A stretch of 61,719 bases of DNA, counting the filler, from a bacterium UBP13_UBA5359 (GTDB lineage Bacteria; UBP13; UBA5359): NCBI GenBank assembly GCA_002410925.1. It is 4 parts of 4 records of this genome, joined end to end, with 100 filler letters (N's around TTAATTAATTAA, not from the genome) between each part and the next. Parts side by side here need not be neighbours in the genome. Positions count along the whole stretch, not along the records: positions 30,846 to 61,719 come from DHPR01000018.1; 3 more parts are not named here. One strand, 5' to 3'. The notes beneath the pieces are model-generated. The model saw only the letters and a program-made list of their open reading frames with translations, did no database searches and had not been told where the DNA came from. Both the position numbers and the translations under genes were made by a program. Of this stretch, positions 1 through 61,719 are shown piece after piece (positions within the stretch are counted from its first letter, which is position 1; every line of letters begins with the position of its first letter).

Positions 1-1283
1 CCGGAGGCCTGCAACAGAGTGTTCAGCCGCGCAGCCACATCCAATACCACATGGGCTTCCCTTACTGAGCCAGGCCCAATGGCGCCGGGATCAGAGCCGC
101 CATGCCCGGGATCCAGAACGATAATCCTATTGGAAAAGATGGTATGCCCGACTTCAACGATTATTTTACCGGGATTATCGGGGTCTTCATAACTACGATA
201 ACCGGTAGGCCCGTTGAGATCCAATACCAGCCTGACAACCGCCGGTTTAAGCTGAAACTGGCTTATGCGAGCTCTTTTGATCTGTCCTTTGCCGTCATTG
301 ATAAATTTAGGCGGCAACAGCGGCCGGACAGCATCATAGAGATCCACCACCAATCGGTCCGGTTTCTGCAACATCATAACGGCATGTCTGGTGGGCCCGG
401 AGGCGGTTATCTTTACTCGCGTTATCTTGTCGGAAACTCTTTCGAAAGATATATCTTCTATACGGGTCTTATCTTCTTTAGATAAGCCTCCATGGCTTTG
501 CTTCTTATCCTTCAACGGCTCTTTCAGGCTAGATTTAGAGCCTGCGGCTGCGCAATCCACAGTCAATGCCAGAGAATCATTCTCTTTATCCAGACTATAA
601 TTAGCCGAACCATCCAGATCCACCACCAGGCGTACTACATCAGGATCCAGCCAATTCTGGCTCACCCTGGCGGAAACCACCGGGCTGCGGCCGATCTTCT
701 CTTCACGCGCCTGCCCCATAAGAACAGCATCTTTCACATCCATAAATATGCGTCTGGGGCGAATCAGACTTCGAACATCACCATGCAGAGGATAACGCCC
801 GGAAAAGAGGAATTTGACGGCTTTCTCCTCATGGATAATGTTGATATCATCTATGCGAGGAGTGACCACTATATTAGTTTTATCTTCATTCCAGCGAGCA
901 TTCAATCCTATGGCATTTGCAAAGGCTCGTAAAGGAACGATAAATACGCCTTTGCCTCCGGTAACAGCCGCCCCCAACGGACAGGGCTTACCGTTGACGC
1001 AAATTACTTCATCGCCAAGAGCCAGTTGAACCCGGCTCTTGTCCGGCAGAGTGAAGGCCATCTGTTTCCCCTGTCTGCTGATATCAGGGTTTATGCCCAG
1101 AGGAGAGAGTATATCACCCGCTCTGACCTTCACCTCTTCTCCCTGCCATTCCATCCGGGCCGCAGTATTGACGTGTCCGGCCACTACCAGTCTGACAGAG
1201 GATGCCTGTGCCGCCTGTATGCCCGTTGCCAGAGAGAAAATAAAGAGCACCAGGATACCAGGAAGGAATTGGACACGATACAT
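1..1283 (-). CDS. N-acetylmuramoyl-L-alanine amidase (signal peptide, stalk/AMIN-like region, Amidase_3 domain); 3' end lies outside the window
   Basis: Not in the ORF track because it runs off the window. Manual translation from ATG 1283 gives MYRVQFLPGILVLFIFSLATGIQAAQA (signal peptide); the same frame near the window edge reads RIIVLDPGHGGSDPGAIGPGSVREAHVVLDVA, the Amidase_3 Zn motif. Confidence 0.88.
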   Translation of the reverse strand, partial: MYRVQFLPGILVLFIFSLATGIQAAQASSVRLVVAGHVNTAARMEWQGEEVKVRAGDILSPLGINPDISRQGKQMAFTLPDKSRVQLALGDEVICVNGKPCPLGAAVTGGKGVFIVPLRAFANAIGLNARWNEDKTNIVVTPRIDDINIIHEEKAVKFLFSGRYPLHGDVRSLIRPRRIFMDVKDAVLMGQAREEKIGRSPVVSARVSQNWLDPDVVRLVVDLDGSANYSLDKENDSLALTVDCAAAGSKSSLKEPLKDKKQSHGGLSKEDKTRIEDISFERVSDKITRVKITASGPTRHAVMMLQKPDRLVVDLYDAVRPLLPPKFINDGKGQIKRARISQFQLKPAVVRLVLDLNGPTGYRSYEDPDNPGKIIVEVGHTIFSNRIIVLDPGHGGSDPGAIGPGSVREAHVVLDVAARLNTLLQAS

Positions 1284-1473
1284 CTGATCACCTTTTGCTA
1301 TAACCATCTGAAAGCCGGAGATAGAAATTCAGAACAGCCCGAAGAGACCTCCCGAGCTGTTGCAAACCGAACTCCTTATTCCGACCACTGACCTTTGTAT
1401 TATAAATTCTATCAGTCCGATTAATTACACTCTTCTTTATATACTATTCCAGACGCGGTTTTGTTTCTCCTTT

Positions 1474-3264
1474 TTACATCTTTTCAAAGAGCCTGTTCAA
1501 TTCATCTCCCTCTATGGTTTCACGCTCTATCAGAGCTCCGGCTATTCTATCCATGCTCCAGCGATGCCTGATAATTATCTCTTCGGCTATCTTATAGCAG
1601 CTCTCTATAAGGTTACGAACTTCATGGTCTATAGCACTGGCCACCTCGTCGCCGTAATTGCGCTCTTCCATCAGATCACGACCCAAAAAAACCTGCTCTT
1701 GCTTATGTCCCAGAGTCAGCGGCCCCAAAAGATCACTCATACCATATTCCGTTATCATCCGTCGGGCTATTTCAGTCGCCTGCTGTATATCATTTTGAGC
1801 ACCGGTAGTGATTTCATTGAAGATGATCTTTTCAGCCACTCGACCGCCAAGCATGACGGCAATACGATGAGTCAACTCTGTTTTGCTCATCAGGTACCTA
1901 TCCTCCATAGGAAGCTGCATCGTATATCCCAAGGCCAAACCGCGCGGCAGAATGGAGATTTTATGTACCGGATCGGTATCGGGGAGAAGCCAGGCCACCA
2001 TGGCATGGCCGGTTTCATGATAAGCCACTATCTCTTTTTCCCTATCGCTGATTATTCTGCTTTTACGCTCAGGACCGGCCACAACGCGATCTATCGATGC
2101 TTCAAATTGGGCCATGCTTACATTGTGACGGTGCTCCCTGGCAGCCAAAATGGCGGCTTCATTAACCATATTGGCTATATCAGCGCCGGAAAAGCCGGGC
2201 GTACGCCGTGCCAGAAGGGCCAAATTTACATTCTCATCCAACGGTTTTCCACGAACATGCACTTTAAGTATGGCCTCACGGCCGTTGACGTCAGGGTTGT
2301 CGACGGTGACACGGCGATCAAACCGCCCGGGACGTAGCAAGGCCGGATCCAGAATATCGGGACGGTTGGTAGCGGCAAGGACAATGACCTGGGAGTGAGC
2401 CTCAAAGCCATCCATCTCTACCAGCAGCTGATTGAGGGTCTGTTCCCGCTCGTCATGCCCTCCGCCCAGGCCTGCACCTCTTTGGCGCCCGACAGCATCT
2501 ATTTCATCGATAAAGATTATGCAAGGTGCATTCTTCCTGGCCTGAGCAAAGAGATCCCTGACACGGGAAGCGCCCACTCCTACAAACATCTCCACAAAAT
2601 TGGAACCGCTGATAAAAAAGAAAGGCACACCAGCCTCTCCGGCAACAGCTCTGGCCAGCAGTGTTTTACCGGATCCCGGAGGCCCCAGAAGTAAAACTCC
2701 TTTAGGTATGGTAGCCCCCAGGATCTCAAAACGCCGATGATCCCTGAGAAACTCCACCACTTCCTGTAGCTCCTCTTCCGCTTCATCCACCCCGGCTACG
2801 TCACTGAAAGTAACTTTGGGGCGGTTGTCGGTAAGCATCGTTGCTTTACTCTTGCCAAAAGACATCGTTTGATTGCCGTCAGTCTGCGTTTGACGGGAGA
2901 AGATAGCCCACATACCGGCAATAACCAGCACCGGTAACAGCAGGGAGAAGATGGAAAGCCATATGGATATGCCGGCACTGCTCTTTCTGCCATAAACCGT
3001 TACATCTGCCTTCTCCAAACGCTGATAAAGCGATGCATCTTCTACACGATAAGAGCTGAAGAGCGTACCGTCTGATAAGCGACCGGTTATTTCATCCTGT
3101 CCCAGGGTAACATCCTCAACCTTCCCTTCATCCACCAGGCTGCTGAACTTGCTGTAGCTTATCCGAGATATTCCTGCAGACTGCTGATTCAGGTTCGTTA
3201 TCAGAAGAATAAAGAGAAGTATGACAAATCCGTATAACAGTGTCTGACCCAGACATCTACCCAA
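1474..3264 (-). CDS. ftsH: ATP-dependent zinc metalloprotease FtsH
   Basis: Two TM segments, Walker A GPPGSGKT, Walker [36 protein letters not shown] Zn motif. Start moved to TTG 3264 (GAGGA upstream). Confidence 0.96.
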
Positions 3265-3332
3265 GTTCCTCGTCCTCACGTACGTTGAAGTGATGGTATA
3301 AGAATACCCTTGGGAGAGAAATCTTAAACAGG

Positions 3333-3794
3333 TCAGGGATACGACCGCCAAGGCTCTATAACTTCGGTTATCTCAGAAGCAAGTGGCATGCCATAGCGCA
3401 GGCTGTACCATCTAATAGCGGCAAAGGTTAGTATCAAAGCCAGAATGGAAGAGCACACGCCGATATCTTCAGATATACGCCTTCCCAGAGCATAGCCGAT
3501 AAACATTATAAGAAGCGGCAAAAGGTATATGATAGCGGAACCGCGCAGAAGTTGAACCGAGCCGGTTTCCACCTTTACCGTATCTCCCGCCACGGCATGC
3601 AAGGGATTACGGCAAAGCATAGCGGCCGGATCACCAGGGCTGGATTGGCAGAGTCCACAACGGGAACATTCATTATCACGTCGGAACTCCACCAGAGCAA
3701 AATCTCCCTCTACCTTAATAACGGTACCATGCTCTTTCAACTTACCGCTCACCTGCATTCGGGCTTGAATCCGGGCTTTATACCCGACATTCAA
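3333..3794 (-). CDS. RseC/MucC family (SoxR reducing system) membrane protein
   Basis: EHGTVIKVEG start, CSRCGLC motif, NPLHAVAGDTVKVE, IYLLPLL plus two TM helices. True start probably near 3758 or later. Confidence 0.8.
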   Translation of the reverse strand: MNVGYKARIQARMQVSGKLKEHGTVIKVEGDFALVEFRRDNECSRCGLCQSSPGDPAAMLCRNPLHAVAGDTVKVETGSVQLLRGSAIIYLLPLLIMFIGYALGRRISEDIGVCSSILALILTFAAIRWYSLRYGMPLASEITEVIEPWRSYP

Positions 3795-3864
3795 TTTCTT
3801 TCTTCTCGAATACGATATTCAGACTGCAAAATCTCTACCCGATTACTAACAGAGCTAAAGGGAA

Positions 3865-4824
3865 TCAGCGTTTTTCTATCACCAGCGATATAGCACCCAG
3901 AAGACCGGCATCATCCCCTAAAGGAGATAATTCCAGACGGCAGGTGGATGCCGGTACCAGCAGGGCTCTGGTCTCTACCGTTCTTCTTATGGGATCCATG
4001 AGAAATCGGCCGGCTCCGGCTATACCGCCACCGATAACTATTACCTGCGGGCTGAGAGCCTGAATCAATCCGGCAGCTGCAATACCGACATACATGCCTA
4101 CCTCGTCCCAAACCTCGATAGCTGTTTGATCGCCGGCTTCGGCTGCCTGGGCTACCACCGCAGGCGTTATGGAGCGAATATCTCCATCAACCATCCCGGG
4201 AATAAGAGAGCGTTTTCCCTGCTGCAGCTTCATAGCTGTTCTATCGGCTATAGCCTGTGCCTTGGCAAAGGCTTCCAGGCACCCATAGCAGCCGCATTCG
4301 CAGCGTGGCCCATCCGGATCTACAACAATATGGCCTAATTCGCCACCGCCTTCGGTAGAGCCTGCATAGAGCCGGCCATCAAGAATAAGTCCTCCGCCTA
4401 CACCTGTGCCCAATGCCAGCACTGCTATATGCTCAGCTCCGCGCCCGGCCCCAAATCGGTATTCTCCTAAAGCATGTGCATTTACATCATTGACTATGTA
4501 AACAGGCAAGGAAATATGTTTATGCAATTCATCCACTAGCGGTACTTCAGTCCAGCCGGTAAAATTAGGGGAAAAATGAACAACGCCGCTCATCATATTG
4601 AGATAGCCGGGCACACCTATGCCAATTCCCTCTACCTGGCGACAGCTCACACCGGCACCGTCCATCAGCCGTTGTACCAGTTCAGCCAGGCGGCGTACAA
4701 CATTAGCAAAGCCGGAATCGGCCATGGTCTCCGTTTTTTCGCGAGCAATTATAGTTTCATTTTTATATGTCAGGGCGGCCACCATATTGGTGCCACCCAG
4801 ATCGATACCTATTATATAGCTCAT
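3865..4824 (-). CDS. ROK family sugar kinase (glucokinase-like)
   Basis: IGIDLGGT, NDVNA, LGTGVGGG, GELGH and CxCGxxGCLE motifs; no N-terminal HTH. Confidence 0.92.
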   Translation of the reverse strand: MSYIIGIDLGGTNMVAALTYKNETIIAREKTETMADSGFANVVRRLAELVQRLMDGAGVSCRQVEGIGIGVPGYLNMMSGVVHFSPNFTGWTEVPLVDELHKHISLPVYIVNDVNAHALGEYRFGAGRGAEHIAVLALGTGVGGGLILDGRLYAGSTEGGGELGHIVVDPDGPRCECGCYGCLEAFAKAQAIADRTAMKLQQGKRSLIPGMVDGDIRSITPAVVAQAAEAGDQTAIEVWDEVGMYVGIAAAGLIQALSPQVIVIGGGIAGAGRFLMDPIRRTVETRALLVPASTCRLELSPLGDDAGLLGAISLVIEKR

Positions 4825-4878
4825 TTGCATTCCCCCAAGCTCATTTGTACACCGAGCCACTCTTGCAAACAGCCCCGC

Positions 4879-5937
4879 TCATACCTTAGCCAGTTCTGCC
4901 TTCAGATGGTTGATGGCATTGATCTCCATAGGATCAGCGTTATAAAGCAATGCGAGATAAAGTGTAGTATAATCGCCTATGTAATTAATCGACATCATTC
5001 TGGCCAGCAATGATTCTCCCTGACTCTTTATCTCATGAATACCGCCTACGCGATCACGCATAATCTTCTCGGTAATCGATACTCTGGTCTTTAACCTGGG
5101 ATGAGCTCCCTCATCGCTAAGTAATATCAGAAAGAAACGCTCTGTAAGCTCACCGAGAAAGCTCCAGGCCATAATTTCATTATGATTCAATTCGGGAAAA
5201 GCATTCCAGCCGGCATATATCTTGCTGTTTTCATTGAACTGGCACTTCCAGCGGAAGGCCATCACGCCCATAGGCTCGCTATTGCCGTACACCAGAGGCA
5301 TCTTGTTCTCAAGCATTAAGGCCAACTGCTTAGCCGGATTGTTATCTGCTTCCACCTCCATACGCAAAGCTTCACGCTGGCTGCGCATTAGAGATACGGC
5401 CTCTGCCACATCGCCATCTACAGGAGCTATAAGTCCCATCCTCTGCATAACATTGAGCATAGGCATAAGTATATAACCTGTAGCAGTCCGAGGAGGCTGT
5501 CCGGCAGGAATAGTTATTACGGGGCTGTTGTCGGCCTGAGCCATCTCCTTCAACTTACCTCCGGTGGTAATACAAACCGTCATGGCCCCCCTGGCTCTGG
5601 CTATGCTATAAGCACTGAGCGTTTCTTCGGTGTTGCCGGAATAACTGTCAACAAAGACCAGCGTTTTCTCATTTACAAAAGCGGGCAGGGTATAATCACG
5701 ATTGACAACTACAGGAGCGGAAGATTGGTCAGCCACCAAAGCACGCATAATATCACCACTTATGGCAGACCCGCCCAGGCCGGTTACTACTACCTTTTCC
5801 GGCATGGTCATCTCCGGCAACAGAAAGCTGTCAGCTATATCCCAGGCACGCTCACACTGATCCGGCAGGCTATCTTCAATTCCCAGCATATTGCCGGGAT
5901 CCAGCAATTTCATCTCTTTGACATCATTTAACAGCAT
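4879..5937 (-). CDS. Bifunctional phosphoglucose/phosphomannose isomerase (SIS domains)
   Basis: GLGGSAISG, SYSGNTEET, TTGGKL, RWKCQFNENSK and PELNHNE motifs. Confidence 0.92.
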   Translation of the reverse strand: MLLNDVKEMKLLDPGNMLGIEDSLPDQCERAWDIADSFLLPEMTMPEKVVVTGLGGSAISGDIMRALVADQSSAPVVVNRDYTLPAFVNEKTLVFVDSYSGNTEETLSAYSIARARGAMTVCITTGGKLKEMAQADNSPVITIPAGQPPRTATGYILMPMLNVMQRMGLIAPVDGDVAEAVSLMRSQREALRMEVEADNNPAKQLALMLENKMPLVYGNSEPMGVMAFRWKCQFNENSKIYAGWNAFPELNHNEIMAWSFLGELTERFFLILLSDEGAHPRLKTRVSITEKIMRDRVGGIHEIKSQGESLLARMMSINYIGDYTTLYLALLYNADPMEINAINHLKAELAKV

Positions 5938-5960
5938 AATCTATTCCTCCGTTTTTTAAT

Positions 5961-6872
5961 TTAACTCTCTTTCAAAGCTTCCAGCTTTCTAAAATCACAC
6001 CAGGTATCAAAAATACCCAGCCATAGGGCTGCCTGTATCAAAAGCGGCTGTAGGATACAGAGCAATAATAACAGCCGGCGCAGCAGATCGCCGGCCTGCA
6101 TACGCCGAAGCTGAAGGCTTATTATTCCCAGCCCGCATATGAGATATGGCAGAGAGAATGATATGAACAGATTCACACCCAACATATGCAAAGCTGCTCT
6201 GTTCCACTCTATACCTGCAAAGACAAAAAGTATGCCAATAATAACTCCCCAAACAACGGGATATGTGATTCGCCAAAATTCAAACGGCAGGTAAGGTTTC
6301 AAGCCTCCTCCAAAGGAGGGCAGCAGCTTTCTTGTCAACCAGAGGTTGACGGCAACAAGAACCGTAAGATAGATCAACAACAGAGAGGGATATATTTCCA
6401 GAATAGTCCTCTTCAGATCAGAGAACATCTGCAAACGCTCTTCAGCATCAAATGCCTGCAAATAGGGCAGATTTTCCGGTTTCATATATATATCCAGCTG
6501 CTTCGTCCAAAGAGATATTATACTGTTGCCCTGATGCATTGACCAGGCTATCCAGAGAAGAAAGAGTCCTGCTGCAAATATTGTCCCCTGCCATAGGATA
6601 TTTGATGGTTCAATATCCATAGATATCTCCCAGCCCAGATAAATCCCCAATAGAATAATACCTAACATGGGCGGCCAGAGATCAGGATACAGCCTGCCAA
6701 CGGCTAACAGTCCCGGTATGATGGCAAGTATTGCTGCAGGTACACCTTTGCGCTGAACCGCCAAAGCCAGCGGTGCCGGCAGCAAAACAAGCAACGGTAA
6801 TCCGATTGATGTGAACATAGCCACAGAAACACTTAAAAAACAGAGCACTACTGATAACAGGAGAAAAGACAC
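5961..6872 (-). CDS. DUF2232/YybS family membrane protein
   Basis: Polytopic hydrophobic protein ending LGIFDTWCDFRK; occupies the typical position after rpsR. Confidence 0.8.
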   Translation of the reverse strand: MSFLLLSVVLCFLSVSVAMFTSIGLPLLVLLPAPLALAVQRKGVPAAILAIIPGLLAVGRLYPDLWPPMLGIILLGIYLGWEISMDIEPSNILWQGTIFAAGLFLLWIAWSMHQGNSIISLWTKQLDIYMKPENLPYLQAFDAEERLQMFSDLKRTILEIYPSLLLIYLTVLVAVNLWLTRKLLPSFGGGLKPYLPFEFWRITYPVVWGVIIGILFVFAGIEWNRAALHMLGVNLFISFSLPYLICGLGIISLQLRRMQAGDLLRRLLLLLCILQPLLIQAALWLGIFDTWCDFRKLEALKES

Positions 6873-6898
6873 AATTACTCTCCAGAGGAATTATAATG

Positions 6899-6928
6899 AA
6901 AAAGATAAGGGGGCGGCTAAGCCCCCTG
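6899..6928 (-). terminator. Rho-independent terminator after rpsR
   Basis: Minus strand AGGGGGC-TTAGCC-GCCCCCT followed by TATCTTTT. Confidence 0.65.
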
Positions 6929-6936
6929 CGATACAT

Positions 6937-7173
6937 TCAGCCGGCGGAAAAGGGCAGCAGAGCTATCTCTCTGGCCCTCTTGATGGCAACGGTTACTTCG
7001 CGCTGATGCTTGGCACAGTTACCGGTAGCGCGACGAGGCAGTATCTTGCCCCTGTCCGAGATAAACCGTCTAAGCTTCATAGCATCCTTGTAACCTATGG
7101 TTTCATTCTTATCGGCACAGAAAACACATACCTTGCGGCGAGGTCTTCTGAACTTGCTTTCACGCTTGGCCAC
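6937..7173 (-). CDS. rpsR: 30S ribosomal protein S18 (Zn-binding C+ form)
   Basis: [42 protein letters not shown]. Confidence 0.98.
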
Positions 7174-7251
7174 TTTGTTTCCTCCATTTCTTTAAAGCCT
7201 ATCACTGAATAATCCTTACCGATTGCAAATATAATTCAGTGATGCTCCCTT

Positions 7252-7698
7252 TTAGAACGGCATATCATCCAGGCTAACGTCCATGATATCATCGAGGCTA
7301 TCCGCATCTTCCTGAGGTTTGGCCGATCCTTCAGTAGATTGGGATTGCCGTCCTCCTGCCTGACCGCCATCTTTCCCGCCGGGCCAATCCAAGAAGCGTA
7401 CATCTTCAGCTACCACTTCGCTTATAGTTCGGCGTTGGCCATCCTGGCCGTCATAGCTGCGCACCTGTAAACGGCCGTCCACAGCCACCAGGCGCCCTTT
7501 GTTCAGCTGATTGGAGCAGATCTCCGCCAGCTTACGCCAGGCGATTATACGAATAAAATCTGCTTCTCTTTCACCCTGAGCATTGGCAAATCTACGATCA
7601 ACCGCCAGAGTAAAACTGGCCACCGCGGCTCCGCTCGGCGTATAGCGCAGTTCAGGATCCCTGGTTAAACGTCCTATCAGAATAATTCTGTTAAGCAT
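7252..7698 (-). CDS. ssb: Single-stranded DNA-binding protein
   Basis: [20 protein letters not shown], acidic tail DDMPF. Confidence 0.98.
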
Positions 7699-7725
7699 GC
7701 GACACCATCCTCGACGCTACCGGGG

Positions 7726-8019
7726 TCAACCCTCGGAATCGCGTCTAATAATAATATGCCTAATATAGTTCTCGTTGAGTTTTAAGAAACGATCAAGTTC
7801 GTCCAGCGTATTGTTTTCGCCATCGAAGGTCACTACCACGTAGTATCCCTCGTTTTTTTCAGCAACTTCATACGCCAGGCGACGCTTGCCCCACTTATCG
7901 ATCTCGCCAACCTCACCGCCGTTAGCGGTTATGACCTGATTGAGCTGCTCTACAGCAGCATCGATCTGCTCATCCTCAAGCTGGGGATCAATAATATAAG
8001 TAACTTCATAAGCTCTCAT
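7726..8019 (-). CDS. rpsF: 30S ribosomal protein S6
   Basis: MRAYEVTYIIDP, WGKRRLAYE; rpsF-ssb-rpsR synteny. Confidence 0.98.
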   Translation of the reverse strand: MRAYEVTYIIDPQLEDEQIDAAVEQLNQVITANGGEVGEIDKWGKRRLAYEVAEKNEGYYVVVTFDGENNTLDELDRFLKLNENYIRHIIIRRDSEG

Positions 8020-8021
8020 TG

Positions 8022-8099
8022 CGTCACCTCCTCCTCCGGTCTATCGGCCCCGCACTGCACCGCCCCGAGCCCGGGCTGGTATCTGCGAAGCAGGAAGAA
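8022..8099 (-). ncRNA. S6:S18 ribosomal protein leader (rpsF autoregulatory RNA)
   Basis: Minus strand TTCTTCCTGCTTCGCA...TGCGGGGCCGATAGACCGGAGGAGGAGGTG-ATG: a 5' pyrimidine tract pairs with the SD, with the GGGCCG...AGACC internal-loop signature as I recall it from Bacillota rpsF leaders. Confidence 0.7.
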
Positions 8100-8129
8100 A
8101 AGCCTTTATAAGGCTTGTCCAACTGTTTG

Positions 8130-8158
8130 ATTATATCATCGAGAGCAGCGTATTGCAA
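8130..8158 (-). promoter_or_regulatory. Sigma-A promoter of the rpsF operon
   Basis: TTGCAA-17 nt-TATAAT with extended TG. Confidence 0.7.
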
Positions 8159-8344
8159 CGCGTATTTTCAGAGGGTTGCGCCAACAAAATGCTACAGATT
8201 GCAGATAATCCCAAGCGTTACAAAGCAGAACGCCGCATTGCTAGTTACCCTGGCTTTGCTCAAACGTCCTATATGTCGACAAAGAAATTCAATTTAAAAA
8301 AGAGGCAGATCCGCAGACCTACCCCCAAACAAAACATTTAGATA

Positions 8345-8731
8345 TTACTCACCTTTATCTTTTTTAGAGATATAATCCTCTATGGCAGATTTCAGGGCCT
8401 CCTCAGCCAGCACAGAGCAGTGCATCTTGACCTTGGGCAGCCCTCCCAGAGCCTCTGCTACAGCAGCATTGCTGATCTTCAGAGCCTCCTCTATTGCCTT
8501 GCCCTTAACCATATCCGTTACCATGCTGCTGGTAGCTATGGCCGCCCCACAGCCGAAGGTCTTGAATCTGGCATCGATGATGACATCGTTCTCCACTTTG
8601 ATGAAAAGCTTCATTATATCGCCGCAAACGGGATTGCCGACGCTACCGACTCCGCTAGGATTCTCTATCTCGCCTACATTATGAGGGTTAGAGAAATGCT
8701 CCATTACCTTTGTGCTATAACCGCCCTCCAT
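8345..8731 (-). CDS. iscU: Fe-S cluster scaffold IscU/NifU
   Basis: YSTKVMEHFSNPHNVG, GNPVCGD, FKTFGCGAAIA, LPKVKMHCS. Start at ATG 8731 after AAGGAGGG. Confidence 0.93.
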   Translation of the reverse strand: MEGGYSTKVMEHFSNPHNVGEIENPSGVGSVGNPVCGDIMKLFIKVENDVIIDARFKTFGCGAAIATSSMVTDMVKGKAIEEALKISNAAVAEALGGLPKVKMHCSVLAEEALKSAIEDYISKKDKGE

Positions 8732-8803
8732 AATCTGTCCCTCCTTGACATCGTCAAAAGTGATTATACTCCTATGCCCATCAAATGTCATTAAATTAAT
8801 CAT

Positions 8804-8830
8804 AAAAAAGGCAGCGCTACAAGCGCTGCC
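8804..8830 (-). terminator. Rho-independent terminator downstream of tRNA-Met
   Basis: GGCAGCGCT-TGT-AGCGCTGCC-TTTTTT on the minus strand. Confidence 0.85.
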
Positions 8831-8839
8831 GTGTAAACT

Positions 8840-9034
<195 letters not shown>

Positions 9035-9089
9035 ATGCAAAAATCATTATACCATGTAGCTGGAGATTGTAAAGGGGCAATCGGCTGAA

Positions 9090-10682
9090 TCAAACTTTCA
9101 AAGAGAACTCTTGGGGTACTTTCAGAGAGAGTCCCATAACTTCCCTGCGAAAGAGATGATCATCCATAAGCTTTAAATCGGGACTGATACAGGGAATAAA
9201 ATCCATCTGATCAAGGATATCATGCCGCAGATCCATTCCCGGCGCTATCTCCGTCAGTAAAAAGCCATCCGTTCCCATCTCGAAAACGGCTCTCTCGGTT
9301 ACGAGGAGCACTTTATGTCCCTGCTTGCCGGCAAAGGATCCATTGAAAGTAAGGTGCTGAACCTCCCGAACAAATTTTCTATGTATACCCTCTTTAAGAA
9401 TACGAATATACCCATCGGCCACTTCGACCTTTAAACCTCCGGTAGTAAAAGAGCCGCAGAAAACAACCCTTTTAGTGTTCTGGGATATATTTATGAAACC
9501 ACCGGCGCCGGTTATGCGAGAAGCGAATTTACTGACATTGATATTGCCGTGACAATCGGCCTCGGCCAAGCCCAGAAAAGCTATATCCAATCCACCACCA
9601 TCATAAAAATCAAACATATAGGGTTGATCGATCATTGCTTCAGGGTTCACCGCTGCCCCAAAGCTAAGGCCGGAAGAGGGTATCCCGCCGATAGCGCCCG
9701 ATTCTACGGTCAGCATCATCCTATCACGGATTCCTTCCTCCTGAGCCACCTGAGCTATACCTACAGGCATACCGATACCCAGATTGACCAAAGCCTGATG
9801 CCCTATCTCCATAGCTGCACGACGGCAGACTACTTTACGCTCATCCAGTTCCATGGGAGCCAGCAAGCTTATCTCATCAGCATGTCCTTCGCCGCAATAG
9901 GCAGGATTGTAATCCGCTCCAAACACCTGGCAATGATTCTCTAACTCAGCTACTACCACAGCATCTACGAAGATCCCCGGCAATCTGACCAACCATGGAT
10001 CGGAATGAAATCCATCTACCAGCCGCTCAACCTGGGCTATTACCAGACCACCGGAATTTTTGGCCGCCTGCGCCATAGCCAGAGTTTCAAGGCTGGCAAT
10101 CTCCTTCTCCATGGTGATATTGCCATGCTTATCAGCGGTCGTACCGCGTATTAAAGCCACGTTTATGGGGAACGCCTTGTAGAAGAGCCATTCACGGCCG
10201 TCAAGGCATAGCAGCTCCACCAGATCCTCCGTGGTGCTGCTATTGAGCTTGCCGCCGGATATGCGAGGATCCACAAAGGTATGCAGCCCCACATGGGTAA
10301 TAGTCCCCGGCCGGCCGGCGGCTATATCCCGGTAAAGCTGGCTGATGCAGCCCTGAGGAAAATTATAAGCCTCTATTTTATTCTGATTGGAAAGCTCGCC
10401 CAGGGTAGGCACCAGCCCCCAGTGCCCGCCGATAGCCCGTTTAACCAGGCTTTCGTGCCCCAGATGATTCAAACCGCGATCGGCAAAGTCACCCTGCCCG
10501 GCACCGAATACCAGCGTCAGATCCTGCGGATTCCCCCTTTCCAGAAAATTTTTTTCCAGATGCAGTGTCAATTCTTCAGGATGGCCGCTGCCGACAAAGC
10601 CGCCGACAGCCACGGTATCGCCGCTCTTAACCAGCTTTACCGCTTCTTCGGCCGGCAAAACCTTTTTTATCATAGCCTCCAC
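9090..10682 (-). CDS. Acyl-CoA:acetate/propionate CoA-transferase (Pct/YdiF family)
   Basis: GGFVGSGHPEEL, GLHTFVDPR, VNLGIGMP, TVESG (catalytic Glu), FYDGGGLD, GAGGFINISQ. Confidence 0.92.
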   Translation of the reverse strand: MEAMIKKVLPAEEAVKLVKSGDTVAVGGFVGSGHPEELTLHLEKNFLERGNPQDLTLVFGAGQGDFADRGLNHLGHESLVKRAIGGHWGLVPTLGELSNQNKIEAYNFPQGCISQLYRDIAAGRPGTITHVGLHTFVDPRISGGKLNSSTTEDLVELLCLDGREWLFYKAFPINVALIRGTTADKHGNITMEKEIASLETLAMAQAAKNSGGLVIAQVERLVDGFHSDPWLVRLPGIFVDAVVVAELENHCQVFGADYNPAYCGEGHADEISLLAPMELDERKVVCRRAAMEIGHQALVNLGIGMPVGIAQVAQEEGIRDRMMLTVESGAIGGIPSSGLSFGAAVNPEAMIDQPYMFDFYDGGGLDIAFLGLAEADCHGNINVSKFASRITGAGGFINISQNTKRVVFCGSFTTGGLKVEVADGYIRILKEGIHRKFVREVQHLTFNGSFAGKQGHKVLLVTERAVFEMGTDGFLLTEIAPGMDLRHDILDQMDFIPCISPDLKLMDDHLFRREVMGLSLKVPQEFSLKV

Positions 10683-10701
10683 TGATCCTATTATTTACTA
10701 C

Positions 10702-11511
10702 TTACATCCAGCTTTCAAGGAGGGTGACGGTTTTGCGGATATCCCTAATCTGTTCGTCTCCGCTGATCTCACGCTCGATAATCAGTTCGCCGTCAAAGCC
10801 TACTTCCTTAAGCCGGGCCATGAATTCGGGATAGCGCACCATACCCTCGCCTACCGGCACCTCTTTACCCAGGTTCTCGCCATCGGTGGGGCAAAGACCA
10901 TCCTTGGCATGGATATTCCTGACATACCGGCCGAAGACAAACAGAGCATCTATGGGGTTGCCCTTGCCGTACATCAGCAGGTTGGCAGGGTCAAGGTTGA
11001 TGCCTAAATTACCGGTGCCGGCTCTCTCAATGGCACGTAGCAATACTACTGGCGTTTCCTGCCCGGTCTCGAACCAGAATTCCAAGCCCTTTTCGCCGCA
11101 GTACTCGGCCACTTCCTTGATGGCATCCACCACTCCGGGATAAGCGGCATCGGTCATATTTTCCGGAATAAAACCGCAATGAGTGATAACGGCCGGGGCA
11201 CCTACTCGCTCGGCAAAGTCGGCCCATTTCTTGAGGGCCTCCACTCTTTCCCGGCGATATTCCTCCGGCACCAGACCCAGCGTTACCGGTCCTTCGGTAA
11301 AGTTCCAGGCTGCCGGTCCCGGCACACCGCCCCAGATAGCGCAGATGCGCACGCCGGCTTTAGTGGCAGCTTTCCTGGCGTTATCGGCTATATCCGGCCG
11401 AGCCAGGGAGATATCCCAACTTGCCAATTGACAGACATGCAGGCCGAACTGGCTGACATGATCGAAACAGCGTCCCTCATTGCAAAGCCTGTTGATTACC
11501 CCAATTTCCAT
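10702..11511 (-). CDS. Sugar phosphate isomerase/epimerase (AP endonuclease 2 TIM barrel)
   Basis: THCGFIPE, FETGQET, NLDPANL, HAKDG and IIERE metal ligands. Confidence 0.85.
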   Translation of the reverse strand: MEIGVINRLCNEGRCFDHVSQFGLHVCQLASWDISLARPDIADNARKAATKAGVRICAIWGGVPGPAAWNFTEGPVTLGLVPEEYRRERVEALKKWADFAERVGAPAVITHCGFIPENMTDAAYPGVVDAIKEVAEYCGEKGLEFWFETGQETPVVLLRAIERAGTGNLGINLDPANLLMYGKGNPIDALFVFGRYVRNIHAKDGLCPTDGENLGKEVPVGEGMVRYPEFMARLKEVGFDGELIIEREISGDEQIRDIRKTVTLLESWM

Positions 11512-11649
11512 TTTACACCCACCTCATCAGAAAACTTAAAGCATAGCTTACCACTATGCAGAAGGCAGGTCAATCGGCAGATTGACAGCAGATTGAACCC
11601 TTTGCTGAATGTAGCCGGAAGATTGGATAACAATATCTTTCTGCAGATG

Positions 11650-13475
11650 CTATACCATTTCAAGCATGGCATTGAGCCTGCATGCCGCGGGCTTAAGTCT
11701 GAGACATAGTTCGGGTCTGAAATTATTACCGACAGTGAGCCGGCAAACTGATTGCCCTGTCTCCCACCTGATATCAAGAGCTTCTTTCTCTCCCCTATCG
11801 GGCGCTGCCAATTCCAACCCTGCTCCTTCCATTGAAGGATTCGCAAGCAGCAGCGTTGAGGCACTATAATTGCTCGGCAAAAGATCAGAGAGAAGCATCC
11901 TTTTCCTATTAAAAATTACCGCCAAATCCAGTATTTGCGGATTACAGACCATCTGCAATCCTGTTCGGCAGGCAGTATCGTACGCCCTTATCCCGACAAA
12001 GATAGCATCATCCTCGAATCGCCATTCAGAGATCAGTTCCCTCTCTGTCCATACAAAGCTTCTTTCATCCATTCTACTTAACTTGCCTTGGACACAGCGC
12101 TCTTCAGAAGATAAAAGCACCGGCCTAAAGTGCATAGGCCGGTTGTCGTCTATATCCGTCAACGGCACCTCTCCATTGCCGTCAAGCCTGTAGCGGCTGC
12201 CATCAAGCAAAAACGGCGTAATCCAGCGAGCAAACCTCTCTCGGCTTCTCTCTTTCCAATACGGATCACGCCGGCTACCAATATAAGTCCTCAGATCGGT
12301 TAACTTCAAACCGCTGCTGCATCCAGCCCGCAAACGTGCCCGATAATGTCGAGTACAGGCTAATATACCGGTATCATCTACAACAGAGGCATTCCAGCTC
12401 CCCGGCTGATACCATACTTGAGATGGGGAAACTTCAGGATAGTTGCCGGCATACCAGGCAGCAAACTCACTTACGGTAACATTCTGTGCCCAGCTTTTTT
12501 TTTGTAAATTGGCTATATGGGAGGCCTGCTTATGGTAAGCTCCGGCAAAGCATTTCCAATTCCAGCTATTCTCAGCTATCAGGGAAACCATGCTTACAGG
12601 AGATCCGGCAGCTAACACATGCTCCGTCAGTTTGTTGATATGCTTATCCACCATGCTCTCCGGCAGATTCTGCAACTGAAGTATGGCAATTTCAGTTGAC
12701 CAAATTCCCTTCTCATTACCATAGCTCAGCAACAGATCATCCGTATTCAGAGGATAAACCAGGGCATCTCCGCGCACCTGACGCGCAGGCGCCGGCTGCC
12801 ACAGATTCTTCTGACAGGGCCAATACGGCAGATTCTGCCAGCCTCCCCACAGAGTATAGCCGTCTATACCATACTGGTTGCGACACAAGCCAATGGCCTT
12901 TACACCATAGCTTTCGCTCATATATTCTGCTGAGAAGCTGTCGATCATCCACATGGAGACTACTTTGGGATAATGATGAAAGAGCTCATAAAAGCGCGTC
13001 ATAACCGCATCTATAAGACGGCGCCGTTCCGCCTGGCTGTATCCCATAGTCAGNNNNNNNNNNNNNNNNNNNNNNNNNNNNNNNNNNNNNNNNNNNNNNN
13101 NNNNNNNNNNNNNNNNNNNNNNNNNNNNNNNNNNNNNNNNNNNNNNNNNNNNNNNNNNNNNNNNNNNNNNNNNNNNNNNNNNNNNNNNNNNNNNNNNNNN
13201 NNNNNNNNNNNNNNNNNNNNNNNNNNNNNNNNNNNNNNNNNNNNNNNNNNNNNNNNNNNNNNNNNNNNNNNNNNNNNNNNNNNNNNNNNNNNNNNNNNNN
13301 NNNNNNNNNNNNNNNNNNNNNNNNNNNNNNNNNGCAGCCAGGTTCCGGAGAGACCGTATTTATCTATCATCTCCTTCAGACCAACCGCCATCTCCCAATT
13401 GCTCCATATAGGCGGAGTATCAGTGCCTCTGAGCGGTAGGTTATAGAGTATAAAACGCTTTGAATTTTCCTTCAT
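11650..13475 (-). CDS. DUF3863-like (polysaccharide deacetylase-fold) protein spanning an N gap
   Basis: N-terminal part MKENSKRF...YGLSGTWL lies before the gap. The C-terminal part ERRRLIDAVMTRFYELFHHYPKVVSMWMIDS...QYGIDGYTLWGG resembles DUF3863 proteins. Confidence 0.55.
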
Positions 13476-13504
13476 CTCTTACCTCATAAAAATACCTGTA
13501 ATAT

Positions 13505-14281
13505 TTATAGCTGCTTCACCGGCCTGTAATACTGCTCTGGAGATATCTTCAATTTCTCAATCATATCAATTGAGAATCGTTTCCCTCCAATCTTATCCAA
13601 TCTATGAGCATCAGAGCCCAGGGAAAGCTTCAATCTCTTATCTATACCTAAACAAATAACATCAAGATAAGATTTCTTTAACCTCTCTGTGGGGCATCTG
13701 GATAAAAAGCCTTCGTTAAGCTCTATAGCTATTCCCTTTTCCTTTGCCCCTGTAAATAAATCATCAAAATCCCGCAATACGTATGTGGAAAACTCCTCCA
13801 CAATGCCGTTCTGAGATATCAGCCTCCCGGGATGCGCCAGAACATCAACTAACGGATTTTCTATTACCTTTTCCATCAAGCGAAACCAACTATTATAGAT
13901 CTTGCGCTTGTCCGGCAGAGTTAAATCCAGGCTTTCACTCCAGCCCTTCCCTATACCCGGGTATGCATGGGTGCCTGCCAGTACCGGAAACAGCTCTCCT
14001 TTATCGAAATCCTCAAAGATAAGCCTTCCTTCATATGCATAATCGGGATCGATTTCCATTCCTACAAAGACTTCTATTTGCGTCTCGACCGCTTCAACCT
14101 CTCTCTTGATTTGTTCCAGGTTAGCTCTTCCCATAAGAGAATAAAAGGCGTGTTCCGTTATAGCAATAGATTTCAACCCCTCTTGACCAGCTCTCTCTAT
14201 AACGGCACGAACGGTTAAATCCGAAGCAGCATGTCCGGAGTAAACGGTATGGATATGATAATCCACAAGAGGGGCATTCAC
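13505..14281 (-). CDS. PHP-domain phosphoesterase (histidinol-phosphatase-like family)
   Basis: DYHIHT, ITEH, GMEID, LAHP, ELN and GSDAH motifs. Confidence 0.88.
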   Translation of the reverse strand: MNAPLVDYHIHTVYSGHAASDLTVRAVIERAGQEGLKSIAITEHAFYSLMGRANLEQIKREVEAVETQIEVFVGMEIDPDYAYEGRLIFEDFDKGELFPVLAGTHAYPGIGKGWSESLDLTLPDKRKIYNSWFRLMEKVIENPLVDVLAHPGRLISQNGIVEEFSTYVLRDFDDLFTGAKEKGIAIELNEGFLSRCPTERLKKSYLDVICLGIDKRLKLSLGSDAHRLDKIGGKRFSIDMIEKLKISPEQYYRPVKQL

Positions 14282-14329
14282 CTCTTCACCTCTTTCATAT
14301 GAGCAACTCCAAGGGCATATAAGGAGGCA

Positions 14330-15718
14330 TCAAGAGACCCTGATCAGGGAAAGATCGTCAAATAGAACGGCACCCTTATTACGCCGTGAATAACAGCCGA
14401 CCAGCATATCTTCAGCGCCGACGGGTACGGCAGCCTGCACTCGAATCTCCTGCCAGCAAACTGAGCCGCAAACAGAGTTGCTTCGGACATCTGAAAGGAG
14501 CTTCATCTCGTTATCGAAAAAAAGCAGTGCTATATAATTATCCCCGGTAGCACACTCTCCTCTAATATAGCCGGTCAGCTCATAACTCTGCCCGGGCGCT
14601 GTTATCACCGAACAGGCCCACGGATTACGCCAGCAGGCACCTTTTTCAGGTGTTTCCTGTAATTTGACGCAACTCCCCTTCTTTCTGGCGGTATATCTGT
14701 TCCATACATGCATTAGGTTCAAGGCACCTTCATCACTAACTTCCTTAAGCCAGCCATCGGGACATCCCTGTCCCTGTTCGTCCTCATCAAAGGATTGATT
14801 GCATAAAAGTTCAATATTCAGAGGGGTTTGTCGTAATGTGGGCAAATTACTGCCGATAAGAGTAAAAAGGGTCATTAATACATCTGCCGTCACTTCTGCC
14901 GACTTGGCGGCACATTGCAAGGTTACAGCATCAGCCTCTGCCTGTTTGCCTTTTTTTACCAACTCATAAACTACTGTTGACTTTTCACTCGCAAAGCAAG
15001 ATAACGCCCTCATCCTATCAATTACGGCACCGGTTGCCTTATCCGCATCATCAGCAATAGCCGATGGTTTATACGCATCTATCGACACCAGGTTTCTATC
15101 CTTTATACTCTCCATAGCATGGTGCACTTTGCCCACAGGCAGAGGGTGCATATAATGAGGCGGCGGGGTGGCGTCTTCTATATAATGGCACATGACACCG
15201 GCAAAACGCACTCCATCACGAAGATTACCCTGACGGAAACTTTGCAATGATTTACCGAAAGCACGGACCACAGCCTCTTCCGAGAAACGTCCATTTTCAA
15301 GCGCCCGCCTGACATGTTCATCGGGAGCTTCCTCCATCCTGCTCATACTAAGCTGAGTGCCGTGCAGAAAGTATTCCCCCTCTCCGGTAGCTTCATCAAA
15401 ACCGCAGTAGAAGGGTGCATTCCAATCCCGGCGCATATCCGGAAGACGAGCAAAGCCCGATTCTGACCTGATTATCTCTCCGTATCTGGCCCAGTTAAAG
15501 TCCGGATAGTTGCAGTATATCTTGATAAGCCTGTAAGCTTCAGCTCCCAGCCAGGGCAGGATAGCAGCAGGCATAACCCGCAATGCAGCCGCTGTAATGG
15601 CCGAATGCTCTGCTCCACCCCAGGCATAAAGATTCTCAGGCATCAAAAAAGCAATACCGATAACCGCCAAAAATGCTCTTAAGCATTGCCCCGCTGTTTC
15701 AAAACGTTTGAAAATCAA
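14330..15718 (-). CDS. Secreted Zn-dependent phospholipase C / S1-P1 nuclease-fold protein with a C-terminal CBM4/9-like domain
   Basis: Signal peptide ending LYA, then WGGAEH; HYIEDATPPPH and HHAME Zn ligands. C-terminal NQSFDE...PDGW...PGQSYELTGYIR...FDDLSL. Confidence 0.65.
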   Translation of the reverse strand: MIFKRFETAGQCLRAFLAVIGIAFLMPENLYAWGGAEHSAITAAALRVMPAAILPWLGAEAYRLIKIYCNYPDFNWARYGEIIRSESGFARLPDMRRDWNAPFYCGFDEATGEGEYFLHGTQLSMSRMEEAPDEHVRRALENGRFSEEAVVRAFGKSLQSFRQGNLRDGVRFAGVMCHYIEDATPPPHYMHPLPVGKVHHAMESIKDRNLVSIDAYKPSAIADDADKATGAVIDRMRALSCFASEKSTVVYELVKKGKQAEADAVTLQCAAKSAEVTADVLMTLFTLIGSNLPTLRQTPLNIELLCNQSFDEDEQGQGCPDGWLKEVSDEGALNLMHVWNRYTARKKGSCVKLQETPEKGACWRNPWACSVITAPGQSYELTGYIRGECATGDNYIALLFFDNEMKLLSDVRSNSVCGSVCWQEIRVQAAVPVGAEDMLVGCYSRRNKGAVLFDDLSLIRVS

Positions 15719-15813
15719 CTTCCTTGCTCCTCCTCAATGAATTTTTGAGCCTTGGCCACCAAATTCTTCAACGCCAAATCGATATTCTGCCGCCCCATAA
15801 AAAGAAGCTCCAT
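15715..15813 (-). CDS. C-terminal fragment of an upstream gene (possibly a sugar ABC substrate-binding protein), cut by the contig end
   Basis: MELLFMGRQNIDLALKNLVAKAQKFIEEEQGS-stop, overlapping the next start codon. Confidence 0.35.
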   Translation of the reverse strand: MELLFMGRQNIDLALKNLVAKAQKFIEEEQGS

Positions 15814-15857
15814 NNNNNNNNNNNNNNNNNNNNNNNNNNNNNNNNNNNNNNNNNNNN

Positions 15858-15869
15858 TTAATTAATTAA
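15858..15869. other. Artificial contig linker TTAATTAATTAA within Ns
   Basis: Six-frame stop linker flanked by N runs; identical copies at 23222 and 30790. Confidence 0.95.
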
Positions 15870-16049
15870 NNNNNNNNNNNNNNNNNNNNNNNNNNNNNNN
15901 NNNNNNNNNNNNNGATTTGTACGAAGTTATATGCATCAAATCTTAATTGAGGTTACCGAGGATAAAGCGATCCTTAATTATTAGCAAGGGCTATAGATAA
16001 AAGCGTAAAACTATTGACGAACCTGGAATTATTGCTGGAGGAACGATAA

Positions 16050-17129
16050 TTGAATAATAAAATAGAGTTTAACGATCTTTTAACTATACGAGCAGGTGAT
16101 GATGGCTTAACCCTGGGAAGCAGCCCGTCTTATATTAAAAGGGTCGAGACCTTTGAAGAGTGGGCCGTAAAAGCAAAAGCCCTGCGAGAAATATTTTTAC
16201 AGACACTTGGAGAGATACCGGAAATATCTTGCCCGTTATCTTTGCAGGTGGTTGATGAAATTGATTGCAAGGACTATATCAAACGCAGGATTGAATATTA
16301 TACAGAGCCGGATGAAAAAATTTCTGCTTATATTCTAATACCTAAAGGGGTTTCTATTAAAACACCGGCGATAATATGTGTTCATCCGACAACCCCTTTA
16401 GGGAAGGAACAAGTAATAGGTAATGATCCCACTGAAAAAGGGCAAGATCGTGCTTATGCACTTCACCTTGTCAAACGGGGATATATAACATTTGCATATG
16501 ACCTTCTTAGCGCAGGTGAACGGTGCTACAAAGGTCTTAATGCCTTTGATACCGCGCCTTTTTATGATAAACATCCTAAATGGTCGGTTAGAGGAAAGGA
16601 TTTGTGGGATATAAGCCGGGCAGTTGATGTGCTTGAGTCCACGAATGAAGTCGATGCAACAAAAATCGGTTCCATCGGGCATTCACAAGGCGGCGGCATT
16701 ACCATTCATGCCATGGCATTGGATAACAGAATAAAAGTAGGTGTTTCAAGCTGTGGAATGTGGCCTGCTAGATTATCTAAAAATCCATTTAATAATGCTC
16801 GTACCGGCTGGTGGGTAGGACGTCCACGCTTAAGGCCTTATTGCTATGCCGGAAAAGACTTTCCAATCGATATGCATGAGTATCTTGCTCTTATTGCACC
16901 TAATGCAATCATGAATATCTCTGCCGTCAATGATTGCATGTATACATTAGAGGAGGCGGAAATTGTTGAATCCGCCTTTAGCAATTTAGGTAACAGAGTA
17001 AGAGAGCTCTACAAGATTATAGGAGCAGAGAAGAATTTTAAAAATATCCTTCACCGCAATGGGCATAGTTTTCTGCAGGAAGAAAGAATGGCGGCATATG
17101 ATTTTATTGATGAAAAGCTTAAAGGGTAA
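16050..17129 (+). CDS. Alpha/beta hydrolase (dienelactone hydrolase / acetyl esterase-like)
   Basis: AYILIP, GHSQGG nucleophile elbow, DMHEYLALIAP, GHSF; visibly more AT-rich than its neighbours. Confidence 0.85.
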   Translation: MNNKIEFNDLLTIRAGDDGLTLGSSPSYIKRVETFEEWAVKAKALREIFLQTLGEIPEISCPLSLQVVDEIDCKDYIKRRIEYYTEPDEKISAYILIPKGVSIKTPAIICVHPTTPLGKEQVIGNDPTEKGQDRAYALHLVKRGYITFAYDLLSAGERCYKGLNAFDTAPFYDKHPKWSVRGKDLWDISRAVDVLESTNEVDATKIGSIGHSQGGGITIHAMALDNRIKVGVSSCGMWPARLSKNPFNNARTGWWVGRPRLRPYCYAGKDFPIDMHEYLALIAPNAIMNISAVNDCMYTLEEAEIVESAFSNLGNRVRELYKIIGAEKNFKNILHRNGHSFLQEERMAAYDFIDEKLKG

Positions 17130-17130
17130 A

Positions 17131-17171
17131 AGGGGTCAACTCTTGGCACCTGACAACAAGAGCTGGCCCCT
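17131..17171. repeat. REP-like hairpin related to the RAYT-flanking repeat family
   Basis: AGGGGTCAACTCTTG-GCACCTGACAA-CAAGAGCTGGCCCCT inverted repeat; the left arm aligns with GGGGTCAATCCTTTACTTTTAACA. Confidence 0.55.
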
Positions 17172-17287
17172 ATGATGCCTGGGTCTGGAAGATTTCAAGT
17201 GGCTGCATATCAGTCTGCAAAAAACGGTACGAAAAATAGAAGAGGCATACAACGATTCGGAAAATAGATTACAAAAGGGAGGTCAAG

Positions 17288-20200
17288 ATGATGAGAAAAG
17301 CCATGAAAAAATGGAAAACCGAATGCAGGGGTAAGGAATGGAGGGTAAAGCTGCAGCTTTGCGGAGTCGCAATAGTGGCGGCCATAGTAGCTTTACTATA
17401 TGCTACTCCTCAGATTTCAGTAGCTGCGGATGTGAGCGATGGCAAACCTATAGCCGAGTGGCATTTCGATGATGGCAAGGGAATAACAGCTTTGAATTCT
17501 GCAGATAACAGCAGCAACGGGCAGTTGAGATTGATGGATAGCGCTGCCTGCTGGGTTGATGGCCATAAGGGGAAGGCATTGCTGTTTGACGGCGGTAACG
17601 GTTACGTGAATTGCGGCAACAGCCCTGCAGTAAACATCACCGACGAAATATCGGTGGAGATGTGGTTTTATCCCAAAGCTTATGCGACCGGACAAGACGC
17701 TTTCCCTCTCAGCAAGTGGCAGGGTAGTGGCGGCAATTGCAATTACTGTATGTATTTCTTCGGAGATGTATCGTCGAGCTACGATTATAAGAGGATATGT
17801 TTTCTGGGCAATGCCGGCGGTAAGTGGAGCCGCCTCTCTCCCGCAGTAACGATCCCTGCTCTTGATGCCTGGTATCACATTGTCTGGACATACTCTTCTA
17901 CCGATGGGGGCAAACTCTATATGAACGGAGAATTACAGGGATCTGTATCGGTTACAGGAACTCTGGCTATCAATACGGGCGATCTGAAGATGGGCGGTCC
18001 CGGCTTCAACGGCATCCTGGATGAAGTGCGTATTTATCGCAGAGTGCTCAGCGATACCGAGGTAAGTCAGCACTACAAAGAAATATCGCAAAATACCGTT
18101 GCCGCCGCATGCCGGCCGATATCCTGGGAGGAGCGCAGGCAATGGGTGGAAGCTATCAAGCCGATGCCGTTTTGGAGTCAGCGTGATAAGATCGGATACA
18201 TAGCGGATAATGGGGGCATTCCAACCATTATGGTGGATGGTAAACCCATGCCTGTTCTCACCTCTTATGTCGGCTATGCGCACGCGGAGAGCTATTACGA
18301 GAGAGCAGATCGTTCTTACCACGATGCCCTTTGCAAAGCGATGACTGCGGGAGGCATGGATTACCAATGCCTGCATGTACCTCTGTATGTGATGCAGCGA
18401 AAGGTTGAATGGGGATGGACGCGGAACGTAGCCAAGGAATTTATGAAAAAAAATCCAAATGTCAGATTTTTCCTGAGGGTTTCCTTTATTGTCGACAAGG
18501 GTATGTTCGCCACCGAATACCCGGGGAACATGACGACATTTGAAGATGGCACCGAAGATTATTGGTGGGAAGCCGGTAAGAAAAAAGAGAGATACTCCTT
18601 TGCCTCGAGCCATTGGGAACGGAGGGCTTCGGAAAGCCTTCTTCAGATGCTGGAGGAATTGGCCAAGCAACCTTTTGCCGACCGTGTGTTTGCGATGAAA
18701 GTGACCTTCGGTGTAACCGGCGAGGGTGGATGGTGGAGTGAATTTAATTGGGGCGAGCATGGTATCGACTACAGCCCGGCGATGCAGGATTATTTCCGGG
18801 AATACGTTAAACAAAAATACGGTAACAATGTTACAAAGCTTCAAGCGGCATGGGGAGAGGCGGTGTCGTTTGACAATGTGCATATCCCTTCGATGGCTGA
18901 GCGCGGCATTGACATGCCTACAAGCTGTAACGAAGGCACATACCGGATTCCCGGCAATTTCGGCCATTTCCGTGATCCTCAGGCGCAAGGAAGTCAGCGG
19001 ATCATCGATTTTAATATGGCTATGTCCAACGTCATGGCGGAACGCTTGAACTATTTTTGCGAGGTCATAAAGCGCGCGACCGATGGCAAGCTGTTGGCAG
19101 GCGGGCTTCATTCGCCGCCCTTTTGCGCCACGTTATTTCATTGGGCCGGCTCTGGCGGATTCGAAGCTCTTTTGAAATCGCCTTATGTGGATTTCGACAG
19201 TACGCCTTGGACGTATGAGGGGCGAGCGTTGGGCGAGGGACTCTTCTTTCGGGGTCCGGCAGATGCCATGGCGCTTCGGAAGAAGTGTTTATGGATGGAA
19301 TGCGACACTCGCACAAGCTCAGTGTGCGAAAAACAACGTAAATACGGCGCTCCTCTGGATGTTCAGGGGGATCGTGAGAATCTACGACGTGATTTTATCA
19401 GGTTGATTACCAGTACGGCTAACGGATACTGGTATGAAATAAATTTTCCATGGTTTACCGAAGAGGAACAACGGGAGATTATTGCGGAAATCGGAATAAC
19501 GGCAAAAAGGCTCACGAAGCTGGATAGACGGCGCAATGCCGATATTGCGGTAATTTACGATTGGGATAGCATCTTTTATGCTTCAGAGTTTGTTAATTTT
19601 ACATCGCTATGCAGGCAAATGCTACAGGAATTTGTCAGGATCGGCGCCGATTTTGACATGTACACAATTGATGATATCGGAAAGCCTGAGGTGAATAACC
19701 ACAAGCTCTTTATCTTCCCCAACGCAATACAGCTAAGCGATGAGCAACGTGGACGAATCAGCCGGCATCTTAAACGCGATGGGAAAGTGCTATTGTGGTC
19801 ATATGCTCCGGGCTTGATCAACCCGGATGCCGCAACAAAGCTTTCAGTGGCGCATAGCTCAGACGTAACCGGAATGACACTCGGTTTTATCATGGAGCGT
19901 TTAAGCCCCTTGATGGAGGTGGTAAAGGGAAATGATCGGATGAATATAAAGATGCCGAAGGATTATCAATTCGGGGCACAGCCGCGGCCTGTCACGACAG
20001 GACCCGGTTATGCGGTACCGGAGAAGCCGTTTATCCCCGAGCCTATCGCCGTTTATCCGCAGTTTAACGTTACGGACGTCGGAGCAAAGGCGCTTGGGAA
20101 ATATCTGGATACAGGTCAAACCGGTTATGCCGTGAAACGGTTGAAAGATTGGACATCGATATATGTAGGCACATATCTTATCTCTTCATGTGTTTTACGC

Positions 20201-20470
20201 GATGCGGCCCGGGAAGCAAAGGTCCATCTCTATCTTGAAACCGACGACATCGTATATCATAATCGAAGCCTGCTCGGAATACACACAGCGACCGCGGGCA
20301 GGAAGATTATCCGGTTGCCGAAAAGGTGCGACGTGTATGATATCTTTGAAAACAAATTAGTGGGAAAGAGCATCGATCGTTTTGAAACGACGCTTGAAGC
20401 AGGCAAGACCGTCCTGTATTTCACCGGCCAGGAAGCCGATATACGTAAAGCGTTACGTGCCGAAAAGTGA
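17288..20470 (+). CDS. Secreted LamG-domain plus GH42-like (beta-galactosidase-related) glycoside hydrolase
   Basis: TM/signal segment; LamG motifs WHFDDGKG, ALLFDG, WYHIV, FNGILDEVRIY; DYSPAMQDYFREYVKQKYGNNVTKLQAAWG; C-terminal trimerisation-like domain. Confidence 0.7.
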   Translation: MMRKAMKKWKTECRGKEWRVKLQLCGVAIVAAIVALLYATPQISVAADVSDGKPIAEWHFDDGKGITALNSADNSSNGQLRLMDSAACWVDGHKGKALLFDGGNGYVNCGNSPAVNITDEISVEMWFYPKAYATGQDAFPLSKWQGSGGNCNYCMYFFGDVSSSYDYKRICFLGNAGGKWSRLSPAVTIPALDAWYHIVWTYSSTDGGKLYMNGELQGSVSVTGTLAINTGDLKMGGPGFNGILDEVRIYRRVLSDTEVSQHYKEISQNTVAAACRPISWEERRQWVEAIKPMPFWSQRDKIGYIADNGGIPTIMVDGKPMPVLTSYVGYAHAESYYERADRSYHDALCKAMTAGGMDYQCLHVPLYVMQRKVEWGWTRNVAKEFMKKNPNVRFFLRVSFIVDKGMFATEYPGNMTTFEDGTEDYWWEAGKKKERYSFASSHWERRASESLLQMLEELAKQPFADRVFAMKVTFGVTGEGGWWSEFNWGEHGIDYSPAMQDYFREYVKQKYGNNVTKLQAAWGEAVSFDNVHIPSMAERGIDMPTSCNEGTYRIPGNFGHFRDPQAQGSQRIIDFNMAMSNVMAERLNYFCEVIKRATDGKLLAGGLHSPPFCATLFHWAGSGGFEALLKSPYVDFDSTPWTYEGRALGEGLFFRGPADAMALRKKCLWMECDTRTSSVCEKQRKYGAPLDVQGDRENLRRDFIRLITSTANGYWYEINFPWFTEEEQREIIAEIGITAKRLTKLDRRRNADIAVIYDWDSIFYASEFVNFTSLCRQMLQEFVRIGADFDMYTIDDIGKPEVNNHKLFIFPNAIQLSDEQRGRISRHLKRDGKVLLWSYAPGLINPDAATKLSVAHSSDVTGMTLGFIMERLSPLMEVVKGNDRMNIKMPKDYQFGAQPRPVTTGPGYAVPEKPFIPEPIAVYPQFNVTDVGAKALGKYLDTGQTGYAVKRLKDWTSIYVGTYLISSCVLRDAAREAKVHLYLETDDIVYHNRSLLGIHTATAGRKIIRLPKRCDVYDIFENKLVGKSIDRFETTLEAGKTVLYFTGQEADIRKALRAEK

Positions 20471-20602
20471 ACGTGTTTACCTGTGTATTGGACAAAATAT
20501 TACACTATCATGATAAAAAAGGCTATTGGCGGCAATGCCGGAGCAGGTTATCCTGTAGCTGTAAGAACAAGTCCCATATAAAAATATTTTGAGGTGGTAG
20601 AT

Positions 20603-21841
20603 ATGTCAAGCTTAGCCATATCCGGAGGAATGCCGGTACGTCGGGAGCCCTTTCCGTCCTGGCCTGTAACAGGAACGGCAGACAGGGAGAAGCTTCTGGA
20701 AGTATTCGACAGCGGCAAATGGTGGTACGGAGAGAAGGTAAGAGAGTTTGAAGAGAGATATGCCGCCTTTCATGATGCAAAGCATGGCATCACCTGTGCC
20801 AACGGCACCGTGGCTCTGGAAGTAGCTCTGCTGGCTTGCGGCATCGGGGCCGGTGATGAAGTCATCGTGCCGCCTTATACCTTTATGGCTACGGCCAGTG
20901 CGGTGCTGAAGATCAACGCCATTCCCGTCTTTGCCGATATAGAGCTCGATACCTGTAACCTTGACCCTGAGGACGTGGAAAGAAAGATCAATTCTAAGAC
21001 CAAAGCCGTAATCCCCGTGCATATTGCCGGTCTGCCTGTGGATATGGATGCCTTCAGAGCGCTGGCACAGAAGCATAAGCTGGCCCTGATAGAGGATGCC
21101 TGCCATAGCTGGGGCAGCAAATGGAGAGGCAAGGGCACGGGAGCCATAGGTGATTGCGGCGTCTTTAGCTTCCAGATGAGCAAGAATATCACTTCCGGAG
21201 AGGGAGGCATACTGCTTACCGATAAAGAAGAGATAGCCGATACAGCCAGAAGCTACACCAACTGCGGGCGTATTAAAGGCGGAGCCTGGTATGAGCATTA
21301 TCTGATGGGCAGTAACCTGAGAATGACAGAGTTGCAGGCAGCTATACTGTTGGGGCAACTTGAAAGGCTGGAAGAACAGACACTGAAGAGAGAGAAAAAT
21401 GCAGCTTATCTTGACGAACAACTGAAGAATATGCCCGGCATCAGCCTGATGAAGAAGGATGCCAGGGTTACCCGGCGCAGCTACCATATGTATATCTTTC
21501 GTTTTCTGCCAGAGGAATGGCTCGGAGTCAGCCGGGATAAATTCCTGGAAGCCCTCAGAGCAGAGGGCATACCCTCTAGCGCCGGCTATAATATACCTTT
21601 GTATAAGAATCCCCTCTTCCAGCAACAGGGAGAAGGACCGCGGTATTGCCCTATATCCTGTCCTTATCACGGCCAGGGAATGGATTATACTCAGGTAGTA
21701 TGTCCCAATGCCGAACTCATCAGCCGGGAAGGTTGTTGGATACCGCATACCGCCCTTCTGGCCGAAGAACAGGATATGAAGGATATAGCCTGTGCCATAA
21801 GGAAGATATGGGAAGGTCGAAGAGAATTGGCAGGCATCTGA
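20603..21841 (+). CDS. DegT/DnrJ/StrS PLP aminotransferase, StsC/BtrR/RifK-like subfamily
   Basis: LAISGGMPVR start, GDEVIVPPYTFMAT, IEDACH, FSFQMSKNITSGEGG. Confidence 0.88.
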   Translation: MSSLAISGGMPVRREPFPSWPVTGTADREKLLEVFDSGKWWYGEKVREFEERYAAFHDAKHGITCANGTVALEVALLACGIGAGDEVIVPPYTFMATASAVLKINAIPVFADIELDTCNLDPEDVERKINSKTKAVIPVHIAGLPVDMDAFRALAQKHKLALIEDACHSWGSKWRGKGTGAIGDCGVFSFQMSKNITSGEGGILLTDKEEIADTARSYTNCGRIKGGAWYEHYLMGSNLRMTELQAAILLGQLERLEEQTLKREKNAAYLDEQLKNMPGISLMKKDARVTRRSYHMYIFRFLPEEWLGVSRDKFLEALRAEGIPSSAGYNIPLYKNPLFQQQGEGPRYCPISCPYHGQGMDYTQVVCPNAELISREGCWIPHTALLAEEQDMKDIACAIRKIWEGRRELAGI

Positions 21842-21843
21842 TT

Positions 21844-23148
21844 ATGAGAGCAGGCTATGGAGAAAAAGTAATCACTCCACCGCCGGGTATCGAGCTTACC
21901 GGATACGGTTATTATCGCGAACGCAAAGCCGAGGCGGTTCTGGATGATCTTAAGGCCAGAGCTCTTTTTATCAGCCAGGGCAGGGAGAGCATTATTCTTA
22001 TATGCTGTGATCTGCTGGGCATAACGATAGATTATGCTGATACCGTAAGAGCAGAGATATCTTCTCGGTTTGAAGTACTGCCGCAGAATATTCTGCTGGC
22101 TTGTACGCACACTCATACCGGCCCTGCTGTTCAGACTCTGCTCGGTTTGGGAGAGGCTGATGCAAATTATCCGTTTCAGCTTTCCACGGCTATCGTCGAA
22201 GCAGTTGAGCAGGCATGGCAGGATATGGGCGAAGCAGCACCGCATTATCATACCGAGATAGTGGAACCCATAGGCTTCAACCGTCGGAACAAAAGCTTTA
22301 CACCGATAGATCCCGCTTTGAGAATTCTACTTTTCAAGCGCGGCAGCGGCAGCATATATCTGCTCAGCTATGCCTGCCATCCCGTAGTGCTCGGTCCTGC
22401 TTCGGCCGTTTCTGCTGACTGGCCCGGCGCACTCATCTCCTCTCTGGAAAATAGAGGCTATCGCGGTATATTTTTTCAGGGCTTCTGCGGAAATATAGAT
22501 CCGGTAAGCAATTTTAACCGCTGGGGAACGGGTACAAAAAGGGATTTGGATCTATACGGCAAGATGCTCAGCGACAGAGCTTTGAAAGCAGAGCAGCACG
22601 CTGTTGCTCTGCCGCAGATAAATATAAAAGCCCTGGAAACCAGGCAGGCTCTTCCACTGTCAGTTCCCTCCAGAGCGAAAATAGCAAAAGAGAAAGAAGC
22701 CTGGCTAGAAGCAAACAGCGGCAAGGATGGATGTAGGAGATTTATCGAAAGCTGGGCGGAGTGTGCAGAAAAGAATTACGACAGGTTAAAAGAGAAACCG
22801 TGCCTGACGGATGTTCCGCTGCAGGCGCTGGCTATAGGTCCGTTGAAGATAATCGCCTTTCCGGGCGAAGTTTTCTGCGACTACGGATTACGTTTGCAGG
22901 AAAAATATCCGTCAATTTTTACAATCGGTTATGCCAACGGATATATCGGTTATCTGCCGACAGCTGATGCCTATCATAATAGCAGCGATTATGCCTGTTA
23001 TTCAGCGCCTAAATTTGCCGGTATTTTTCCGTTTGCGGTTGATATAGAGAACGTTCTTCTCAAAGCAAGTGAAAGCTTGCTGATATCGTTAGATTTCTTC
23101 CGGTATTCAGCAAATGATCAAGGAGTAACATGCAATGGCAGCGGATAA
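21844..23148 (+). CDS. Neutral/alkaline ceramidase-like amidohydrolase family protein
   Basis: ITPPPGIELTGY, DDLKARAL, CTHTHTGP, YACHP, SADWPG, FPGEVF, GYANGYIGYLPT. Start moved to ATG 21844. Confidence 0.8.
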   Translation: MRAGYGEKVITPPPGIELTGYGYYRERKAEAVLDDLKARALFISQGRESIILICCDLLGITIDYADTVRAEISSRFEVLPQNILLACTHTHTGPAVQTLLGLGEADANYPFQLSTAIVEAVEQAWQDMGEAAPHYHTEIVEPIGFNRRNKSFTPIDPALRILLFKRGSGSIYLLSYACHPVVLGPASAVSADWPGALISSLENRGYRGIFFQGFCGNIDPVSNFNRWGTGTKRDLDLYGKMLSDRALKAEQHAVALPQINIKALETRQALPLSVPSRAKIAKEKEAWLEANSGKDGCRRFIESWAECAEKNYDRLKEKPCLTDVPLQALAIGPLKIIAFPGEVFCDYGLRLQEKYPSIFTIGYANGYIGYLPTADAYHNSSDYACYSAPKFAGIFPFAVDIENVLLKASESLLISLDFFRYSANDQGVTCNGSG

Positions 23149-23221
23149 AAGGGAGAGATTAAGCCAAGGGATACGAGNNNNNNNNNNNNNNNNNNNNNNN
23201 NNNNNNNNNNNNNNNNNNNNN

Positions 23222-23233
23222 TTAATTAATTAA
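23222..23233. other. Artificial contig linker TTAATTAATTAA within Ns
   Basis: Same linker as at 15858. Confidence 0.95.
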
Positions 23234-23278
23234 NNNNNNNNNNNNNNNNNNNNNNNNNNNNNNNNNNNNNNNNNNNNT

Positions 23279-23893
23279 TATCAGGCCTGGGGCAACATAC
23301 ACATGGCTCCTACACCACTGATAGGACAGAATCCATCCCCCGATCCACTAGCGGAACTCGCCGCTCCCTCGATTACAGGATTGCCCAGCTTTAAAGGCGG
23401 GAACATCAGGGGCAACAGAATGATCACATTGAACCCGGGAGTCTACACCGGCAAGCTGGCCATCGGCGGCAATGCCGCTGTTACTTTCAACCCCGGCACA
23501 TATATTTTTCAGAACGGTATAGAGATCAACGGCAATGCCGCTGTCACCGGGAGCGATGTTCTCATCTACAATCAGGGAGGGCCTCTGAGCTTTACCGGAA
23601 ATACAAGGATTAATCTTACGCCGCCTACAAGCGGCGACTATGCGGGAATATCAATCTTCCAGGCACATACCAACAACAATACCATGACCATTACCGGCAA
23701 TGCCGACTGGTCTATTCAGGGAACTTTCTATCTGCCCAACGCCGGCCTAGAACTTCAGGGGAATACAAGTCTGATACGGAGCATGATAATAGCTTACCGC
23801 TTATCCGTTATCGGCAATTCATCGCTTAGAATCGATGCCTCAGAGCCTGCCGCAGCGCAGACACCCACCGGCGGTATATTATTGGAAGAGTAA
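23279..23893 (+). CDS. C-terminal fragment of a TadG-like / beta-solenoid surface protein
   Basis: Frame is open from the contig start. PDPLAEL, LNPGVY, FNPGTY, YAGISIFQ, GTFYLP and six [ILF]xGN[AST] repeats. Confidence 0.55.
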   Translation, partial: YQAWGNIHMAPTPLIGQNPSPDPLAELAAPSITGLPSFKGGNIRGNRMITLNPGVYTGKLAIGGNAAVTFNPGTYIFQNGIEINGNAAVTGSDVLIYNQGGPLSFTGNTRINLTPPTSGDYAGISIFQAHTNNNTMTITGNADWSIQGTFYLPNAGLELQGNTSLIRSMIIAYRLSVIGNSSLRIDASEPAAAQTPTGGILLEE

Positions 23894-25303
23894 TTACTGT
23901 TTAAACAACGACTTCAACGCCGTTTTTGCACCAGAGAGAGCCATACCGCCCAACCCCTTATTTCTGGATAGTATATCCTCCAATGCTTTCAGCAAGCGGT
24001 CAATTTGCTCGCAAGAGATATTCAAAGGCGGCTCCAGACGTATGACCGATGGATTATTCAAGGTATAGGCTGTAACTATCCGATGCCTGTTAAGCAGTTC
24101 TCCGGCTACCATGGCTCCCGCATATTCCTCAGCCATACGTCCAATTGCTCCACCAGTAAGCTTATTAAGCATTCCTTCTTCCGGATGGGCTATTTCAAGA
24201 CCTATCATCAGCCCTCTGCCCCTTATATCTCTAATAAGAGGATAGCTTTCTTTCAACAGGAGCAACTTCTCCAGAAGGTATTTACCCTTTTCAGCCGCCT
24301 GTCCAGGCAGATTATCACGACAAATAATCTGCAATGCCGTTAATCCGGCCGCTGCGGCACGGGTATTGCCGCCAAAAGTAGAGGTGTGCAGCATGGCCTT
24401 CTCCATACTGCCGTAGGCACGCTTCCAGATTTCAGCGGATGCAATATAAGCAGATAAAGGCATCACTCCGCCGCCAAAGGATTTGGATATGCACATTATA
24501 TCCGGAGTTACGCCCTCATGCTCACAGGCGAAGAATTTTCCAGTTCTGCCGAACCCCGTCTGAATTTCATCTATTATCAAAGCTGTGCCGGCAGCCGTGC
24601 ATAGCTTACGCGCCTCCGTTAGATAACCCTCGGGCGCCACTATAATGCCTCCCTCTCCCTGAATAGGCTCCACAATAAAGGCGGCAATATCTCCGGCGGC
24701 AAGAGCGCTTTCCAAGGCTGAGATATCTCCATAAGGAACAAAAGAGACTCCCGGCAGCAGAGGCTCGAATGGATGACGATATTTATCTCGTCCGGTTACC
24801 GATAAAGCTCCCAGAGTCTTGCCATGAAAAGAACCGATGCAGGAAAGAATCCCGGCTCTTCCAGTAGCAGCTCGAGCCAGCTTTAAAGCACCCTCCACCG
24901 CTTCTGCCCCACTATTCCCAAAAAAAGAATATTGCAAATCCCCCGGAGTCAAAAACGCCAGATTACGGGCCAGCGCCCCGGCCAATGGATTGAGCGAAGC
25001 CTGCAACAAATTGGGCAGGCCACTGACAGAGGACACGGCCGCCTCGATATCAGGATGGTTATGTCCCAGATTAAGAGCTCCATATCCGCCCAAAAAATCC
25101 AGATACTCATTGCCGTCTTCATCCCATAGAATGGTTCCTTCAGCCTTGACAAAACGTTTATCAAAGCCGATCAGCCCCATCATAGAAACCAATTCCGGAT
25201 TGATATAACGTCGATGGTTTTCTTTATTAGCTTCCCGCGATAGAGCTACAGCCTCTTCAAGCGTAGTTAATTTCGATAATGAATTATGCACATCGTCAAT
25301 CAT
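23894..25303 (-). CDS. Class III PLP aminotransferase (putrescine/acetylornithine, HpnO-like clade)
   Basis: YLDFLGGYG, NSGAEAVEGALK, SFHGKT, EPIQGEGG, DEIQTGFGRTG, SKSFGGG. Confidence 0.9.
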   Translation of the reverse strand: MIDDVHNSLSKLTTLEEAVALSREANKENHRRYINPELVSMMGLIGFDKRFVKAEGTILWDEDGNEYLDFLGGYGALNLGHNHPDIEAAVSSVSGLPNLLQASLNPLAGALARNLAFLTPGDLQYSFFGNSGAEAVEGALKLARAATGRAGILSCIGSFHGKTLGALSVTGRDKYRHPFEPLLPGVSFVPYGDISALESALAAGDIAAFIVEPIQGEGGIIVAPEGYLTEARKLCTAAGTALIIDEIQTGFGRTGKFFACEHEGVTPDIMCISKSFGGGVMPLSAYIASAEIWKRAYGSMEKAMLHTSTFGGNTRAAAAGLTALQIICRDNLPGQAAEKGKYLLEKLLLLKESYPLIRDIRGRGLMIGLEIAHPEEGMLNKLTGGAIGRMAEEYAGAMVAGELLNRHRIVTAYTLNNPSVIRLEPPLNISCEQIDRLLKALEDILSRNKGLGGMALSGAKTALKSLFKQ

Positions 25304-25609
25304 GCTTATCTCCCTTGCTAGCTATTGATTTCTCAGTGCTTGATGCTCGATACAAGTTAAATATCTTCGTTTTCAAACACGATTGTCAGTAGCTTAGCAC
25401 AGATATCGGCTGATTACAATTTGACATGATTGAGCAGGCTTTTGGGGATAATAATACCTACCGGAGAGCATGAATCATCCCTCCGGTGATGTACATCACC
25501 GGGAATTTGTACACAGCAACCCATATTTAGATCACCCGGGCGTATATTTTGCAGTATCCTTTACCGCCTTGCGAAAGTACAGAATAAATTTACAAAGAGA
25601 GAACAGCAT

Positions 25610-26635
25610 ATGAATCGAGATACTTTTCGAGGCTGCGATATCCTGATAACCGGCGGGCTGGGCTTCATAGGCAGTAATCTGGCACGCTCTCTGGCAGCCG
25701 AAGGCGCCAGAGTTACGGTTCTGGATGCTCTTATCCCCGGGCACGGCGGAAACCCGGATAATCTTAGCGGCTGCGATCATCGCCTGACCATCGTAAAAGC
25801 GGATCAAAGCGCCATTGCCGATCTTCTTCCCAGCCTGAAGTATTTTCATACTATCTTTAATTTGGCAGGCCAGGTAAGCCATGTCGACAGTATGACCAAT
25901 CCTCTTCTAGATCTGCACTGCAACTGTGCCGTTCATCTTGCCTTGCTGGAAGCCTGTAAAGAGCGAGCTTTTCGAGGCAAAATCATCTTTACCAGCACCA
26001 GGCAGGTTTACGGAGATACCGGTGGTAAAACGGTGGATGAAGATTTTTCGGTCAATCCGGTAGACAATAACGGCATAAATAAGCTGGCGGCAGAGCAATA
26101 TCATCTGCTTTATCAAAAGCTTTACGGCCTCAGGACCGTAATCCTGAGGCTCTGCAACATCTATGGACCGAGACAGCTGATAGCGCATAATCGTCAGGGC
26201 TTCATACCATGGTTTGTTCGTCTTGCCCTGACCGGTAACGATATACCCTTATTCGGCGGCGGCACAGACCTTAGAGAAGCTTTGTTTGTAAGCGATATCA
26301 TCGCCGCTCTGAAAAGTGCGGCCTTAGCCCCTTTGGCTGATGGCGGCAGAGTATATAATATAGGCAACGATTACAGAATCTCCATAAGAGATTTGGCTGA
26401 AATGATAATAAATGCGGCCGGTAGCGGCAGAATCGTTGAAGCGCCCTTTCCTCAAGAAAGAGCCGCCATAAGGCTCAAGGATTGCCGGTTGGATTTTGCA
26501 CGCGCCAGACGGGAATTGGGCTGGCAGCCGTCGGTATCATTGCTGGAGGGCATTAGGCAAACAATAATCTTTTATCGTCGTAATCCGAATAGATATATAG
26601 ATGAGCATGATACGGAGGTGATCACTCCTGAATAG
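25610..26635 (+). CDS. NAD-dependent nucleotide-sugar epimerase/dehydratase
   Basis: ITGGLGFIGS, TSTRQVYG, NGINK (YxxxK variant), NIYGPRQ. Confidence 0.9.
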   Translation: MNRDTFRGCDILITGGLGFIGSNLARSLAAEGARVTVLDALIPGHGGNPDNLSGCDHRLTIVKADQSAIADLLPSLKYFHTIFNLAGQVSHVDSMTNPLLDLHCNCAVHLALLEACKERAFRGKIIFTSTRQVYGDTGGKTVDEDFSVNPVDNNGINKLAAEQYHLLYQKLYGLRTVILRLCNIYGPRQLIAHNRQGFIPWFVRLALTGNDIPLFGGGTDLREALFVSDIIAALKSAALAPLADGGRVYNIGNDYRISIRDLAEMIINAAGSGRIVEAPFPQERAAIRLKDCRLDFARARRELGWQPSVSLLEGIRQTIIFYRRNPNRYIDEHDTEVITPE

Positions 26636-27731
26636 ATCGATAAACTTCAACGATGTCTGCCCAGGCGGAAAACAGGAGATAGATATGCTCCTGACTGATT
26701 GCCGCCGTGTTTTAACATCAAGGCACTATATCAATGGAACTGAAGTTGCATGTTTTGAAGAGGAGTTCGCCTCCTACCTCGGCGTTTCCGGGTGCGTCGG
26801 CACAGCCTGCGGAACCGATGCGCTTTACCTGGCGCTGCTTGCATTGGGGGTAGGGCCGGGAGATGAAGTTATCACTGTCTCGCTTACAGCCTATCCTACC
26901 CTGCTGGCTATTTTAAGAACGGGAGCCGTTGCAGTGCTGGTGGATGTGGATGATACGCTGACCATGGATCCGGATGCCCTGATAGAAGGAATTACATCCC
27001 ATACCAAAGCGATTGTGCCCGTACACCTTTACGGTTCTCCATGTGATATGCAACGTATCTGTGACATTGCCGAAGCGCATGGATTGATTGTGGTTGAGGA
27101 TGCCTGCCAGGCCCACGGCGCCGCTATTGAAGGCAGGCGAGTTGGAACATTCGGACATGCCGCCGCCTTCAGTTTCTATCCTACCAAAAATCTCGGGGCT
27201 ATAGGCGACGGCGGAATGGTGGCTTCCTCCGATCCGCAGATTCTGCAAAGGCTATACCGTCTACGGTCCATGCAAAGCGAAAATATCGATGGCAGACAGA
27301 TAACCGGATATAACAGCAGGCTTGATGAATTGCAGGCAGCTATATTGAGAAGTAGGCTTAAAGAATTGGAAAAACGCAACCTCGCCCGGCGAAAAGCAGC
27401 TGCCGCCTATAATGCACTGCTACCGGATTGCCTCAAACGGCCTTTCGCCCCGGCACAGGCACTATCCGCCGTTCATATCTATGCTGTTAGATCTGAGCAA
27501 CGGCCGGCTTTCATATCCACCCTGGAGAGGGGCCGGGTTCCAGCCATGATTCACTATCCCAAGCTGGCGCACGAATACGGCGAAGGCAATATCCGATGCC
27601 GGGACCTGAGGATATCCATCCGAGTAAGAGAAGAAATTCTTTCCTTGCCCATGCATCCAAACTTGCAGCAAAGCAGTATTGAATATATCTGCACTCTGCT
27701 CACGGAAGAGTTGAGCCATGAAGCCCCATAA
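26628..27731 (+). CDS. DegT/DnrJ nucleotide-sugar aminotransferase (FdtB-like)
   Basis: GDEVIT, PVHLYG, EDACQAHG, FSFYPTKNLGAIGDGG, GYNSRLDELQAA. Start is either CTG 26628 or ATG 26685. Confidence 0.9.
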   Translation: MNRSINFNDVCPGGKQEIDMLLTDCRRVLTSRHYINGTEVACFEEEFASYLGVSGCVGTACGTDALYLALLALGVGPGDEVITVSLTAYPTLLAILRTGAVAVLVDVDDTLTMDPDALIEGITSHTKAIVPVHLYGSPCDMQRICDIAEAHGLIVVEDACQAHGAAIEGRRVGTFGHAAAFSFYPTKNLGAIGDGGMVASSDPQILQRLYRLRSMQSENIDGRQITGYNSRLDELQAAILRSRLKELEKRNLARRKAAAAYNALLPDCLKRPFAPAQALSAVHIYAVRSEQRPAFISTLERGRVPAMIHYPKLAHEYGEGNIRCRDLRISIRVREEILSLPMHPNLQQSSIEYICTLLTEELSHEAP

Positions 27732-28569
27732 AGCCGATACCCTGATAATCAACCTGGCCCTTACTGGGATGGTGCCTCTCAAAGAGCACAATCCGCATGT
27801 ACCCTTGACTCCACTGGAGATTGCCGCCGATGCTGAGAGATGCCATGCCGCCGGTGCCGGCATTCTCCATCTACATGCGCGTGATGAGCAGGGGCGCCCA
27901 ACACCGGACCCGGAGATATACAGGCAGATGATATGTGACATCAAAGAGCGCTGTCCTCAAGCCGTAATCTGCGTCAGTACCAGCGGGCGCCTGGACCCGT
28001 CTTATGAGAAGAGAAGCCGGGTCCTCTACCTTCAGGGTGATGCCCATCCGGATATGGCCTCCCTGACGCTTGGCTCCATGAACTTCCCGCAACAGGCATC
28101 CGTCAATAATCCGGATACCATTGTGCGTCTGGCCGCAACGATGCAGGAACAGGGCATCAAGCCAGAGTTGGAGGTCTTTGAGCCGGGGATGCTCAATTAT
28201 GCTCTTTATCTGATCTCCAAAGACATTCTCTCTGAGCCGGCCTACGTAAATATCCTTTTGGGATCACTTGGCACCTCCACCGCCTCGCCTCACTCCTTAT
28301 CACACTTCCTTACCCTTATTCCCGACAACTGGATATGGGCAGTGGCCGGCATCGGCAGGTTTCAGCTGGACTGTACCATGCTGGCTATTTCCTGCGGCGG
28401 GCACATCCGAACAGGCCTGGAGGATAATCTCTACTACGACAGAGCCAGGCTCAGGCCGGCTACCAACCTCGATCTGGTAGAGAGAACGGCAGAGCTGATA
28501 CGGTTATCAGACAGATCGGTGAGCACTCCAGGCCAGACAAGAGAGATATTGGGGTTGAAAAAACCGTGA
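27718..28569 (+). CDS. Beta-keto acid cleavage enzyme (BKACE/Kce, DUF849)
   Basis: ALTG...NPHVPLTPLEIA, HLHARD, DMASLTLGSMNF, KPELEVF, RTGLEDN. Confidence 0.9.
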   Translation: MKPHKADTLIINLALTGMVPLKEHNPHVPLTPLEIAADAERCHAAGAGILHLHARDEQGRPTPDPEIYRQMICDIKERCPQAVICVSTSGRLDPSYEKRSRVLYLQGDAHPDMASLTLGSMNFPQQASVNNPDTIVRLAATMQEQGIKPELEVFEPGMLNYALYLISKDILSEPAYVNILLGSLGTSTASPHSLSHFLTLIPDNWIWAVAGIGRFQLDCTMLAISCGGHIRTGLEDNLYYDRARLRPATNLDLVERTAELIRLSDRSVSTPGQTREILGLKKP

Positions 28570-29228
28570 CCAAAGACAAGCAACTCTGCATAATAGGCAT
28601 AGCCTCATCTTATACGGCAGAGGTCATAGAGATTGCGGAGGCAACCGGGTACAGGATCGCCGTTCTTATAGACAACCTGGAGAACGGTCATCCCTTGCCC
28701 GCATATAACGGATACATCACTACCGGTTTATCCGGCCTGCCGGATGAATATAAATGCTGCGACTGCGCCTGTGCCGTGACCACGCCCCATTACAGGCATC
28801 TTATAATACAACAAGCAATCATCGCCGGCTTCAGCAGTTTCCCACAGATTGCTCACCCATCCGCCTGCATCTCCAAGACAGTAACAGCAAAAGACGGCTT
28901 GCTGCTCAACGCCGGCGCAGTGATTGCATCAGGAACGCAAATAGGACGTTTCTGTATTATCAATCGCAGTTGTTCCCTGGGGCACCATAATATCATCGGC
29001 GATTACGTCACCCTCTCCCCTGCGGCTGTTACCACCGGCGGTGTGATTATCAAAGATAGTGCTTACGTAGGTGCGGGAGCCATTATCCTGCCCGGAGTAA
29101 CGATAGGAAGCAATGCCATAGTGGGAGCCGGAGCCGTAGTACGTGAAGATGTTCCCGATAGCTGCCTGGCGGCAGGAGTACCGGCCGTCATCAAACGTAC
29201 CGGTATTGAAGGGTATAGAGGAAGATGA
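28566..29228 (+). CDS. NeuD/PglD-family sugar acyltransferase (hexapeptide repeat)
   Basis: IAHPSA, left-handed beta-helix repeats, GHH, VGAGAIILPG, GVPA. Confidence 0.88.
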   Translation: MTKDKQLCIIGIASSYTAEVIEIAEATGYRIAVLIDNLENGHPLPAYNGYITTGLSGLPDEYKCCDCACAVTTPHYRHLIIQQAIIAGFSSFPQIAHPSACISKTVTAKDGLLLNAGAVIASGTQIGRFCIINRSCSLGHHNIIGDYVTLSPAAVTTGGVIIKDSAYVGAGAIILPGVTIGSNAIVGAGAVVREDVPDSCLAAGVPAVIKRTGIEGYRGR

Positions 29229-30316
29229 AGATTGTCTCGCAACCGGACCGATATAAGCCGGGCCTGGTCAGTTATATACTGCCGGCCTATAATGGGGAAG
29301 CGTACATTGCTGAAGCTGTGACATCCATTCTCAGCCAGACCTACGACAATATCGAGTTAATAGTTGTCAACGACGGTTCCACAGACAGCACGGAAGATGC
29401 GTTGCAGAGCGTTTCAGATCCCAGACTGACCGTTATCAAACAGAAAAACCTGGGGATATCGCATGCCAGAAATAACGGCATTGCCGCTGCCAGAGGGGAG
29501 TTTATAGGCTCAGCCAGCCAGGATGATATCTTTGAGCCTGATAAAACAGAACGGCAGGTAGAATTTCTTCGTAGCCGGGACATGGATATGTCGTTTACCT
29601 GGATTAAGGTAATCGGTGAGGCCAGAGCCCTGGTGGAGCGCAAGATGCTCTCCATCTTCAACAAACGGAGTCCCAAGCCGGAGGCAGTATTCCGCAAGCT
29701 GCTACGGCGCAATTTCCTGTCGGCTCCCAGCTTTCTGGGACGGAGGGAATGCTATGCCGTATCATCATGGAGACAGGGCTTGCTTCTATATCAGGATTGC
29801 GACCTATGGCTGCAGATGTGCGGGGCCGGCATGCGGTGCGGCATGGTAGAAGCTCCGCTGCTACATTACCGGGCTCACTTCGGGAGCCTGAGCTTCAACC
29901 GAGATTACCCCGAAGCTTATAGAGAAATAGAGAAGAGCACTATGTTGCAGCTGGCCCTTGAACTGACACCGAAAGGGCGCAGTATTACAATGCCTGGCAG
30001 TTGGCTGCGGCGGTCCGATTGGCCGCTGCATATAACTGCCGGCAAAGCAGAAGAGTTGGCATCTCGAGCTTTGGCCATTGCCGGAAACGGTCGGGGAAAC
30101 CTGCGACAAGCACATGCTCTGGCCGTATATGCCTTGAACAAAGAACCTCTCAATCCAAGCAACTATCTGCTGCTGGCTGATCTGCTGGATGCTTTCAGTT
30201 ATAGAGGCCCGGCCGATACCTTCAGAAGGATATCGGCCCACCTTGCAAATCAAGACCACTATACAAATCCCTCTTCAACTTTTCCAGCAAGAAATACTTT
30301 CCTGGACAGGCTGTAG
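29225..30316 (+). CDS. Glycosyltransferase family 2
   Basis: VSYILPAYN, VVNDGSTD, ARNNGI, QDD, DCDLW. Confidence 0.9.
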   Translation: MKIVSQPDRYKPGLVSYILPAYNGEAYIAEAVTSILSQTYDNIELIVVNDGSTDSTEDALQSVSDPRLTVIKQKNLGISHARNNGIAAARGEFIGSASQDDIFEPDKTERQVEFLRSRDMDMSFTWIKVIGEARALVERKMLSIFNKRSPKPEAVFRKLLRRNFLSAPSFLGRRECYAVSSWRQGLLLYQDCDLWLQMCGAGMRCGMVEAPLLHYRAHFGSLSFNRDYPEAYREIEKSTMLQLALELTPKGRSITMPGSWLRRSDWPLHITAGKAEELASRALAIAGNGRGNLRQAHALAVYALNKEPLNPSNYLLLADLLDAFSYRGPADTFRRISAHLANQDHYTNPSSTFPARNTFLDRL

Positions 30317-30442
30317 CGGCCATTCTCAGACCATCGTCTGGAACTCCATTTGACAAGCAGGCAAGGACCGTGATAAGAATTGATTAAGCGATTGTGCTTG
30401 ATGACCGGCTGCCGTAAGAGCGCCGATTACATGGAGGATTTG

Positions 30443-30745
30443 ATGATCAAGTTCATAGCCGATGAAGTTTGGGCCATAGATGCTGAATGGGTTCCCGATA
30501 TTCCCACCGGAAGGCGTGTATACGACCTGGGCCCGGAAATACCTGACGCAGATGTGCTGGAGCATATGTTCCAGGCCGGCGGCGCTTCAGAGGAAAATCC
30601 ACGGCCATATCTGAAAACGGTACTCTGTCGGGTGGTTTCGGTAGCGGCACTGGTACGACAAAAAGCCAAAAACGGCGCGATATCGCACCGGCTGGTGGCT
30701 CTGCCCAGATACGGTGATCCAGCTATGGCTGAGGCAGACCTTCTG
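30443..30745 (+). CDS. 3'-5' exonuclease related to the PolB exonuclease domain (N-terminal fragment)
   Basis: VWAIDAEWVPD ExoI DxE motif; truncated by the contig end. Confidence 0.65.
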
Positions 30746-30789
30746 NNNNNNNNNNNNNNNNNNNNNNNNNNNNNNNNNNNNNNNNNNNN

Positions 30790-30801
30790 TTAATTAATTA
30801 A
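30790..30801. other. Artificial contig linker TTAATTAATTAA within Ns
   Basis: Same linker as at 15858. Confidence 0.95.
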
Positions 30802-30846
30802 NNNNNNNNNNNNNNNNNNNNNNNNNNNNNNNNNNNNNNNNNNNNC

Positions 30847-31053
30847 CGCCCCTTTTAGCATGGCCACCACATCGGTTCCCAGAAAGGGTTCATACAGATA
30901 CAGCCCGGACGGCTCCAGGGTCCTCCTGACCAGAGCAGCCGTGTCATGCTCCTGTAGCGCTAATTCCGGATTGCGATGAATGGCATGCCTTATATCTACA
31001 ATCTGTGGTAGTAATTCTTCAATTAAAGAGATAAGCGCTTGATAGTAATTCAT
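30847..31053 (-). CDS. M20D amidohydrolase (N-terminal fragment)
   Basis: RHAIHRNPELALQEHDTA; truncated by the contig end. Confidence 0.8.
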
Positions 31054-31119
31054 TAGACTTCCCGAGTAAATAATGGCTGTTTCGTTCGGCCATTATGATG
31101 TACGTTTAATGTAACTTCT

Positions 31120-31161
31120 AAAAAAAGAAAAAGAAGGGTTTCAAGAAAACCCGAAACCCGC
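31120..31161 (-). terminator. Terminator downstream of tRNA-His
   Basis: GGGTTTC...GAAACCC hairpin followed by TTCTTTTTCTTTTTT on the minus strand. Confidence 0.65.
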
Positions 31162-31171
31162 TTAAAATCTA

Positions 31172-31249
31172 TGGGGTGAGTGACGGGAATTGAACCCGCA
31201 ACCTCTGGAGCCACAGTCCAGCGCTCTAACCGATTGAGCTACACCCACC
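31172..31249 (-). tRNA. tRNA-His(GTG)
   Basis: G-1 plus GTGGGTG acceptor, CTGGA-CTGTGGC-TCCAG anticodon arm, GGTTCAATT T-loop, CCA end. Confidence 0.96.
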
Positions 31250-31325
31250 ATGTTCATTTATGTCACCACGCAAATGATATTATATCCCAGCCACGACAAA
31301 GAATCAACGCACCCTCAGGAAATTT

Positions 31326-32504
31326 TTATTCCTGTCCTATCTGCCTGACGTCGATGAATACGCCCTTCTCTGCAGACTCCTTAGCGGCCAGGCAGGCATA
31401 AGCACTCATAATACCAGCCTCGATAGGTGTTTGCGATGCATTCTTACCCTTTATCAGACCGATAAAGTCATAAGCCAATCTCAGATCGCCGCCGAAGTGA
31501 GCAGCGCCCTCGCCCGCTTTAACGGTATCGCTGAAGGGAGCATGATGCCGAACTCTATTGATCTCATTCTTATACCAGTCAAAGCTGATGGTGCCCTTAT
31601 AGCCGCTGACAACGGCTCCCCTGGCGCCTGCATCACGACGTGTATAGAATACCTGAGTGTAAACACCCTTGGCGCCGTTGGCAAATTCCAGCAGAGCGCT
31701 GGAGGAATCTTCGTTCATGCCTCCTTCGGGAGAGCCGCAATCACGGCTGAAGAGACAGGGGTGATCCTCAAGGGTGCCGCCGGAAAAGTTGCGTTTGCGG
31801 TTTGCCGGGCTCTCAAGACAGGATTCTGCTTCATCACATTCCGAACACCTCAGCCCTGCGGGCTTATCCCCACCAAAGATACGCCCGAAAGAGGCCATAG
31901 CCGCTACTCGCAACACCGGTGAATCCATCAGGTAGCTCATATAGTCGAAATCATGGGTAGCCTTCTGCAGAAAGAGTCCCTGTGTGGAATCAAAATCACG
32001 ATAGAAATAATCAAAATAAGTAGTGCCGTAGGGAACATAATTAACGCTCATGATATGCTCCGGATTTCCCACCGCACCTTCGGCGATATACTGCCGGGTA
32101 AGGGTGCAAAGCGGGGATACCCTTAACGGGAAGCTTACCACCACCTGGCATCTGGAATTCTCAAAGGCTCTCTCCAGCGCTATGGCCTGCTCCATGGAGG
32201 TAGCTACCGGTTTTTCCAGAAAGAGGGGTAAATCATATCTGGCCGCTTCTATAGCAAAGGGAGTATGCAGGCCGCATCTGGTGCCTATGACCAGCGCATC
32301 CGGATTAGCCCGGCGCACCAGCTCATCTACCGACTCGTAGAAGACCACATCCGTTCTGTCATCCTCAGATAACCTGGAACGCGCAGTCTCTTCATTGGGA
32401 TCAACAACACCGACTACTTTGAGATCCGGTTCCACCTTCCGCAGAGCATTGTTGATAACGCTGCTGACACGCCCGCCATGCCCTATAACACCAAGCTTAA
32501 TCAT
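31326..32504 (-). CDS. Gfo/Idh/MocA family oxidoreductase
   Basis: LGVIGHGGR, LEKPVA, KATHDFD, NEDSS, HFGGD. Confidence 0.9.
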   Translation of the reverse strand: MIKLGVIGHGGRVSSVINNALRKVEPDLKVVGVVDPNEETARSRLSEDDRTDVVFYESVDELVRRANPDALVIGTRCGLHTPFAIEAARYDLPLFLEKPVATSMEQAIALERAFENSRCQVVVSFPLRVSPLCTLTRQYIAEGAVGNPEHIMSVNYVPYGTTYFDYFYRDFDSTQGLFLQKATHDFDYMSYLMDSPVLRVAAMASFGRIFGGDKPAGLRCSECDEAESCLESPANRKRNFSGGTLEDHPCLFSRDCGSPEGGMNEDSSSALLEFANGAKGVYTQVFYTRRDAGARGAVVSGYKGTISFDWYKNEINRVRHHAPFSDTVKAGEGAAHFGGDLRLAYDFIGLIKGKNASQTPIEAGIMSAYACLAAKESAEKGVFIDVRQIGQE

Positions 32505-32778
32505 TATTTCTCTTCCCCCTGCCAAGCATATTTAAGCCAAGCTTATCACTGGTTACGCTATTAGGAAATAAGAGTACCTCTTGCCACAATATGGCACCAC
32601 TCTAATTTAACAGAAGAGACACCGTATTGCAAGACAACTTCTTGCCAATTTTAGAATCTTTAAAAAGGGAAATCCCTTTGCAGGATAGAAGTTAATAATC
32701 GGGTAAAGAGAATATAGAACCCTGTTTCTGCTTTCTGTCTACCTGTAATAATTACCCACCTTTTTAGGAGGAACTATC

Positions 32779-34536
32779 ATGCAGATAAATATAGCTGCAC
32801 CTTTGCTGCTTGGACTTATCATTTTTTTCCTGGGATATAAGTATTACGGACGTCTTCTTTCAGGTATTTTCGGTGAGAATGACGGCAACATAACTCCGGC
32901 CGTGGAATTAAAGGATGATGTAGATTATGTGCCTACTCCTCTCGGAGTAGCCTTCTCCCACCATTTCGCCTCCATTGCCGGCGCTGGACCTATCATAGGG
33001 CCGGTTGCAGCCCTGATTTTCGGCTATGCTCCCGTCTGGGGCTGGATCATACTAGGAACCGTCTTCTTTGGTGCTGTACATGATTATACAGCGTTGTTTG
33101 TCAGTATGAGAGAAAAGGGTAGGTCGGTAGCCGATGTCGCCAACAGCTATCTGGGCAGATTCGGTTTCTTCCTCTTTATCTCCTTTACCATCATTATGAT
33201 AGTTCTGGTCACCTCAGCCTTTTTGGGGCTAACGGCCGTTTCCTTGACGTCAATGGTGCCGCTGAAGCACATTGCCGCCAATGGTGCTCCCGGTCTGCTC
33301 AAAACCGCTTCCGTCAATGGAGTACCCTCAGCTAAGATAGGAGGCATCGCCTCAACCTCAGTAATAATTATCACCTTCTTTGCACCCCTTATCGGCTGGC
33401 TTCTCTATATCAAAAAAATCAAAGTCTGGATAGCCTCGATTACAGCCATAATCATATGCACCCTTTCCATAATAACAGGACTCATATTCCCCCTCTCGCT
33501 CGATCCGCAGCTATGGATGTTTATCCTGTCGGTTTATGTGGTCATCGCTGCCGGAGTGCCTGTGTGGCTGATACTTCAACCGCGTGATTTCATGAACTCT
33601 TTTATCCTATATATAGGTATAGCCATGCTGCTGCTGGGAGTAATCGGAGGCGGTTTCGGCGGCCTGACTCTTCACGCGCCGGCCTTCAATCTGGCCAGGG
33701 GCAATGCTGAGCTAGGGCTTATCTGGCCCTTTCTCTTTATTACCGTAGCCTGCGGTGCCATCTCCGGATTTCATGCTCTGGTGGCCGGCGGCACCGTCTC
33801 CAAACAGGCAGAACGCGAATCACATGCCCGCAAGATAGGCTTTGGAGCCATGATACTGGAAGGCATAATGGCTCTGGTCGTGCTGATGACCATTGCCGGG
33901 GGCTTGAAATTCGATGCCTATATGAACATAGTCTATCCTCTGCAGGGAAAGAGCAATCCCATCCTGGCCTTTGCCCTGGCCATGGGAACATTATTGCACA
34001 ATGCCGTCAGGATGCCGATAGCACTGGGTACCGTTTTCGGCATCCTGATGGTGGAAGGCTTCGTTATCACTACACTGGACACGGCCGTCAGGCTTAACCG
34101 ATATCTCTTTGAGGAATTATGGGCCATACTCTTCACCAGAGTGCCTCGCATCATGAAATCCTACTTATTCAATTCTCTGCTGTCCGCAGCACTGATGCTA
34201 TGGTTGGCCAAGACCAACGCCTTCATGGTTATATGGCCGATATTCGGTACCGCCAATCAGCTTCTGGCCGCACTGACCCTGATAGCCGTATCCGTCTGGC
34301 TGGCATATCGCGGCAAGCCGACCTTGATAACGCTTATTCCTGCTGCCTTCATGATGATTACCACGCTGGCATCCCTCTACATGCTGCTGGTCGATAATTA
34401 CTTACCGGCCCATAACAAGCCTTTGATAGCAGCCGACCTGTTATTGATGCTTCTCTCCATAGGGGTAGTTTACATTGCCGTCAAACGCCTGACCGGCATA
34501 GTCGTAAAGAGAAAGAAGGCCGTATCTGCCGCATAA
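32779..34536 (+). CDS. cstA: Carbon starvation protein A family transporter
   Basis: TPA...DDVDYVPT, HHFASIAGAGPIIGP, TVACGAISGFH, TTLDTAVR, WPIFGTANQLLA. Confidence 0.95.
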   Translation: MQINIAAPLLLGLIIFFLGYKYYGRLLSGIFGENDGNITPAVELKDDVDYVPTPLGVAFSHHFASIAGAGPIIGPVAALIFGYAPVWGWIILGTVFFGAVHDYTALFVSMREKGRSVADVANSYLGRFGFFLFISFTIIMIVLVTSAFLGLTAVSLTSMVPLKHIAANGAPGLLKTASVNGVPSAKIGGIASTSVIIITFFAPLIGWLLYIKKIKVWIASITAIIICTLSIITGLIFPLSLDPQLWMFILSVYVVIAAGVPVWLILQPRDFMNSFILYIGIAMLLLGVIGGGFGGLTLHAPAFNLARGNAELGLIWPFLFITVACGAISGFHALVAGGTVSKQAERESHARKIGFGAMILEGIMALVVLMTIAGGLKFDAYMNIVYPLQGKSNPILAFALAMGTLLHNAVRMPIALGTVFGILMVEGFVITTLDTAVRLNRYLFEELWAILFTRVPRIMKSYLFNSLLSAALMLWLAKTNAFMVIWPIFGTANQLLAALTLIAVSVWLAYRGKPTLITLIPAAFMMITTLASLYMLLVDNYLPAHNKPLIAADLLLMLLSIGVVYIAVKRLTGIVVKRKKAVSAA

Positions 34537-34575
34537 TAAACAAAGAAGCCCTTGGTGACATCGAAGGAGGAAAAA

Positions 34576-34710
34576 ATGCCCTGCCCTAACATAGATAAGA
34601 ATAAGAGCGGTTGCACCTGTACATCCACAAGTTGCCTGCGCCATGGCATCTGCTGTGCCTGCGTACGGTATCACCGAGAGAATGGAGGATTGCCGAGCTG
34701 CCTAAAGTAG
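34576..34710 (+). CDS. Small Cys-rich protein, DUF6485-like (44 aa)
   Basis: Missed by the ORF track. AAGGAGG RBS; MPCPNIDKNKSGCTCTSTSCLRHGICCACVRYHRENGGLPSCLK. Confidence 0.75.
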   Translation: MPCPNIDKNKSGCTCTSTSCLRHGICCACVRYHRENGGLPSCLK

Positions 34711-34720
34711 AGCGTGCAGC

Positions 34721-35308
34721 TTACTCAGCTAATATGTCGGCAGCTACTCTGCCGGCAATCTCTTTGCCGGCCAGCATCTCTGCCAGAACGAGGGAGAATT
34801 TCAGAGCCGCATCCACACCGGCGGCGGTTATGATTCTGCCGTCAACCGTTACACTTTGCCCGGTATATCGCGTATCGGCAGGGAGATACTCCTCCATGCC
34901 GGGATAACAGGTGGCCTGCCTGCCCTTCAGCAACCCCATGGAAGCCAGAACTACAGCAGGAGCGGCGCAAATGGCTGCAATAAGTCCGTCTTCGGCCGCC
35001 GTTTTTATCAGGATTGACTTTACTGCAGCGGAAGCGGCCAAATTAGTTGCGCCCGGCATTCCTCCGGGCAATATTACGGCATCAGCTCTGTCGGCAAAAT
35101 CAGCCAGCAGCATATCGGCCTGTATGGTAAGACCCCGCGCCCCGGTTACAGATGATTTATCAAGCCCCGCCACTATAACCTCCACATCTGCCCGCCGTAG
35201 AATATCTATCGGCGTAACGGCCTCTATCTCTTCAAAGCCATCTGCCAGAATTATCAAAGCTCTGTGCCGTGGATGGGACTCTGCATTCATTCTTCGCAAT
35301 TTTGACAC
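34721..35308 (-). CDS. DJ-1/PfpI family (YajL/ThiJ-like) protein
   Basis: [31 protein letters not shown]. Confidence 0.92.
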
Positions 35309-36066
35309 CTCATTTTCAATCCTGAAGCGGCCAATTCGGCCTTGATCTCAGCAATGGAATACTCACCATAGTGCACAATGGAGGCCACCAGGGCGGCATC
35401 GGCCTTTCCTTCGTCCAGGACCTGACGCAAATGTTCTATGGTACCGGCGCCACCGGAAGCTATTACCGGAATGGAGACCGCCTGCGCCACCGCCGCCGTC
35501 AGGGGGATATCATAACCTGCTCTGGTGCCATCGCAATCCATGCTGGTAAGCAGAATCTCGCCCGCTCCCAGCTCTTCCACCCTTTTAGCCCAGTCTACAA
35601 TATTCAGGCCGGTTGGAGTTCGGCCTCCATGCACATAGACCTCCCACCCGCCGCCAGGCCTGGCTTTGGCATCTATAGCCACAACCACGCATTGCCGGCC
35701 AAACTGCTCCGCACTCTGCGCGATCAGCTCCGGCGTGGCCACGGCCGAGGTATTGAGACTGATCTTGTCGGCCCCGACATTCAATACCTGCCGTATGTCG
35801 TCCGTTGTGCGCAGCCCGCCGCCGACAGTGAAGGGTATGGATACCTGTTTCGCTGCAAGCCGCACCATATCCAGCGTAATATTCCTGGCATCGGAAGAGG
35901 CTGCAATATCCAGAAAGACCAGTTCATCGGCACCCTCTTTATCATAGAAAGCGGCCAATTCCACCGGATCACCGGCATCCTTCAGGTTAACAAAATTAGT
36001 TCCTTTGACTACCCTGCCGGCATGAACATCCAGACAGGGAATTATTCTCTTACCTGGTGTTTGCAT
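35287..36066 (-). CDS. hisF: Imidazole glycerol phosphate synthase cyclase subunit
   Basis: [43 protein letters not shown]. Confidence 0.97.
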
Positions 36067-36099
36067 TTTATCTTCATCCCTCCGAATCTAGACGACCCT

Positions 36100-36825
36100 C
36101 TAAACTACCTGACCGGCAGCTATAGCTTCCGGCAGCTTTATGGTTCCGTTATACAGAGCACGTCCGATAATGGCTCCCTCTATTCCTTTATTTTTCAGCC
36201 GGACTAAATTTTCGATATCCTGTAAGCTGCTCACACCACCGGATGCAACGACCGGCAAACCGCAGCTTTGAGCCAGCTCAGCTGTAGCTGCTACGTTAGG
36301 CCCGGACATAGCCCCATCACGGCTGATATCCGTATATATTATACGTCGGGCGCCTAAAGCAGCCATCCTTTTAGCCAGATTCACCGCAGATATTGTGGAT
36401 TGCTCCAGCCACCCTTTGATAGCTACCTGCCCGTTTCGGGCATCTATGCCCAAAACAAGCGCCTCTTTAAAAGAACCCAGCAATTCCGCCGCCAGACCTT
36501 CATTCAGAGCTACAGTGCCGATGATGGCCCTCTCCACTCCCAGATCCAGCACCCGCTTAATATCATCAGCCGCTCTCAAACCTCCGCCCAGCTGCAAAGG
36601 CACATTTACGGCAGAAGCTATTCGTGCCACAGCATCCAGATTGACCGGCTTGCCTTCTCTTGCCCCGTCCAAATCTACCAGATGGATACGTTCGGCACCC
36701 TCCGCTTCCCAGCGGCGAGCCATTTCAGCCGGGTCATCCCCATAAAGAGTCTTCTGTTCATAATCCCCTTGCATCAGGCGCACACAGCAACCGTCCAGCA
36801 TATCTATAGCGGGAATGATAATCAT
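36100..36825 (-). CDS. hisA: ProFAR isomerase
   Basis: IIPAID, CVRLMQG, HLVDLDGA, LGGGLR, TDISRDG. Confidence 0.97.
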   Translation of the reverse strand: MIIIPAIDMLDGCCVRLMQGDYEQKTLYGDDPAEMARRWEAEGAERIHLVDLDGAREGKPVNLDAVARIASAVNVPLQLGGGLRAADDIKRVLDLGVERAIIGTVALNEGLAAELLGSFKEALVLGIDARNGQVAIKGWLEQSTISAVNLAKRMAALGARRIIYTDISRDGAMSGPNVAATAELAQSCGLPVVASGGVSSLQDIENLVRLKNKGIEGAIIGRALYNGTIKLPEAIAAGQVV

Positions 36826-36931
36826 CGGCAGCTCCCTCTATTACCATATTATCCTCGGTTTGGGCTCCAGTATTTACATCTGGTATTTTATCCCAAAACA
36901 TTAAATACAAATCATCGATTTTCTATATTCT

Positions 36932-37525
36932 CTACAACGAACCCTTGGTGGATGGTATATCGCTGTTTCTGGGATCCGGCTCTATCGCCTGTCTCAAGGC
37001 ACGCCCAAAACCCTTGAAGGCAGCCTCTATTATATGATGTGCATTACGGCCGTTCAGCTGCTTCAGATGTATGGTGGCAGCAGAATTGTTGGCCAGCGCC
37101 TGAAAGAATTCCTGAACCAGTTCGGTGTCGAAGTCTCCCACCTTGCGCCTTCGTATATCCAGATTATAGGCCAGGTAAGGGCGGCCGCTGAGATCGATAG
37201 CGGACATTACCAGGGCCTCATCCATAGGCAAAAGGCAGGAACCGTAACGCCTGATACCCCTCTTATCGCCAAGAGCTTTAGCTATGGCCTGTCCGATACA
37301 GATGCCTGTATCCTCGGTAAGATGATGAAAATCCACCTGCGTGTCGCCTGCAGCCCTGATTTCCATATCTATCAGGCTATGCCTGGACATCAAAGCCAGC
37401 ATATGGTCCAGAAAGCCCACTGTGGTCGAAATATCGTATCTTCCCTCTCCGTCAAGCTTTATCCCGACAGTTACATCCGTCTCTCCGGTCTTGCGTTTTA
37501 CCTCAGCTATTTTAGGCACTATCAC
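36932..37525 (-). CDS. hisB: Imidazoleglycerol-phosphate dehydratase
   Basis: RKTGETD, FLDHML, DFHHLTED, PMDEAL, NAHHIIEA, PSTKG. Confidence 0.97.
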   Translation of the reverse strand: MIVPKIAEVKRKTGETDVTVGIKLDGEGRYDISTTVGFLDHMLALMSRHSLIDMEIRAAGDTQVDFHHLTEDTGICIGQAIAKALGDKRGIRRYGSCLLPMDEALVMSAIDLSGRPYLAYNLDIRRRKVGDFDTELVQEFFQALANNSAATIHLKQLNGRNAHHIIEAAFKGFGRALRQAIEPDPRNSDIPSTKGSL

Positions 37526-38507
37526 GTACCTCCTTCATCATGGCTAAAAAAGCATTGACATCATCGGCTATCAGATCGGCGCCCTCGGAACGGAAGAACT
37601 CTCTGTTGCCGTCGCCTGTGGGGCCGGTAAGAACAGCGCAAAACAGGCAGTTGCTTCTTCCACCGGCGCGATAATGCAGAACCGTACGCAGGTCGTCATA
37701 AGTATCGCCCACATATACGGCTCGCTTAGCTCCCAGGCGCTCCATCATGACGCTGATTACCATTGGGTCCGGTTTTTTGCCATCCTCGGCAGTCATTATG
37801 CTCCTCTCCGGAAAGAGCCTCTCTGCATTCAGCAACCCCAGGCCGGCCTTCATTTCACCCTTGGTACGTCCCGTAATTATGCCCAGGCGGCAGCCTGTGC
37901 CGGCGGGCAAATCATTATTCAGCAATGGACGTTCCGTCCGTATCAAACCGGGACTGCTTATATACCTGGCATAACCGCCGTAAATCTCTTCGCAGAGGTC
38001 GGCGCCGGCATAGGTTTCCTGAAAGATTCGCGTTATCTCTTCCCTGCGCCAGGATAGCATTACTTTATCTGCCGTCGCCTTTGGAAGCTCCTCCAGAATA
38101 AAGGCTACTGCAGCATCCAATCCTTCCAGAGGAGAATTCTTTATGGCCGTGGTATAATCCTGCAATAAAGGCTTGAAAGAGAGCAGCCTATCGCGCTCCC
38201 GGCTGCCTGCCAGCGCCTCCTTGTAAAGAAAGAAGAGTATCGCGGCGCAGGTTAGATCCCAATCATCGTTGAAGCCTCCCGCCTTCTTGAAGAGCTCGGT
38301 ATCCTCAACTTTCAGCAGGTTGCCGTCACTCCATCCTAAAACATGTTCCAGATAGAATCTGACCACGCTTATTATAGTCATACGGAAAGAGCCGCTGACA
38401 TCTATGAGCACTCCGTCTACATCGAACAGCAGCGTATCCACGTCTGCTACAGAAAGATCCCGGCGACCTTCCACTCCGGTAAAGATCTTCATAAAATCAT
38501 TGCTCAT
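37512..38507 (-). CDS. HAD-superfamily hydrolase (TIGR01548-like), candidate histidinol-phosphatase
   Basis: LFDVDGVL, GGFNDDW, ITGR, KPDP, VGDT; overlaps both hisD and hisB. Confidence 0.75.
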   Translation of the reverse strand: MSNDFMKIFTGVEGRRDLSVADVDTLLFDVDGVLIDVSGSFRMTIISVVRFYLEHVLGWSDGNLLKVEDTELFKKAGGFNDDWDLTCAAILFFLYKEALAGSRERDRLLSFKPLLQDYTTAIKNSPLEGLDAAVAFILEELPKATADKVMLSWRREEITRIFQETYAGADLCEEIYGGYARYISSPGLIRTERPLLNNDLPAGTGCRLGIITGRTKGEMKAGLGLLNAERLFPERSIMTAEDGKKPDPMVISVMMERLGAKRAVYVGDTYDDLRTVLHYRAGGRSNCLFCAVLTGPTGDGNREFFRSEGADLIADDVNAFLAMMKEVRDSA

Positions 38508-39814
38508 TCCGGCTTCTTCCTCGCTAACTTATCCATTCTAATTCTGACGGCGGCAGCATGGCCTTCAAGCCCTTCCACAGCCGCCAGCAAATTTATACTA
38601 TCGGCAACACTTGCCAGTTCCTCACAGCTATAAGATATCAAGCTCGATCGCTTGATAAATTCCCATGCGGATAATGGAGAGGAGAACCTGGCTGTACTGC
38701 TGGTAGGCAAAACGTGATTCGGTCCGGCCAGATAATCTCCGACTGATTCCGGTGAAAAATCGCCGAGAAAGAGAGCGCCGGCAGCGGTTATTCTCGGAAG
38801 AAGAGCCTGAGGATTCTCTGTCAGAACAATCAGATGCTCCGGCGCCGCCATATTGACCAGTTCTAATGCTTTATCCATATCCGGAGCCAGCAGAAGCAGA
38901 CCGCCATTCTTCAACGAGGCCTCGGCAATATCTCTGCGGGGCAATTCCGCTAATTGCCGGCTCAATTCAGCTTTCACCGCCAGAGCTATGCTCTGATCCG
39001 TGGTTACCAGTATGGCTCTGGCACGGGGATCATGCTCAGCCTGGGCCAGCATATCGGCTGCCGCAAAGGATGGATCGGTTGTTTTATCAGCCAGAACAAG
39101 AACTTCACTCGGCCCGGCCAGCATATCTATATCCACATATCCAAAAACCGCTCTTTTAGCCAATGTAACATAGATATTACCGGGACCGACAATCTTATCC
39201 ACTCTGCTTACGCTTTCAGTTCCAAAAGCCATGGCCGCTATAGCCTGCGCTCCGCCCAGCTTATAAAAAGTATGAGCACCGGCTTCAGCCGCCGCTACCA
39301 GCACATGAGGATCTATGCTGCCGTCAGAACGTGCGGGAGAAGAGAGATAAACCCTCTCCACTCCGGCAGCTACAGCCGGCACAACCGTCATCAGAACGGA
39401 GGACGGATAGCGAGCAGTACCTCCCGGAGCATAGCAACCGACACTGGCCAGCGGACGCCAAATCTCTCCCAGCATGGAACCCTTCTCTGTAAATTTGAAC
39501 CAGGAATTCTGTAATTGCCTGCGGCTGAAATCGGCTATATTGTCCCGGGCAAGAGCCAGTGCATCAAGAAATTCTTTGCTTACCAGATTATACGCTGCAG
39601 CAAACTCCTTCTTGCCGACCTTCAGATCGGTAAGCTTAACTCCGTCGAAGCGTGCCGTAAGCTTCCGCAGGGCGGCATCACCATGCCGGCGCACCTCATC
39701 CAGTATGCTCGCTACAGCTTTCTCTTCATCACAAACGGAATCAAAAACGGTGCGAGCAAGAAGCTGCTCGAGTTCCTTACACCCTAGTCCGGAACTATCG
39801 ACAACTCTCATCAA
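38504..39814 (-). CDS. hisD: Histidinol dehydrogenase
   Basis: YAPGG, GGAQAIAA, GPGNIYV, IDMLAGPSE, QAEHD, APEHL, GPNHVLPT. Confidence 0.97.
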   Translation of the reverse strand: MMRVVDSSGLGCKELEQLLARTVFDSVCDEEKAVASILDEVRRHGDAALRKLTARFDGVKLTDLKVGKKEFAAAYNLVSKEFLDALALARDNIADFSRRQLQNSWFKFTEKGSMLGEIWRPLASVGCYAPGGTARYPSSVLMTVVPAVAAGVERVYLSSPARSDGSIDPHVLVAAAEAGAHTFYKLGGAQAIAAMAFGTESVSRVDKIVGPGNIYVTLAKRAVFGYVDIDMLAGPSEVLVLADKTTDPSFAAADMLAQAEHDPRARAILVTTDQSIALAVKAELSRQLAELPRRDIAEASLKNGGLLLLAPDMDKALELVNMAAPEHLIVLTENPQALLPRITAAGALFLGDFSPESVGDYLAGPNHVLPTSSTARFSSPLSAWEFIKRSSLISYSCEELASVADSINLLAAVEGLEGHAAAVRIRMDKLARKKPE

Positions 39815-39961
39815 CGCACCTCCGCAGGAACCGAAAATTTGCGGCTTTATCTTATCATGGGAAAGGCCAAAGTGTCAAAGCAACGGCTCTTTTCCTATGT
39901 TTGGACAGAACGATTATGGGTAAATATTTCTACAAAGCAACAATACGATTTTGGGGTAAGC

Positions 39962-40384
39962 ATGAGCGTTACCGAAAAGGATAACGTCATAATCTTTATC
40001 TTTCCAAGCAATACATGTTATATCAGTACCATGCGAATATTGCTCGGAGATCTGGCCGAGAAAGAGAATTTCTCCTACCAGGATATTGAAGATATGAAAG
40101 TTGCGGTATCGGAAGCCTGTTCCAATGCCATCCTGCATGGTTACAGTCTCATCAGGCCATTTGTTACCGTAGCTTTCGAGCTTTTGCAGGATAGAATGAT
40201 TATAAAGATCACCGACCACGGACGCGGGCTGACAGCCAAAAGGAAACCGCTGACTGATAAGGGAGAACCGACGGAAAAGGGGCTGGGGTTGGGCATATAT
40301 CTCATGCAGGCTCTCATGGATAAGGTGGAATATTCCGCTCCGGAAGATCAGGGTACTGTTGTTAAGCTTACCAAGATTAAATAG
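39962..40384 (+). CDS. RsbW/SpoIIAB-like anti-sigma factor Ser/Thr kinase (HATPase_c_2)
   Basis: DMKVAVSEACSNAILHG, DHGRG, GLGIYLMQALMD; start moved to ATG 39962. Confidence 0.85.
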   Translation: MSVTEKDNVIIFIFPSNTCYISTMRILLGDLAEKENFSYQDIEDMKVAVSEACSNAILHGYSLIRPFVTVAFELLQDRMIIKITDHGRGLTAKRKPLTDKGEPTEKGLGLGIYLMQALMDKVEYSAPEDQGTVVKLTKIK

Positions 40385-40388
40385 TGCT

Positions 40389-41177
40389 TTAATCCGGCTT
40401 CATCAGCATCTCTAACGCTGAAGCGCACCTGCGGCTAACCGGCAAACGCGTCTTTTGCATATCAAGCATGATTACATCGTAAACGCGGTCCCCCACAGGA
40501 AGTATCTCCTTTATTTTTCTACCATTAACCAGGCAACTGCGACTGATGCGAATAAACCCCAGAGCCTTCCAACTCTCTTCCAGCTCCTGAATGGAGGATT
40601 GCACCATGTGCCTCTCTCCCTTATCCGTATAAGCAAAAACCGTACGATCCTCTGATTGGAAATAGAGCATATCGGAAGGATTAAAAAGCTGCACTCTATC
40701 CTTAAGCTTCAAAGGGATTCTATCATTAAAACAGCCGCCGCCTTTAGCAGGCTGTTCCGTATCAGCGAGGGAATTCTCCCTTCCTCCCTCCTTAAGTATC
40801 TGCCTTTCCGAAACAACCTTTTTCAGCCATTCAACCGCTTTGCGTAACCGCTCTTCATCATAAGGTTTCAAAATATAATCTACCGAATGCAGCTCAAAAG
40901 CGGATACTGCAAATTCATCATAGGCGGTGACAAAAACTATAGCGGGTTCCTCGCCCTTCTCAGAGAGTGTACGCGCCACTGCCAAACCATCCAGATCCGG
41001 CATCTTTACATCAAGAAAGAGAGCCTCCGGCTTCAGCTTCTGTACCATATCTATAGCCTCAAAACCGGAGCCGGCCCGTCCTATGATATCAATGCCGCCG
41101 ATGTCGTCAAGATAATACGTCAGAAGATCCAACGATCTCAAATCATCGTCAACTATTACTGTCCTTATCATCACCAA
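40389..41177 (-). CDS. LytTR family response regulator
   Basis: REC motifs IVDDD, FLDVKMP, FVTAY, DYILKP; LytTR motifs FIRISRSCLVN, LPVSRR. Confidence 0.95.
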   Translation of the reverse strand: MVMIRTVIVDDDLRSLDLLTYYLDDIGGIDIIGRAGSGFEAIDMVQKLKPEALFLDVKMPDLDGLAVARTLSEKGEEPAIVFVTAYDEFAVSAFELHSVDYILKPYDEERLRKAVEWLKKVVSERQILKEGGRENSLADTEQPAKGGGCFNDRIPLKLKDRVQLFNPSDMLYFQSEDRTVFAYTDKGERHMVQSSIQELEESWKALGFIRISRSCLVNGRKIKEILPVGDRVYDVIMLDMQKTRLPVSRRCASALEMLMKPD

Positions 41178-43403
41178 TCAGCACATACTCCTTAGATATT
41201 CCGCCTTTAAAGGCAACCTTATAGTGAACTTGCTTCCTTTGCCGCTTCTGCTTTCAAGTTCAATGCTTCCGTGGTGTTCGCTGATTATCTTATGCGCCAG
41301 CGATAACCCTAAACCGGTGCCATCCTTCTTTGTGGTGAAGAACGGATTGAATATCTTATCTCTGAGATCTATGGGAATACCTTCACCGCTATCGGCGATA
41401 GCAATATACAGCCATCCGTTGCCGGTACCGGCAGAAATGCTTATTTCTCCGCTGTTAGCAGTAGCCTCTACAGCATTTAGAATCACGTTAAGCAATGCGC
41501 GCTGCAAGCGAACAGCATCAACGTTAGCTTCCGGCAATTCGCTATAATCTTTCGACAATCGTATGCCTTTTTCCTTTATTCTAGGTTCAGAAAGCCGGAT
41601 TGTTTCGAAAAGCATAGATTGCATATCCGTCAAGGCCATCCTGCGGCTGCTATCACGAGCAAATTCAAGAAGGCTGGTCGTCAGCTCGTTAAGGTGAATA
41701 GCTTCATTCCGCACAACACTCAGCTGCGGGCTGATATCTCCATTCATCTTCATCGACATGGCGGCATAGCCGTTAATAAGATTGAGTGAGTTACGTATCT
41801 CATGTGATAACCCTGCCGTCATTTCACCTATAGCCGCCAACTTCTCGCGTCGCAGAGCTAAACGTTCCATCTCCTTTATTTCAGTTATATCGTTAAATAC
41901 CAGAATAACCGCGCCGGTCTGCTCACTTTGGGGATTCATAAGCGAGCTGTGGGCGGAAACTATTTTATTGGTTCCCGGCAGCTCGATCTCCCGTCCAAGA
42001 CAGGGTCTTCTCTGTTGCGCATTGGCGATAATATCATTGAAGACCGATAAGACCTTAAAGCCCTCAATATGCGCTCCCTGCGCCCGGCAAATCGCAATAC
42101 CGGTTATCATACTGGCGGCATTGTTAAAGGTAATGATCCCTCCACCCGGATTTACTACCACCACCCCGCTGGTCATACTGGCCAGGATATTCTCATTATA
42201 GCGCTTGACGGAAATTATCTCTGTATAAAAATCCTCCAGCTTGCCGGACATCTCATTAAAAGTGCCTGCCAACTCCGCAATCTCATCCTCGCCCTGCACC
42301 TGTACGCGCTCCTCAAAGCGTCCCATACCTAAAACCTTGATACTGGATACCAATGCCAAAAGAGGCTTGGTAATACTCCGTGCCTGGCTCATGCCCGCCA
42401 TGTAGGTCAACAGGATGCTAAGCACCAGCGTCCATATTGCCAGGCGCCGTATCCTGTAGGCGGCAGCATAGGCTTCTGCCATATTCTGCTGCACCGCCAC
42501 GGTCCATCCCAGACTGGGCATATAAGCATAGGCGTTAAGGGTAGCCGTTCCGGATTCATCAAGAGCTTCATAGGCGCCCCTACCCTTGCCGGCAACACTG
42601 GCGGCCTCAAAGCCTTGCATATGGATCTGCTTCAACACCCGCCTGGTGTCGCGATGAGCTATCAAACAGCCATCCTTGTCCGTCACCAGAGCCCGGCCGG
42701 TATGGCCGAGCTTGATGCTATCGATAAGATTCCACATGTCGCACAAGGTTACTTCCGCCAGAAGCAAACCGGCATTATTTCCTAACCGAGTTATGGGAAC
42801 GGCTATGGTCACACATGGAACCTGGTAACTGTTCATATATACGCTGGATATAGCCTCTTTGCCCTTTAACGCCACTTCAATTATTTCGGCATCCTGGAGG
42901 CTGGTTGCCGATTCATTCAGATTACTAGCGGCTAAAGCCTTACCGCTTGCATCATAAAGTGTCAGGTCATTGAAAGCAGCAAAATGCAAGGAGAGATTGC
43001 GCAGCAGAAGCTCCTGCCGCCATGGATCCATTGGGGATGCGGCTATAACTCCGGCACATCCTCTCAGCATGGATTTGGCCGATTCAACATAACTCTCGAT
43101 ATGCCTGGCCGCCCTTGCAGCCACCTGTATATTGCCGTAAGTAACCGCCTTCTTAACAGTGCGCTGCCCCGTCCAGGTTACCAAAAGGCCTGAAATTAAT
43201 ATAGGAACGCTGGTCAAACAGAGCATGATTATAAGCAGGCGCCGGTGCAGACTCTGTTTTCGGCTGGTGATAAAATCTGTCATACCCATAAGGCCGGCCA
43301 GCTTGAGTCCTGTATTCACAACCAATCGCCAGGCATGCTGAAGATACTGCCCTTTGAGAGATATATCCTCTCCAGATAATTTATGCATCGATAACAGCTC
43401 CAA
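41178..43403 (-). CDS. Sensor histidine kinase (TM-dCache-TM-HAMP-PAS-HisKA-HATPase)
   Basis: Cache motifs LIAH and WTVAV; HAMP DEIAELAGTFNEM; H-box AGLSHEIRNSL; NAVEA, DSGEGI, PFFTTK, GTGLGL. True start probably near 43283. Confidence 0.92.
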   Translation of the reverse strand: MELLSMHKLSGEDISLKGQYLQHAWRLVVNTGLKLAGLMGMTDFITSRKQSLHRRLLIIMLCLTSVPILISGLLVTWTGQRTVKKAVTYGNIQVAARAARHIESYVESAKSMLRGCAGVIAASPMDPWRQELLLRNLSLHFAAFNDLTLYDASGKALAASNLNESATSLQDAEIIEVALKGKEAISSVYMNSYQVPCVTIAVPITRLGNNAGLLLAEVTLCDMWNLIDSIKLGHTGRALVTDKDGCLIAHRDTRRVLKQIHMQGFEAASVAGKGRGAYEALDESGTATLNAYAYMPSLGWTVAVQQNMAEAYAAAYRIRRLAIWTLVLSILLTYMAGMSQARSITKPLLALVSSIKVLGMGRFEERVQVQGEDEIAELAGTFNEMSGKLEDFYTEIISVKRYNENILASMTSGVVVVNPGGGIITFNNAASMITGIAICRAQGAHIEGFKVLSVFNDIIANAQQRRPCLGREIELPGTNKIVSAHSSLMNPQSEQTGAVILVFNDITEIKEMERLALRREKLAAIGEMTAGLSHEIRNSLNLINGYAAMSMKMNGDISPQLSVVRNEAIHLNELTTSLLEFARDSSRRMALTDMQSMLFETIRLSEPRIKEKGIRLSKDYSELPEANVDAVRLQRALLNVILNAVEATANSGEISISAGTGNGWLYIAIADSGEGIPIDLRDKIFNPFFTTKKDGTGLGLSLAHKIISEHHGSIELESRSGKGSKFTIRLPLKAEYLRSMC

Positions 43404-43499
43404 TTCCGGTATTTTTGTTATAGCGAGCCTATTTCAAGCTATAACCCGCATGCAAAAATACCGCAGAAAACACCGATAAATCTATGAAAATATAAATAC

Positions 43500-43529
43500 G
43501 CGCTTGTCGGCACCGAAACAGCGCTTGTA
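43500..43529 (+). promoter_or_regulatory. Pair of GCGCTTGT boxes at 21-bp spacing upstream of the kinase gene (candidate LytTR site)
   Basis: CGCTTGT at 43501 and 43522; same core as the 47341-47416 array. Confidence 0.4.
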
Positions 43530-43573
43530 TAGCCGGCTCCGGCCATAGGCAGAGACACCCCTTCAGCTATAGC

Positions 43574-45178
43574 TTACTGCTGCTTTGTTTGATACCGCTC
43601 AGGGATATACCATTCCTCTATATTCCAGATTACACCCTGATCGCAGGGGGATATTCCCTTGAAATACCGATTGATACCCACCAGTTCGTTTAGATGGAAA
43701 AGAAATGCTACCGGTAAATCATCGGCCAGCAAACGATGCAGAGCTCTATAGGCATTGCAGCAATCTTCTTCGTTTTTTGCCCGGCGTCCGGCCATAATCA
43801 GCTTATCTGCCTGCAAATTATTGTAGGAACTGAAATTCAAGCCATCGTTTGTTTGCGAAGAATGGAATGTCCTGTATATTACACTAGGGTCAGGAGCAGT
43901 AATGGCCTCAATAAACAGAATATCGAAGTTGCGTGGCATCATATAATTATTGATCAGAACCGAGACATCAAGACAAACTATATTAAGCTTGATTCCAACC
44001 TCAGCAAGTTGTTGCTGTATCAGCAGCGCCGATTTATCCTTGATATCATTGCCTTTATCATAAAGGAGAGTGATTGCTAATTCCCTGCCGTTTTTATCCA
44101 GGATACCATCGCCGTCGGTATCGCCCCAGCCCAGGCTGCACAGCAGCTTCACAGCCTTAGGGGGATTATAGGCCGGCTCTCCTACATGGGGATTATTGGC
44201 CCAGGATGCGGGGGAGTACGGCCCCCGACAGACTGCCCCCTGCCCCAGCAGCGCCTTGTTAACAATCGCCTGACGATCAATGCACATGGATATAGCCTGC
44301 CTCAGACGCAGATTCTGAAAGAGCGGCCGCCTCATATTGAATACCAGCGAGTAGTAATAGGGCCGGCTATAATTGTAGCTTCTCAGGTGGGGATTGCGCT
44401 TGACCCGGTTGAAATCCTCCGCCGTCAGGCCGTAATCCATCCAGTCTATATCTCCGGCCTCCAGCTCAGCCCAGAGGGCGGTCAAGTCCTGATAACGTTT
44501 GAAGATTATCTTATCGATATGCGGCCGCCCGCGAAAGTACTTGTCATTAGCCACCAACATCGCTCTCTTTTCCGGAATAAATGATTCCAGACGATAACGT
44601 CCGGTGCCGACAGGACAAGTGGTAAATATGGGATCATCAAGCTTGCGGCCGGCACAGAGATGAGCCGGTAGAATACCGTAACGCATAGCGTAAATAAAGG
44701 GGGCAAAGGAGGTCTTGAGCTTGAAGACCACCTTGTATGGTCCCTTGCTCTCCACCGAATCGACTTCGCCCAGGTCTGCCGCCCACGCTGAGAAGTTTTT
44801 GGGGTCGAGAATGCTTTTATAGGTAAAGAGAACATCCTTACTGGTCAATTCCCGGCCGTCATGAAAGAGTATGCCCGGCCTTAAAAGAAAGGTCCAGATA
44901 CGTCCATCGGAAGAGACCGACCAGGCGGAGGCCAGGCAGGGTTGGGGGCGGTTATCCCTGTCCAGCCTCACCAGGCCGTCGTAGATGATATCATTGATCC
45001 AGCTACTGACACTCCAGCAAGTTATCACGGGGTTGAAAGGCTCGAAGTCACTGCTGGTGCCTATCACCAGCCGGCCGCCGTCAGGCACCGTATTATGCGA
45101 ATCCTGGCGATTGCATAATAGCACAGCGGCTATTACGGCCGCCACCATCAGAGCAAAGAAATAATTCCGGCACTTCAA
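43574..45178 (-). CDS. Family 5 (OppA/AppA-like) peptide substrate-binding protein, with no adjacent permease
   Basis: Signal peptide, IYDGLV, WTFLLRPGILFHDG, PVGTGRY, LRQAISMCIDR, GWGDTDGDGILDKNG. Confidence 0.9.
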   Translation of the reverse strand: MKCRNYFFALMVAAVIAAVLLCNRQDSHNTVPDGGRLVIGTSSDFEPFNPVITCWSVSSWINDIIYDGLVRLDRDNRPQPCLASAWSVSSDGRIWTFLLRPGILFHDGRELTSKDVLFTYKSILDPKNFSAWAADLGEVDSVESKGPYKVVFKLKTSFAPFIYAMRYGILPAHLCAGRKLDDPIFTTCPVGTGRYRLESFIPEKRAMLVANDKYFRGRPHIDKIIFKRYQDLTALWAELEAGDIDWMDYGLTAEDFNRVKRNPHLRSYNYSRPYYYSLVFNMRRPLFQNLRLRQAISMCIDRQAIVNKALLGQGAVCRGPYSPASWANNPHVGEPAYNPPKAVKLLCSLGWGDTDGDGILDKNGRELAITLLYDKGNDIKDKSALLIQQQLAEVGIKLNIVCLDVSVLINNYMMPRNFDILFIEAITAPDPSVIYRTFHSSQTNDGLNFSSYNNLQADKLIMAGRRAKNEEDCCNAYRALHRLLADDLPVAFLFHLNELVGINRYFKGISPCDQGVIWNIEEWYIPERYQTKQQ

Positions 45179-45195
45179 ATCGGGCCTCCTGCAAG

Positions 45196-46503
45196 CTACT
45201 CCTCCAGCGCCATTATTTTAACATATTCACGGCCCACTTTGTTAAAAAAACCTTTCTCGCAGGCTACTCCGCGGTAATCTCCCCTCTTGACAAAGGCGGC
45301 GTAGCGGCAGCCACCTCCGCAAATCGGCATAAAATTGCACTGCCGGCACTCCCAGAAGAAGCCGACATTAAGCGCCTCCAGATGGCGGCCGTCAAAGCCG
45401 GTCTGGATATGTCCCACGCAGAACTCATCCCGGCCGGCAAAGGCCTCGCACTTATACATAGCGCCATCGGCATTGATAACCACCGAGGCCTCCCGCAGTG
45501 CATGGCAGGGCCCTATAGCCAGATCGACTACCGTATTAATGCCCCTTTTTCGTGCTTCCCGATGCATTCGGGGAAAGTGCTCTATCGCCTTGCTCTCAGA
45601 GCAGGTCCGGCCATAGCAGCTGCCCTTCCGAGAAGAGCGCAGATATATGGTATCGAGTATGGGTTTAAACCGCATCTGAGCTATCTTACCGCTAAGGCGA
45701 TCCACCCGAAGACGGTCCATCAGCCGAATGACGCTCTCCTGATTATCGTTGGCCAGGTTGACGGTCAGCACCAAATTTACCAGATCGGCTATTGCCGATA
45801 TATTGCTCATAATAGTTTCAAAAGTGCCCTCGCCGTCAAGAAATGGGCGATGCTCATCATGGCAGCGGGCGTCGCCGTCAAGCGTTACCCTTACCTCATG
45901 CAGCCCCAGCTCCCGCCACGCCTCTAGCTGCTCCCGCTGCAGCAATGTACCATTGGTTATCAGTGTGGCGCCAAAGGCTATACCCCTCAAGCTCGTTTCT
46001 TTATGAAGGCGGGTAAGGACCAGCTCTAGCAAATGGGGTACCAGCAGAGCCTCCCCGCCCATAATAATTATCTCCAGTGAGCGTGATCCGGCCTCATCCG
46101 CACTCTTTGCCAGCCACTCCACCGCCCTGCAGCAGGTATCCTCATCCATATGGCTGCTGATATCCGAGCCCTCCTGCACGCAGTAGATGCAGGCCAGGTT
46201 ACAGGCGCCGGTCAGAATGAAGGTGGCGTCATAAGTGCTCTTGTCGCTGACAAAGGCATTGTACTGCTCATCATATAAGGCCAGCTCATCTGCCTCCCTG
46301 GGAACCACCATGCCTATGCTGCAGAGCTGATCGGCCATCTCCCGCTCCTCCGGCCGGACTTCATCGCCGCAGGTCCACTCATACATGCGATCTCTCAATT
46401 CACGCCCCACTACAGCTACCGAGCCGTGCAGGGTATTATAGATCATGACTGAGCCGCTGCGGTCGGGATGACCTTCATAATAGTTGAAGATAGAAGATTT
46501 CAT
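45196..46503 (-). CDS. Radical SAM/SPASM domain peptide maturase
   Basis: N-terminal RRE-like segment (IYNTLHG), CNLACIYC, MGGEALL, TNG, VTLDG; SPASM cysteines C...YKC...CRQC...CGGGC...C. Start at ATG 46503 after GGAGGT. Confidence 0.92.
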   Translation of the reverse strand: MKSSIFNYYEGHPDRSGSVMIYNTLHGSVAVVGRELRDRMYEWTCGDEVRPEEREMADQLCSIGMVVPREADELALYDEQYNAFVSDKSTYDATFILTGACNLACIYCVQEGSDISSHMDEDTCCRAVEWLAKSADEAGSRSLEIIIMGGEALLVPHLLELVLTRLHKETSLRGIAFGATLITNGTLLQREQLEAWRELGLHEVRVTLDGDARCHDEHRPFLDGEGTFETIMSNISAIADLVNLVLTVNLANDNQESVIRLMDRLRVDRLSGKIAQMRFKPILDTIYLRSSRKGSCYGRTCSESKAIEHFPRMHREARKRGINTVVDLAIGPCHALREASVVINADGAMYKCEAFAGRDEFCVGHIQTGFDGRHLEALNVGFFWECRQCNFMPICGGGCRYAAFVKRGDYRGVACEKGFFNKVGREYVKIMALEE

Positions 46504-46566
46504 TGGTAAAGAACCTACCTCCGCTTCAGATAAAGTGAGAATCAGGCGCAAGATGCATCATTTTAA

Positions 46567-46629
46567 TCACCTAAGAATTACACAACCCAAGGGGCCGGGC
46601 TTGCCGGTACGAATAACCGTCAACTTCAT
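46567..46629 (-). CDS. Putative 20-aa RiPP precursor peptide MKLTVIRTGKPGPLGCVILR
   Basis: Missed by the ORF track. Near-perfect RBS GGAAGGAGGTGG before ATG; lies directly upstream of the rSAM/SPASM gene; single Cys near the C-terminus. Confidence 0.75.
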   Translation of the reverse strand: MKLTVIRTGKPGPLGCVILR

Positions 46630-46678
46630 TTTACCACCTCCTTCCCGCTCTTTATTGCTTTAACCTGTAAAAAATATC

Positions 46679-47242
46679 TCAGCTTTCTTCCTGGGGTTTA
46701 TCTTTACGTTGATATATGCGCCTGATCCTCGAGCTGTAAAGCTCCCCAAGCTGAGGGTTGATGTTAACCGTTCCGGGGTCTCCCCTTTCATCCAGGATAA
46801 AATAGTTCTCTTTATTACCGTCAAAGGGATAAAGCCTGGAAAGAGGATTACGACGAATATCCACAATATCATTCTGCCTGTTTCTGACCGATATTATCTC
46901 ATAGCAGGTATCAGGGTTTACCCAAATGGGAAGATCGCGATTCATATAAAGATCGTTAGTGCTATTATCACCACGGCCACTTCTGATCTTTATATTGCCA
47001 TAGGACTCCAGCAATACAGATGGGAAATAGTATTCATCCATTATTCCTATACGCTGCACCATACGCAGCAGCCAATGGGTAATATCAAGGGGGTAAGAAC
47101 AACGGCTCTTGACCTCGATAAACTCTCTGTCAAGGTCTACCCAGCGCCCATGCTCCCGACGGGGGCCGGAGCCATCTATACCTATCGTCACAATCTGTAA
47201 CGGGAAGAGCTCCTTTTCTATCTGCCTTACCCTCTTTTCCAT
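46679..47242 (-). CDS. Lamin tail domain (LTD)-like protein without a signal peptide
   Basis: EFIEVK...LDITHWLLR...YYFPS...IKIRSGRGDNSTNDLYMNR...IW matches the LTD pattern E-Y-V-E-I...VDLTGW...YTFP...TGxG..T..DLYW. Confidence 0.6.
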   Translation of the reverse strand: MEKRVRQIEKELFPLQIVTIGIDGSGPRREHGRWVDLDREFIEVKSRCSYPLDITHWLLRMVQRIGIMDEYYFPSVLLESYGNIKIRSGRGDNSTNDLYMNRDLPIWVNPDTCYEIISVRNRQNDIVDIRRNPLSRLYPFDGNKENYFILDERGDPGTVNINPQLGELYSSRIRRIYQRKDKPQEES

Positions 47243-47340
47243 ACCGTGATATCACCTGCCCAGTAGCATATCGTCATACCGATTGCCTGTATTACACAGA
47301 AGCTATCTTTGACTTTGAGGGCACTAAACCCTATATCAAA

Positions 47341-47416
47341 TACAAAAGTGGCCGGTTTTGGGGTACAAATGGCCGGAATTCAGGTACAAGCGGCCGGTTT
47401 TAAGGTACAAGCGGCC
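47341..47416 (-). promoter_or_regulatory. Four direct repeats at exact 21-bp period (minus-strand core GGCCGCTTGTACC), candidate LytTR operator array
   Basis: GGCC cores at 47350, 47371, 47392 and 47413. Two-helical-turn periodicity is typical of LytTR sites, and the core resembles the AlgR box ACCGTTCGTC. Confidence 0.7.
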
Positions 47417-47444
47417 AATCCCGCATGAAAGGCGGGTTTTAGAA

Positions 47445-47548
47445 TGTGAACAATCTGTTAATTAGCGTTGATAAAAAAGCTATCCACATTTACATGTCCA
47501 CAAACCCGTGTGGCAAGTGTTAATGTTAATTAATGTGTCTGTGAATAA
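47445..47548. promoter_or_regulatory. Cluster of DnaA-box-like nonamers in an AT-rich intergenic stretch
   Basis: TTGTTCACA (-, 47445), CTATCCACA (+, 47480), ATGTCCACA (+, 47494), TTATTCACA (-, 47540). Confidence 0.45.
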
Positions 47549-47621
47549 CTTTTTACGTAAGCCTTTGGGATGAGGAGTTTGCATTAGCATTATGGAAGAG
47601 TTTTCGAGTGAATGTCCTAAC

Positions 47622-48467
47622 TTATATCAGCCTTATGTTATCTATCAAGCGGGTATTACCCAGCCGTGCTGCGACAAGCATGACGGCGCCGGGGCGTAAT
47701 TCATGTAACAGCTGAAGGCTGTCGCCGTCGGCAATCTCCAGATATTCCAGTTGCAAAGCGGGCTGAGAGGCTATTCTGTCCAGTGCATAACGGCGTATCG
47801 CCTGAATATCTTCTTCACCAGAGGCCGCCGCTTCTGCCGCCGCTCTCAATGCTTTGTAAAGCCACGGAGCCACGGAGCGCTCTTCCGGAGAAAGATATTT
47901 ATTGCGGGAGCTCATGGCCAGCCCATCAGCTTCGCGCACGATAGGCACAGAGAGAATCTTCAGCGGCAGATCGAGGTCTTGTGCAAACCGACGTATCACC
48001 TGTAACTGCTGGTAATCCTTCTCCCCAAAATAAGCCTGGTCAGGATCGGTCATATTAAATAGTTTAAGCACAACTGTTGCTACGCCTCTGAAATGGCCGG
48101 GGCGGGAGGCACCGCACAGGCAATTCGCCAGGCTTCCTTCCACCTCTACCCAGGTATTGAATCCGGCAGGATATATTTCTGCGGCTGCGGGCGCAAAGAC
48201 CAGATCAGCACCGACTTCTGCGGCAACCTGAAGATCTCTCTTCAAGGTTCTGGGATAGCGGTCTAAATCTTCATTAGGAGCGAATTGAGCAGGATTGACA
48301 AAGATGCTGACTATGGTAAAGCAGCCATCCTTGGCTGCCTGCGCTATAAGAGCGGCATGCCCGCAGTGCAGAGCGCCCATGGTGGGTACCAGCCCTATTT
48401 TACGCCCCTCCCTCCGGGCTGCTTTCACAGCCCGGCGCAAATCGGCAATCCTCTCTATGCACTGCAT
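47622..48467 (-). CDS. panC: Pantoate--beta-alanine ligase
   Basis: [52 protein letters not shown]. Confidence 0.97.
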
Positions 48468-49759
48468 CCTGACCGCTCCCTTTCCAGTTGCCGGCTAAGC
48501 ACTCTCATGGCACAGAAATCGCCGCACATGGAGCATACTTCAGGATCCTTTCCGGCACGGCGATTATGATATTCGCGAGCCCGCGCAGAATCTATGGCCA
48601 ATTCCATCTGTGCTTCCCAATCCAACGCCTTGCGAGCCTGAGCCATACGGCGATCCCATTCCCAGGCACCGGACACACCCTTGGCTATATCGGCTGCATG
48701 GCCGGCAATGCGCGCAGCCATAATTCCCTGACGGACATCATCGGCCTCGGGCAACCCCAGATGCTCAGCCGGCGTCACATAGCAGAGAAAATCGGCTCCA
48801 GCCCTGGCGGCCAGTGCACCGCCGATAGCCGCGGTTATATGATCATACCCAGGCGCCACATCTGTTACCAGAGGGCCCAGAACATAGAACGGCGCACCAT
48901 GACAGAGCCTCTTTTGCAGCAGTATGTTGGCCTCTATCTGATCCAGCGGCACATGGCCGGGGCCTTCTATCATTACCTGCACGCCTGCTTCCCAGGCTTT
49001 ATCGGTCAGTTCTCCTAGAACCAAGAGCTCCTGTATCTGCGCTCTATCGGTAGCATCGGCCAAACAGCCGGGACGCAATCCATCGCCCAGGCTAAGAGTA
49101 ACATCGTATTTGGCAGCTATTTCCAGCAGGCGGTCAAAGTGTCGGTACAGGGGATTCTCTTCTTTATTCTCGAGCATCCAGCAAACCAAGAAGGAGCCTC
49201 CGCGGCTGACGACATCTGTAACACGGCCTTCACGCTGCAAGCGCATGATAACCTCTGTGGTGATACCGCTGTGCACCGTCATAAAGTCCACGCCCTCTGC
49301 AGCTTGCCTTTCGATGACATCGAAGATGAGCTCGGGATCTATATCGGCTACCGTATTTCCGGCAGCCACAGTCTCCACAGCCGCCTGATAGATGGGCACT
49401 GTCCCCAGAGGCACAGGGCATGCCTCCAGTATAGCCTGCCGAATACCGGCGATATCTCCGCCGGTGCTCAGATCCATAACGGCATCAGCCCCAGCATCCA
49501 GAGCCACTCTCAGCTTTTCCAATTCATCTTCCAGCCGGGGATAATCGATAGAGGTTCCTATGTTGGCGTTTACCTTGGTTTTTAGGCCCTTACCTATGGC
49601 CAGGGGCTGCAAGGAAATGTGATTTTTATTGGCAGGAAGAGCGATAGTGCCTTCAGCCAATCCCTGCCTGATAATTTCGGCCTCCACACCCTCACGGGCT
49701 GCAGCCGCTTCCATCTGTGGCGATACTCTGCCCTGACGGGCTATCTGCATTTGAGTCAT
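48455..49759 (-). CDS. thiC: Phosphomethylpyrimidine synthase
   Basis: [40 protein letters not shown]-terminal CSMCGDFC; located in the thi operon. Confidence 0.95.
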
Positions 49760-50526
49760 TTCACAACTCCCTCTGTAGGACTACTGGCGCTGGCTCGTTC
49801 CAATTTAGGAATACGGCCGGCTTTGAAAGCCATCCGGCCAGCTCTGACTCCAAGCTTCATGGACTCAGCCATCAGCGGCGGATTCTTCGCTCTGGCAATG
49901 GCGGTGTTGATAAGAACAGCTGACGCTCCCAGTTCCATGGCCATGGCCGCATCAGATGGCACGCCCAGGCCGGCATCCACCACTACCGGCACTCCGGCCC
50001 TCTCTATTATCAGAGATATGCGTGCCGGATCGCCGAAACCGCGTCCCGATCCAATATACGAGGCCAACGGCATAACGGTGACCGCACCGGCATCCTCCAG
50101 CTTAGCGGCTATTATCGGATCATCCGTAGTATAAGGTAGAACAGTGAAGCCCTCCTTTACCAGAATTCTGGTAGCCTCAAGCGTACCAACCACATCCGGC
50201 AGCAGCGTAGCCGGATCAGGTATGACTTCCAGCTTTATCAGGTCGGATAACCCGGCAGCCCTGGCCAGCCTGGCTAACCGTATAGCCTCTTCAGCCGTGG
50301 CGGCACCGGCAGTATTAGGTAATAAAGTATACCGATCAAGATCTATATACTCCAGTAATGATTCTCCGAGTTCATCCAGATTCATTCGGCGTACAGCCAC
50401 AGTTACTATCTCTGCCTCCGCCGCCTCCAAAGATTCTTTCATCAGGTCCATGGTGGCATATTTGCCGGTTCCAACCATAAGCCTGTTGGTAAACTCCCTT
50501 CCGGCAATTATCAATTTATCGCTCAT
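49756..50526 (-). CDS. thiG: Thiazole synthase
   Basis: [42 protein letters not shown]; start moved to ATG 50526. Confidence 0.97.
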
Positions 50527-50539
50527 AATAAACTCCTTT

Positions 50540-50749
50540 CTATCCTCCACCCACAAGTTGTACCAATTCCAGAGTATCGCCTTCCTGCAGCTCTCTGGAA
50601 ATATGCTCCTTCCAGGAACTACGGTTGATAATCTCACGGTTGTATTCCACCACCACCCGGCGCGAGTCCACCTTCAACAATTCCATCAGGCCGCCCAGCG
50701 TAGTTCCTGCCGGCACCTCTTTATCCTGACCATTGACGATTATGTGCAT
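50540..50749 (-). CDS. thiS: Sulfur carrier protein
   Basis: IIVNG, VVEYN, C-terminal VGGG. Confidence 0.95.
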   Translation of the reverse strand: MHIIVNGQDKEVPAGTTLGGLMELLKVDSRRVVVEYNREIINRSSWKEHISRELQEGDTLELVQLVGGG

Positions 50750-50819
50750 AAGCTCACCTCCCTATTATATCGATGCTCTCTTAAGCTATCGACCGATCCC
50801 AGGCTTACTATGCAAATCC

Positions 50820-52193
50820 TCAAAAAAGGATAGCTCTTTCTCCCTGCTCTATCCCGGCTAATCTATTCTTTACTTGCTCTCGCCTATGCTCATCATTTAT
50901 ATCGTTCAGAGCCTTACGAATTATTCTTTCACCCTGCTCTTTAAGCTTGCCGTTTTCAGCCTGCAAATATTCCTTGAAAGTTAATAATGCATTAGACAAA
51001 CATAACTCGTCAAGCTCTCTGTTGCCGGCTATCTGATAAAATCCGGCTCCGGTACGCTCCTTATGGTAACAGGCTGTGCAGAAACTGGGTATGCAACCTT
51101 TGTTGCAAATAGCCTTCAGCACTTCCTTTAAGCTGCGGCTGTCATGCACCTTAAATTGATCCACTGCTGCAATCTCTCTATTCTTCTCAAGATAACCTCC
51201 CGGAGATGTGCTGGAACCTGCGCTGATTTGCGAGACACCGGCAGAAAGCAATTCATCACGCATTGCGGGCGCTTCCCTGGTGGTAAGAACAATTCCTGCA
51301 TGAGGAAGAGCCAGGCGAAGAACAGCTACTACCAGCTTGAACTGTTCATCATCAACCGGATAAGGCGCCTGCTGCAAAGCTGCGCCGGCAGCCGGGCGTA
51401 AACGAGGCACGGAAACGGTATGAGCTCCGGCACCAAAGGTTCCCCTTAAATGAGCGATATGCTGCAGCAGGGCCAGTACCTCAAATTTATGGTCATAAAG
51501 GCCAAAGAGAACCCCCATGCCCACATCGCCGATGCCTGCCGCCATAGCTCTGTCCATAGCGGTAACGCGCCAGTTATAATCAGCCTTGCGCCCGCTGGGA
51601 TGCATAGCAGAGTAGCTTTTGCGATGATAAGTCTCTTGAAATATCTGAAAAACTCCTATGCCGGCCTCCTGCAAAGTTCTGAAGTCATCCACGGAAAAGG
51701 GAGCGGCATTTACATGCAGACGGCGGATATCGGCTCCGGCATAGATAGCCTGCATCGTTTCGGCTATGCAGGCAGCTGAAGAAAGGCGCGGATGCTCACC
51801 GCACACCAGCAACAAACGCCTGTGCCCCATTGCCGCCAGCGCCCGAGCTTCATCAACAGCCTCTTGCGGGTTCAAATGACGACGAACCGCTTCCTCATTA
51901 TCCTGACGAAAACCACAATACAAGCAATTATTGACGCATTCATTATTGAGATAAAGTGGAGCAAAGACCACTACTCGATCGCCGTAAACCTTACGCTTGA
52001 TACGCCCTGCCGCCTCCATAATCTGCAACCGGTCATCTCCGGCAACCATGAGAAGATCGGCCGTATCAGCCAGCCCCAATCCGGACAATGTTTCGGCTCT
52101 TTCCAGGATATCACGAAGGCGCATATCCCGAGGAGGACGAGCTTCCTGCAAGACCTCTGTTATACGGCGCTCATCAATAAATGACGTATTCAT
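50820..52193 (-). CDS. Radical SAM tyrosine lyase of the ThiH/HydG family; HydG-like sequence in the ThiH position
   Basis: FAPLYLNNECVNNCLYCGF, FQETY, AHTVSVPRLRPA, C-terminal PSFCTAC-X22-C. Confidence 0.85.
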   Translation of the reverse strand: MNTSFIDERRITEVLQEARPPRDMRLRDILERAETLSGLGLADTADLLMVAGDDRLQIMEAAGRIKRKVYGDRVVVFAPLYLNNECVNNCLYCGFRQDNEEAVRRHLNPQEAVDEARALAAMGHRRLLLVCGEHPRLSSAACIAETMQAIYAGADIRRLHVNAAPFSVDDFRTLQEAGIGVFQIFQETYHRKSYSAMHPSGRKADYNWRVTAMDRAMAAGIGDVGMGVLFGLYDHKFEVLALLQHIAHLRGTFGAGAHTVSVPRLRPAAGAALQQAPYPVDDEQFKLVVAVLRLALPHAGIVLTTREAPAMRDELLSAGVSQISAGSSTSPGGYLEKNREIAAVDQFKVHDSRSLKEVLKAICNKGCIPSFCTACYHKERTGAGFYQIAGNRELDELCLSNALLTFKEYLQAENGKLKEQGERIIRKALNDINDEHRREQVKNRLAGIEQGERAILF

Positions 52194-52930
52194 AACGAAC
52201 TACCTCTATCAACAGCTATATTACCGGGGTTAACAGCCTTGAGCCATGCATCTTTTATTTTACCGGCCGCTGCCTGCGGATCGTCGGCTTGAAATAAGGC
52301 GCGCATAAAGGCTGCGCCAACTACTCCGGCTGCAGCCATCTTCGGCAAACGCTCTGCCGATATGCCTCCCAGAGCCAAAAGAGGCAGTGGGGAGTGCTTA
52401 CATACTCTGGCTAATTCGGATGATCCCAGCCCCTTGGCGCCGGGTTTGCATAGCGTGGGATAAATCGGGCTGATAGTAGCATAATCGGCTTCAGAATTAT
52501 GCAACAGATCCTCGCAAGTATGCGCCGAAAAGCCTATCAGAAAATCTCTTCCCGACAGGCCCCTCACTTCCGATGGCGATAGGGCATCGCCGCCCAGATG
52601 CACACCATCGGCACCAACAGCTAAAGATACATCTGCCCTGCCATTGATCAGCAATAGCGCTCCATAACGTCTGCAAATCGGCAAAACCTGGCGCGCCAGC
52701 CGAAAGAGATCAGCCGTAGTCAGCAGCTTTTCCCGGAGCTGAAGAGTATCCATGCCTCCGGCCAGCACTGCTTCTATGCATTCCAGAAGATCCTTACCGT
52801 AGAGGGAACCGTCCGTTATAGCCATAAGACATGGCAGACGCTTGATCTTCGATTCATTATGGGCTGGCTTACATATGTACTCAGGCAACTTTTTCACATC
52901 CACAGTATACAGCCGGAACACCGGTAACAA
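52190..52930 (-). CDS. thiE: Thiamine-phosphate synthase / TenI family protein (start uncertain)
   Basis: QLREK, INGRAD, GADGVHLG, GFSAH, PIYPTLCKPG, LALGGI. Confidence 0.75.
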   Translation of the reverse strand: MLPVFRLYTVDVKKLPEYICKPAHNESKIKRLPCLMAITDGSLYGKDLLECIEAVLAGGMDTLQLREKLLTTADLFRLARQVLPICRRYGALLLINGRADVSLAVGADGVHLGGDALSPSEVRGLSGRDFLIGFSAHTCEDLLHNSEADYATISPIYPTLCKPGAKGLGSSELARVCKHSPLPLLALGGISAERLPKMAAAGVVGAAFMRALFQADDPQAAAGKIKDAWLKAVNPGNIAVDRGSSL

Positions 52931-52939
52931 ATTAGTACA

Positions 52940-52975
52940 ACAAAAAGGCCGCTACCAGAAAAGGATGCGGGCCTC
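52940..52975 (-). terminator. Expression-platform terminator of the TPP riboswitch
   Basis: AGGCCCGC...GCGGCCT followed by TTTTGTT, between the aptamer and thiE. Confidence 0.6.
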
Positions 52976-52993
52976 AAAAAAGAGATTGCCCAA

Positions 52994-53074
52994 GGTGCAT
53001 TCCCTACGCCGGCATTAACCGGATCAGGTCCAAAGGGTGATTACTCTCAGCCCGAGGGCTCCCCCAGCATCCTT
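52994..53074 (-). ncRNA. TPP riboswitch
   Basis: GGGGGAGCCC...GGGCTGAGAG...ACCCTTTGGACCTGATCCGGTTAATGCCGGCGTAGGGAA upstream of the thi operon. Confidence 0.96.
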
Positions 53075-53169
53075 AGAGTTTATGCTCCGTTCAAAACAGC
53101 CTTATTATACTGCAACGGAATGGGGTTATCAAGGCGAATGCAAAAAAATCTCATAAAAGACTGCAATCA

Positions 53170-55104
53170 TTAGTATACAGGCATGGTAAACCGGAAGGTA
53201 CTTCCTTTATCAACATGGCTCTCCGCTCTGATCTCACCCCCGTGAGCTTCTACCAGTTTTCGGGTGATATAAAGTCCTAATCCCAATCCTTCCGTCCTGG
53301 TAGCTGCCCTTGTCCTGTAGAAGCGGTCAAAGATATGGGGCATCTCCTCTTCTGTTATGCCCAATCCACTGTCGATAATAGATATCTGCACTTTCCCCGG
53401 GTATGTTTCGGCCTCAATAAACACCTTATCGCTGGAATATTTCAAAGCATTGCTGAGCAAATTACTCATTATCCTTTCCAGGCGGGAGGAATCAGCCATT
53501 ATTCTGGGCAAACTTTTCGGTAAAGAGATCTCTATCCTGGAAATATTTATTGCGCCCGAAAACTGCTCCAACAGATCCTGAATAAACTGCCGTATATCAA
53601 CCGGGGCAAAATCGAGAGCCATACATCCGGCACTCATACGGGCAGCGTCAACAAGATCCTGTATCATCACATTCATGCGCCTGGCCGAGTTTATAATAGC
53701 TGTAGCGCTGATCAACATATTTGATGTATCAACACCTTTCAGATCTTCCTGCAGAGTTCGTTTCATAAGCTGTGCATGTCCTTGTATCAAACTTAAAGGA
53801 TTACGAAGATCATGAGAAACGGCATTAAGCAGGTCCTCCTGCTGCTGTTGCAGATCATGAAGTGCGGTAATATCGACAAAGGTAGTTATCGATCCTATAA
53901 TACCTCTGTCGGCCAGACAAAGAGGAGCGGCACTGACGGAGACCCAGATATTGCCGGTTTCAGGCAAACTAATGACCATTACCATATTACATACCGTCTC
54001 TCCCCGCAGAGCACGCCAGGCAGGCAGTTCATCAATTTCAAGCTGTCTGCCGGAAGCGTCGCAGGCGTTAGACATGATAGCTCTCCCATGAAGCTCCTCC
54101 AAAGGAAGATCAAGGTAACCGAACATTCGCCTGGCTGCACAATTCATCCGGATCACCCGACCGTCGATATTATATATTACCAGGCCATCGGCTATAGAAG
54201 AGAGAGCTATGTCCAGTTCCGCCGCCCAGCGCTCCACCTGCTCCAGAAGCTGCCGGCGCTCTTCCTCTACCTGTCTGAATTTCGTTATATCGTTAAAGGT
54301 CATTACTGCCTCAATGATCTTGCCCTTTTCATCAAATATAGGAGCAGAATTAGTGTGTAAATTGATATCATAGCCGTCAGGATGCTCGATAACAATCTCC
54401 GCATCTCTAACCTCTTCACCATACATAAGGGCACGGTTGATGGGAAGCTCCTCAAAGGGATAGCGGCCGCCTCTCGGTTTTAAGATATTTGTTTCTTCCC
54501 AATACCTAAATAAAGAGACATCTTTGCCAAGATTTAGGCCATATTCTTCTTCACTGCGCCGGTTGACATAGGAAATACGTCCATCCGAGGCTTTTGCAAT
54601 GATCACTCCCAAAGGTATGTTTTCCAGAATTGCCTCTAAACGATTCTGTTGATAAATTAATGCACTCTCTGTCTGCGCCGGATCTTTTTCCTGAAGATCA
54701 TCTTGAACTCTCTTTCTCTCTTCGGCCTGGCGGAAAATATATATCGCTCCCGTTATCTTACCATTTCCATCATCTATAGGATTAGCGCTGCCGTGCAGAC
54801 GGATCTCTTCCATATCAGGCAGAAAAAAACTGAACAACTCATCTATGACCGCCTCGCCCTGCAATGCCCTGCCTGGCGGCGTCTCTGCAAAAAGTATCTT
54901 CTGTCCATCCGGATAGCTGAGCCCGAGCAGTTCCACTTGTTGCTCAAAAGGCAAAGTTAATGATAACTTCTGCCGGATAAACTTATGCCCTGCGTTATTG
55001 ATAAACAGTGGGCAACTGAAGTAATCTACGATAATTATGCCCTCAGCGCTTGAGGACATAGCTGCCCTCAACATCAGCAGGTGCTCCTTTTTGCTAATCT
55101 GCAT
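53170..55104 (-). CDS. Cytoplasmic multi-PAS sensor histidine kinase (orphan)
   Basis: Three PAS repeats each with RALxGE; H-box VSHDLRNPL; NALKY, DSGLGI, FDRFYR, GLGLGL. Start at ATG 55104 after AGGAGG. Confidence 0.9.
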   Translation of the reverse strand: MQISKKEHLLMLRAAMSSSAEGIIIVDYFSCPLFINNAGHKFIRQKLSLTLPFEQQVELLGLSYPDGQKILFAETPPGRALQGEAVIDELFSFFLPDMEEIRLHGSANPIDDGNGKITGAIYIFRQAEERKRVQDDLQEKDPAQTESALIYQQNRLEAILENIPLGVIIAKASDGRISYVNRRSEEEYGLNLGKDVSLFRYWEETNILKPRGGRYPFEELPINRALMYGEEVRDAEIVIEHPDGYDINLHTNSAPIFDEKGKIIEAVMTFNDITKFRQVEEERRQLLEQVERWAAELDIALSSIADGLVIYNIDGRVIRMNCAARRMFGYLDLPLEELHGRAIMSNACDASGRQLEIDELPAWRALRGETVCNMVMVISLPETGNIWVSVSAAPLCLADRGIIGSITTFVDITALHDLQQQQEDLLNAVSHDLRNPLSLIQGHAQLMKRTLQEDLKGVDTSNMLISATAIINSARRMNVMIQDLVDAARMSAGCMALDFAPVDIRQFIQDLLEQFSGAINISRIEISLPKSLPRIMADSSRLERIMSNLLSNALKYSSDKVFIEAETYPGKVQISIIDSGLGITEEEMPHIFDRFYRTRAATRTEGLGLGLYITRKLVEAHGGEIRAESHVDKGSTFRFTMPVY

Positions 55105-55342
55105 CAGATCCCTCCTTTGCATATAGTATTTATTATAGCTTAATACATCGAGCACCGTAAACCGAAGGCCGTATAGCATCAGGAGCATCGTTTTTAGAAC
55201 ATGGAATAATCGCCGCCTCCACCATCTCCCTGCAGAGAGGCAGGTTGCTAAAGCACCCATAACGGCTCTCCTCCATCAAGGTCTCTTCGATGCCCCAGCA
55301 GCTTCTTATCCAGATGCAGATGGCGGCTCTGGCAGAATGTTT

Positions 55343-55368
55343 TGTCAAGTGTAAAGAGTTGACCCCTA
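55343..55368 (-). repeat. Diverged copy of the RAYT-associated repeat
   Basis: Minus strand TAGGGGTCAACTCTTTACACTTGACA versus TAGGGGTCAATCCTTTACTTTTAACA. Confidence 0.65.
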
Positions 55369-55516
55369 TACCCTTTTTCCCAACTAAATGCACTACCCCG
55401 GGTGTGCATTTACTTTTTCAAATCAGCTCGAATGATATTTCGACTATTTTTCAATCGAAATTTCTTGCCTGCCTGTGGTATGATATCAATATCACATCCC
55501 GAAACAGGAGAGGCAA

Positions 55517-56113
55517 ATGAATATCGAATTAATTGCTTATACCCAAGGTAATCCGTTGCTGAAAAAGTATAAGGATATTGCGCCGGCGGAGCTATGCGCA
55601 ATTGCAGCTGCACAGTGCTACCAGAGCACACCTAAAGCGGCTACGATAAGTGGCTGCATAAGACGCGGCCATGAGAGCGTTATAGAGCATGCCAACTTTA
55701 CCTTTCTAGTGGAAGGAATCTCCCGTGCCTGCCTGGCGCAATGGACCCGACACCGCCTTATGTCTTACAGCGTCAAGAGCCAGAGATATTGTCGGGAAAA
55801 TGAAATCGATATGGTGCAGCCGGATACGGTAGATAAAGATGATCCCGTATGGAAGGAAGCGATAGAAAAAGCCTGGAATGCTTATAACAAGCTGATAGAG
55901 CAGGGTGTTCCCAAGCAAGATGCCCGGTATCTGCTGCCAAACGCCTGCTGCACCACCATGGTGGTAACGATGAATGCGCGATCTTTGCGTAATTTCCTGA
56001 AGCTGAGAATGGATAGCCATGCTCAGTGGGAGATACGCAAAGCGGCCGGAATAATATACGGCATCGTAATGGAAGCGGCCCCCACGTTGTTTGAAGACCT
56101 GAAAACTTCATAA
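55517..56113 (+). CDS. thyX: FAD-dependent thymidylate synthase
   Basis: GHESVIEH, RHRLMSYSVKSQRY, DARYLLPN, LRMDSHAQWEIR. Confidence 0.96.
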   Translation: MNIELIAYTQGNPLLKKYKDIAPAELCAIAAAQCYQSTPKAATISGCIRRGHESVIEHANFTFLVEGISRACLAQWTRHRLMSYSVKSQRYCRENEIDMVQPDTVDKDDPVWKEAIEKAWNAYNKLIEQGVPKQDARYLLPNACCTTMVVTMNARSLRNFLKLRMDSHAQWEIRKAAGIIYGIVMEAAPTLFEDLKTS

Positions 56114-56169
56114 TAGACCCGATCAGGGCATAATTGAAATAACAGCATGATGTAAGACACGGAGGATTT

Positions 56170-57540
56170 ATGCACTCATCGAAGCCAAAAAAATGCCCGC
56201 CAAAACAGGGACGTGATCTGACAACCGGCAGCATACCGCGTCATCTCGTTGCCTTCACCCTCCCGATGCTGGCCGGCAGTGCTTTGCAAACAGCCTATAG
56301 CTTTATCAATGCCATCTGGGTAGGCCAATTCCTGGGGAAAGCCGACCTGGCTGCCATCACAGTAAGCTTTCCCATCGTCTTTGTTCTGATGGCGCTGGCC
56401 GGAGGACTTACCCTGGCTACAAATATATTGGTATCGCAATATTGCGGAGCGAAAAACCATCTGCAAATGGGCAGAGTGGTGCAAAGCTCCGTACCGCTGA
56501 TTGGCAGCCTGAGCCTGCTTCTCTTTGTTATCGGAGAAATCTTCACCCCGCATATTCTCAAGGCCATGGATACTCCGCCTGAAGTACTATCTCTGGCTAT
56601 CCCTTACATGCGTATATTCCTTATCTCTCTACCCTTTGCCTTTGGCGTATTCCTGGTTGCCTCTATGTTGCGTGGCATCGGAGATTCCACTACGCCCCTC
56701 TATTTCCAGGCTGCATCCGTTATTCTATCCGCCATACTCGACCCGCTGCTGATGTTTGGCTTGCTGGGATTGCCGTGCCTGGGATTGAACGGCACCGCCT
56801 GGTCATCAGTGATCACCCAGGCCGGAGCGGTAGTAGCAATTTATATCTACCTGCAACGAAAGCGCAGCCCGGTAGCACCCGATTGGCGCCGGTTGAGCCT
56901 GGATTGGGAGACCACCTGGCATACCATTAAGATCGGGATACCCTCTGCTATTCAGCAATCACTGGTATCTATAGGCATGCTCTTTGTCATCAGCATGGTA
57001 AACCGCTTTGGTGCCAATGCTACGGCGGCTTTCGGGGCAGCCTCTCGCATTGATCAATTGGCTTTCATGCCGGCGCAGACATTCGGCATGGCTATTTCTA
57101 CTCTGTCCGGACAAAATATCGGTGCACAAAAGCTGTCACGCGTATCGCAGACATTCCGTTGGGGCGCTTTTCTCAGCACAGCTATAACATTGATTCCCTC
57201 TGTGCTGGCGCTTACAGTTCCGCATTTGCTGCTACGTATCTTTACCAACGATACAGCAGTTATAGACACGGGTGTGCAATATTTGCGCATAGTAGGATTT
57301 GCTTACGTCTTCTTCGCCATATCCTTTGCCAGCAACGGCGTCATCAATGGAGCCGGGCATACATTTATGACCACCATATTCTCTCTGATAAGCCTGTGGA
57401 TCTTCCGGGTGCCGTTGGCCTATTATCTGTCACAACGCTTAAACAGCGTACAAGGCATCTGGTATGCCATGGCTATCAGCTTTGCGGTCTCCATGTTGGT
57501 CAGCGTTATCTATTATGCATCAGGACGCTGGAAAATATAG
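56170..57540 (+). CDS. MATE family efflux transporter
   Basis: DLTTGSI, LRGIGDSTTP, ILDPLL, GQNIGA, about 12 TM segments. Confidence 0.93.
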   Translation: MHSSKPKKCPPKQGRDLTTGSIPRHLVAFTLPMLAGSALQTAYSFINAIWVGQFLGKADLAAITVSFPIVFVLMALAGGLTLATNILVSQYCGAKNHLQMGRVVQSSVPLIGSLSLLLFVIGEIFTPHILKAMDTPPEVLSLAIPYMRIFLISLPFAFGVFLVASMLRGIGDSTTPLYFQAASVILSAILDPLLMFGLLGLPCLGLNGTAWSSVITQAGAVVAIYIYLQRKRSPVAPDWRRLSLDWETTWHTIKIGIPSAIQQSLVSIGMLFVISMVNRFGANATAAFGAASRIDQLAFMPAQTFGMAISTLSGQNIGAQKLSRVSQTFRWGAFLSTAITLIPSVLALTVPHLLLRIFTNDTAVIDTGVQYLRIVGFAYVFFAISFASNGVINGAGHTFMTTIFSLISLWIFRVPLAYYLSQRLNSVQGIWYAMAISFAVSMLVSVIYYASGRWKI

Positions 57541-57544
57541 ATAG

Positions 57545-57604
57545 TAATAGGGGTCAATCCTTTACTTTAGGGTCTAATAGGGGTCAATCCTTTACTTTTA
57601 ACAT
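57545..57604 (+). repeat. Two tandem copies (30-bp period) of the RAYT-associated repeat
   Basis: TAATAGGGGTCAATCCTTTACTTT at 57545 and 57575; the second copy extends with TAACAT. Confidence 0.9.
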
Positions 57605-57622
57605 AACTAGGAGGTTATAGAT

Positions 57623-58405
57623 ATGGAGCTTACAAAGAGTACAGTTATCGTCACCGGAGCGGGAAGCGGAATAGGCCGTGCCCTGGCTCTGGAATTTGCC
57701 CGCAATGGGGCCAATGTTGTTTGCTGCGGACGCAGAAAGGAGTTGCTGGATGAAACAGCCGCTCTGATCTGTCAGGAGGATGGTGTTGGGCTTGCCGTGC
57801 CTGCAGATATCACCGACAGGGACCAGGTTAGGCATCTTGTAGATACCGCTGTTGCCTCCTTCGGCACGGTGGATATTCTCTTCAACAATGCCGGCAGCTT
57901 CCGATCCATCGCCGCCCTTCATGAAACAGACCCTGAGGTCTGGTGGCAAGACATAACCGTCAACCTCTACGGATCTATGCTGGTAACCAGGGAAGTGCTG
58001 CCGCATATGCTGCAACGCAACCGAGGCATAATTATAAGCATGGATGGAGGACGGCCTGCCGGTGGTACAGGATACGCCTGCGGCAAGGCTGCTCTCATGG
58101 AGATGACACGCTTGCTGGCCAAGGAACTGAAGATACTGAAAAGTTCAGTAATGGTCTTTTCCGCCGGACCCGGGTTTGTTCATACGGAGATGACGGAGCT
58201 ACAGGCAAACACTGAGGCCGGCCGGAAATGGATCCCTTCCACCAAGGAGAGCATTGAAGCAGGCAAAACACGCCGCCCGGAGGATATAGCGCTGGCAACT
58301 ATGCAGCTGGTCCGCCATGCCCGCCCGGAATGGAGCGGCAAGGGTTATTCATCCGATACGGATTTCTCACGCAAGGGGGTCAATCCTTTACTTTTAACAT
58401 CTTGA
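57623..58405 (+). CDS. Short-chain dehydrogenase/reductase
   Basis: TGAGSGIG, NNAG, YACGK, GPGFVHT. Confidence 0.92.
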   Translation: MELTKSTVIVTGAGSGIGRALALEFARNGANVVCCGRRKELLDETAALICQEDGVGLAVPADITDRDQVRHLVDTAVASFGTVDILFNNAGSFRSIAALHETDPEVWWQDITVNLYGSMLVTREVLPHMLQRNRGIIISMDGGRPAGGTGYACGKAALMEMTRLLAKELKILKSSVMVFSAGPGFVHTEMTELQANTEAGRKWIPSTKESIEAGKTRRPEDIALATMQLVRHARPEWSGKGYSSDTDFSRKGVNPLLLTS

Positions 58406-59279
58406 GCTTGCTGATAATACGGCTGACAGATACATAGCTTAACCCAAGATGTTCCGCCACTTCCCTCTGTAGATAGCCGTATTCGCAGCAGGCTCTGTAA
58501 ATCGTCCTGTTTCTGACTGATATATCATCCGCATCAGCAAAAATATCATCTAAACCAGGGCGCAAATTGCCTTTCTGCGCCCTTGCGGGCAATGCCATCT
58601 TCTCGAGATAAGGACGTATCGTTTGGGCATATTTATCACTGCCCAGAATTAGGCCGCCTTTCAGGCTTTTCCAGGGGCTTTCTGCTCCAACACCGTCAAG
58701 GACAAATCGGCAATACGATTGCCGTGCCTCGGTTATTTCAACACCAAACTGGGAGAGAATCCAGACGGTATCTACAAGACCGGTCTCTGCTTCTATACCT
58801 GCCGTCACTCTATAGCTGCTCCACCTCCATTGAGATGGCTCTTTGACTATACCCGCCCGCACCGGGTTCAAGGCTATATACCGGCACACCTCAAGCAGAT
58901 GGTTCTCTTTCTCTACCAGAACGGATTTGAACCTGCCCTGGAATAAATGCCCGCTTATACCGCGTATCCTGTTGAATCTCTGTGCATAACTGCTGTTTAT
59001 TCGTCTCATGCCCTCCGAAAGATTGGCATCAGGCGTCTCCAACAACAGATGGTAATGGTTGCCCATAAGACAGTAAGCATAAATCAGCCAGTTGAAATCC
59101 TGCCGAACATCCGAAACTATATCCAAAAAGGCTTCTCTTTCAGAGTCAGCCAGATATATGGCGTTGCCACCATTGCCTCTGGCCGTCACATGATAGACGG
59201 CATTGGGATATTCCACTCTTAACGATCTAGCCATGACCTTATTATAGCCGACTTATGTTAAAAGTAAAGGATTGACCCC
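58376..59279 (-). mobile_element. RAYT/TnpA-REP element bounded by perfect 25-bp inverted repeats, next to tRNA-Arg
   Basis: GGGGTCAATCCTTTACTTTTAACAT at 58376-58400 and its reverse complement at 59255-59279. Confidence 0.8.
58380..59234 (-). CDS. REP-associated tyrosine transposase (Y1 HUH) with C-terminal HTH
   Basis: YHVTARGN, AYCLMGNHYHLL, GHLFQGRF, RYIALNPVRAG, WRWSSY; C-terminal QREVAEHLGLSYVSVSR. Confidence 0.92.
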   Translation of the reverse strand: MARSLRVEYPNAVYHVTARGNGGNAIYLADSEREAFLDIVSDVRQDFNWLIYAYCLMGNHYHLLLETPDANLSEGMRRINSSYAQRFNRIRGISGHLFQGRFKSVLVEKENHLLEVCRYIALNPVRAGIVKEPSQWRWSSYRVTAGIEAETGLVDTVWILSQFGVEITEARQSYCRFVLDGVGAESPWKSLKGGLILGSDKYAQTIRPYLEKMALPARAQKGNLRPGLDDIFADADDISVRNRTIYRACCEYGYLQREVAEHLGLSYVSVSRIISKLKMLKVKD

Positions 59280-59294
59280 GAACGCAAACGGGAT

Positions 59295-59369
59295 TGGCGT
59301 CCCCGGGGTGACTCGAACACCCGCACCTGGCTCCGGAGGCCAGTGCTCTATCCTCTGAGCTACGGGGAC
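59295..59369 (-). tRNA. tRNA-Arg(CCG)
   Basis: GTCCCCG acceptor, CTGGC-CTCCGGA-GCCAG anticodon arm, GTTCGAGT T-loop, CCA end. Confidence 0.95.
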
Positions 59370-59436
59370 ACGCTGTGAATATGAATGACTGTACCGACAT
59401 TATTTTACATGAATAAATCAATGTGGTCAACGCATT

Positions 59437-59458
59437 GCGGCTCCCGAATGGGAGCCGC
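59437..59458 (-). terminator. GC-rich hairpin downstream of the small membrane gene
   Basis: GCGGCTCCC-GAAT-GGGAGCCGC; no clear U tract. Confidence 0.45.
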
Positions 59459-59493
59459 GACAACACTTGATTTAGTATAATCGGAATGACGGA

Positions 59494-59754
59494 TTACTCT
59501 TCCGTCACGGTCTCTTCCAAAGAATTGTTTTTTCTCTCTTTACGAGCAGCCATGTAGGCCAATGCTCCACCAATGATAACAAAGCCTATGCTTAGGTGAA
59601 ATAAACTTACACCTGTGTCAAGCAATTCGGCGGCAAAGATTACCTGGCGGACTGCCGCCAGGCTGGCGCCCTGGAAACAGATATAGACAAATAAAATCAG
59701 CAGAAATAATCCCAGCGTAAGAAACACAAAGCTACTTAATCTAAGAAGTCTCAC
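59494..59754 (-). CDS. Small two-TM hypothetical membrane protein
   Basis: AAGGGGGTG RBS, two hydrophobic helices, charged tail. Confidence 0.6.
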   Translation of the reverse strand: MRLLRLSSFVFLTLGLFLLILFVYICFQGASLAAVRQVIFAAELLDTGVSLFHLSIGFVIIGGALAYMAARKERKNNSLEETVTEE

Positions 59755-59909
59755 TTTTTGTCACCCCCTTAATATGATCTTATTCTATATCTGCGGAGAA
59801 ATTCCTTTCAAATCAAATTGCAACTCTCGTGCGATATGGGGAAATAAAAGGATTAGAAGATCTATTCGGCGAATTAAACTTTGAGTAGCGAAGCAAGGAG
59901 GATGATAAA

Positions 59910-60467
59910 ATGATATCTCTGCTGATAACGGTGGCACTGGTTTTACTGCTGGCGCTGGTAATTATAGGAATTTACAACGGGCTGGTAATAATGAGAACCC
60001 GGGTGGAAGAGGCTTGGAGCGATATCGATGTCCAGCTTAAGAGACGTCATGATCTGATTCCCAATCTGGTGGAAACGGTCAAAGGATATGCCCGGCATGA
60101 AGCCGGTGTATTTGAGAGTGTCACTCAGGCTCGAGCAGCGGCAGTTTCCGCCGGCAGCGTAGGAGAGAAAGCACAGGCCGAAAACATGTTAACCGGTGCT
60201 CTAAGAAGCTTGTTTGCAGTGGCCGAGGCTTATCCCGAACTAAGAGCTTCTGAGAATTTCACACGCCTACAGGAAGACCTGGCTGATACAGAGAATAAGA
60301 TCATGGCTTCACGGCGTTTCTACAATGGCGTGACGCGAGATTATAACATAAGAAGAGAGACTTTCCCCAGCAATATTATAGCTAATGCCTTTGGCTTTAC
60401 ACGACGTGACTTCTTTGAGATAGAAGATGAAGCTAGCCGAGAAAACGTAGAGGTTAAATTCGATTGA
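59910..60467 (+). CDS. lemA: LemA family protein
   Basis: [43 protein letters not shown]. Confidence 0.96.
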
Positions 60468-61357
60468 CAATCTACAGCGAGATCGATTCCAATAAAAAAC
60501 GTACCTGGTTGCTGATTTTCGGTTTTTTTATTTTTATCATTGTCCTGGGATGGGTCTTCGGCCGTGCCTTCGATGAACCGCTGATCCTGGTAGGAGCAGT
60601 GATCTTTGCTGCGATACAGGCGTTGGTAAGTTATTACCGCAGCACGGAGATTGTCCTGGCTATCTCCGGAGCCCACCCCGTCAGCGAACAGCAGGACCCT
60701 GATCTTTATCATATTCTGGAGAATCTCTCTATTACAGCGGGAATCCCTATGCCCAAGCTGTATATGATAGAGGATACGGCCACCAATGCCTTTGCCACAG
60801 GGCGTGATCCTCAACATGCAGCCGTTGCCGTCACCAAAGGATTAAGAGAAAAGCTCACTCGTACGGAATTGGAAGGTGTGCTGGCGCACGAGCTGTCACA
60901 TGTACGCAATTACGATATTCGACTAATGACGGTGGTCGTCGTTCTGGTGGGGACAGTGGCTCTGCTTTCAGATTGGTTTCTGCGCTGGAGTTTCTGGGGA
61001 GGACGCAGGCGCCGCTCAGATGGCGGTGGTCAGGGAGAGCTGATTTTAATGCTCATTGCTCTGGTGCTGGCCATACTGGCGCCAATATCGGCAGTGCTTA
61101 TCCAGCTGGCTATCTCTCGACGGCGCGAATATCTGGCTGATGCCGACGGTGCCCTGTTGACACGTTATCCGGAAGGGCTGGCCAGTGCTCTGGAGAAGAT
61201 AGCCGCTGATATGGAGCCACTGGAGACTGCCAATAAGGCCACGGCTCATCTTTATATAGAGAATCCTCTCAAAGGACATCGTAGCGTAATGAACAGTCTC
61301 TTTTCCACTCATCCTCCGGTAGCTGAGAGGATAAAACGCCTCCGATCCATGCTCTAG
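60464..61357 (+). CDS. htpX: Zinc metalloprotease HtpX (M48)
   Basis: [31 protein letters not shown]; follows lemA. Confidence 0.93.
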
Positions 61358-61366
61358 AATAGATCG

Positions 61367-61528
61367 CTAATCCAGCGGCGAAAATTCCGTCTTGCCGACA
61401 CCGCAGACAGGGCAGACCCAATCTTCCGGAAGATCCTCAAAGGTGCGTCCCGGCTCTATGCCGCTTTCAGGATCCCCCAAATCCGGATTGTAAATATAGC
61501 CGCAAACATTGCATACATATCTCTTCAT
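61367..61528 (-). CDS. Rubredoxin (53 aa)
   Basis: Missed by the ORF track. [62 protein letters not shown]. Confidence 0.96.
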
Positions 61529-61641
61529 ATTATCCTCCCAATGTTAACTTTTCAGGCGAAGCAATGTTACGCACAGACCTGTCTGCTTCGGACTTCAGGT
61601 CTGCGTCCTCCGAGTGCACGATGCGCTCGGAGGACGCCGGG

Positions 61642-61719
61642 CTATGCTGCCTTGGCCAATGCCAGCTTACCCTCGGTATCTGTTTCAACCTCTATGGTAT
61701 CGCCGGGTCCTATTTCACG
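61642..61719 (-). CDS. C-terminal fragment, probably of a ClpB/ClpC-type AAA+ chaperone
   Basis: REIGPGDTIEVETDTEGKLALAKAA-stop at the window edge. Confidence 0.45.
   Translation of the reverse strand, partial: REIGPGDTIEVETDTEGKLALAKAA

Follow-up and report, generated by a model that had tools for sequence, protein, structure and literature searches.

Does a short, enzyme-modified peptide act as its own inducer in a bacterium with an outer membrane? The question is raised by a run of genes on the minus strand of a 61,719-nucleotide stretch of DNA (the window, i.e., the whole stretch that was analysed), which resembles a peptide signalling loop that induces itself, a kind unstudied in outer-membrane bacteria. 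The operon reads, in order, a set of direct repeats, a lamin-tail-domain (LTD) gene, a 20-codon ORF, and the genes of a radical SAM (rSAM)/SPASM enzyme, an SBP_bac_5 binding protein, a dCache-HAMP kinase and a REC-LytTR regulator. A preliminary description had proposed this run as a candidate new quorum-sensing circuit. Every element that it named is found on the minus strand, and its reading of the locus as a whole is partly supported. The genes are as follows.

46679..47242, minus strand: divergent LTD protein of 187 aa, first gene after the repeats
46567..46629, minus strand: precursor peptide of 20 aa, MKLTVIRTGKPGPLGCVILR, whose only Cys is four residues away from the C-terminus
45196..46503, minus strand: rSAM/SPASM maturase, geopeptide-like, with the cluster motif CNLACIYC (Radical_SAM E 1e-13)
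43574..45178, minus strand: orphan SBP_bac_5 binding protein (E 1e-82) with an N-terminal hydrophobic signal
41178..43403, minus strand: sensor histidine kinase, likely start ATG 43388
40389..41177, minus strand: response regulator with REC and LytTR domains, likely start ATG 41171

The host belongs to a tiny uncultured phylum that is represented by three genomes (G000, G001 and G002). The host genome, G000, has 2.25 Mb and is 98.4% complete. The parts and their order are kept in all three genomes. The operon is flanked by panC, thiC and thiG on one side and by an RsbW-like kinase, hisD and a HAD hydrolase on the other. As the preliminary description had noticed, there is no exporter or leader protease in the locus; likewise, no C39 peptidase was found in the 98.4% complete genome.

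The sequence argues that the precursor gene is real. A strong ribosome-binding site, GGAGG, lies 7 nt upstream of the ORF, and the codon changes between G000 and G001 are mostly synonymous (6 synonymous, 1 non-synonymous). In addition, the leader is invariant in the three genomes, while the tail after the Cys differs (VILR, VILR and IMFR). The geopeptide precursor model TIGR04229 (cut-off 30 bits) gives no match to the host peptide at E<=10, with a Geotalea toluenoxydans peptide scoring 40.5 bits as positive control. A family of single-Cys precursors, i.e., ORFs of 20-28 aa with the pattern MK.K[IV][IV]KKG...C-x(5-6) and hydrophobic or aromatic tails, is present in 42 of 48 metagenomic loci that run from an rSAM gene to an SBP_bac_5 gene. 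The host peptide fits MK.x[VI][VI][KR]xG with one Cys 4-7 residues from the C-terminus and a gene beside rSAM, a fit that is descriptive, since the pattern was formulated with the family already in view.

The enzyme has the features of an rSAM/SPASM maturase. The three cysteines of its CxxxCxxC motif (C101, C105 and C108) are invariant in 32 homologues, and the C-terminal SPASM domain scores 48.2 bits with TIGR04085 against a cut-off of 27. Of the named maturase families, the geopeptide one that had been suggested for comparison, TIGR04280, is indeed the best-scoring; however, the host enzyme reaches 259.1 bits, below the cut-off of 400. The complete orthologues of G000 and G001 score 258.6-265.2 bits, and that of G002, whose gene is cut by a contig end, 79.9 bits. 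A quick IQ-TREE analysis of 100 rows groups the geopeptide maturases linked to PF04392 in a single clade (SH-aLRT 100), with the host and G001 enzymes outside it on a long branch. Membership in TIGR04280 was rejected on both the score and the placement. By score and tree, then, the host maturase is a relative of this family and not a member.

Which genes accompany such maturases elsewhere? We have inspected the 80 best metagenomic relatives of the enzyme, many of which are near-copies, so that the counts overstate independent events. In the 47 loci with at least 2.6 kb downstream, SBP_bac_5 directly follows rSAM in 33, a dCache kinase is present in 33, and both are present in 32; this comparison supports the functional tie that had been drawn between peptide and maturase on one side and binding protein, kinase and regulator on the other. 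Where each flank extends for 4 kb or more (21 loci), there are 18 with SBP_bac_5, 17 with the dCache kinase, 12 with a sigma-54 activator and 11 with a TonB receptor. The proposed synteny thus stands for the binding protein and the kinase and fails for the regulator: the REC/EBP neighbours in related loci include Sigma54_activat in 36 of 42, and LytTR in none of the 42 or of any related locus sampled. A stringent TGGCA-N-TTGC promoter stands just before rSAM in 15 of 38 SBP_bac_5-type loci (background rate 0.013 per 320 nt), and the window has no such sigma-54 promoter. Since the relatives combine sigma-54 activators with sigma-54 promoters and the host combines LytTR with repeats, the regulator and its cis-element appear to have been swapped together. 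Such a joint swap argues that the two-component system governs the peptide operon.

The same set of peptide, rSAM, binding protein, kinase and regulator recurs in distant lineages with different types of binding protein and regulator. In the geopeptide clade of Geobacterales and Nitrospirota (TIGR04229 and TIGR04280), it comprises PF04392, a HAMP kinase, a sigma-54 regulator and a TonB receptor. The host resembles these loci in its best family match, in a short precursor whose leader is hydrophobic and beta-strand-like and whose Cys is near the C-terminus, and in a transporter-less periplasmic binding protein beside a HAMP kinase and a regulator. It differs in that its maturase stays below the TIGR04280 cut-off and lies outside the fully supported clade, its peptide carries one Cys instead of the geopeptide CC and escapes TIGR04229, SBP_bac_5 replaces PF04392, LytTR replaces sigma-54, and no TonB receptor is present. 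Nearer are the metagenomic loci L088-L167, L016 and L008, with a single-Cys peptide, rSAM, SBP_bac_5, dCache kinase, sigma-54 regulator and, in part, a TonB receptor. They share with the host the precursor type and the core of rSAM, SBP_bac_5 and dCache kinase; the rSAM proteins are 30-35% identical and the binding proteins 29-36%, with one outlier at 18% (the binding protein of L016 is 32% identical, E 2e-81). Unlike the host with its LytTR regulator and four 21-bp repeats, they have sigma-54 promoters with AACTTTTTGGCC boxes. Most of them place the precursor gene after rSAM, before the SBP gene, while in the host it comes before rSAM. The host peptide is also shorter (20 aa, 4-residue tail), and the host adds the LTD gene and a PAS-sized kinase segment and lacks the TonB receptor. 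Judged by these relatives, the locus represents a widespread but unstudied geopeptide-like module in a LytTR version and is not an isolated invention, so that the free-standing novelty suggested for the circuit does not hold. Full-text searching of the literature found no paper on the system.

The conserved linkage fits equally well a loop whose binding protein and kinase sense something else. They might respond to an unrelated external cue, e.g., oligopeptides, a metal complex or a nutrient, and the LytTR regulator would then turn on the modified peptide as an output, e.g., an antimicrobial or membrane-active RiPP, rather than as a signal. Two-component control is common in RiPP and bacteriocin clusters, and the hydrophobic, aromatic tails would suit such a product. 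The best NCBIfam matches point the same way, being nutrient-sensing BtsR for the regulator (152 bits, below the cut-off of 246) and NikA/Opp/CntA-type transport proteins, all under their cut-offs, for the binding protein. Against this, peptide and rSAM stay with binding protein and kinase across phyla despite the exchange of PF00496 for PF04392 and the changes of regulator, most loci have the precursor gene between those of rSAM and SBP, and no immunity or export genes accompany the host locus. We regard this explanation as unlikely.

In the locus, no ABC permease or ATPase gene lies next to the gene of the binding protein. A periplasmic location is predicted for this protein, as it is for the dCache domain of the kinase, and together these features suggest sensing rather than import. 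The kinase comprises a TM segment, the periplasmic dCache_1, a second TM segment, HAMP, a PAS-sized linker, HisKA and HATPase_c. Of the dCache-HAMP-PAS arrangement described before, dCache_1 and HAMP exceed their cut-offs, as do HisKA and HATPase_c, while the PAS assignment is weak (17.4 bits vs 22.6). A transporter-less periplasmic binding protein beside a kinase with a periplasmic domain recalls the LuxP/LuxQ-type kinases; those systems differ in the family of the binding protein and in ligand class, and in the host the interaction of the two proteins is putative.

The same proteins would also suit a peptide that is secreted as a metallophore-like compound, re-imported and captured by the binding protein, with the kinase reporting the loaded form. 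Methanobactin, with its TonB receptor MbnT and SBP5-type MbnE, is the model for this explanation. TonB-dependent receptors do occur in 11 of the 21 well-flanked relatives and in geopeptide loci, and metallophore binders are found within SBP_bac_5, with the NikA and CntA models among the best matches of the host protein. The peptides, however, have one Cys, no His/Cys-rich motif and aromatic or aliphatic tails, and an rSAM thioether would probably use up the sole thiol. No ABC permease or ATPase adjoins the binding protein. A dedicated TonB receptor is absent from the host genome as well, since the one TonB-dependent receptor encoded there follows a cobalamin riboswitch and is thus BtuB-like. 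That receptor also indicates the outer membrane of the host. The SBP5 element is the only one that methanobactin operons have in common with the locus, in which the Pfam scan finds no Mbn-type enzymes (MbnB/MbnC). Overall, we consider scavenging improbable.

The regulator scores above the cut-offs with both Response_reg (78 bits) and LytTR (70.7 bits); the host genome encodes one further LytTR protein. The upstream elements are as follows.

47445..47548, minus strand: conserved block of three DnaA-box-like 9-mers and AT-rich spacers, read from the sequence
47548-47540, minus strand: DnaA-box-like 9-mer 1, TTATTCACA
47488-47480, minus strand: DnaA-box-like 9-mer 2, TGTGGATAG
47453-47445, minus strand: DnaA-box-like 9-mer 3, TTGTTCACA
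47420..47436, no strand assigned: short GC hairpin, CCCGC-N7-GCGGG, separating the box block from the repeats, with the stem kept in three genomes and a varying loop
47333..47416, minus strand: four direct repeats with a period of 21 bp, candidate LytTR operator

Tandem Repeats Finder reports a period of 21, 3.4 copies and 80% matches at 47346-47416. Read on the minus strand, the array has four units from 47416 to 47333 with the core GGCCRYTNGTACC, the fourth being degenerate (GGCCACTTTTGTA). A two-unit phased pattern matches the window twice, in overlapping positions, and gives no match in any of 100 dinucleotide shuffles. Moreover, the 2.25 Mb of G000 contain no other phased site, and in G001 and G002 no exact two-unit phased match lies outside the array, with 0 matches for a reversed-pattern control. 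The core positions are invariant in the three-genome alignment while the spacers vary. According to the part of PMC2766830 consulted, the targets of LytTR regulators in peptide systems are pairs of direct repeats with a period of 21 bp, and published sites consist of 9-bp repeats with a 12-bp spacer, or 10 and 11 for SilA, with which the pairing of LytTR and 21-bp repeats in the preliminary description agrees. We therefore propose the repeats as the candidate operator of the LytTR regulator of the locus. By visual reading, the best-guess -10 would place the proximal repeat near -70 to -58, farther upstream than in agr-type promoters; a promoter scan gave no match supporting this -10. The hairpin, which the terminator scan does not call, may insulate the operon from panC read-through.

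Given the three adjoining DnaA-box-like 9-mers, the repeats could belong to another protein. The box block is nearly invariant across the three genomes, and in G001 and G002 each of the three boxes is an exact TTATCCACA. Such 9-mers with AT-rich spacers and phased 21-bp repeats resemble iteron origins, so that the whole might serve replication or partition as an iteron-type element, or be a mobile cassette with a promoter, and lie next to the operon by chance. In G002, a second copy of the ~190-bp module of boxes and repeats, truncated to two repeats, lies on another contig upstream of a Y1 transposase-like (Y1_Tnp) gene, and hence the module is not strictly tied to the peptide operon. Except for this copy, the array occurs in the three genomes only at the peptide operon, where the module always holds the same place before the LTD gene. 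Furthermore, the contig bears the housekeeping genes panC, thiC, thiG and hisD, an adjacent rep gene is absent, the GC skew is negative on both sides of the repeats, and dnaA has its own box cluster on another contig. The operon also encodes a LytTR protein, a family known to bind such repeats (PMC2766830, in the part consulted). A chance neighbour of this kind seems very improbable.

We return to autoinduction, and put at about even the chance that the locus is a self-contained geopeptide-like autoinduction module rewired to a LytTR regulator. The phosphorylated regulator would bind the four helically phased repeats and activate one transcript from the LTD gene through the precursor, rSAM, SBP and kinase genes to its own, as family behaviour, adjacency and the uniqueness of the site suggest. 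From its enzyme family, the maturase is expected to recognise the conserved leader MKLxV[IV][KR]xG and to install a cross-link, most likely a thioether, with the single Cys16 near the C-terminus. The small hydrophobic product would leave the cell by a putative export step and bind the transporter-less SBP_bac_5 in the periplasm, which would signal through the dCache domain, a step suggested by the conserved linkage. The kinase would then phosphorylate the regulator and close a positive loop. For the modified peptide being the signal that the binding protein and kinase sense, the chances seem roughly balanced.

The agr, ComCDE, Blp and Sil systems have in common with the host a LytTR-type regulator, 21-bp-period direct repeats upstream of the signal operon (PMC2766830, in the part consulted), the autoinduction logic as proposed here, and a small peptide with a Cys few residues from the C-terminus. 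As had been stated for agr, the host differs, since Pfam scans of all locus proteins find neither an AgrB-type protease nor a polytopic HPK10/AgrC-type kinase. Its maturase is an rSAM enzyme, and sensing would use a periplasmic SBP and a dCache kinase in a cell with an outer membrane. In the streptococcal SHP/Rgg systems (streptide type), a quorum-sensing-linked rSAM/SPASM enzyme also modifies a short peptide; the signal there, however, is a separate unmodified SHP sensed by cytoplasmic Rgg, and the RiPP is the output. No Rgg or SHP occurs at the locus, and the distinction from these systems holds.

The first gene of the operon is an addition relative to the related loci sampled. The LTD protein has no signal peptide or membrane segment, is confined to the host genus in a word-based search, and has no match in 160 related rSAM loci. 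Its LTD label is tentative. With PF00932, whose cut-off is 34.3, the three orthologues reach only 15.1-19.1 bits; however, phmmer against 1.84 billion representatives gives 52 matches at E<=1e-3 (best E 5e-12), and all 10 of those scanned carry PF00932. The ESM Atlas likewise points to LTD clusters, with 0.93 as feature score and 0.57 as structure TM.

The precursor ORF is bracketed by one more element.

46537..46730, minus strand: 14-bp inverted repeat with arms at 46717-46730 and 46537-46550

The z-score of the whole-region RNA fold, -1.46, is not significant. The stem appears in both the MFE and the centroid folds, and in the three genomes 13 pairs are invariant and one G-C changes to G-U, with 0 compensatory changes. 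It is possibly an RNA stem for processing or stability.

The locus lies on contig C28 of genome G000 (2.25 Mb in 40 contigs, 98.4% complete), which supplies positions 30846–61719 of the window, the rest (1–30845) being not C28. It is a co-directional minus-strand run between panC (47622–48467) and a convergent RsbW-like kinase gene (39839–40384), with housekeeping flanks on both sides (panC, thiC and thiG on one, hisD and a HAD hydrolase gene on the other). Domain and repeat scans recovered every element that the preliminary description had listed in the window:

47416–47333, minus strand: four 21-bp direct repeats with core GGCCRYTNGTACC; fourth unit degenerate
46679–47242, minus strand: 187-aa ORF, divergent lamin-tail-domain (LTD) protein
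46567–46629, minus strand: 20-codon ORF, MKLTVIRTGKPGPLGCVILR; GGAGG 7 nt upstream
45196–46503, minus strand: radical SAM (rSAM)/SPASM enzyme (Radical_SAM E 1e-13; SPASM 48 bits)
43574–45178, minus strand: SBP_bac_5 (SBP5) protein (E 1e-82)
41178–43403, minus strand: kinase, dCache_1-HAMP-HisKA-HATPase_c
40389–41177, minus strand: REC-LytTR regulator, REC and LytTR each above cut-off

The PAS match of the kinase is weak (17.4 bits vs a cut-off of 22.6). From the LTD gene to the SBP gene the intergenic gaps are 49, 63 and 17 nt in operon order, about 185 nt separate the SBP gene from the conserved ATG of the kinase at 43388, and the kinase and regulator genes have no gap between them. The SBP–kinase spacer (window 43404–43573, compared with 10395–10483 of L006, the G001 locus) carries a ~94-nt insertion in G000 relative to G001. 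The operon run includes no gene for a permease, ATPase, exporter or protease, and no C39 peptidase exporter was found genome-wide in G000 at its 98.4% completeness. The GTDB phylum consists of three species genomes of one genus (G000, G001 and G002), and all three carry the locus.

The LTD label of the 187-aa protein probably holds, in the sense of a divergent member. According to the hydrophobicity analysis, this protein has neither a signal peptide nor a membrane segment; a word-based search confines it to the genus, and it is absent from all the related loci. Its AlphaFold2 model, made from the single sequence, is poor (pLDDT 35).

The 20-codon ORF is also kept in 3/3 genomes, reading MKLTVIRVGKPGPLGCVILR in G001 and MKLTVIRVGKPGILGCIMFR in G002. 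Between G000 and G001 there are six synonymous codon differences and one non-synonymous; between G001 and G002 there are two synonymous ones and four non-synonymous ones, all of these four conservative and three located in the tail after the Cys (manual count). This pattern indicates that the leader is fixed and that the C-terminal tail drifts between species. On this sequence evidence, the ORF is taken as a genuine precursor gene. A 14-bp inverted repeat (arms 46717–46730 and 46537–46550, 166 nt apart) flanks the ORF on both sides and is found in each of the three genomes; a single pair changes from G-C to G-U, and compensatory changes are absent. A terminator-like hairpin inside the ORF (46597–46583) was discarded as scan noise, since such sites numbered 7 against 6.3 expected.

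Among the rSAM-SBP5 metagenomic loci, 42 of 48 show a precursor ORF of 20–28 aa between the rSAM and SBP genes (e.g., MKLQVVKKGSRGDKKILWCWWWVGR and MKIIKKGDRKENSKPVFCAFFIM), as selected by a filter drawn up after the family had been seen; the same filter finds none in the nearest tree neighbours of the rSAM enzyme (L091, L110, L128, L150, L152, L155 and L164). The window peptide has in common with these precursors the MKLxV[IV][KR]xG start and a single Cys with a short hydrophobic tail. It is the shortest member of the family, and its gene is 5′ of the enzyme gene, unlike in the metagenomic relatives. Recurring small ORFs upstream of rSAM in loci of the sigma-54 type (FWPFC..., WHNHC...) were also considered as precursors and rejected, being translated DNA motifs, namely TTTTGGCC boxes and TGGCAC-N5-TTGC promoters.

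The preliminary description had suggested geopeptide-type enzymes as a named rSAM/SPASM family for comparison. The relationship was borne out, but membership was not: the best NCBIfam model of the maturase is TIGR04280, the geopeptide maturase, at 259 bits vs a cut-off of 400, and the nearest proteins outside the genus are only ~35% identical. The TIGR04229 geopeptide precursor model gave no match for the window peptide, with a Geotalea peptide scoring 40.5 bits as control. In a quick maximum-likelihood tree (100 rows; L037–L087 and ORFs incomplete or with X left out), the maturases linked to the PF04392 binding protein form one clade with support 100. The window and G001 sequences fall outside this clade; their long branch has a weak link (support 87) with loci in which SBP5 and dCache-kinase genes are also present, arranged differently. 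The score, the peptide model and the tree together place the locus beside the named geopeptide family, as a sister variant, and not within it. In the distant relatives L027 and L158, among them a Methanosaeta MAG, six or seven paralogous rSAM/SPASM genes stand in tandem arrays.

A 32-sequence profile run against species-representative genomes recovered the classical geopeptide loci of Geobacterales and Nitrospirota. There the precursors (27–35 aa) have a leader of the '..VVLEEG..' type and a CC motif at the C-terminus, and the neighbouring genes encode a TonB-dependent receptor, PF04392 binding protein, HAMP kinase and sigma-54 activator. Scanning metagenomes with the 16 closest sequences gave 166 matches, of which the best 80 were kept (27–37% identity); matches in genomes numbered 538. 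Most of these best 80 loci have the order [sigma-54 activator]-[TonB receptor]-rSAM-SBP_bac_5-dCache kinase. Of the 47 with at least 2.6 kb downstream, 33 have SBP5 right after rSAM, 33 a dCache kinase and 32 both; of the 21 with at least 4 kb on both sides, the first two counts are 18 and 17, and a sigma-54 activator is present in 12, a TonB receptor in 11, and a LytTR or LTD protein in none. That is, from the circuit proposed in the preliminary description, the binding protein and dCache kinase are kept (both in 32/47), and the LytTR neighbour is found in 0 of the related loci.

Tandem Repeats Finder reports period 21 with 3.4 copies at 47346–47416, and a two-unit phased pattern has two overlapping matches in the window vs 0/100 dinucleotide shuffles. 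The core occurs 11 times in the whole G000 genome and is phased at 21 bp at this site only; in G001 and G002 the sole match of the exact phased pattern is upstream of this operon (reversed-pattern control, 0). Aligned across the three genomes, the core is the same at every position and the 8-nt spacers vary; immediately downstream of the array, 10 bp (one helical turn) are inserted in G002. As an excerpt of PMC2766830 describes, the LytTR regulators in autoinducing-peptide systems bind a pair of direct repeats, each 9–10 bp long, with spacers of 12–11 bp. The array is thus predicted as the likely operator of the operon's own LytTR regulator.

Directly upstream of the repeats is a strongly conserved block (window 47445–47548, minus strand; L006 6417–6525 and locus L007 1956–2059), in which three DnaA-box-like 9-mers lie within ~105 nt, and a small GC hairpin stands between block and repeats. 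The 9-mers are perfect TTATCCACA in G001 and G002, with one mismatch each in G000; perfect boxes number 35–42 per genome (reversed control 12–17). Repeats and boxes together could be read as an origin of replication or an iteron element, but this is a weak explanation, as the GC skew shows no turn at the site and dnaA with its own box cluster is on another contig. The operator reading also has to accommodate a second copy of the box, hairpin and repeat module in G002, on contig C374 (L180 4225–4420) between thyX and a Y1_Tnp gene, near-identical over ~170 nt but with the first and last repeats only. This copy marks either a second member of the regulon or a promoter module that has been relocated. 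The module is divergent from thyX and lies ~120 nt upstream of the IS200/RayT-like Y1_Tnp gene (L180 3274–4122, minus strand); the G000 counterpart of this gene (window 58383–59252, minus strand) is 49% identical and has no module.

The related loci use a different regulator. Among 42 receiver or enhancer-binding neighbours (loci L008–L036 and L088–L167), 36 carry Sigma54_activat and none LytTR, and blastp with the LytTR domain gave no match in loci outside the genus, though a highly divergent LytTR without a detectable receiver could escape. A stringent sigma-54 promoter lies within ~50 nt of the rSAM start in 15 of 38 SBP5-type loci (background rate, 0.013 per 320 nt). Several AACTTTTTGGCC boxes, including a pair 21 bp apart, precede these promoters and are probably enhancer sites of the sigma-54 activator; examples upstream of a TGGCAT-N5-TTGCT promoter are L088 120–260, L093 830–960 and L102 7560–7680. 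The upstream region of the window has no sigma-54 promoter, and in its place are the LytTR regulator and the four 21-bp repeats. In both versions the predicted target of the regulator is the operon for peptide, maturase and sensor, and this is the chief argument for a feedback loop. The exchange of regulator and matching promoter architecture together, with the rest kept, is a non-orthologous replacement and gives strong comparative evidence, at the sequence level, which suggests one loop. Overall, the earlier interpretation as a new, LytTR-autoinduced quorum-sensing circuit is supported in part.

Gene content, gene order, conservation and family-wide linkage are established. As to mechanism, the LytTR regulator would bind the 21-bp repeats, the rSAM enzyme would install a thioether-type cross-link at Cys16, and the modified peptide would be exported; the orphan binding protein would then capture the product, and the signal would pass through the periplasmic dCache domain of the kinase. 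Hydrophobicity analysis places kinase transmembrane segments at residues ~52–79 and 321–339 and shows the binding protein to begin with a signal-like segment. A complex prediction for binding protein residues 30–534 with kinase dCache residues 80–318 (own 24-row alignments) scored 0.13 (mark 0.32), which is uninformative either way. The only Plug-domain/TonB-dependent receptor of G000 (5011–7215 of L168, i.e., G000:C23:33000–45000) immediately follows a cobalamin riboswitch (RF00174, 81 bits) and was rejected as a receptor dedicated to the peptide. The lineage therefore does without the receptor that many relatives keep; we speculate that a very short peptide makes it unnecessary.

A full-text literature search of open-access papers returned no paper on the system, none for 'geopeptide', and only unrelated ones for TIGR04280, TIGR04229 or geopep. 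The kind is already named but experimentally unstudied, and the locus is its variant. Its new features are a LytTR output with an explicit candidate operator, a minimal peptide and an LTD gene; the SBP_bac_5/dCache subfamily, whose precursors have a single Cys, and the host lineage are also new.

Peptide autoinduction is textbook knowledge in Gram-positive bacteria, and to our knowledge it is almost unknown in outer-membrane bacteria. We would tentatively entertain, as somewhat short of probable, that geopeptide-like modules are a widespread, unrecognised peptide quorum sensing of outer-membrane anaerobes. Leader-guided rSAM action would yield a small hydrophobic peptide, cross-linked C-terminally, with a function like that of a staphylococcal autoinducing peptide; an orphan binding protein would detect it in the periplasm and dock on a Cache-domain kinase. 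The window would be the most compact form (LytTR output, explicit operator repeats, no TonB receptor), and the tails that differ between species (VILR vs IMFR) would serve as pherotypes. If this is true, hundreds of metagenomic loci, and the geopeptide family, so far named but unstudied, would gain a function. One ~7-kb run holds the ribosomal peptide, rSAM maturase, transporter-less binding protein, kinase, regulator and its likely operator. Testing would be simplest with the LytTR version, which could be rebuilt in E. coli because a 20-aa substrate, one enzyme and one 84-bp operator suffice, with no sigma-54 dependence.

DNA near-identical to window 40389–47600 (at least half of the sampled words) is also present in runs X2–X5 of two studies, which are labelled fermentation metagenome and include no RNA run, with X1, a possible source, excluded.

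What the first reader, a model, noticed from the sequence alone, without database searches (positions are those of the whole stretch)
46567..46629. Unannotated 20-aa precursor MKLTVIRTGKPGPLGCVILR
Below the ORF-track cutoff but preceded by a near-perfect RBS (GGAAGGAGGTGG) and ending 63 nt upstream of the rSAM start. It has a beta-strand-like MKLTVIR leader that could suit RRE binding, a Gly/Pro linker and a single Cys in a short hydrophobic core (GPLGCVILR). It has no aromatic residues, so a thioether (sacti/ranthi) cross-link giving a small macrocycle is the simplest inference. It is very short for a RiPP precursor.
Basis: partly seen in the sequence, partly recalled or inferred. Interest (0 to 1): 0.78.

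Follow-up and report, generated by a model that had tools for sequence, protein, structure and literature searches.

The report
Hidden precursor peptide for radical-SAM enzyme
The 20-codon reading frame is very probably a real, unannotated gene for a small cysteine peptide that the neighbouring radical-SAM enzyme modifies, and its conserved neighbours suggest the product is a signal that the cell senses itself.

Summary
The ORF exists, on the minus strand (46629..46567), behind GGAAGGAGGTGG and 63 nt before the rSAM ATG.

It is more than chance:
- Two close relatives keep start, frame and stop; window vs L001 shows 6 synonymous and 1 non-synonymous codon differences.
- A profile of 24 peptides beside ~30-35%-identical enzymes ranks it 1st of 2117 small ORFs in the window, though only at 10.4 bits, E 0.073.

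It is a divergent member of an unnamed, unannotated family of 20-27 aa peptides: MK(I/L/V)x(I/V)(I/V)KKG, a variable linker, one invariant Cys, a 4-7 residue tail. These sit beside a clade of RRE-rSAM-SPASM enzymes that is sister to NCBIfam TIGR04280 and below its cut-off.

A complex model puts residues 3-7 on the enzyme's RRE strand and the Cys core in the active-site cleft: 0.79 against a best control of 0.02.

A Cys thioether is the best guess for the chemistry; it is untested.

The peptide-enzyme pair travels with a family-5 binding protein, a dCache histidine kinase and a regulator. Here the regulator is LytTR-type, and conserved 21-nt direct repeats lie upstream of the operon. That suggests a self-sensed signalling peptide.

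The parts
47346..47416 (-). Array of 21-nt direct repeats (3.4 copies; unit about GGCCGCTTGTACCTnAAAACC on the minus strand), about 100 nt upstream of the first gene of the operon. Candidate binding site of the LytTR response regulator.
   Evidence: TRF period 21, 80% matches, no indels, score 86, the best array in the window. Copies at exact 21-nt spacing, also found in L001 and L002 and better conserved than the flanks. The motif is found nowhere else in the window apart from one 2-mismatch hit. The function is inferred.
46679..47242 (-). 187-aa ORF, a divergent lamin-tail-domain (LTD) protein and first gene after the repeats. Its role in the system is unknown.
   Evidence: No Pfam or NCBIfam hit of its own. 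Conserved in L001 and L002 only. One close representative among 1.84 billion, and 9 of 9 distant hits tested carry PF00932 LTD. Atlas lead 0.93, TM 0.57.
46634..46645 (-). Shine-Dalgarno sequence GGAAGGAGGTGG of the peptide gene.
   Evidence: Read directly. 25 of 39 family members examined have an exact GGAGG at the same distance, and the other 14 have GGGGGTGA or AAGGAG types.
46567..46629 (-). Precursor peptide gene, 20 codons plus stop: MKLTVIRTGKPGPLGCVILR. Residues 1-9 form the recognition (leader-like) part, 10-15 the linker, Cys16 the invariant residue, and 17-20 the tail.
46504..46566 (-). 63-nt spacer holding the enzyme's own Shine-Dalgarno sequence (GGAGGTAGG).
   Evidence: No significant RNA structure: z = +1.48 for the 156-nt stretch 46495-46650, which holds the spacer.
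45196..46503 (-). Radical-SAM/SPASM peptide maturase with an N-terminal RRE, 435 aa.
   Evidence: PF04055; best NCBIfam TIGR04280 at 259.1 bits, below the 400-bit cut-off. Cys101, Cys105 and Cys108 are invariant. The SPASM cysteines Cys333, 352, 386, 389 and 395 are invariant, and Cys399 and Cys415 nearly so (at least 90% of 52 sequences). AF2 pLDDT 91.5; Foldseek top hit CteB, TM 0.68-0.73.
43574..45178 (-). Family-5 solute-binding protein (OppA/DppA/NikA type) with a hydrophobic N-terminus. No ABC permease or ATPase lies beside it.
   Evidence: PF00496, 278.5 bits; best NCBIfam hits are NikA/Opp/CntA types, all below their cut-offs. A homologue is adjacent in 37 of 41 family loci with room.
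41178..43403 (-). Sensor histidine kinase: dCache, HAMP, PAS, HisKA, HATPase.
   Evidence: A homologue lies downstream in 31 of 37 family loci with room.
40389..41177 (-). Response regulator, REC plus LytTR DNA-binding domain.
   Evidence: PF00072 and PF04397. A full-length homologue is found only in L001.

Best explanation
The 20-codon ORF is a real gene. It encodes the substrate (precursor) peptide of the RRE-rSAM-SPASM enzyme that starts 63 nt downstream.

Proposed steps, with my probabilities:
1. The strong Shine-Dalgarno sequence drives translation. This is read from the sequence; expression itself was not measured.
2. The N-terminal stretch MKLTVIR adds as a beta-strand to the third strand of the enzyme's N-terminal RRE (modelled; about 0.8).
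3. The C-terminal part, with the only invariant residue Cys16, enters the cleft between the SAM cluster and the SPASM clusters. The enzyme abstracts an H atom from a nearby residue and joins it to the Cys sulfur, giving one thioether and a small macrocycle. This is inferred from the nearest characterised enzymes (about 0.5). A backbone C-alpha (sactionine-type) link is slightly favoured, because no acceptor side chain is conserved.
4. The product leaves the cell and is bound by the co-encoded orphan family-5 binding protein. That protein signals through the dCache kinase to the LytTR regulator. The regulator binds the 21-nt repeats upstream of the operon and raises its transcription. The result is a self-sensing (autoinducer-like) loop. 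This is inferred from conserved gene neighbourhoods only (about 0.4).

That the ORF is a genuine member of the peptide family and a partner of the enzyme: about 0.9.
For: Gene reality:
- Frame, start and stop are conserved in L001 and L002, with 6 synonymous to 1 non-synonymous codon differences against L001.
- The Shine-Dalgarno sequence is shared by the family: 25 of 39 members examined have an exact GGAGG, the rest close variants.

Family:
- The profile of 24 distant peptides ranks this ORF 1st of 2117.
- 41 of 79 loci hold a profile hit at E<=0.25, all on the enzyme's strand. L001, L002, L034 and L064 hold weaker, adjacent ones.
- In the alignment of 40 peptides only Cys is invariant; K/R7 and G9 are nearly so.
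- In the enzyme tree the window plus L001 lie inside a supported (96) clade of 57 rows that holds all peptide-linked enzymes.

Enzyme:
- CX3CX2C and the full 7-Cys SPASM pattern are present.
- AF2 pLDDT 91.5, with an N-terminal three-strand/three-helix domain.
- The closest solved sequence and fold is the thioether-forming CteB: E 4e-16, TM 0.68-0.73.
- Next-best NCBIfam families include the thioether makers PapB, QhpD and the SCIFF maturase.

Binding:
- Complex prediction score 0.79, best of 3 controls 0.02. The mark was reached by 116 of 157 solved complexes and 2 of 215 mismatched pairs.
- The runs agree in at least 89% of contacts; the partner's pLDDT is at least 76.
- Peptide residues 3-7 touch enzyme residues 27-33, 36, 59-60 and 63. 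Among the enzyme's interface residues are 109, 146, 148, 182, 205, 280-283, 301, 329-334, 352-354 and 398-402, which line the active-site cleft.
- In CteB the leader binds the RRE as a beta-strand (PMC8326336, passages read).

Circuit:
- A binding protein is adjacent in 37 of 41 family loci with room, and the kinase in 31 of 37. For enzyme relatives without such peptides the counts are 0 of 19 and 2 of 14.
- Relatives carry NtrC-type regulators and TonB-dependent receptors. They have a -24/-12 motif upstream of the enzyme in 28 of 54 loci, against 0.023 expected per 400 nt.
- The window has neither. It has a LytTR regulator and conserved 21-nt repeats instead.
- AgrA, a LytTR regulator, binds direct repeats upstream of its promoters (PMC4227749, passages read).
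Against: - The profile score is marginal (10.4 bits, E 0.073). In the larger set of 29,878 ORFs, L001 and L002 reach only E 1.8 and 9.6, where unrelated ORFs also appear, for example 10.3 bits at L065:9923.
- The window peptide is atypical. It is the shortest (20 aa, shared with L001 and L002). Its linker is 4 residues shorter, its tail is only 4 residues with no aromatic residue, and its gene is upstream of the enzyme rather than downstream.
- The enzyme sits on a long branch (1.29), and the tree tool warns that long branches meet there.
- The enzyme is below the curated cut-off of every NCBIfam family, so no chemistry can be transferred with confidence.
- No acceptor residue is conserved.
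- The complex pass may come from memory of the solved CteB-leader complex. It also lies outside the calibration: the partner is under 30 residues and my own alignments were used.
- No exporter or protease lies in the window's cluster.
- No expression data exist. Nothing shows that the binding protein binds the peptide, or that the regulator binds the repeats.
Confidence: 0.65

Rival explanations
1. The modified peptide is a metal-binding or otherwise scavenged molecule (metallophore-like, by analogy with methanobactin). It is released, taken up again, and its loaded form is reported by the binding protein and the kinase.
For: - The binding protein's best NCBIfam matches are nickel and metallophore binders: NikA 183 bits, Opp5A/NikA 153, CntA 132, all below cut-off.
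- TonB-dependent receptors lie in relatives' loci (L010, L014, L027, L033, L044).
- A single invariant Cys could bind metal.
- One relative's peptide gave a weak N-terminal match to the methanobactin precursor model: E 0.14, 11.8 bits against a cut-off of 24.
- That the methanobactin operon holds a family-5 binding protein and a TonB receptor is recalled, not checked here.
Against: - No ABC permease or ATPase accompanies the binding protein, here or in the relatives looked at.
- One thiol is a poor chelator, and the nearest characterised enzymes consume it in a thioether.
- The methanobactin match is not significant.
- There is no TonB receptor in the window's cluster.
Confidence: 0.12
2. The peptide is an antimicrobial RiPP (sactipeptide- or ranthipeptide-like bacteriocin). 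The two-component system only regulates its production in response to some other cue.
For: - The enzyme class makes several antimicrobial thioether peptides (PMC8326336, passages read).
- The tail is hydrophobic.
- An ABC exporter sits in the CCWPP sister clade.
Against: - No immunity, exporter or protease gene lies in the window's cluster.
- The binding protein and kinase are tied to the peptide-bearing clade specifically: 37 of 41 and 31 of 37, against 0 of 19 and 2 of 14. That fits a receptor for the product better than a general regulator.
- The peptides are very short, with a single cross-link at most.
Confidence: 0.15
3. The ORF is not a substrate. It is either a chance ORF or a short upstream ORF whose translation only tunes expression of the enzyme.
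For: It is very short. The profile similarity is marginal. It lies upstream of the enzyme, as a regulatory leader would.
Against: - In 36 of 39 family members examined the homologous ORF lies downstream of the enzyme, where it cannot act as a leader ORF.
- Its amino-acid sequence, not only its presence, is conserved.
- The spacer holds no structured RNA or attenuator.
- The complex model is specific: 0.79 against 0.02.
Confidence: 0.05

Closest known systems
NCBIfam TIGR04280 'geopeptide radical SAM maturase' (hypothetical equivalog; uncharacterised)
   Same: It is the best-scoring curated family for the window enzyme (259.1 bits) and for 12 of 12 enzymes tested from related loci (242-308 bits). 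The length and the RRE-rSAM-SPASM layout are the same.
   Different: All of these fall below the 400-bit cut-off, whereas enzymes that NCBI names as geopeptide maturases score 579-666. The clade found here is therefore a sister group without a name. No NCBIfam model matched any of the 15 peptides tested. 'geopeptide' and 'TIGR04280' each occur in 0 papers of the library.
CteB/CteA (SCIFF, thermocellin) and other ranthipeptide or sactipeptide synthases (PapB, QhpD, SkfB, AlbA)
   Same: CteB is the closest solved structure by sequence (E 4e-16) and by fold (TM 0.68-0.73). It shares the N-terminal RRE, the rSAM core and the 7-Cys SPASM domain, and its leader binds the RRE as a beta-strand. The donor is a Cys.
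   Different: SCIFF precursors are about 45 aa with six Cys; this one is 20 aa with one Cys. The SCIFF maturase model scores 81.5 bits against a cut-off of 425, and PapB 134 against 340. No Thr, Asp or Asn acceptor is conserved. The product is unknown.
NxxcA/NxxcB of streptococci (a single Cys-Asn beta-thioether, quorum-sensing-regulated rSAM RiPP)
   Same: A single thioether from a single Cys gives a small ring, and production is tied to cell-cell signalling (PMC8326336, passages read; the regulatory link is recalled).
   Different: There the operon is controlled by a separate Rgg/SHP pheromone (recalled). Here the modified peptide itself is the likely signal. No sequence relationship was tested.
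Agr-type autoinducing peptide systems (AgrD/AgrB/AgrC/AgrA)
   Same: The logic is alike: a small Cys-containing peptide is cyclised, sensed by a histidine kinase and read out by a LytTR regulator on direct repeats upstream of its own operon (PMC4227749, passages read). The 9-bp repeat with a 12-bp spacer, equal to a 21-bp period, is recalled.
   Different: No AgrB-like protease was seen among the cluster's Pfam and NCBIfam hits. The kinase is a dCache/HAMP/PAS type with an accessory binding protein, not a polytopic AgrC. Cyclisation would be by radical chemistry, not a thiolactone.
Binding-protein-dependent sensor kinases (LuxP-LuxQ, TorT-TorS, HptA-HptS), recalled
   Same: An orphan periplasmic binding protein is encoded next to a sensor kinase, without transporter genes.
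   Different: None of those is known to me to sense a ribosomal modified peptide made by the same operon.

Membership tests
RRE-dependent rSAM/SPASM RiPP maturase with adjacent precursor (CteB-like class) | CX3CX2C radical-SAM cluster motif | tested here: met
   Cys101, Cys105 and Cys108 are invariant in 52 aligned sequences. PF04055 scores 52.2 bits.
RRE-dependent rSAM/SPASM RiPP maturase with adjacent precursor (CteB-like class) | Seven-Cys SPASM motif (CX9-15GX4C, gap, CX2CX5CX3C, gap, C) | tested here: met
   Cys333-X13-Gly347-X4-Cys352; Cys386-X2-Cys389-X5-Cys395-X3-Cys399; Cys415. All are invariant or nearly so. TIGR04085 SPASM domain scores 48.2 bits against a cut-off of 27.
RRE-dependent rSAM/SPASM RiPP maturase with adjacent precursor (CteB-like class) | N-terminal winged-helix RRE that binds the leader as a beta-strand | tested here: met
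   The AF2 model has strands at 7-11, 18-23 and 28-33 and helices at 34-44, 51-62 and 73-86. The fold is closest to CteB. The complex model pairs peptide residues 3-7 with enzyme residues 27-33: 0.79 against 0.02. These are models, not measurements.
RRE-dependent rSAM/SPASM RiPP maturase with adjacent precursor (CteB-like class) | Thioether (S-C) cross-link in the product | not testable with these tools
   Needs MS or NMR of the modified peptide.
NCBIfam TIGR04280 geopeptide maturase | Score at or above the curated cut-off (400 bits) | tested here: not met
   259.1 bits. Named members score 579-666.
SCIFF / TIGR03974 system | Precursor of about 45 aa with six Cys; maturase at or above 425 bits | tested here: not met
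   20 aa with one Cys; 81.5 bits.
KKG-Cys peptide family defined here (unnamed) | N-terminal M-(K/R)-(I/L/V)-x-(I/V)-(I/L/V)-(K/R)-x-G | tested here: met
   MKLTVIRTG fits. K/R7 and G9 are present in at least 90% of 40 members. The strict motif matches 1 of 2117 window ORFs.
KKG-Cys peptide family defined here (unnamed) | A single invariant Cys 4-7 residues from the C-terminus | tested here: met
   Cys16 is followed by 4 residues, and its column is invariant in 40 of 40. In that alignment L078 has 3 residues after the Cys and L032 has 11, so 4-7 holds for most members, not all.
KKG-Cys peptide family defined here (unnamed) | Aromatic-rich tail after the Cys | tested here: not met
   The tail is VILR here and in L001, and IMFR in L002. 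Most other members have W, F or Y at +2 or +3.
KKG-Cys peptide family defined here (unnamed) | Same strand as, and adjacent to, the clade's rSAM, with a strong Shine-Dalgarno sequence | tested here: met
   63 nt upstream of the enzyme. Relatives lie 5-523 nt downstream (36 of 39) or 62-155 nt upstream (3 of 39).
KKG-Cys peptide family defined here (unnamed) | Significant profile score | tested here: inconclusive
   10.4 bits, E 0.073 and rank 1 of 2117 in the window. The same score level is noise in the set of 29,878 ORFs.
LytTR-type peptide quorum sensing (Agr/Com-like) | REC-LytTR response regulator encoded with the kinase | tested here: met
   PF00072 at 78 bits and PF04397 at 70.7 bits.
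LytTR-type peptide quorum sensing (Agr/Com-like) | Direct repeats upstream of the autoregulated operon | tested here: met
   A 21-nt period array with 3.4 copies, conserved in 3 genomes. Binding by the regulator was not tested.
LytTR-type peptide quorum sensing (Agr/Com-like) | AgrB-type or ComA-type processing and export protein; polytopic AgrC/ComD-type kinase | tested here: not met
   No such gene lies in the cluster. The kinase is dCache-HAMP-PAS.
LytTR-type peptide quorum sensing (Agr/Com-like) | The product induces its own operon | not testable with these tools
   Needs the organism or a reporter system.

The most novel reading that the evidence does not exclude
These 20-27 aa Cys peptides are the signals of a so far undescribed class of peptide cell-cell (or self) signalling circuits.
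- An rSAM enzyme cyclises the peptide.
- The product is sensed outside the cytoplasm by an orphan family-5 binding protein together with a dCache histidine kinase.
- Where relatives encode a TonB-dependent receptor, the product may re-enter through it.

The circuit spans Nitrospirota, Nitrospinota, Thermodesulfobacteriota, Myxococcota, Omnitrophota and the window's unplaced lineage. The output module has been swapped several times: NtrC with a sigma-54 promoter, LytTR with 21-nt repeats, and an AraC-type regulator. Peptide quorum sensing is regarded as rare outside Gram-positive bacteria (recalled), so this would extend it to several further phyla.
Probability: 0.35. Interest if true: 0.85.

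Novelty: new variant of a known kind. Interest (0 to 1): 0.68.

Why it matters
- Genes this small are not called. None of the 10 peptides looked up exists in a collection of about 15 billion predicted proteins. A whole family of substrates for a widespread enzyme clade is therefore invisible in current annotation.
- The family offers a minimal substrate (20 aa, one Cys) for working out what this sister group of the 'geopeptide' maturases does.
- The constant company of a binding protein, a kinase and a regulator, with promoter type and regulator type changing together, gives a directly testable hypothesis: a ribosomal, radical-SAM-made autoinducer in phyla where peptide signalling is hardly known.

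Tried and rejected
- NCBIfam and Pfam on the peptide itself, and NCBIfam on 14 relatives' peptides: no family, apart from one insignificant methanobactin-model match.
- Exact look-up of 10 peptides: 0 of 10 found.
- The search for related loci with the 52-sequence alignment failed because no stretch was conserved enough. It worked with 12 sequences.
The profile analysis was then done from stored loci by coordinates.
- Rfam: only a sub-threshold CRISPR-DR36 hit on the other strand inside the 187-aa ORF (17 bits against 38, E 0.96), dismissed.
- RNA fold of the ORF plus spacer: z = +1.48, no structure.
- Sigma-70 promoter and terminator scans: 13 found against 11.2 expected, and 7 against 6.6, so uninformative.
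- The sigma-54 motif found in relatives was not found near the window's cluster. The only nearby match, at 46043, lies inside the enzyme gene.
- Single-sequence AF2 of the 187-aa ORF: pLDDT 35, unusable.
- The upstream regulatory-ORF idea was rejected on gene order in relatives.
- A transmembrane or lipoprotein reading of the peptide was rejected: the hydrophobic tail is only 4-7 residues and there is no signal sequence.
- Literature: 'geopeptide' 0 papers, 'TIGR04280' 0 papers. Three combined-term searches gave nothing on such a system. For some searches only the search listings were seen; passages were read from PMC8326336 and PMC4227749 alone.
- Placing the organism: FtsH is 97% and 91% identical to unnamed 'bacterium' MAGs, then about 61% to Atribacterota, Firmicutes and Armatimonadota. 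The phylum and the envelope type stay open.
Full report
**1. What is there**

The finding's coordinates hold a 20-codon ORF, but on the minus strand. The ATG is at 46629-46627 and the TGA at 46569-46567, giving MKLTVIRTGKPGPLGCVILR.

The quoted GGAAGGAGGTGG lies at 46645-46634, and its GGAGG core ends 7 nt before the ATG.

On the same strand follow these genes:

| Coordinates | Product |
|---|---|
| 46503-45196 | 435-aa radical-SAM/SPASM enzyme |
| 45178-43574 | family-5 solute-binding protein (PF00496) |
| 43403-41178 | dCache-HAMP-PAS histidine kinase |
| 41177-40389 | REC-LytTR response regulator |

The ORF listing starts the enzyme at a TTG at 46551.

Upstream lies a 187-aa ORF (47242-46679) without a family hit of its own. 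Around the cluster are housekeeping genes: his genes on one side, panC and thiC/G/H/E on the other.

**2. Is the ORF more than chance?**

Two public MAG contigs carry close relatives of the enzyme: L001 at 92% identity and L002 at 80%. Both keep the ORF with the same start, length and stop.
- The ORF has no indel, while both flanking spacers do (49/49/47 nt and 63/62/64 nt).
- Window vs L001 differs in 6 codons synonymously and in 1 non-synonymously (T8V).
- Window vs L002 differs in 3 codons synonymously and in 5 non-synonymously, the latter conservative (T8V, P13I, V17I, I18M, L19F).
- Residues 1-7 and Cys16 never change.

Three sequences are too few for a formal dN/dS.

The region matches no Rfam family. 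The only hit is a sub-threshold CRISPR-repeat model on the other strand. The 156-nt stretch that holds the ORF, its SD and the spacer folds no better than shuffles (z = +1.48).

**3. Related loci**

The next relatives of the enzyme are only about 35% identical. A scan of one genome per species returned 79 loci.

In these loci I found short ORFs with strong ribosome-binding sites next to the enzyme gene. Most lie just downstream of it, not upstream.

A profile built from 24 of these peptides, with the window, L001 and L002 left out, was run against every small ORF (12-60 aa, all starts, six frames).
- In the window, the finding's ORF ranks first of 2117, at 10.4 bits and E 0.073. The runner-up has E 0.24.
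- In the 79 loci (29,878 small ORFs), 41 loci have a hit at E<=0.25, every one on the enzyme's strand.
- L034, L064, L001 and L002 have weaker, adjacent hits (E 1.8-9.6). Unrelated ORFs appear at the same level, from about 10 bits.

The sequence similarity of the window peptide to the family is therefore marginal taken alone. What makes it convincing is where the top hit lies. Only 9 of the 2117 ORFs are on the enzyme's strand within 300 nt of it.

A motif written after the fact, M-[KR]-[ILV]-x-[IV]-[ILV]-[KR]-x-G-x(3,12)-C-x(4,7)-end, matches 1 of 2117 window ORFs. It matches 22 of 29,878 locus ORFs, and all 22 are the enzyme-adjacent peptides. It is post hoc and not independent evidence.

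**4. The peptide family**

Forty peptides align over 31 columns.
- The Cys is the only invariant residue.
- K/R at position 7 and G at position 9 are present in at least 90%.
- The consensus is MKxKIIKKG, then a basic or polar linker, the Cys, and a tail of usually 5-6 hydrophobic residues, mostly rich in aromatics.

Lengths are 20-27 aa among the 39 relatives examined (the window's peptide is also 20 aa). Thirty-six of them lie 5-523 nt downstream of the enzyme (median 92) and three lie upstream (L001, L002, L032). Twenty-five have an exact GGAGG and the other 14 have GGGGGTGA or AAGGAG types. L025, L034, L038, L045, L047 and L064 were not included in that count.

The window peptide is the extreme of the family:
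- it is the shortest, together with L001 and L002;
- its linker is 4 residues shorter;
- its tail is 4 residues, VILR, without an aromatic residue;
- its gene order is inverted.

None of 10 peptides looked up by exact sequence is in a collection of about 15 billion predicted proteins. None of 15 peptides matched an NCBIfam model.

**5. The enzyme**

It has CX3CX2C (Cys101, 105, 108) and a complete seven-Cys SPASM pattern (Cys333, 352, 386, 389, 395, 399, 415), invariant or nearly so in 52 sequences.

With that alignment AF2 gives pLDDT 91.5. The N-terminal domain has three strands and three helices, the layout of an RRE.

The closest solved proteins are:

| Protein | Evidence |
|---|---|
| CteB, thioether-forming | sequence E 4e-16; Foldseek TM 0.68-0.73 |
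| anSME | Foldseek TM about 0.62 |
| TigE | Foldseek TM 0.72 |
| SkfB | listed further down |

The best NCBIfam family is TIGR04280, 'geopeptide radical SAM maturase', at 259.1 bits, below its cut-off of 400. The same holds for 12 of 12 enzymes tested from the related loci (242-308 bits). Three proteins that NCBI names geopeptide maturases score 579-666. The peptide-linked clade is thus a nameless sister of TIGR04280.

In a quick maximum-likelihood tree of 72 enzymes the window and L001 form a long branch (1.29). That branch lies inside a supported clade (SH-aLRT 96) of 57 rows, which contains all enzymes with KKG-Cys peptides and all nine with a second peptide type (CCWPP). The tool warns that long branches meet there, so the exact position is unsure.

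**6. Do peptide and enzyme fit?**

One complex job was run: the enzyme alignment, the peptide alignment, three 4Fe-4S clusters and SAM. It gave 0.79 in the median of three runs.
- The best of 3 controls scored 0.02.
- The mark was reached by 116 of 157 solved complexes and 2 of 215 mismatched pairs.
- The runs agree in at least 89% of contacts, and the partner's pLDDT is at least 76.
- The lowest-error contacts join peptide residues 3-7 to enzyme residues 27-33 (the third strand of the N-terminal domain), 36, 59-60 and 63.
- All peptide residues but 11 touch the enzyme. The enzyme's interface also includes 109 (next to the SAM-cluster cysteines), 146/148, 182, 205, 280-283, 301, 329-334, 352-354 and 398-402 (the SPASM cysteines).

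The caveats are the tool's own. The partner is under 30 residues, outside the calibration. My own alignments were used. A like complex is solved: the CteB leader bound as a beta-strand to the RRE (review PMC8326336, passages read). The pass shows likeness, not binding.

**7. Chemistry (inferred)**

The nearest characterised relatives join a Cys sulfur to a carbon of another residue: CteB and the SCIFF maturases, PapB, QhpD, SkfB (PMC8326336). The only invariant residue of the peptide family is the Cys. One thioether forming a small ring is therefore the best guess, at about 0.5.

No acceptor side chain is conserved on either side of the Cys, and the window peptide lacks the aromatic residues common in relatives. 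A link to a backbone C-alpha would explain that most simply, but it is not shown.

Oxidation of the Cys itself, as by anSME, is a weaker alternative. The anSME model scores 62 bits.

**8. The neighbourhood points to signalling**

Homologues of the window's binding protein and kinase follow the peptide in most family loci.

| Locus group | Binding protein adjacent | Kinase downstream |
|---|---|---|
| KKG-Cys loci with room | 37 of 41 | 31 of 37 |
| CCWPP loci | 8 of 9 | 8 of 8 |
| Enzyme relatives without such peptides | 0 of 19 | 2 of 14 |

In the last group one more kinase, in L015, overlaps the enzyme's stop and was missed by my rule.

No ABC permease or ATPase accompanies the binding protein. 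That fits a sensor role rather than import.

In five relatives whose flanks I scanned with Pfam, the loci also hold an NtrC-type sigma-54 activator, a TonB-dependent receptor, or both. The CCWPP clade has an ABC exporter and an AraC-type regulator.

A -24/-12 motif ([TCA]GG[CT]A[CT]-N5-[TC]TGC) lies within 400 nt upstream of the enzyme in 28 of 54 loci, against 0.023 expected per 400 nt. It is absent in the window, L001, L002 and the CCWPP loci.

The window instead has a LytTR regulator. About 100 nt upstream of the 187-aa ORF it has an array of 21-nt direct repeats at 47346-47416.
- It has 3.4 copies, 80% matches and no indels, and it is the top tandem repeat of the window.
- It is present at the same place and spacing in L001 and L002, and is better conserved than its flanks.
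- It is found nowhere else in the window.

LytTR regulators such as AgrA bind direct repeats upstream of the promoters they activate (PMC4227749, passages read). The 9+12 bp, that is 21-bp, spacing is recalled.

Regulator type and promoter element thus change together while peptide, enzyme, binding protein and kinase stay. That is what one expects if the regulator feeds back on this operon. It remains an inference (about 0.4): no binding and no induction has been shown.

**9. Rivals**

- A metallophore-like role. For: the NikA/CntA-like binding protein, TonB receptors in relatives, and the Cys. Against: no importer, and a single thiol that is likely consumed.
- A bacteriocin. For: the enzyme class. 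Against: no immunity or export genes here, and the tight tie to binding protein and kinase.
- A chance or regulatory ORF. This is excluded for practical purposes by the downstream position of the homologous ORFs in 36 of 39 relatives.

**10. Known or new?**

Radical-SAM RiPP precursors next to RRE-SPASM enzymes are a known kind. This family has no curated model, is not annotated, and I found no paper on it.
- 'geopeptide' and 'TIGR04280' each occur in 0 papers.
- Three combined searches gave nothing relevant.

Papers of subscription journals and bioRxiv supplements were not searchable, so a description could exist there.

The constant link to a binding protein, kinase and regulator set is, to my knowledge, not described for an rSAM peptide. 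I rate it a new variant of a known kind.

**11. Left open**

- The organism's phylum and envelope type.
- The role of the 187-aa lamin-tail-domain protein.
- How a 20-aa peptide without a signal sequence leaves the cell when no exporter is encoded nearby.
- Whether it is trimmed.
- Whether true 'geopeptides' are the same family.
- The closed collections (metagenome and viral contigs) were not searched.

Noticed in passing
L033, L042, L044, L048, L049, L052, L063, L065, L067 (e.g. L044:5794-5910): A sister clade of the enzyme, mostly Omnitrophota, has a different conserved peptide of 33-38 aa with a CCWPP(G/S) motif. The peptide is encoded upstream of the enzyme. In the two loci scanned with Pfam (L033, L044) the gene order is TonB receptor, binding protein, peptide, rSAM, ABC exporter, kinase, AraC-type regulator.
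   Followed up: partly
window 46679-47242 (-): The first gene after the repeat array is a 187-aa divergent lamin-tail-domain protein. It has only one close representative among 1.84 billion proteins, and 9 of 9 distant hits tested carry PF00932. It is conserved with the peptide only in L001 and L002. Its role is unknown.
   Followed up: partly
L060:4109-4198; L079:5859-5963: In Patescibacteria/Saccharibacteria loci, enzyme relatives have upstream 29-34 aa ORFs sharing a C-terminal ...TRTGN..KD.CGY pattern. This is possibly another precursor family.
   Followed up: no
L069:5839-5946; L072:3199-3306: Theionarchaea loci have a 35-aa Cys-rich ORF upstream of two tandem rSAM/SPASM genes.
   Followed up: no
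L018:3586-8643; L041:5294-8568: Some family loci carry two or three tandem paralogues of the family-5 binding protein after the peptide gene.
   Followed up: no
L015, L016 (Latescibacterota): These enzymes sit inside the peptide-linked clade and are followed directly by a kinase or an NtrC-type regulator. I found no peptide ORF and no binding protein there.
   Followed up: no
window 39839-40384 (+): A small HATPase_c_2 protein (anti-sigma-factor kinase type) is encoded on the opposite strand, directly beyond the response regulator gene.
   Followed up: no
window 58380-59234 (-): An IS200-like Y1 transposase ORF (PF01797).
   Followed up: no
window 1474-3351 (-) and the whole window: The organism is unplaced. 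FtsH is 97% and 91% identical to proteins of MAGs named only 'bacterium', and then about 61% to Atribacterota, Firmicutes and Armatimonadota. G+C of the window is 49%.
   Followed up: partly
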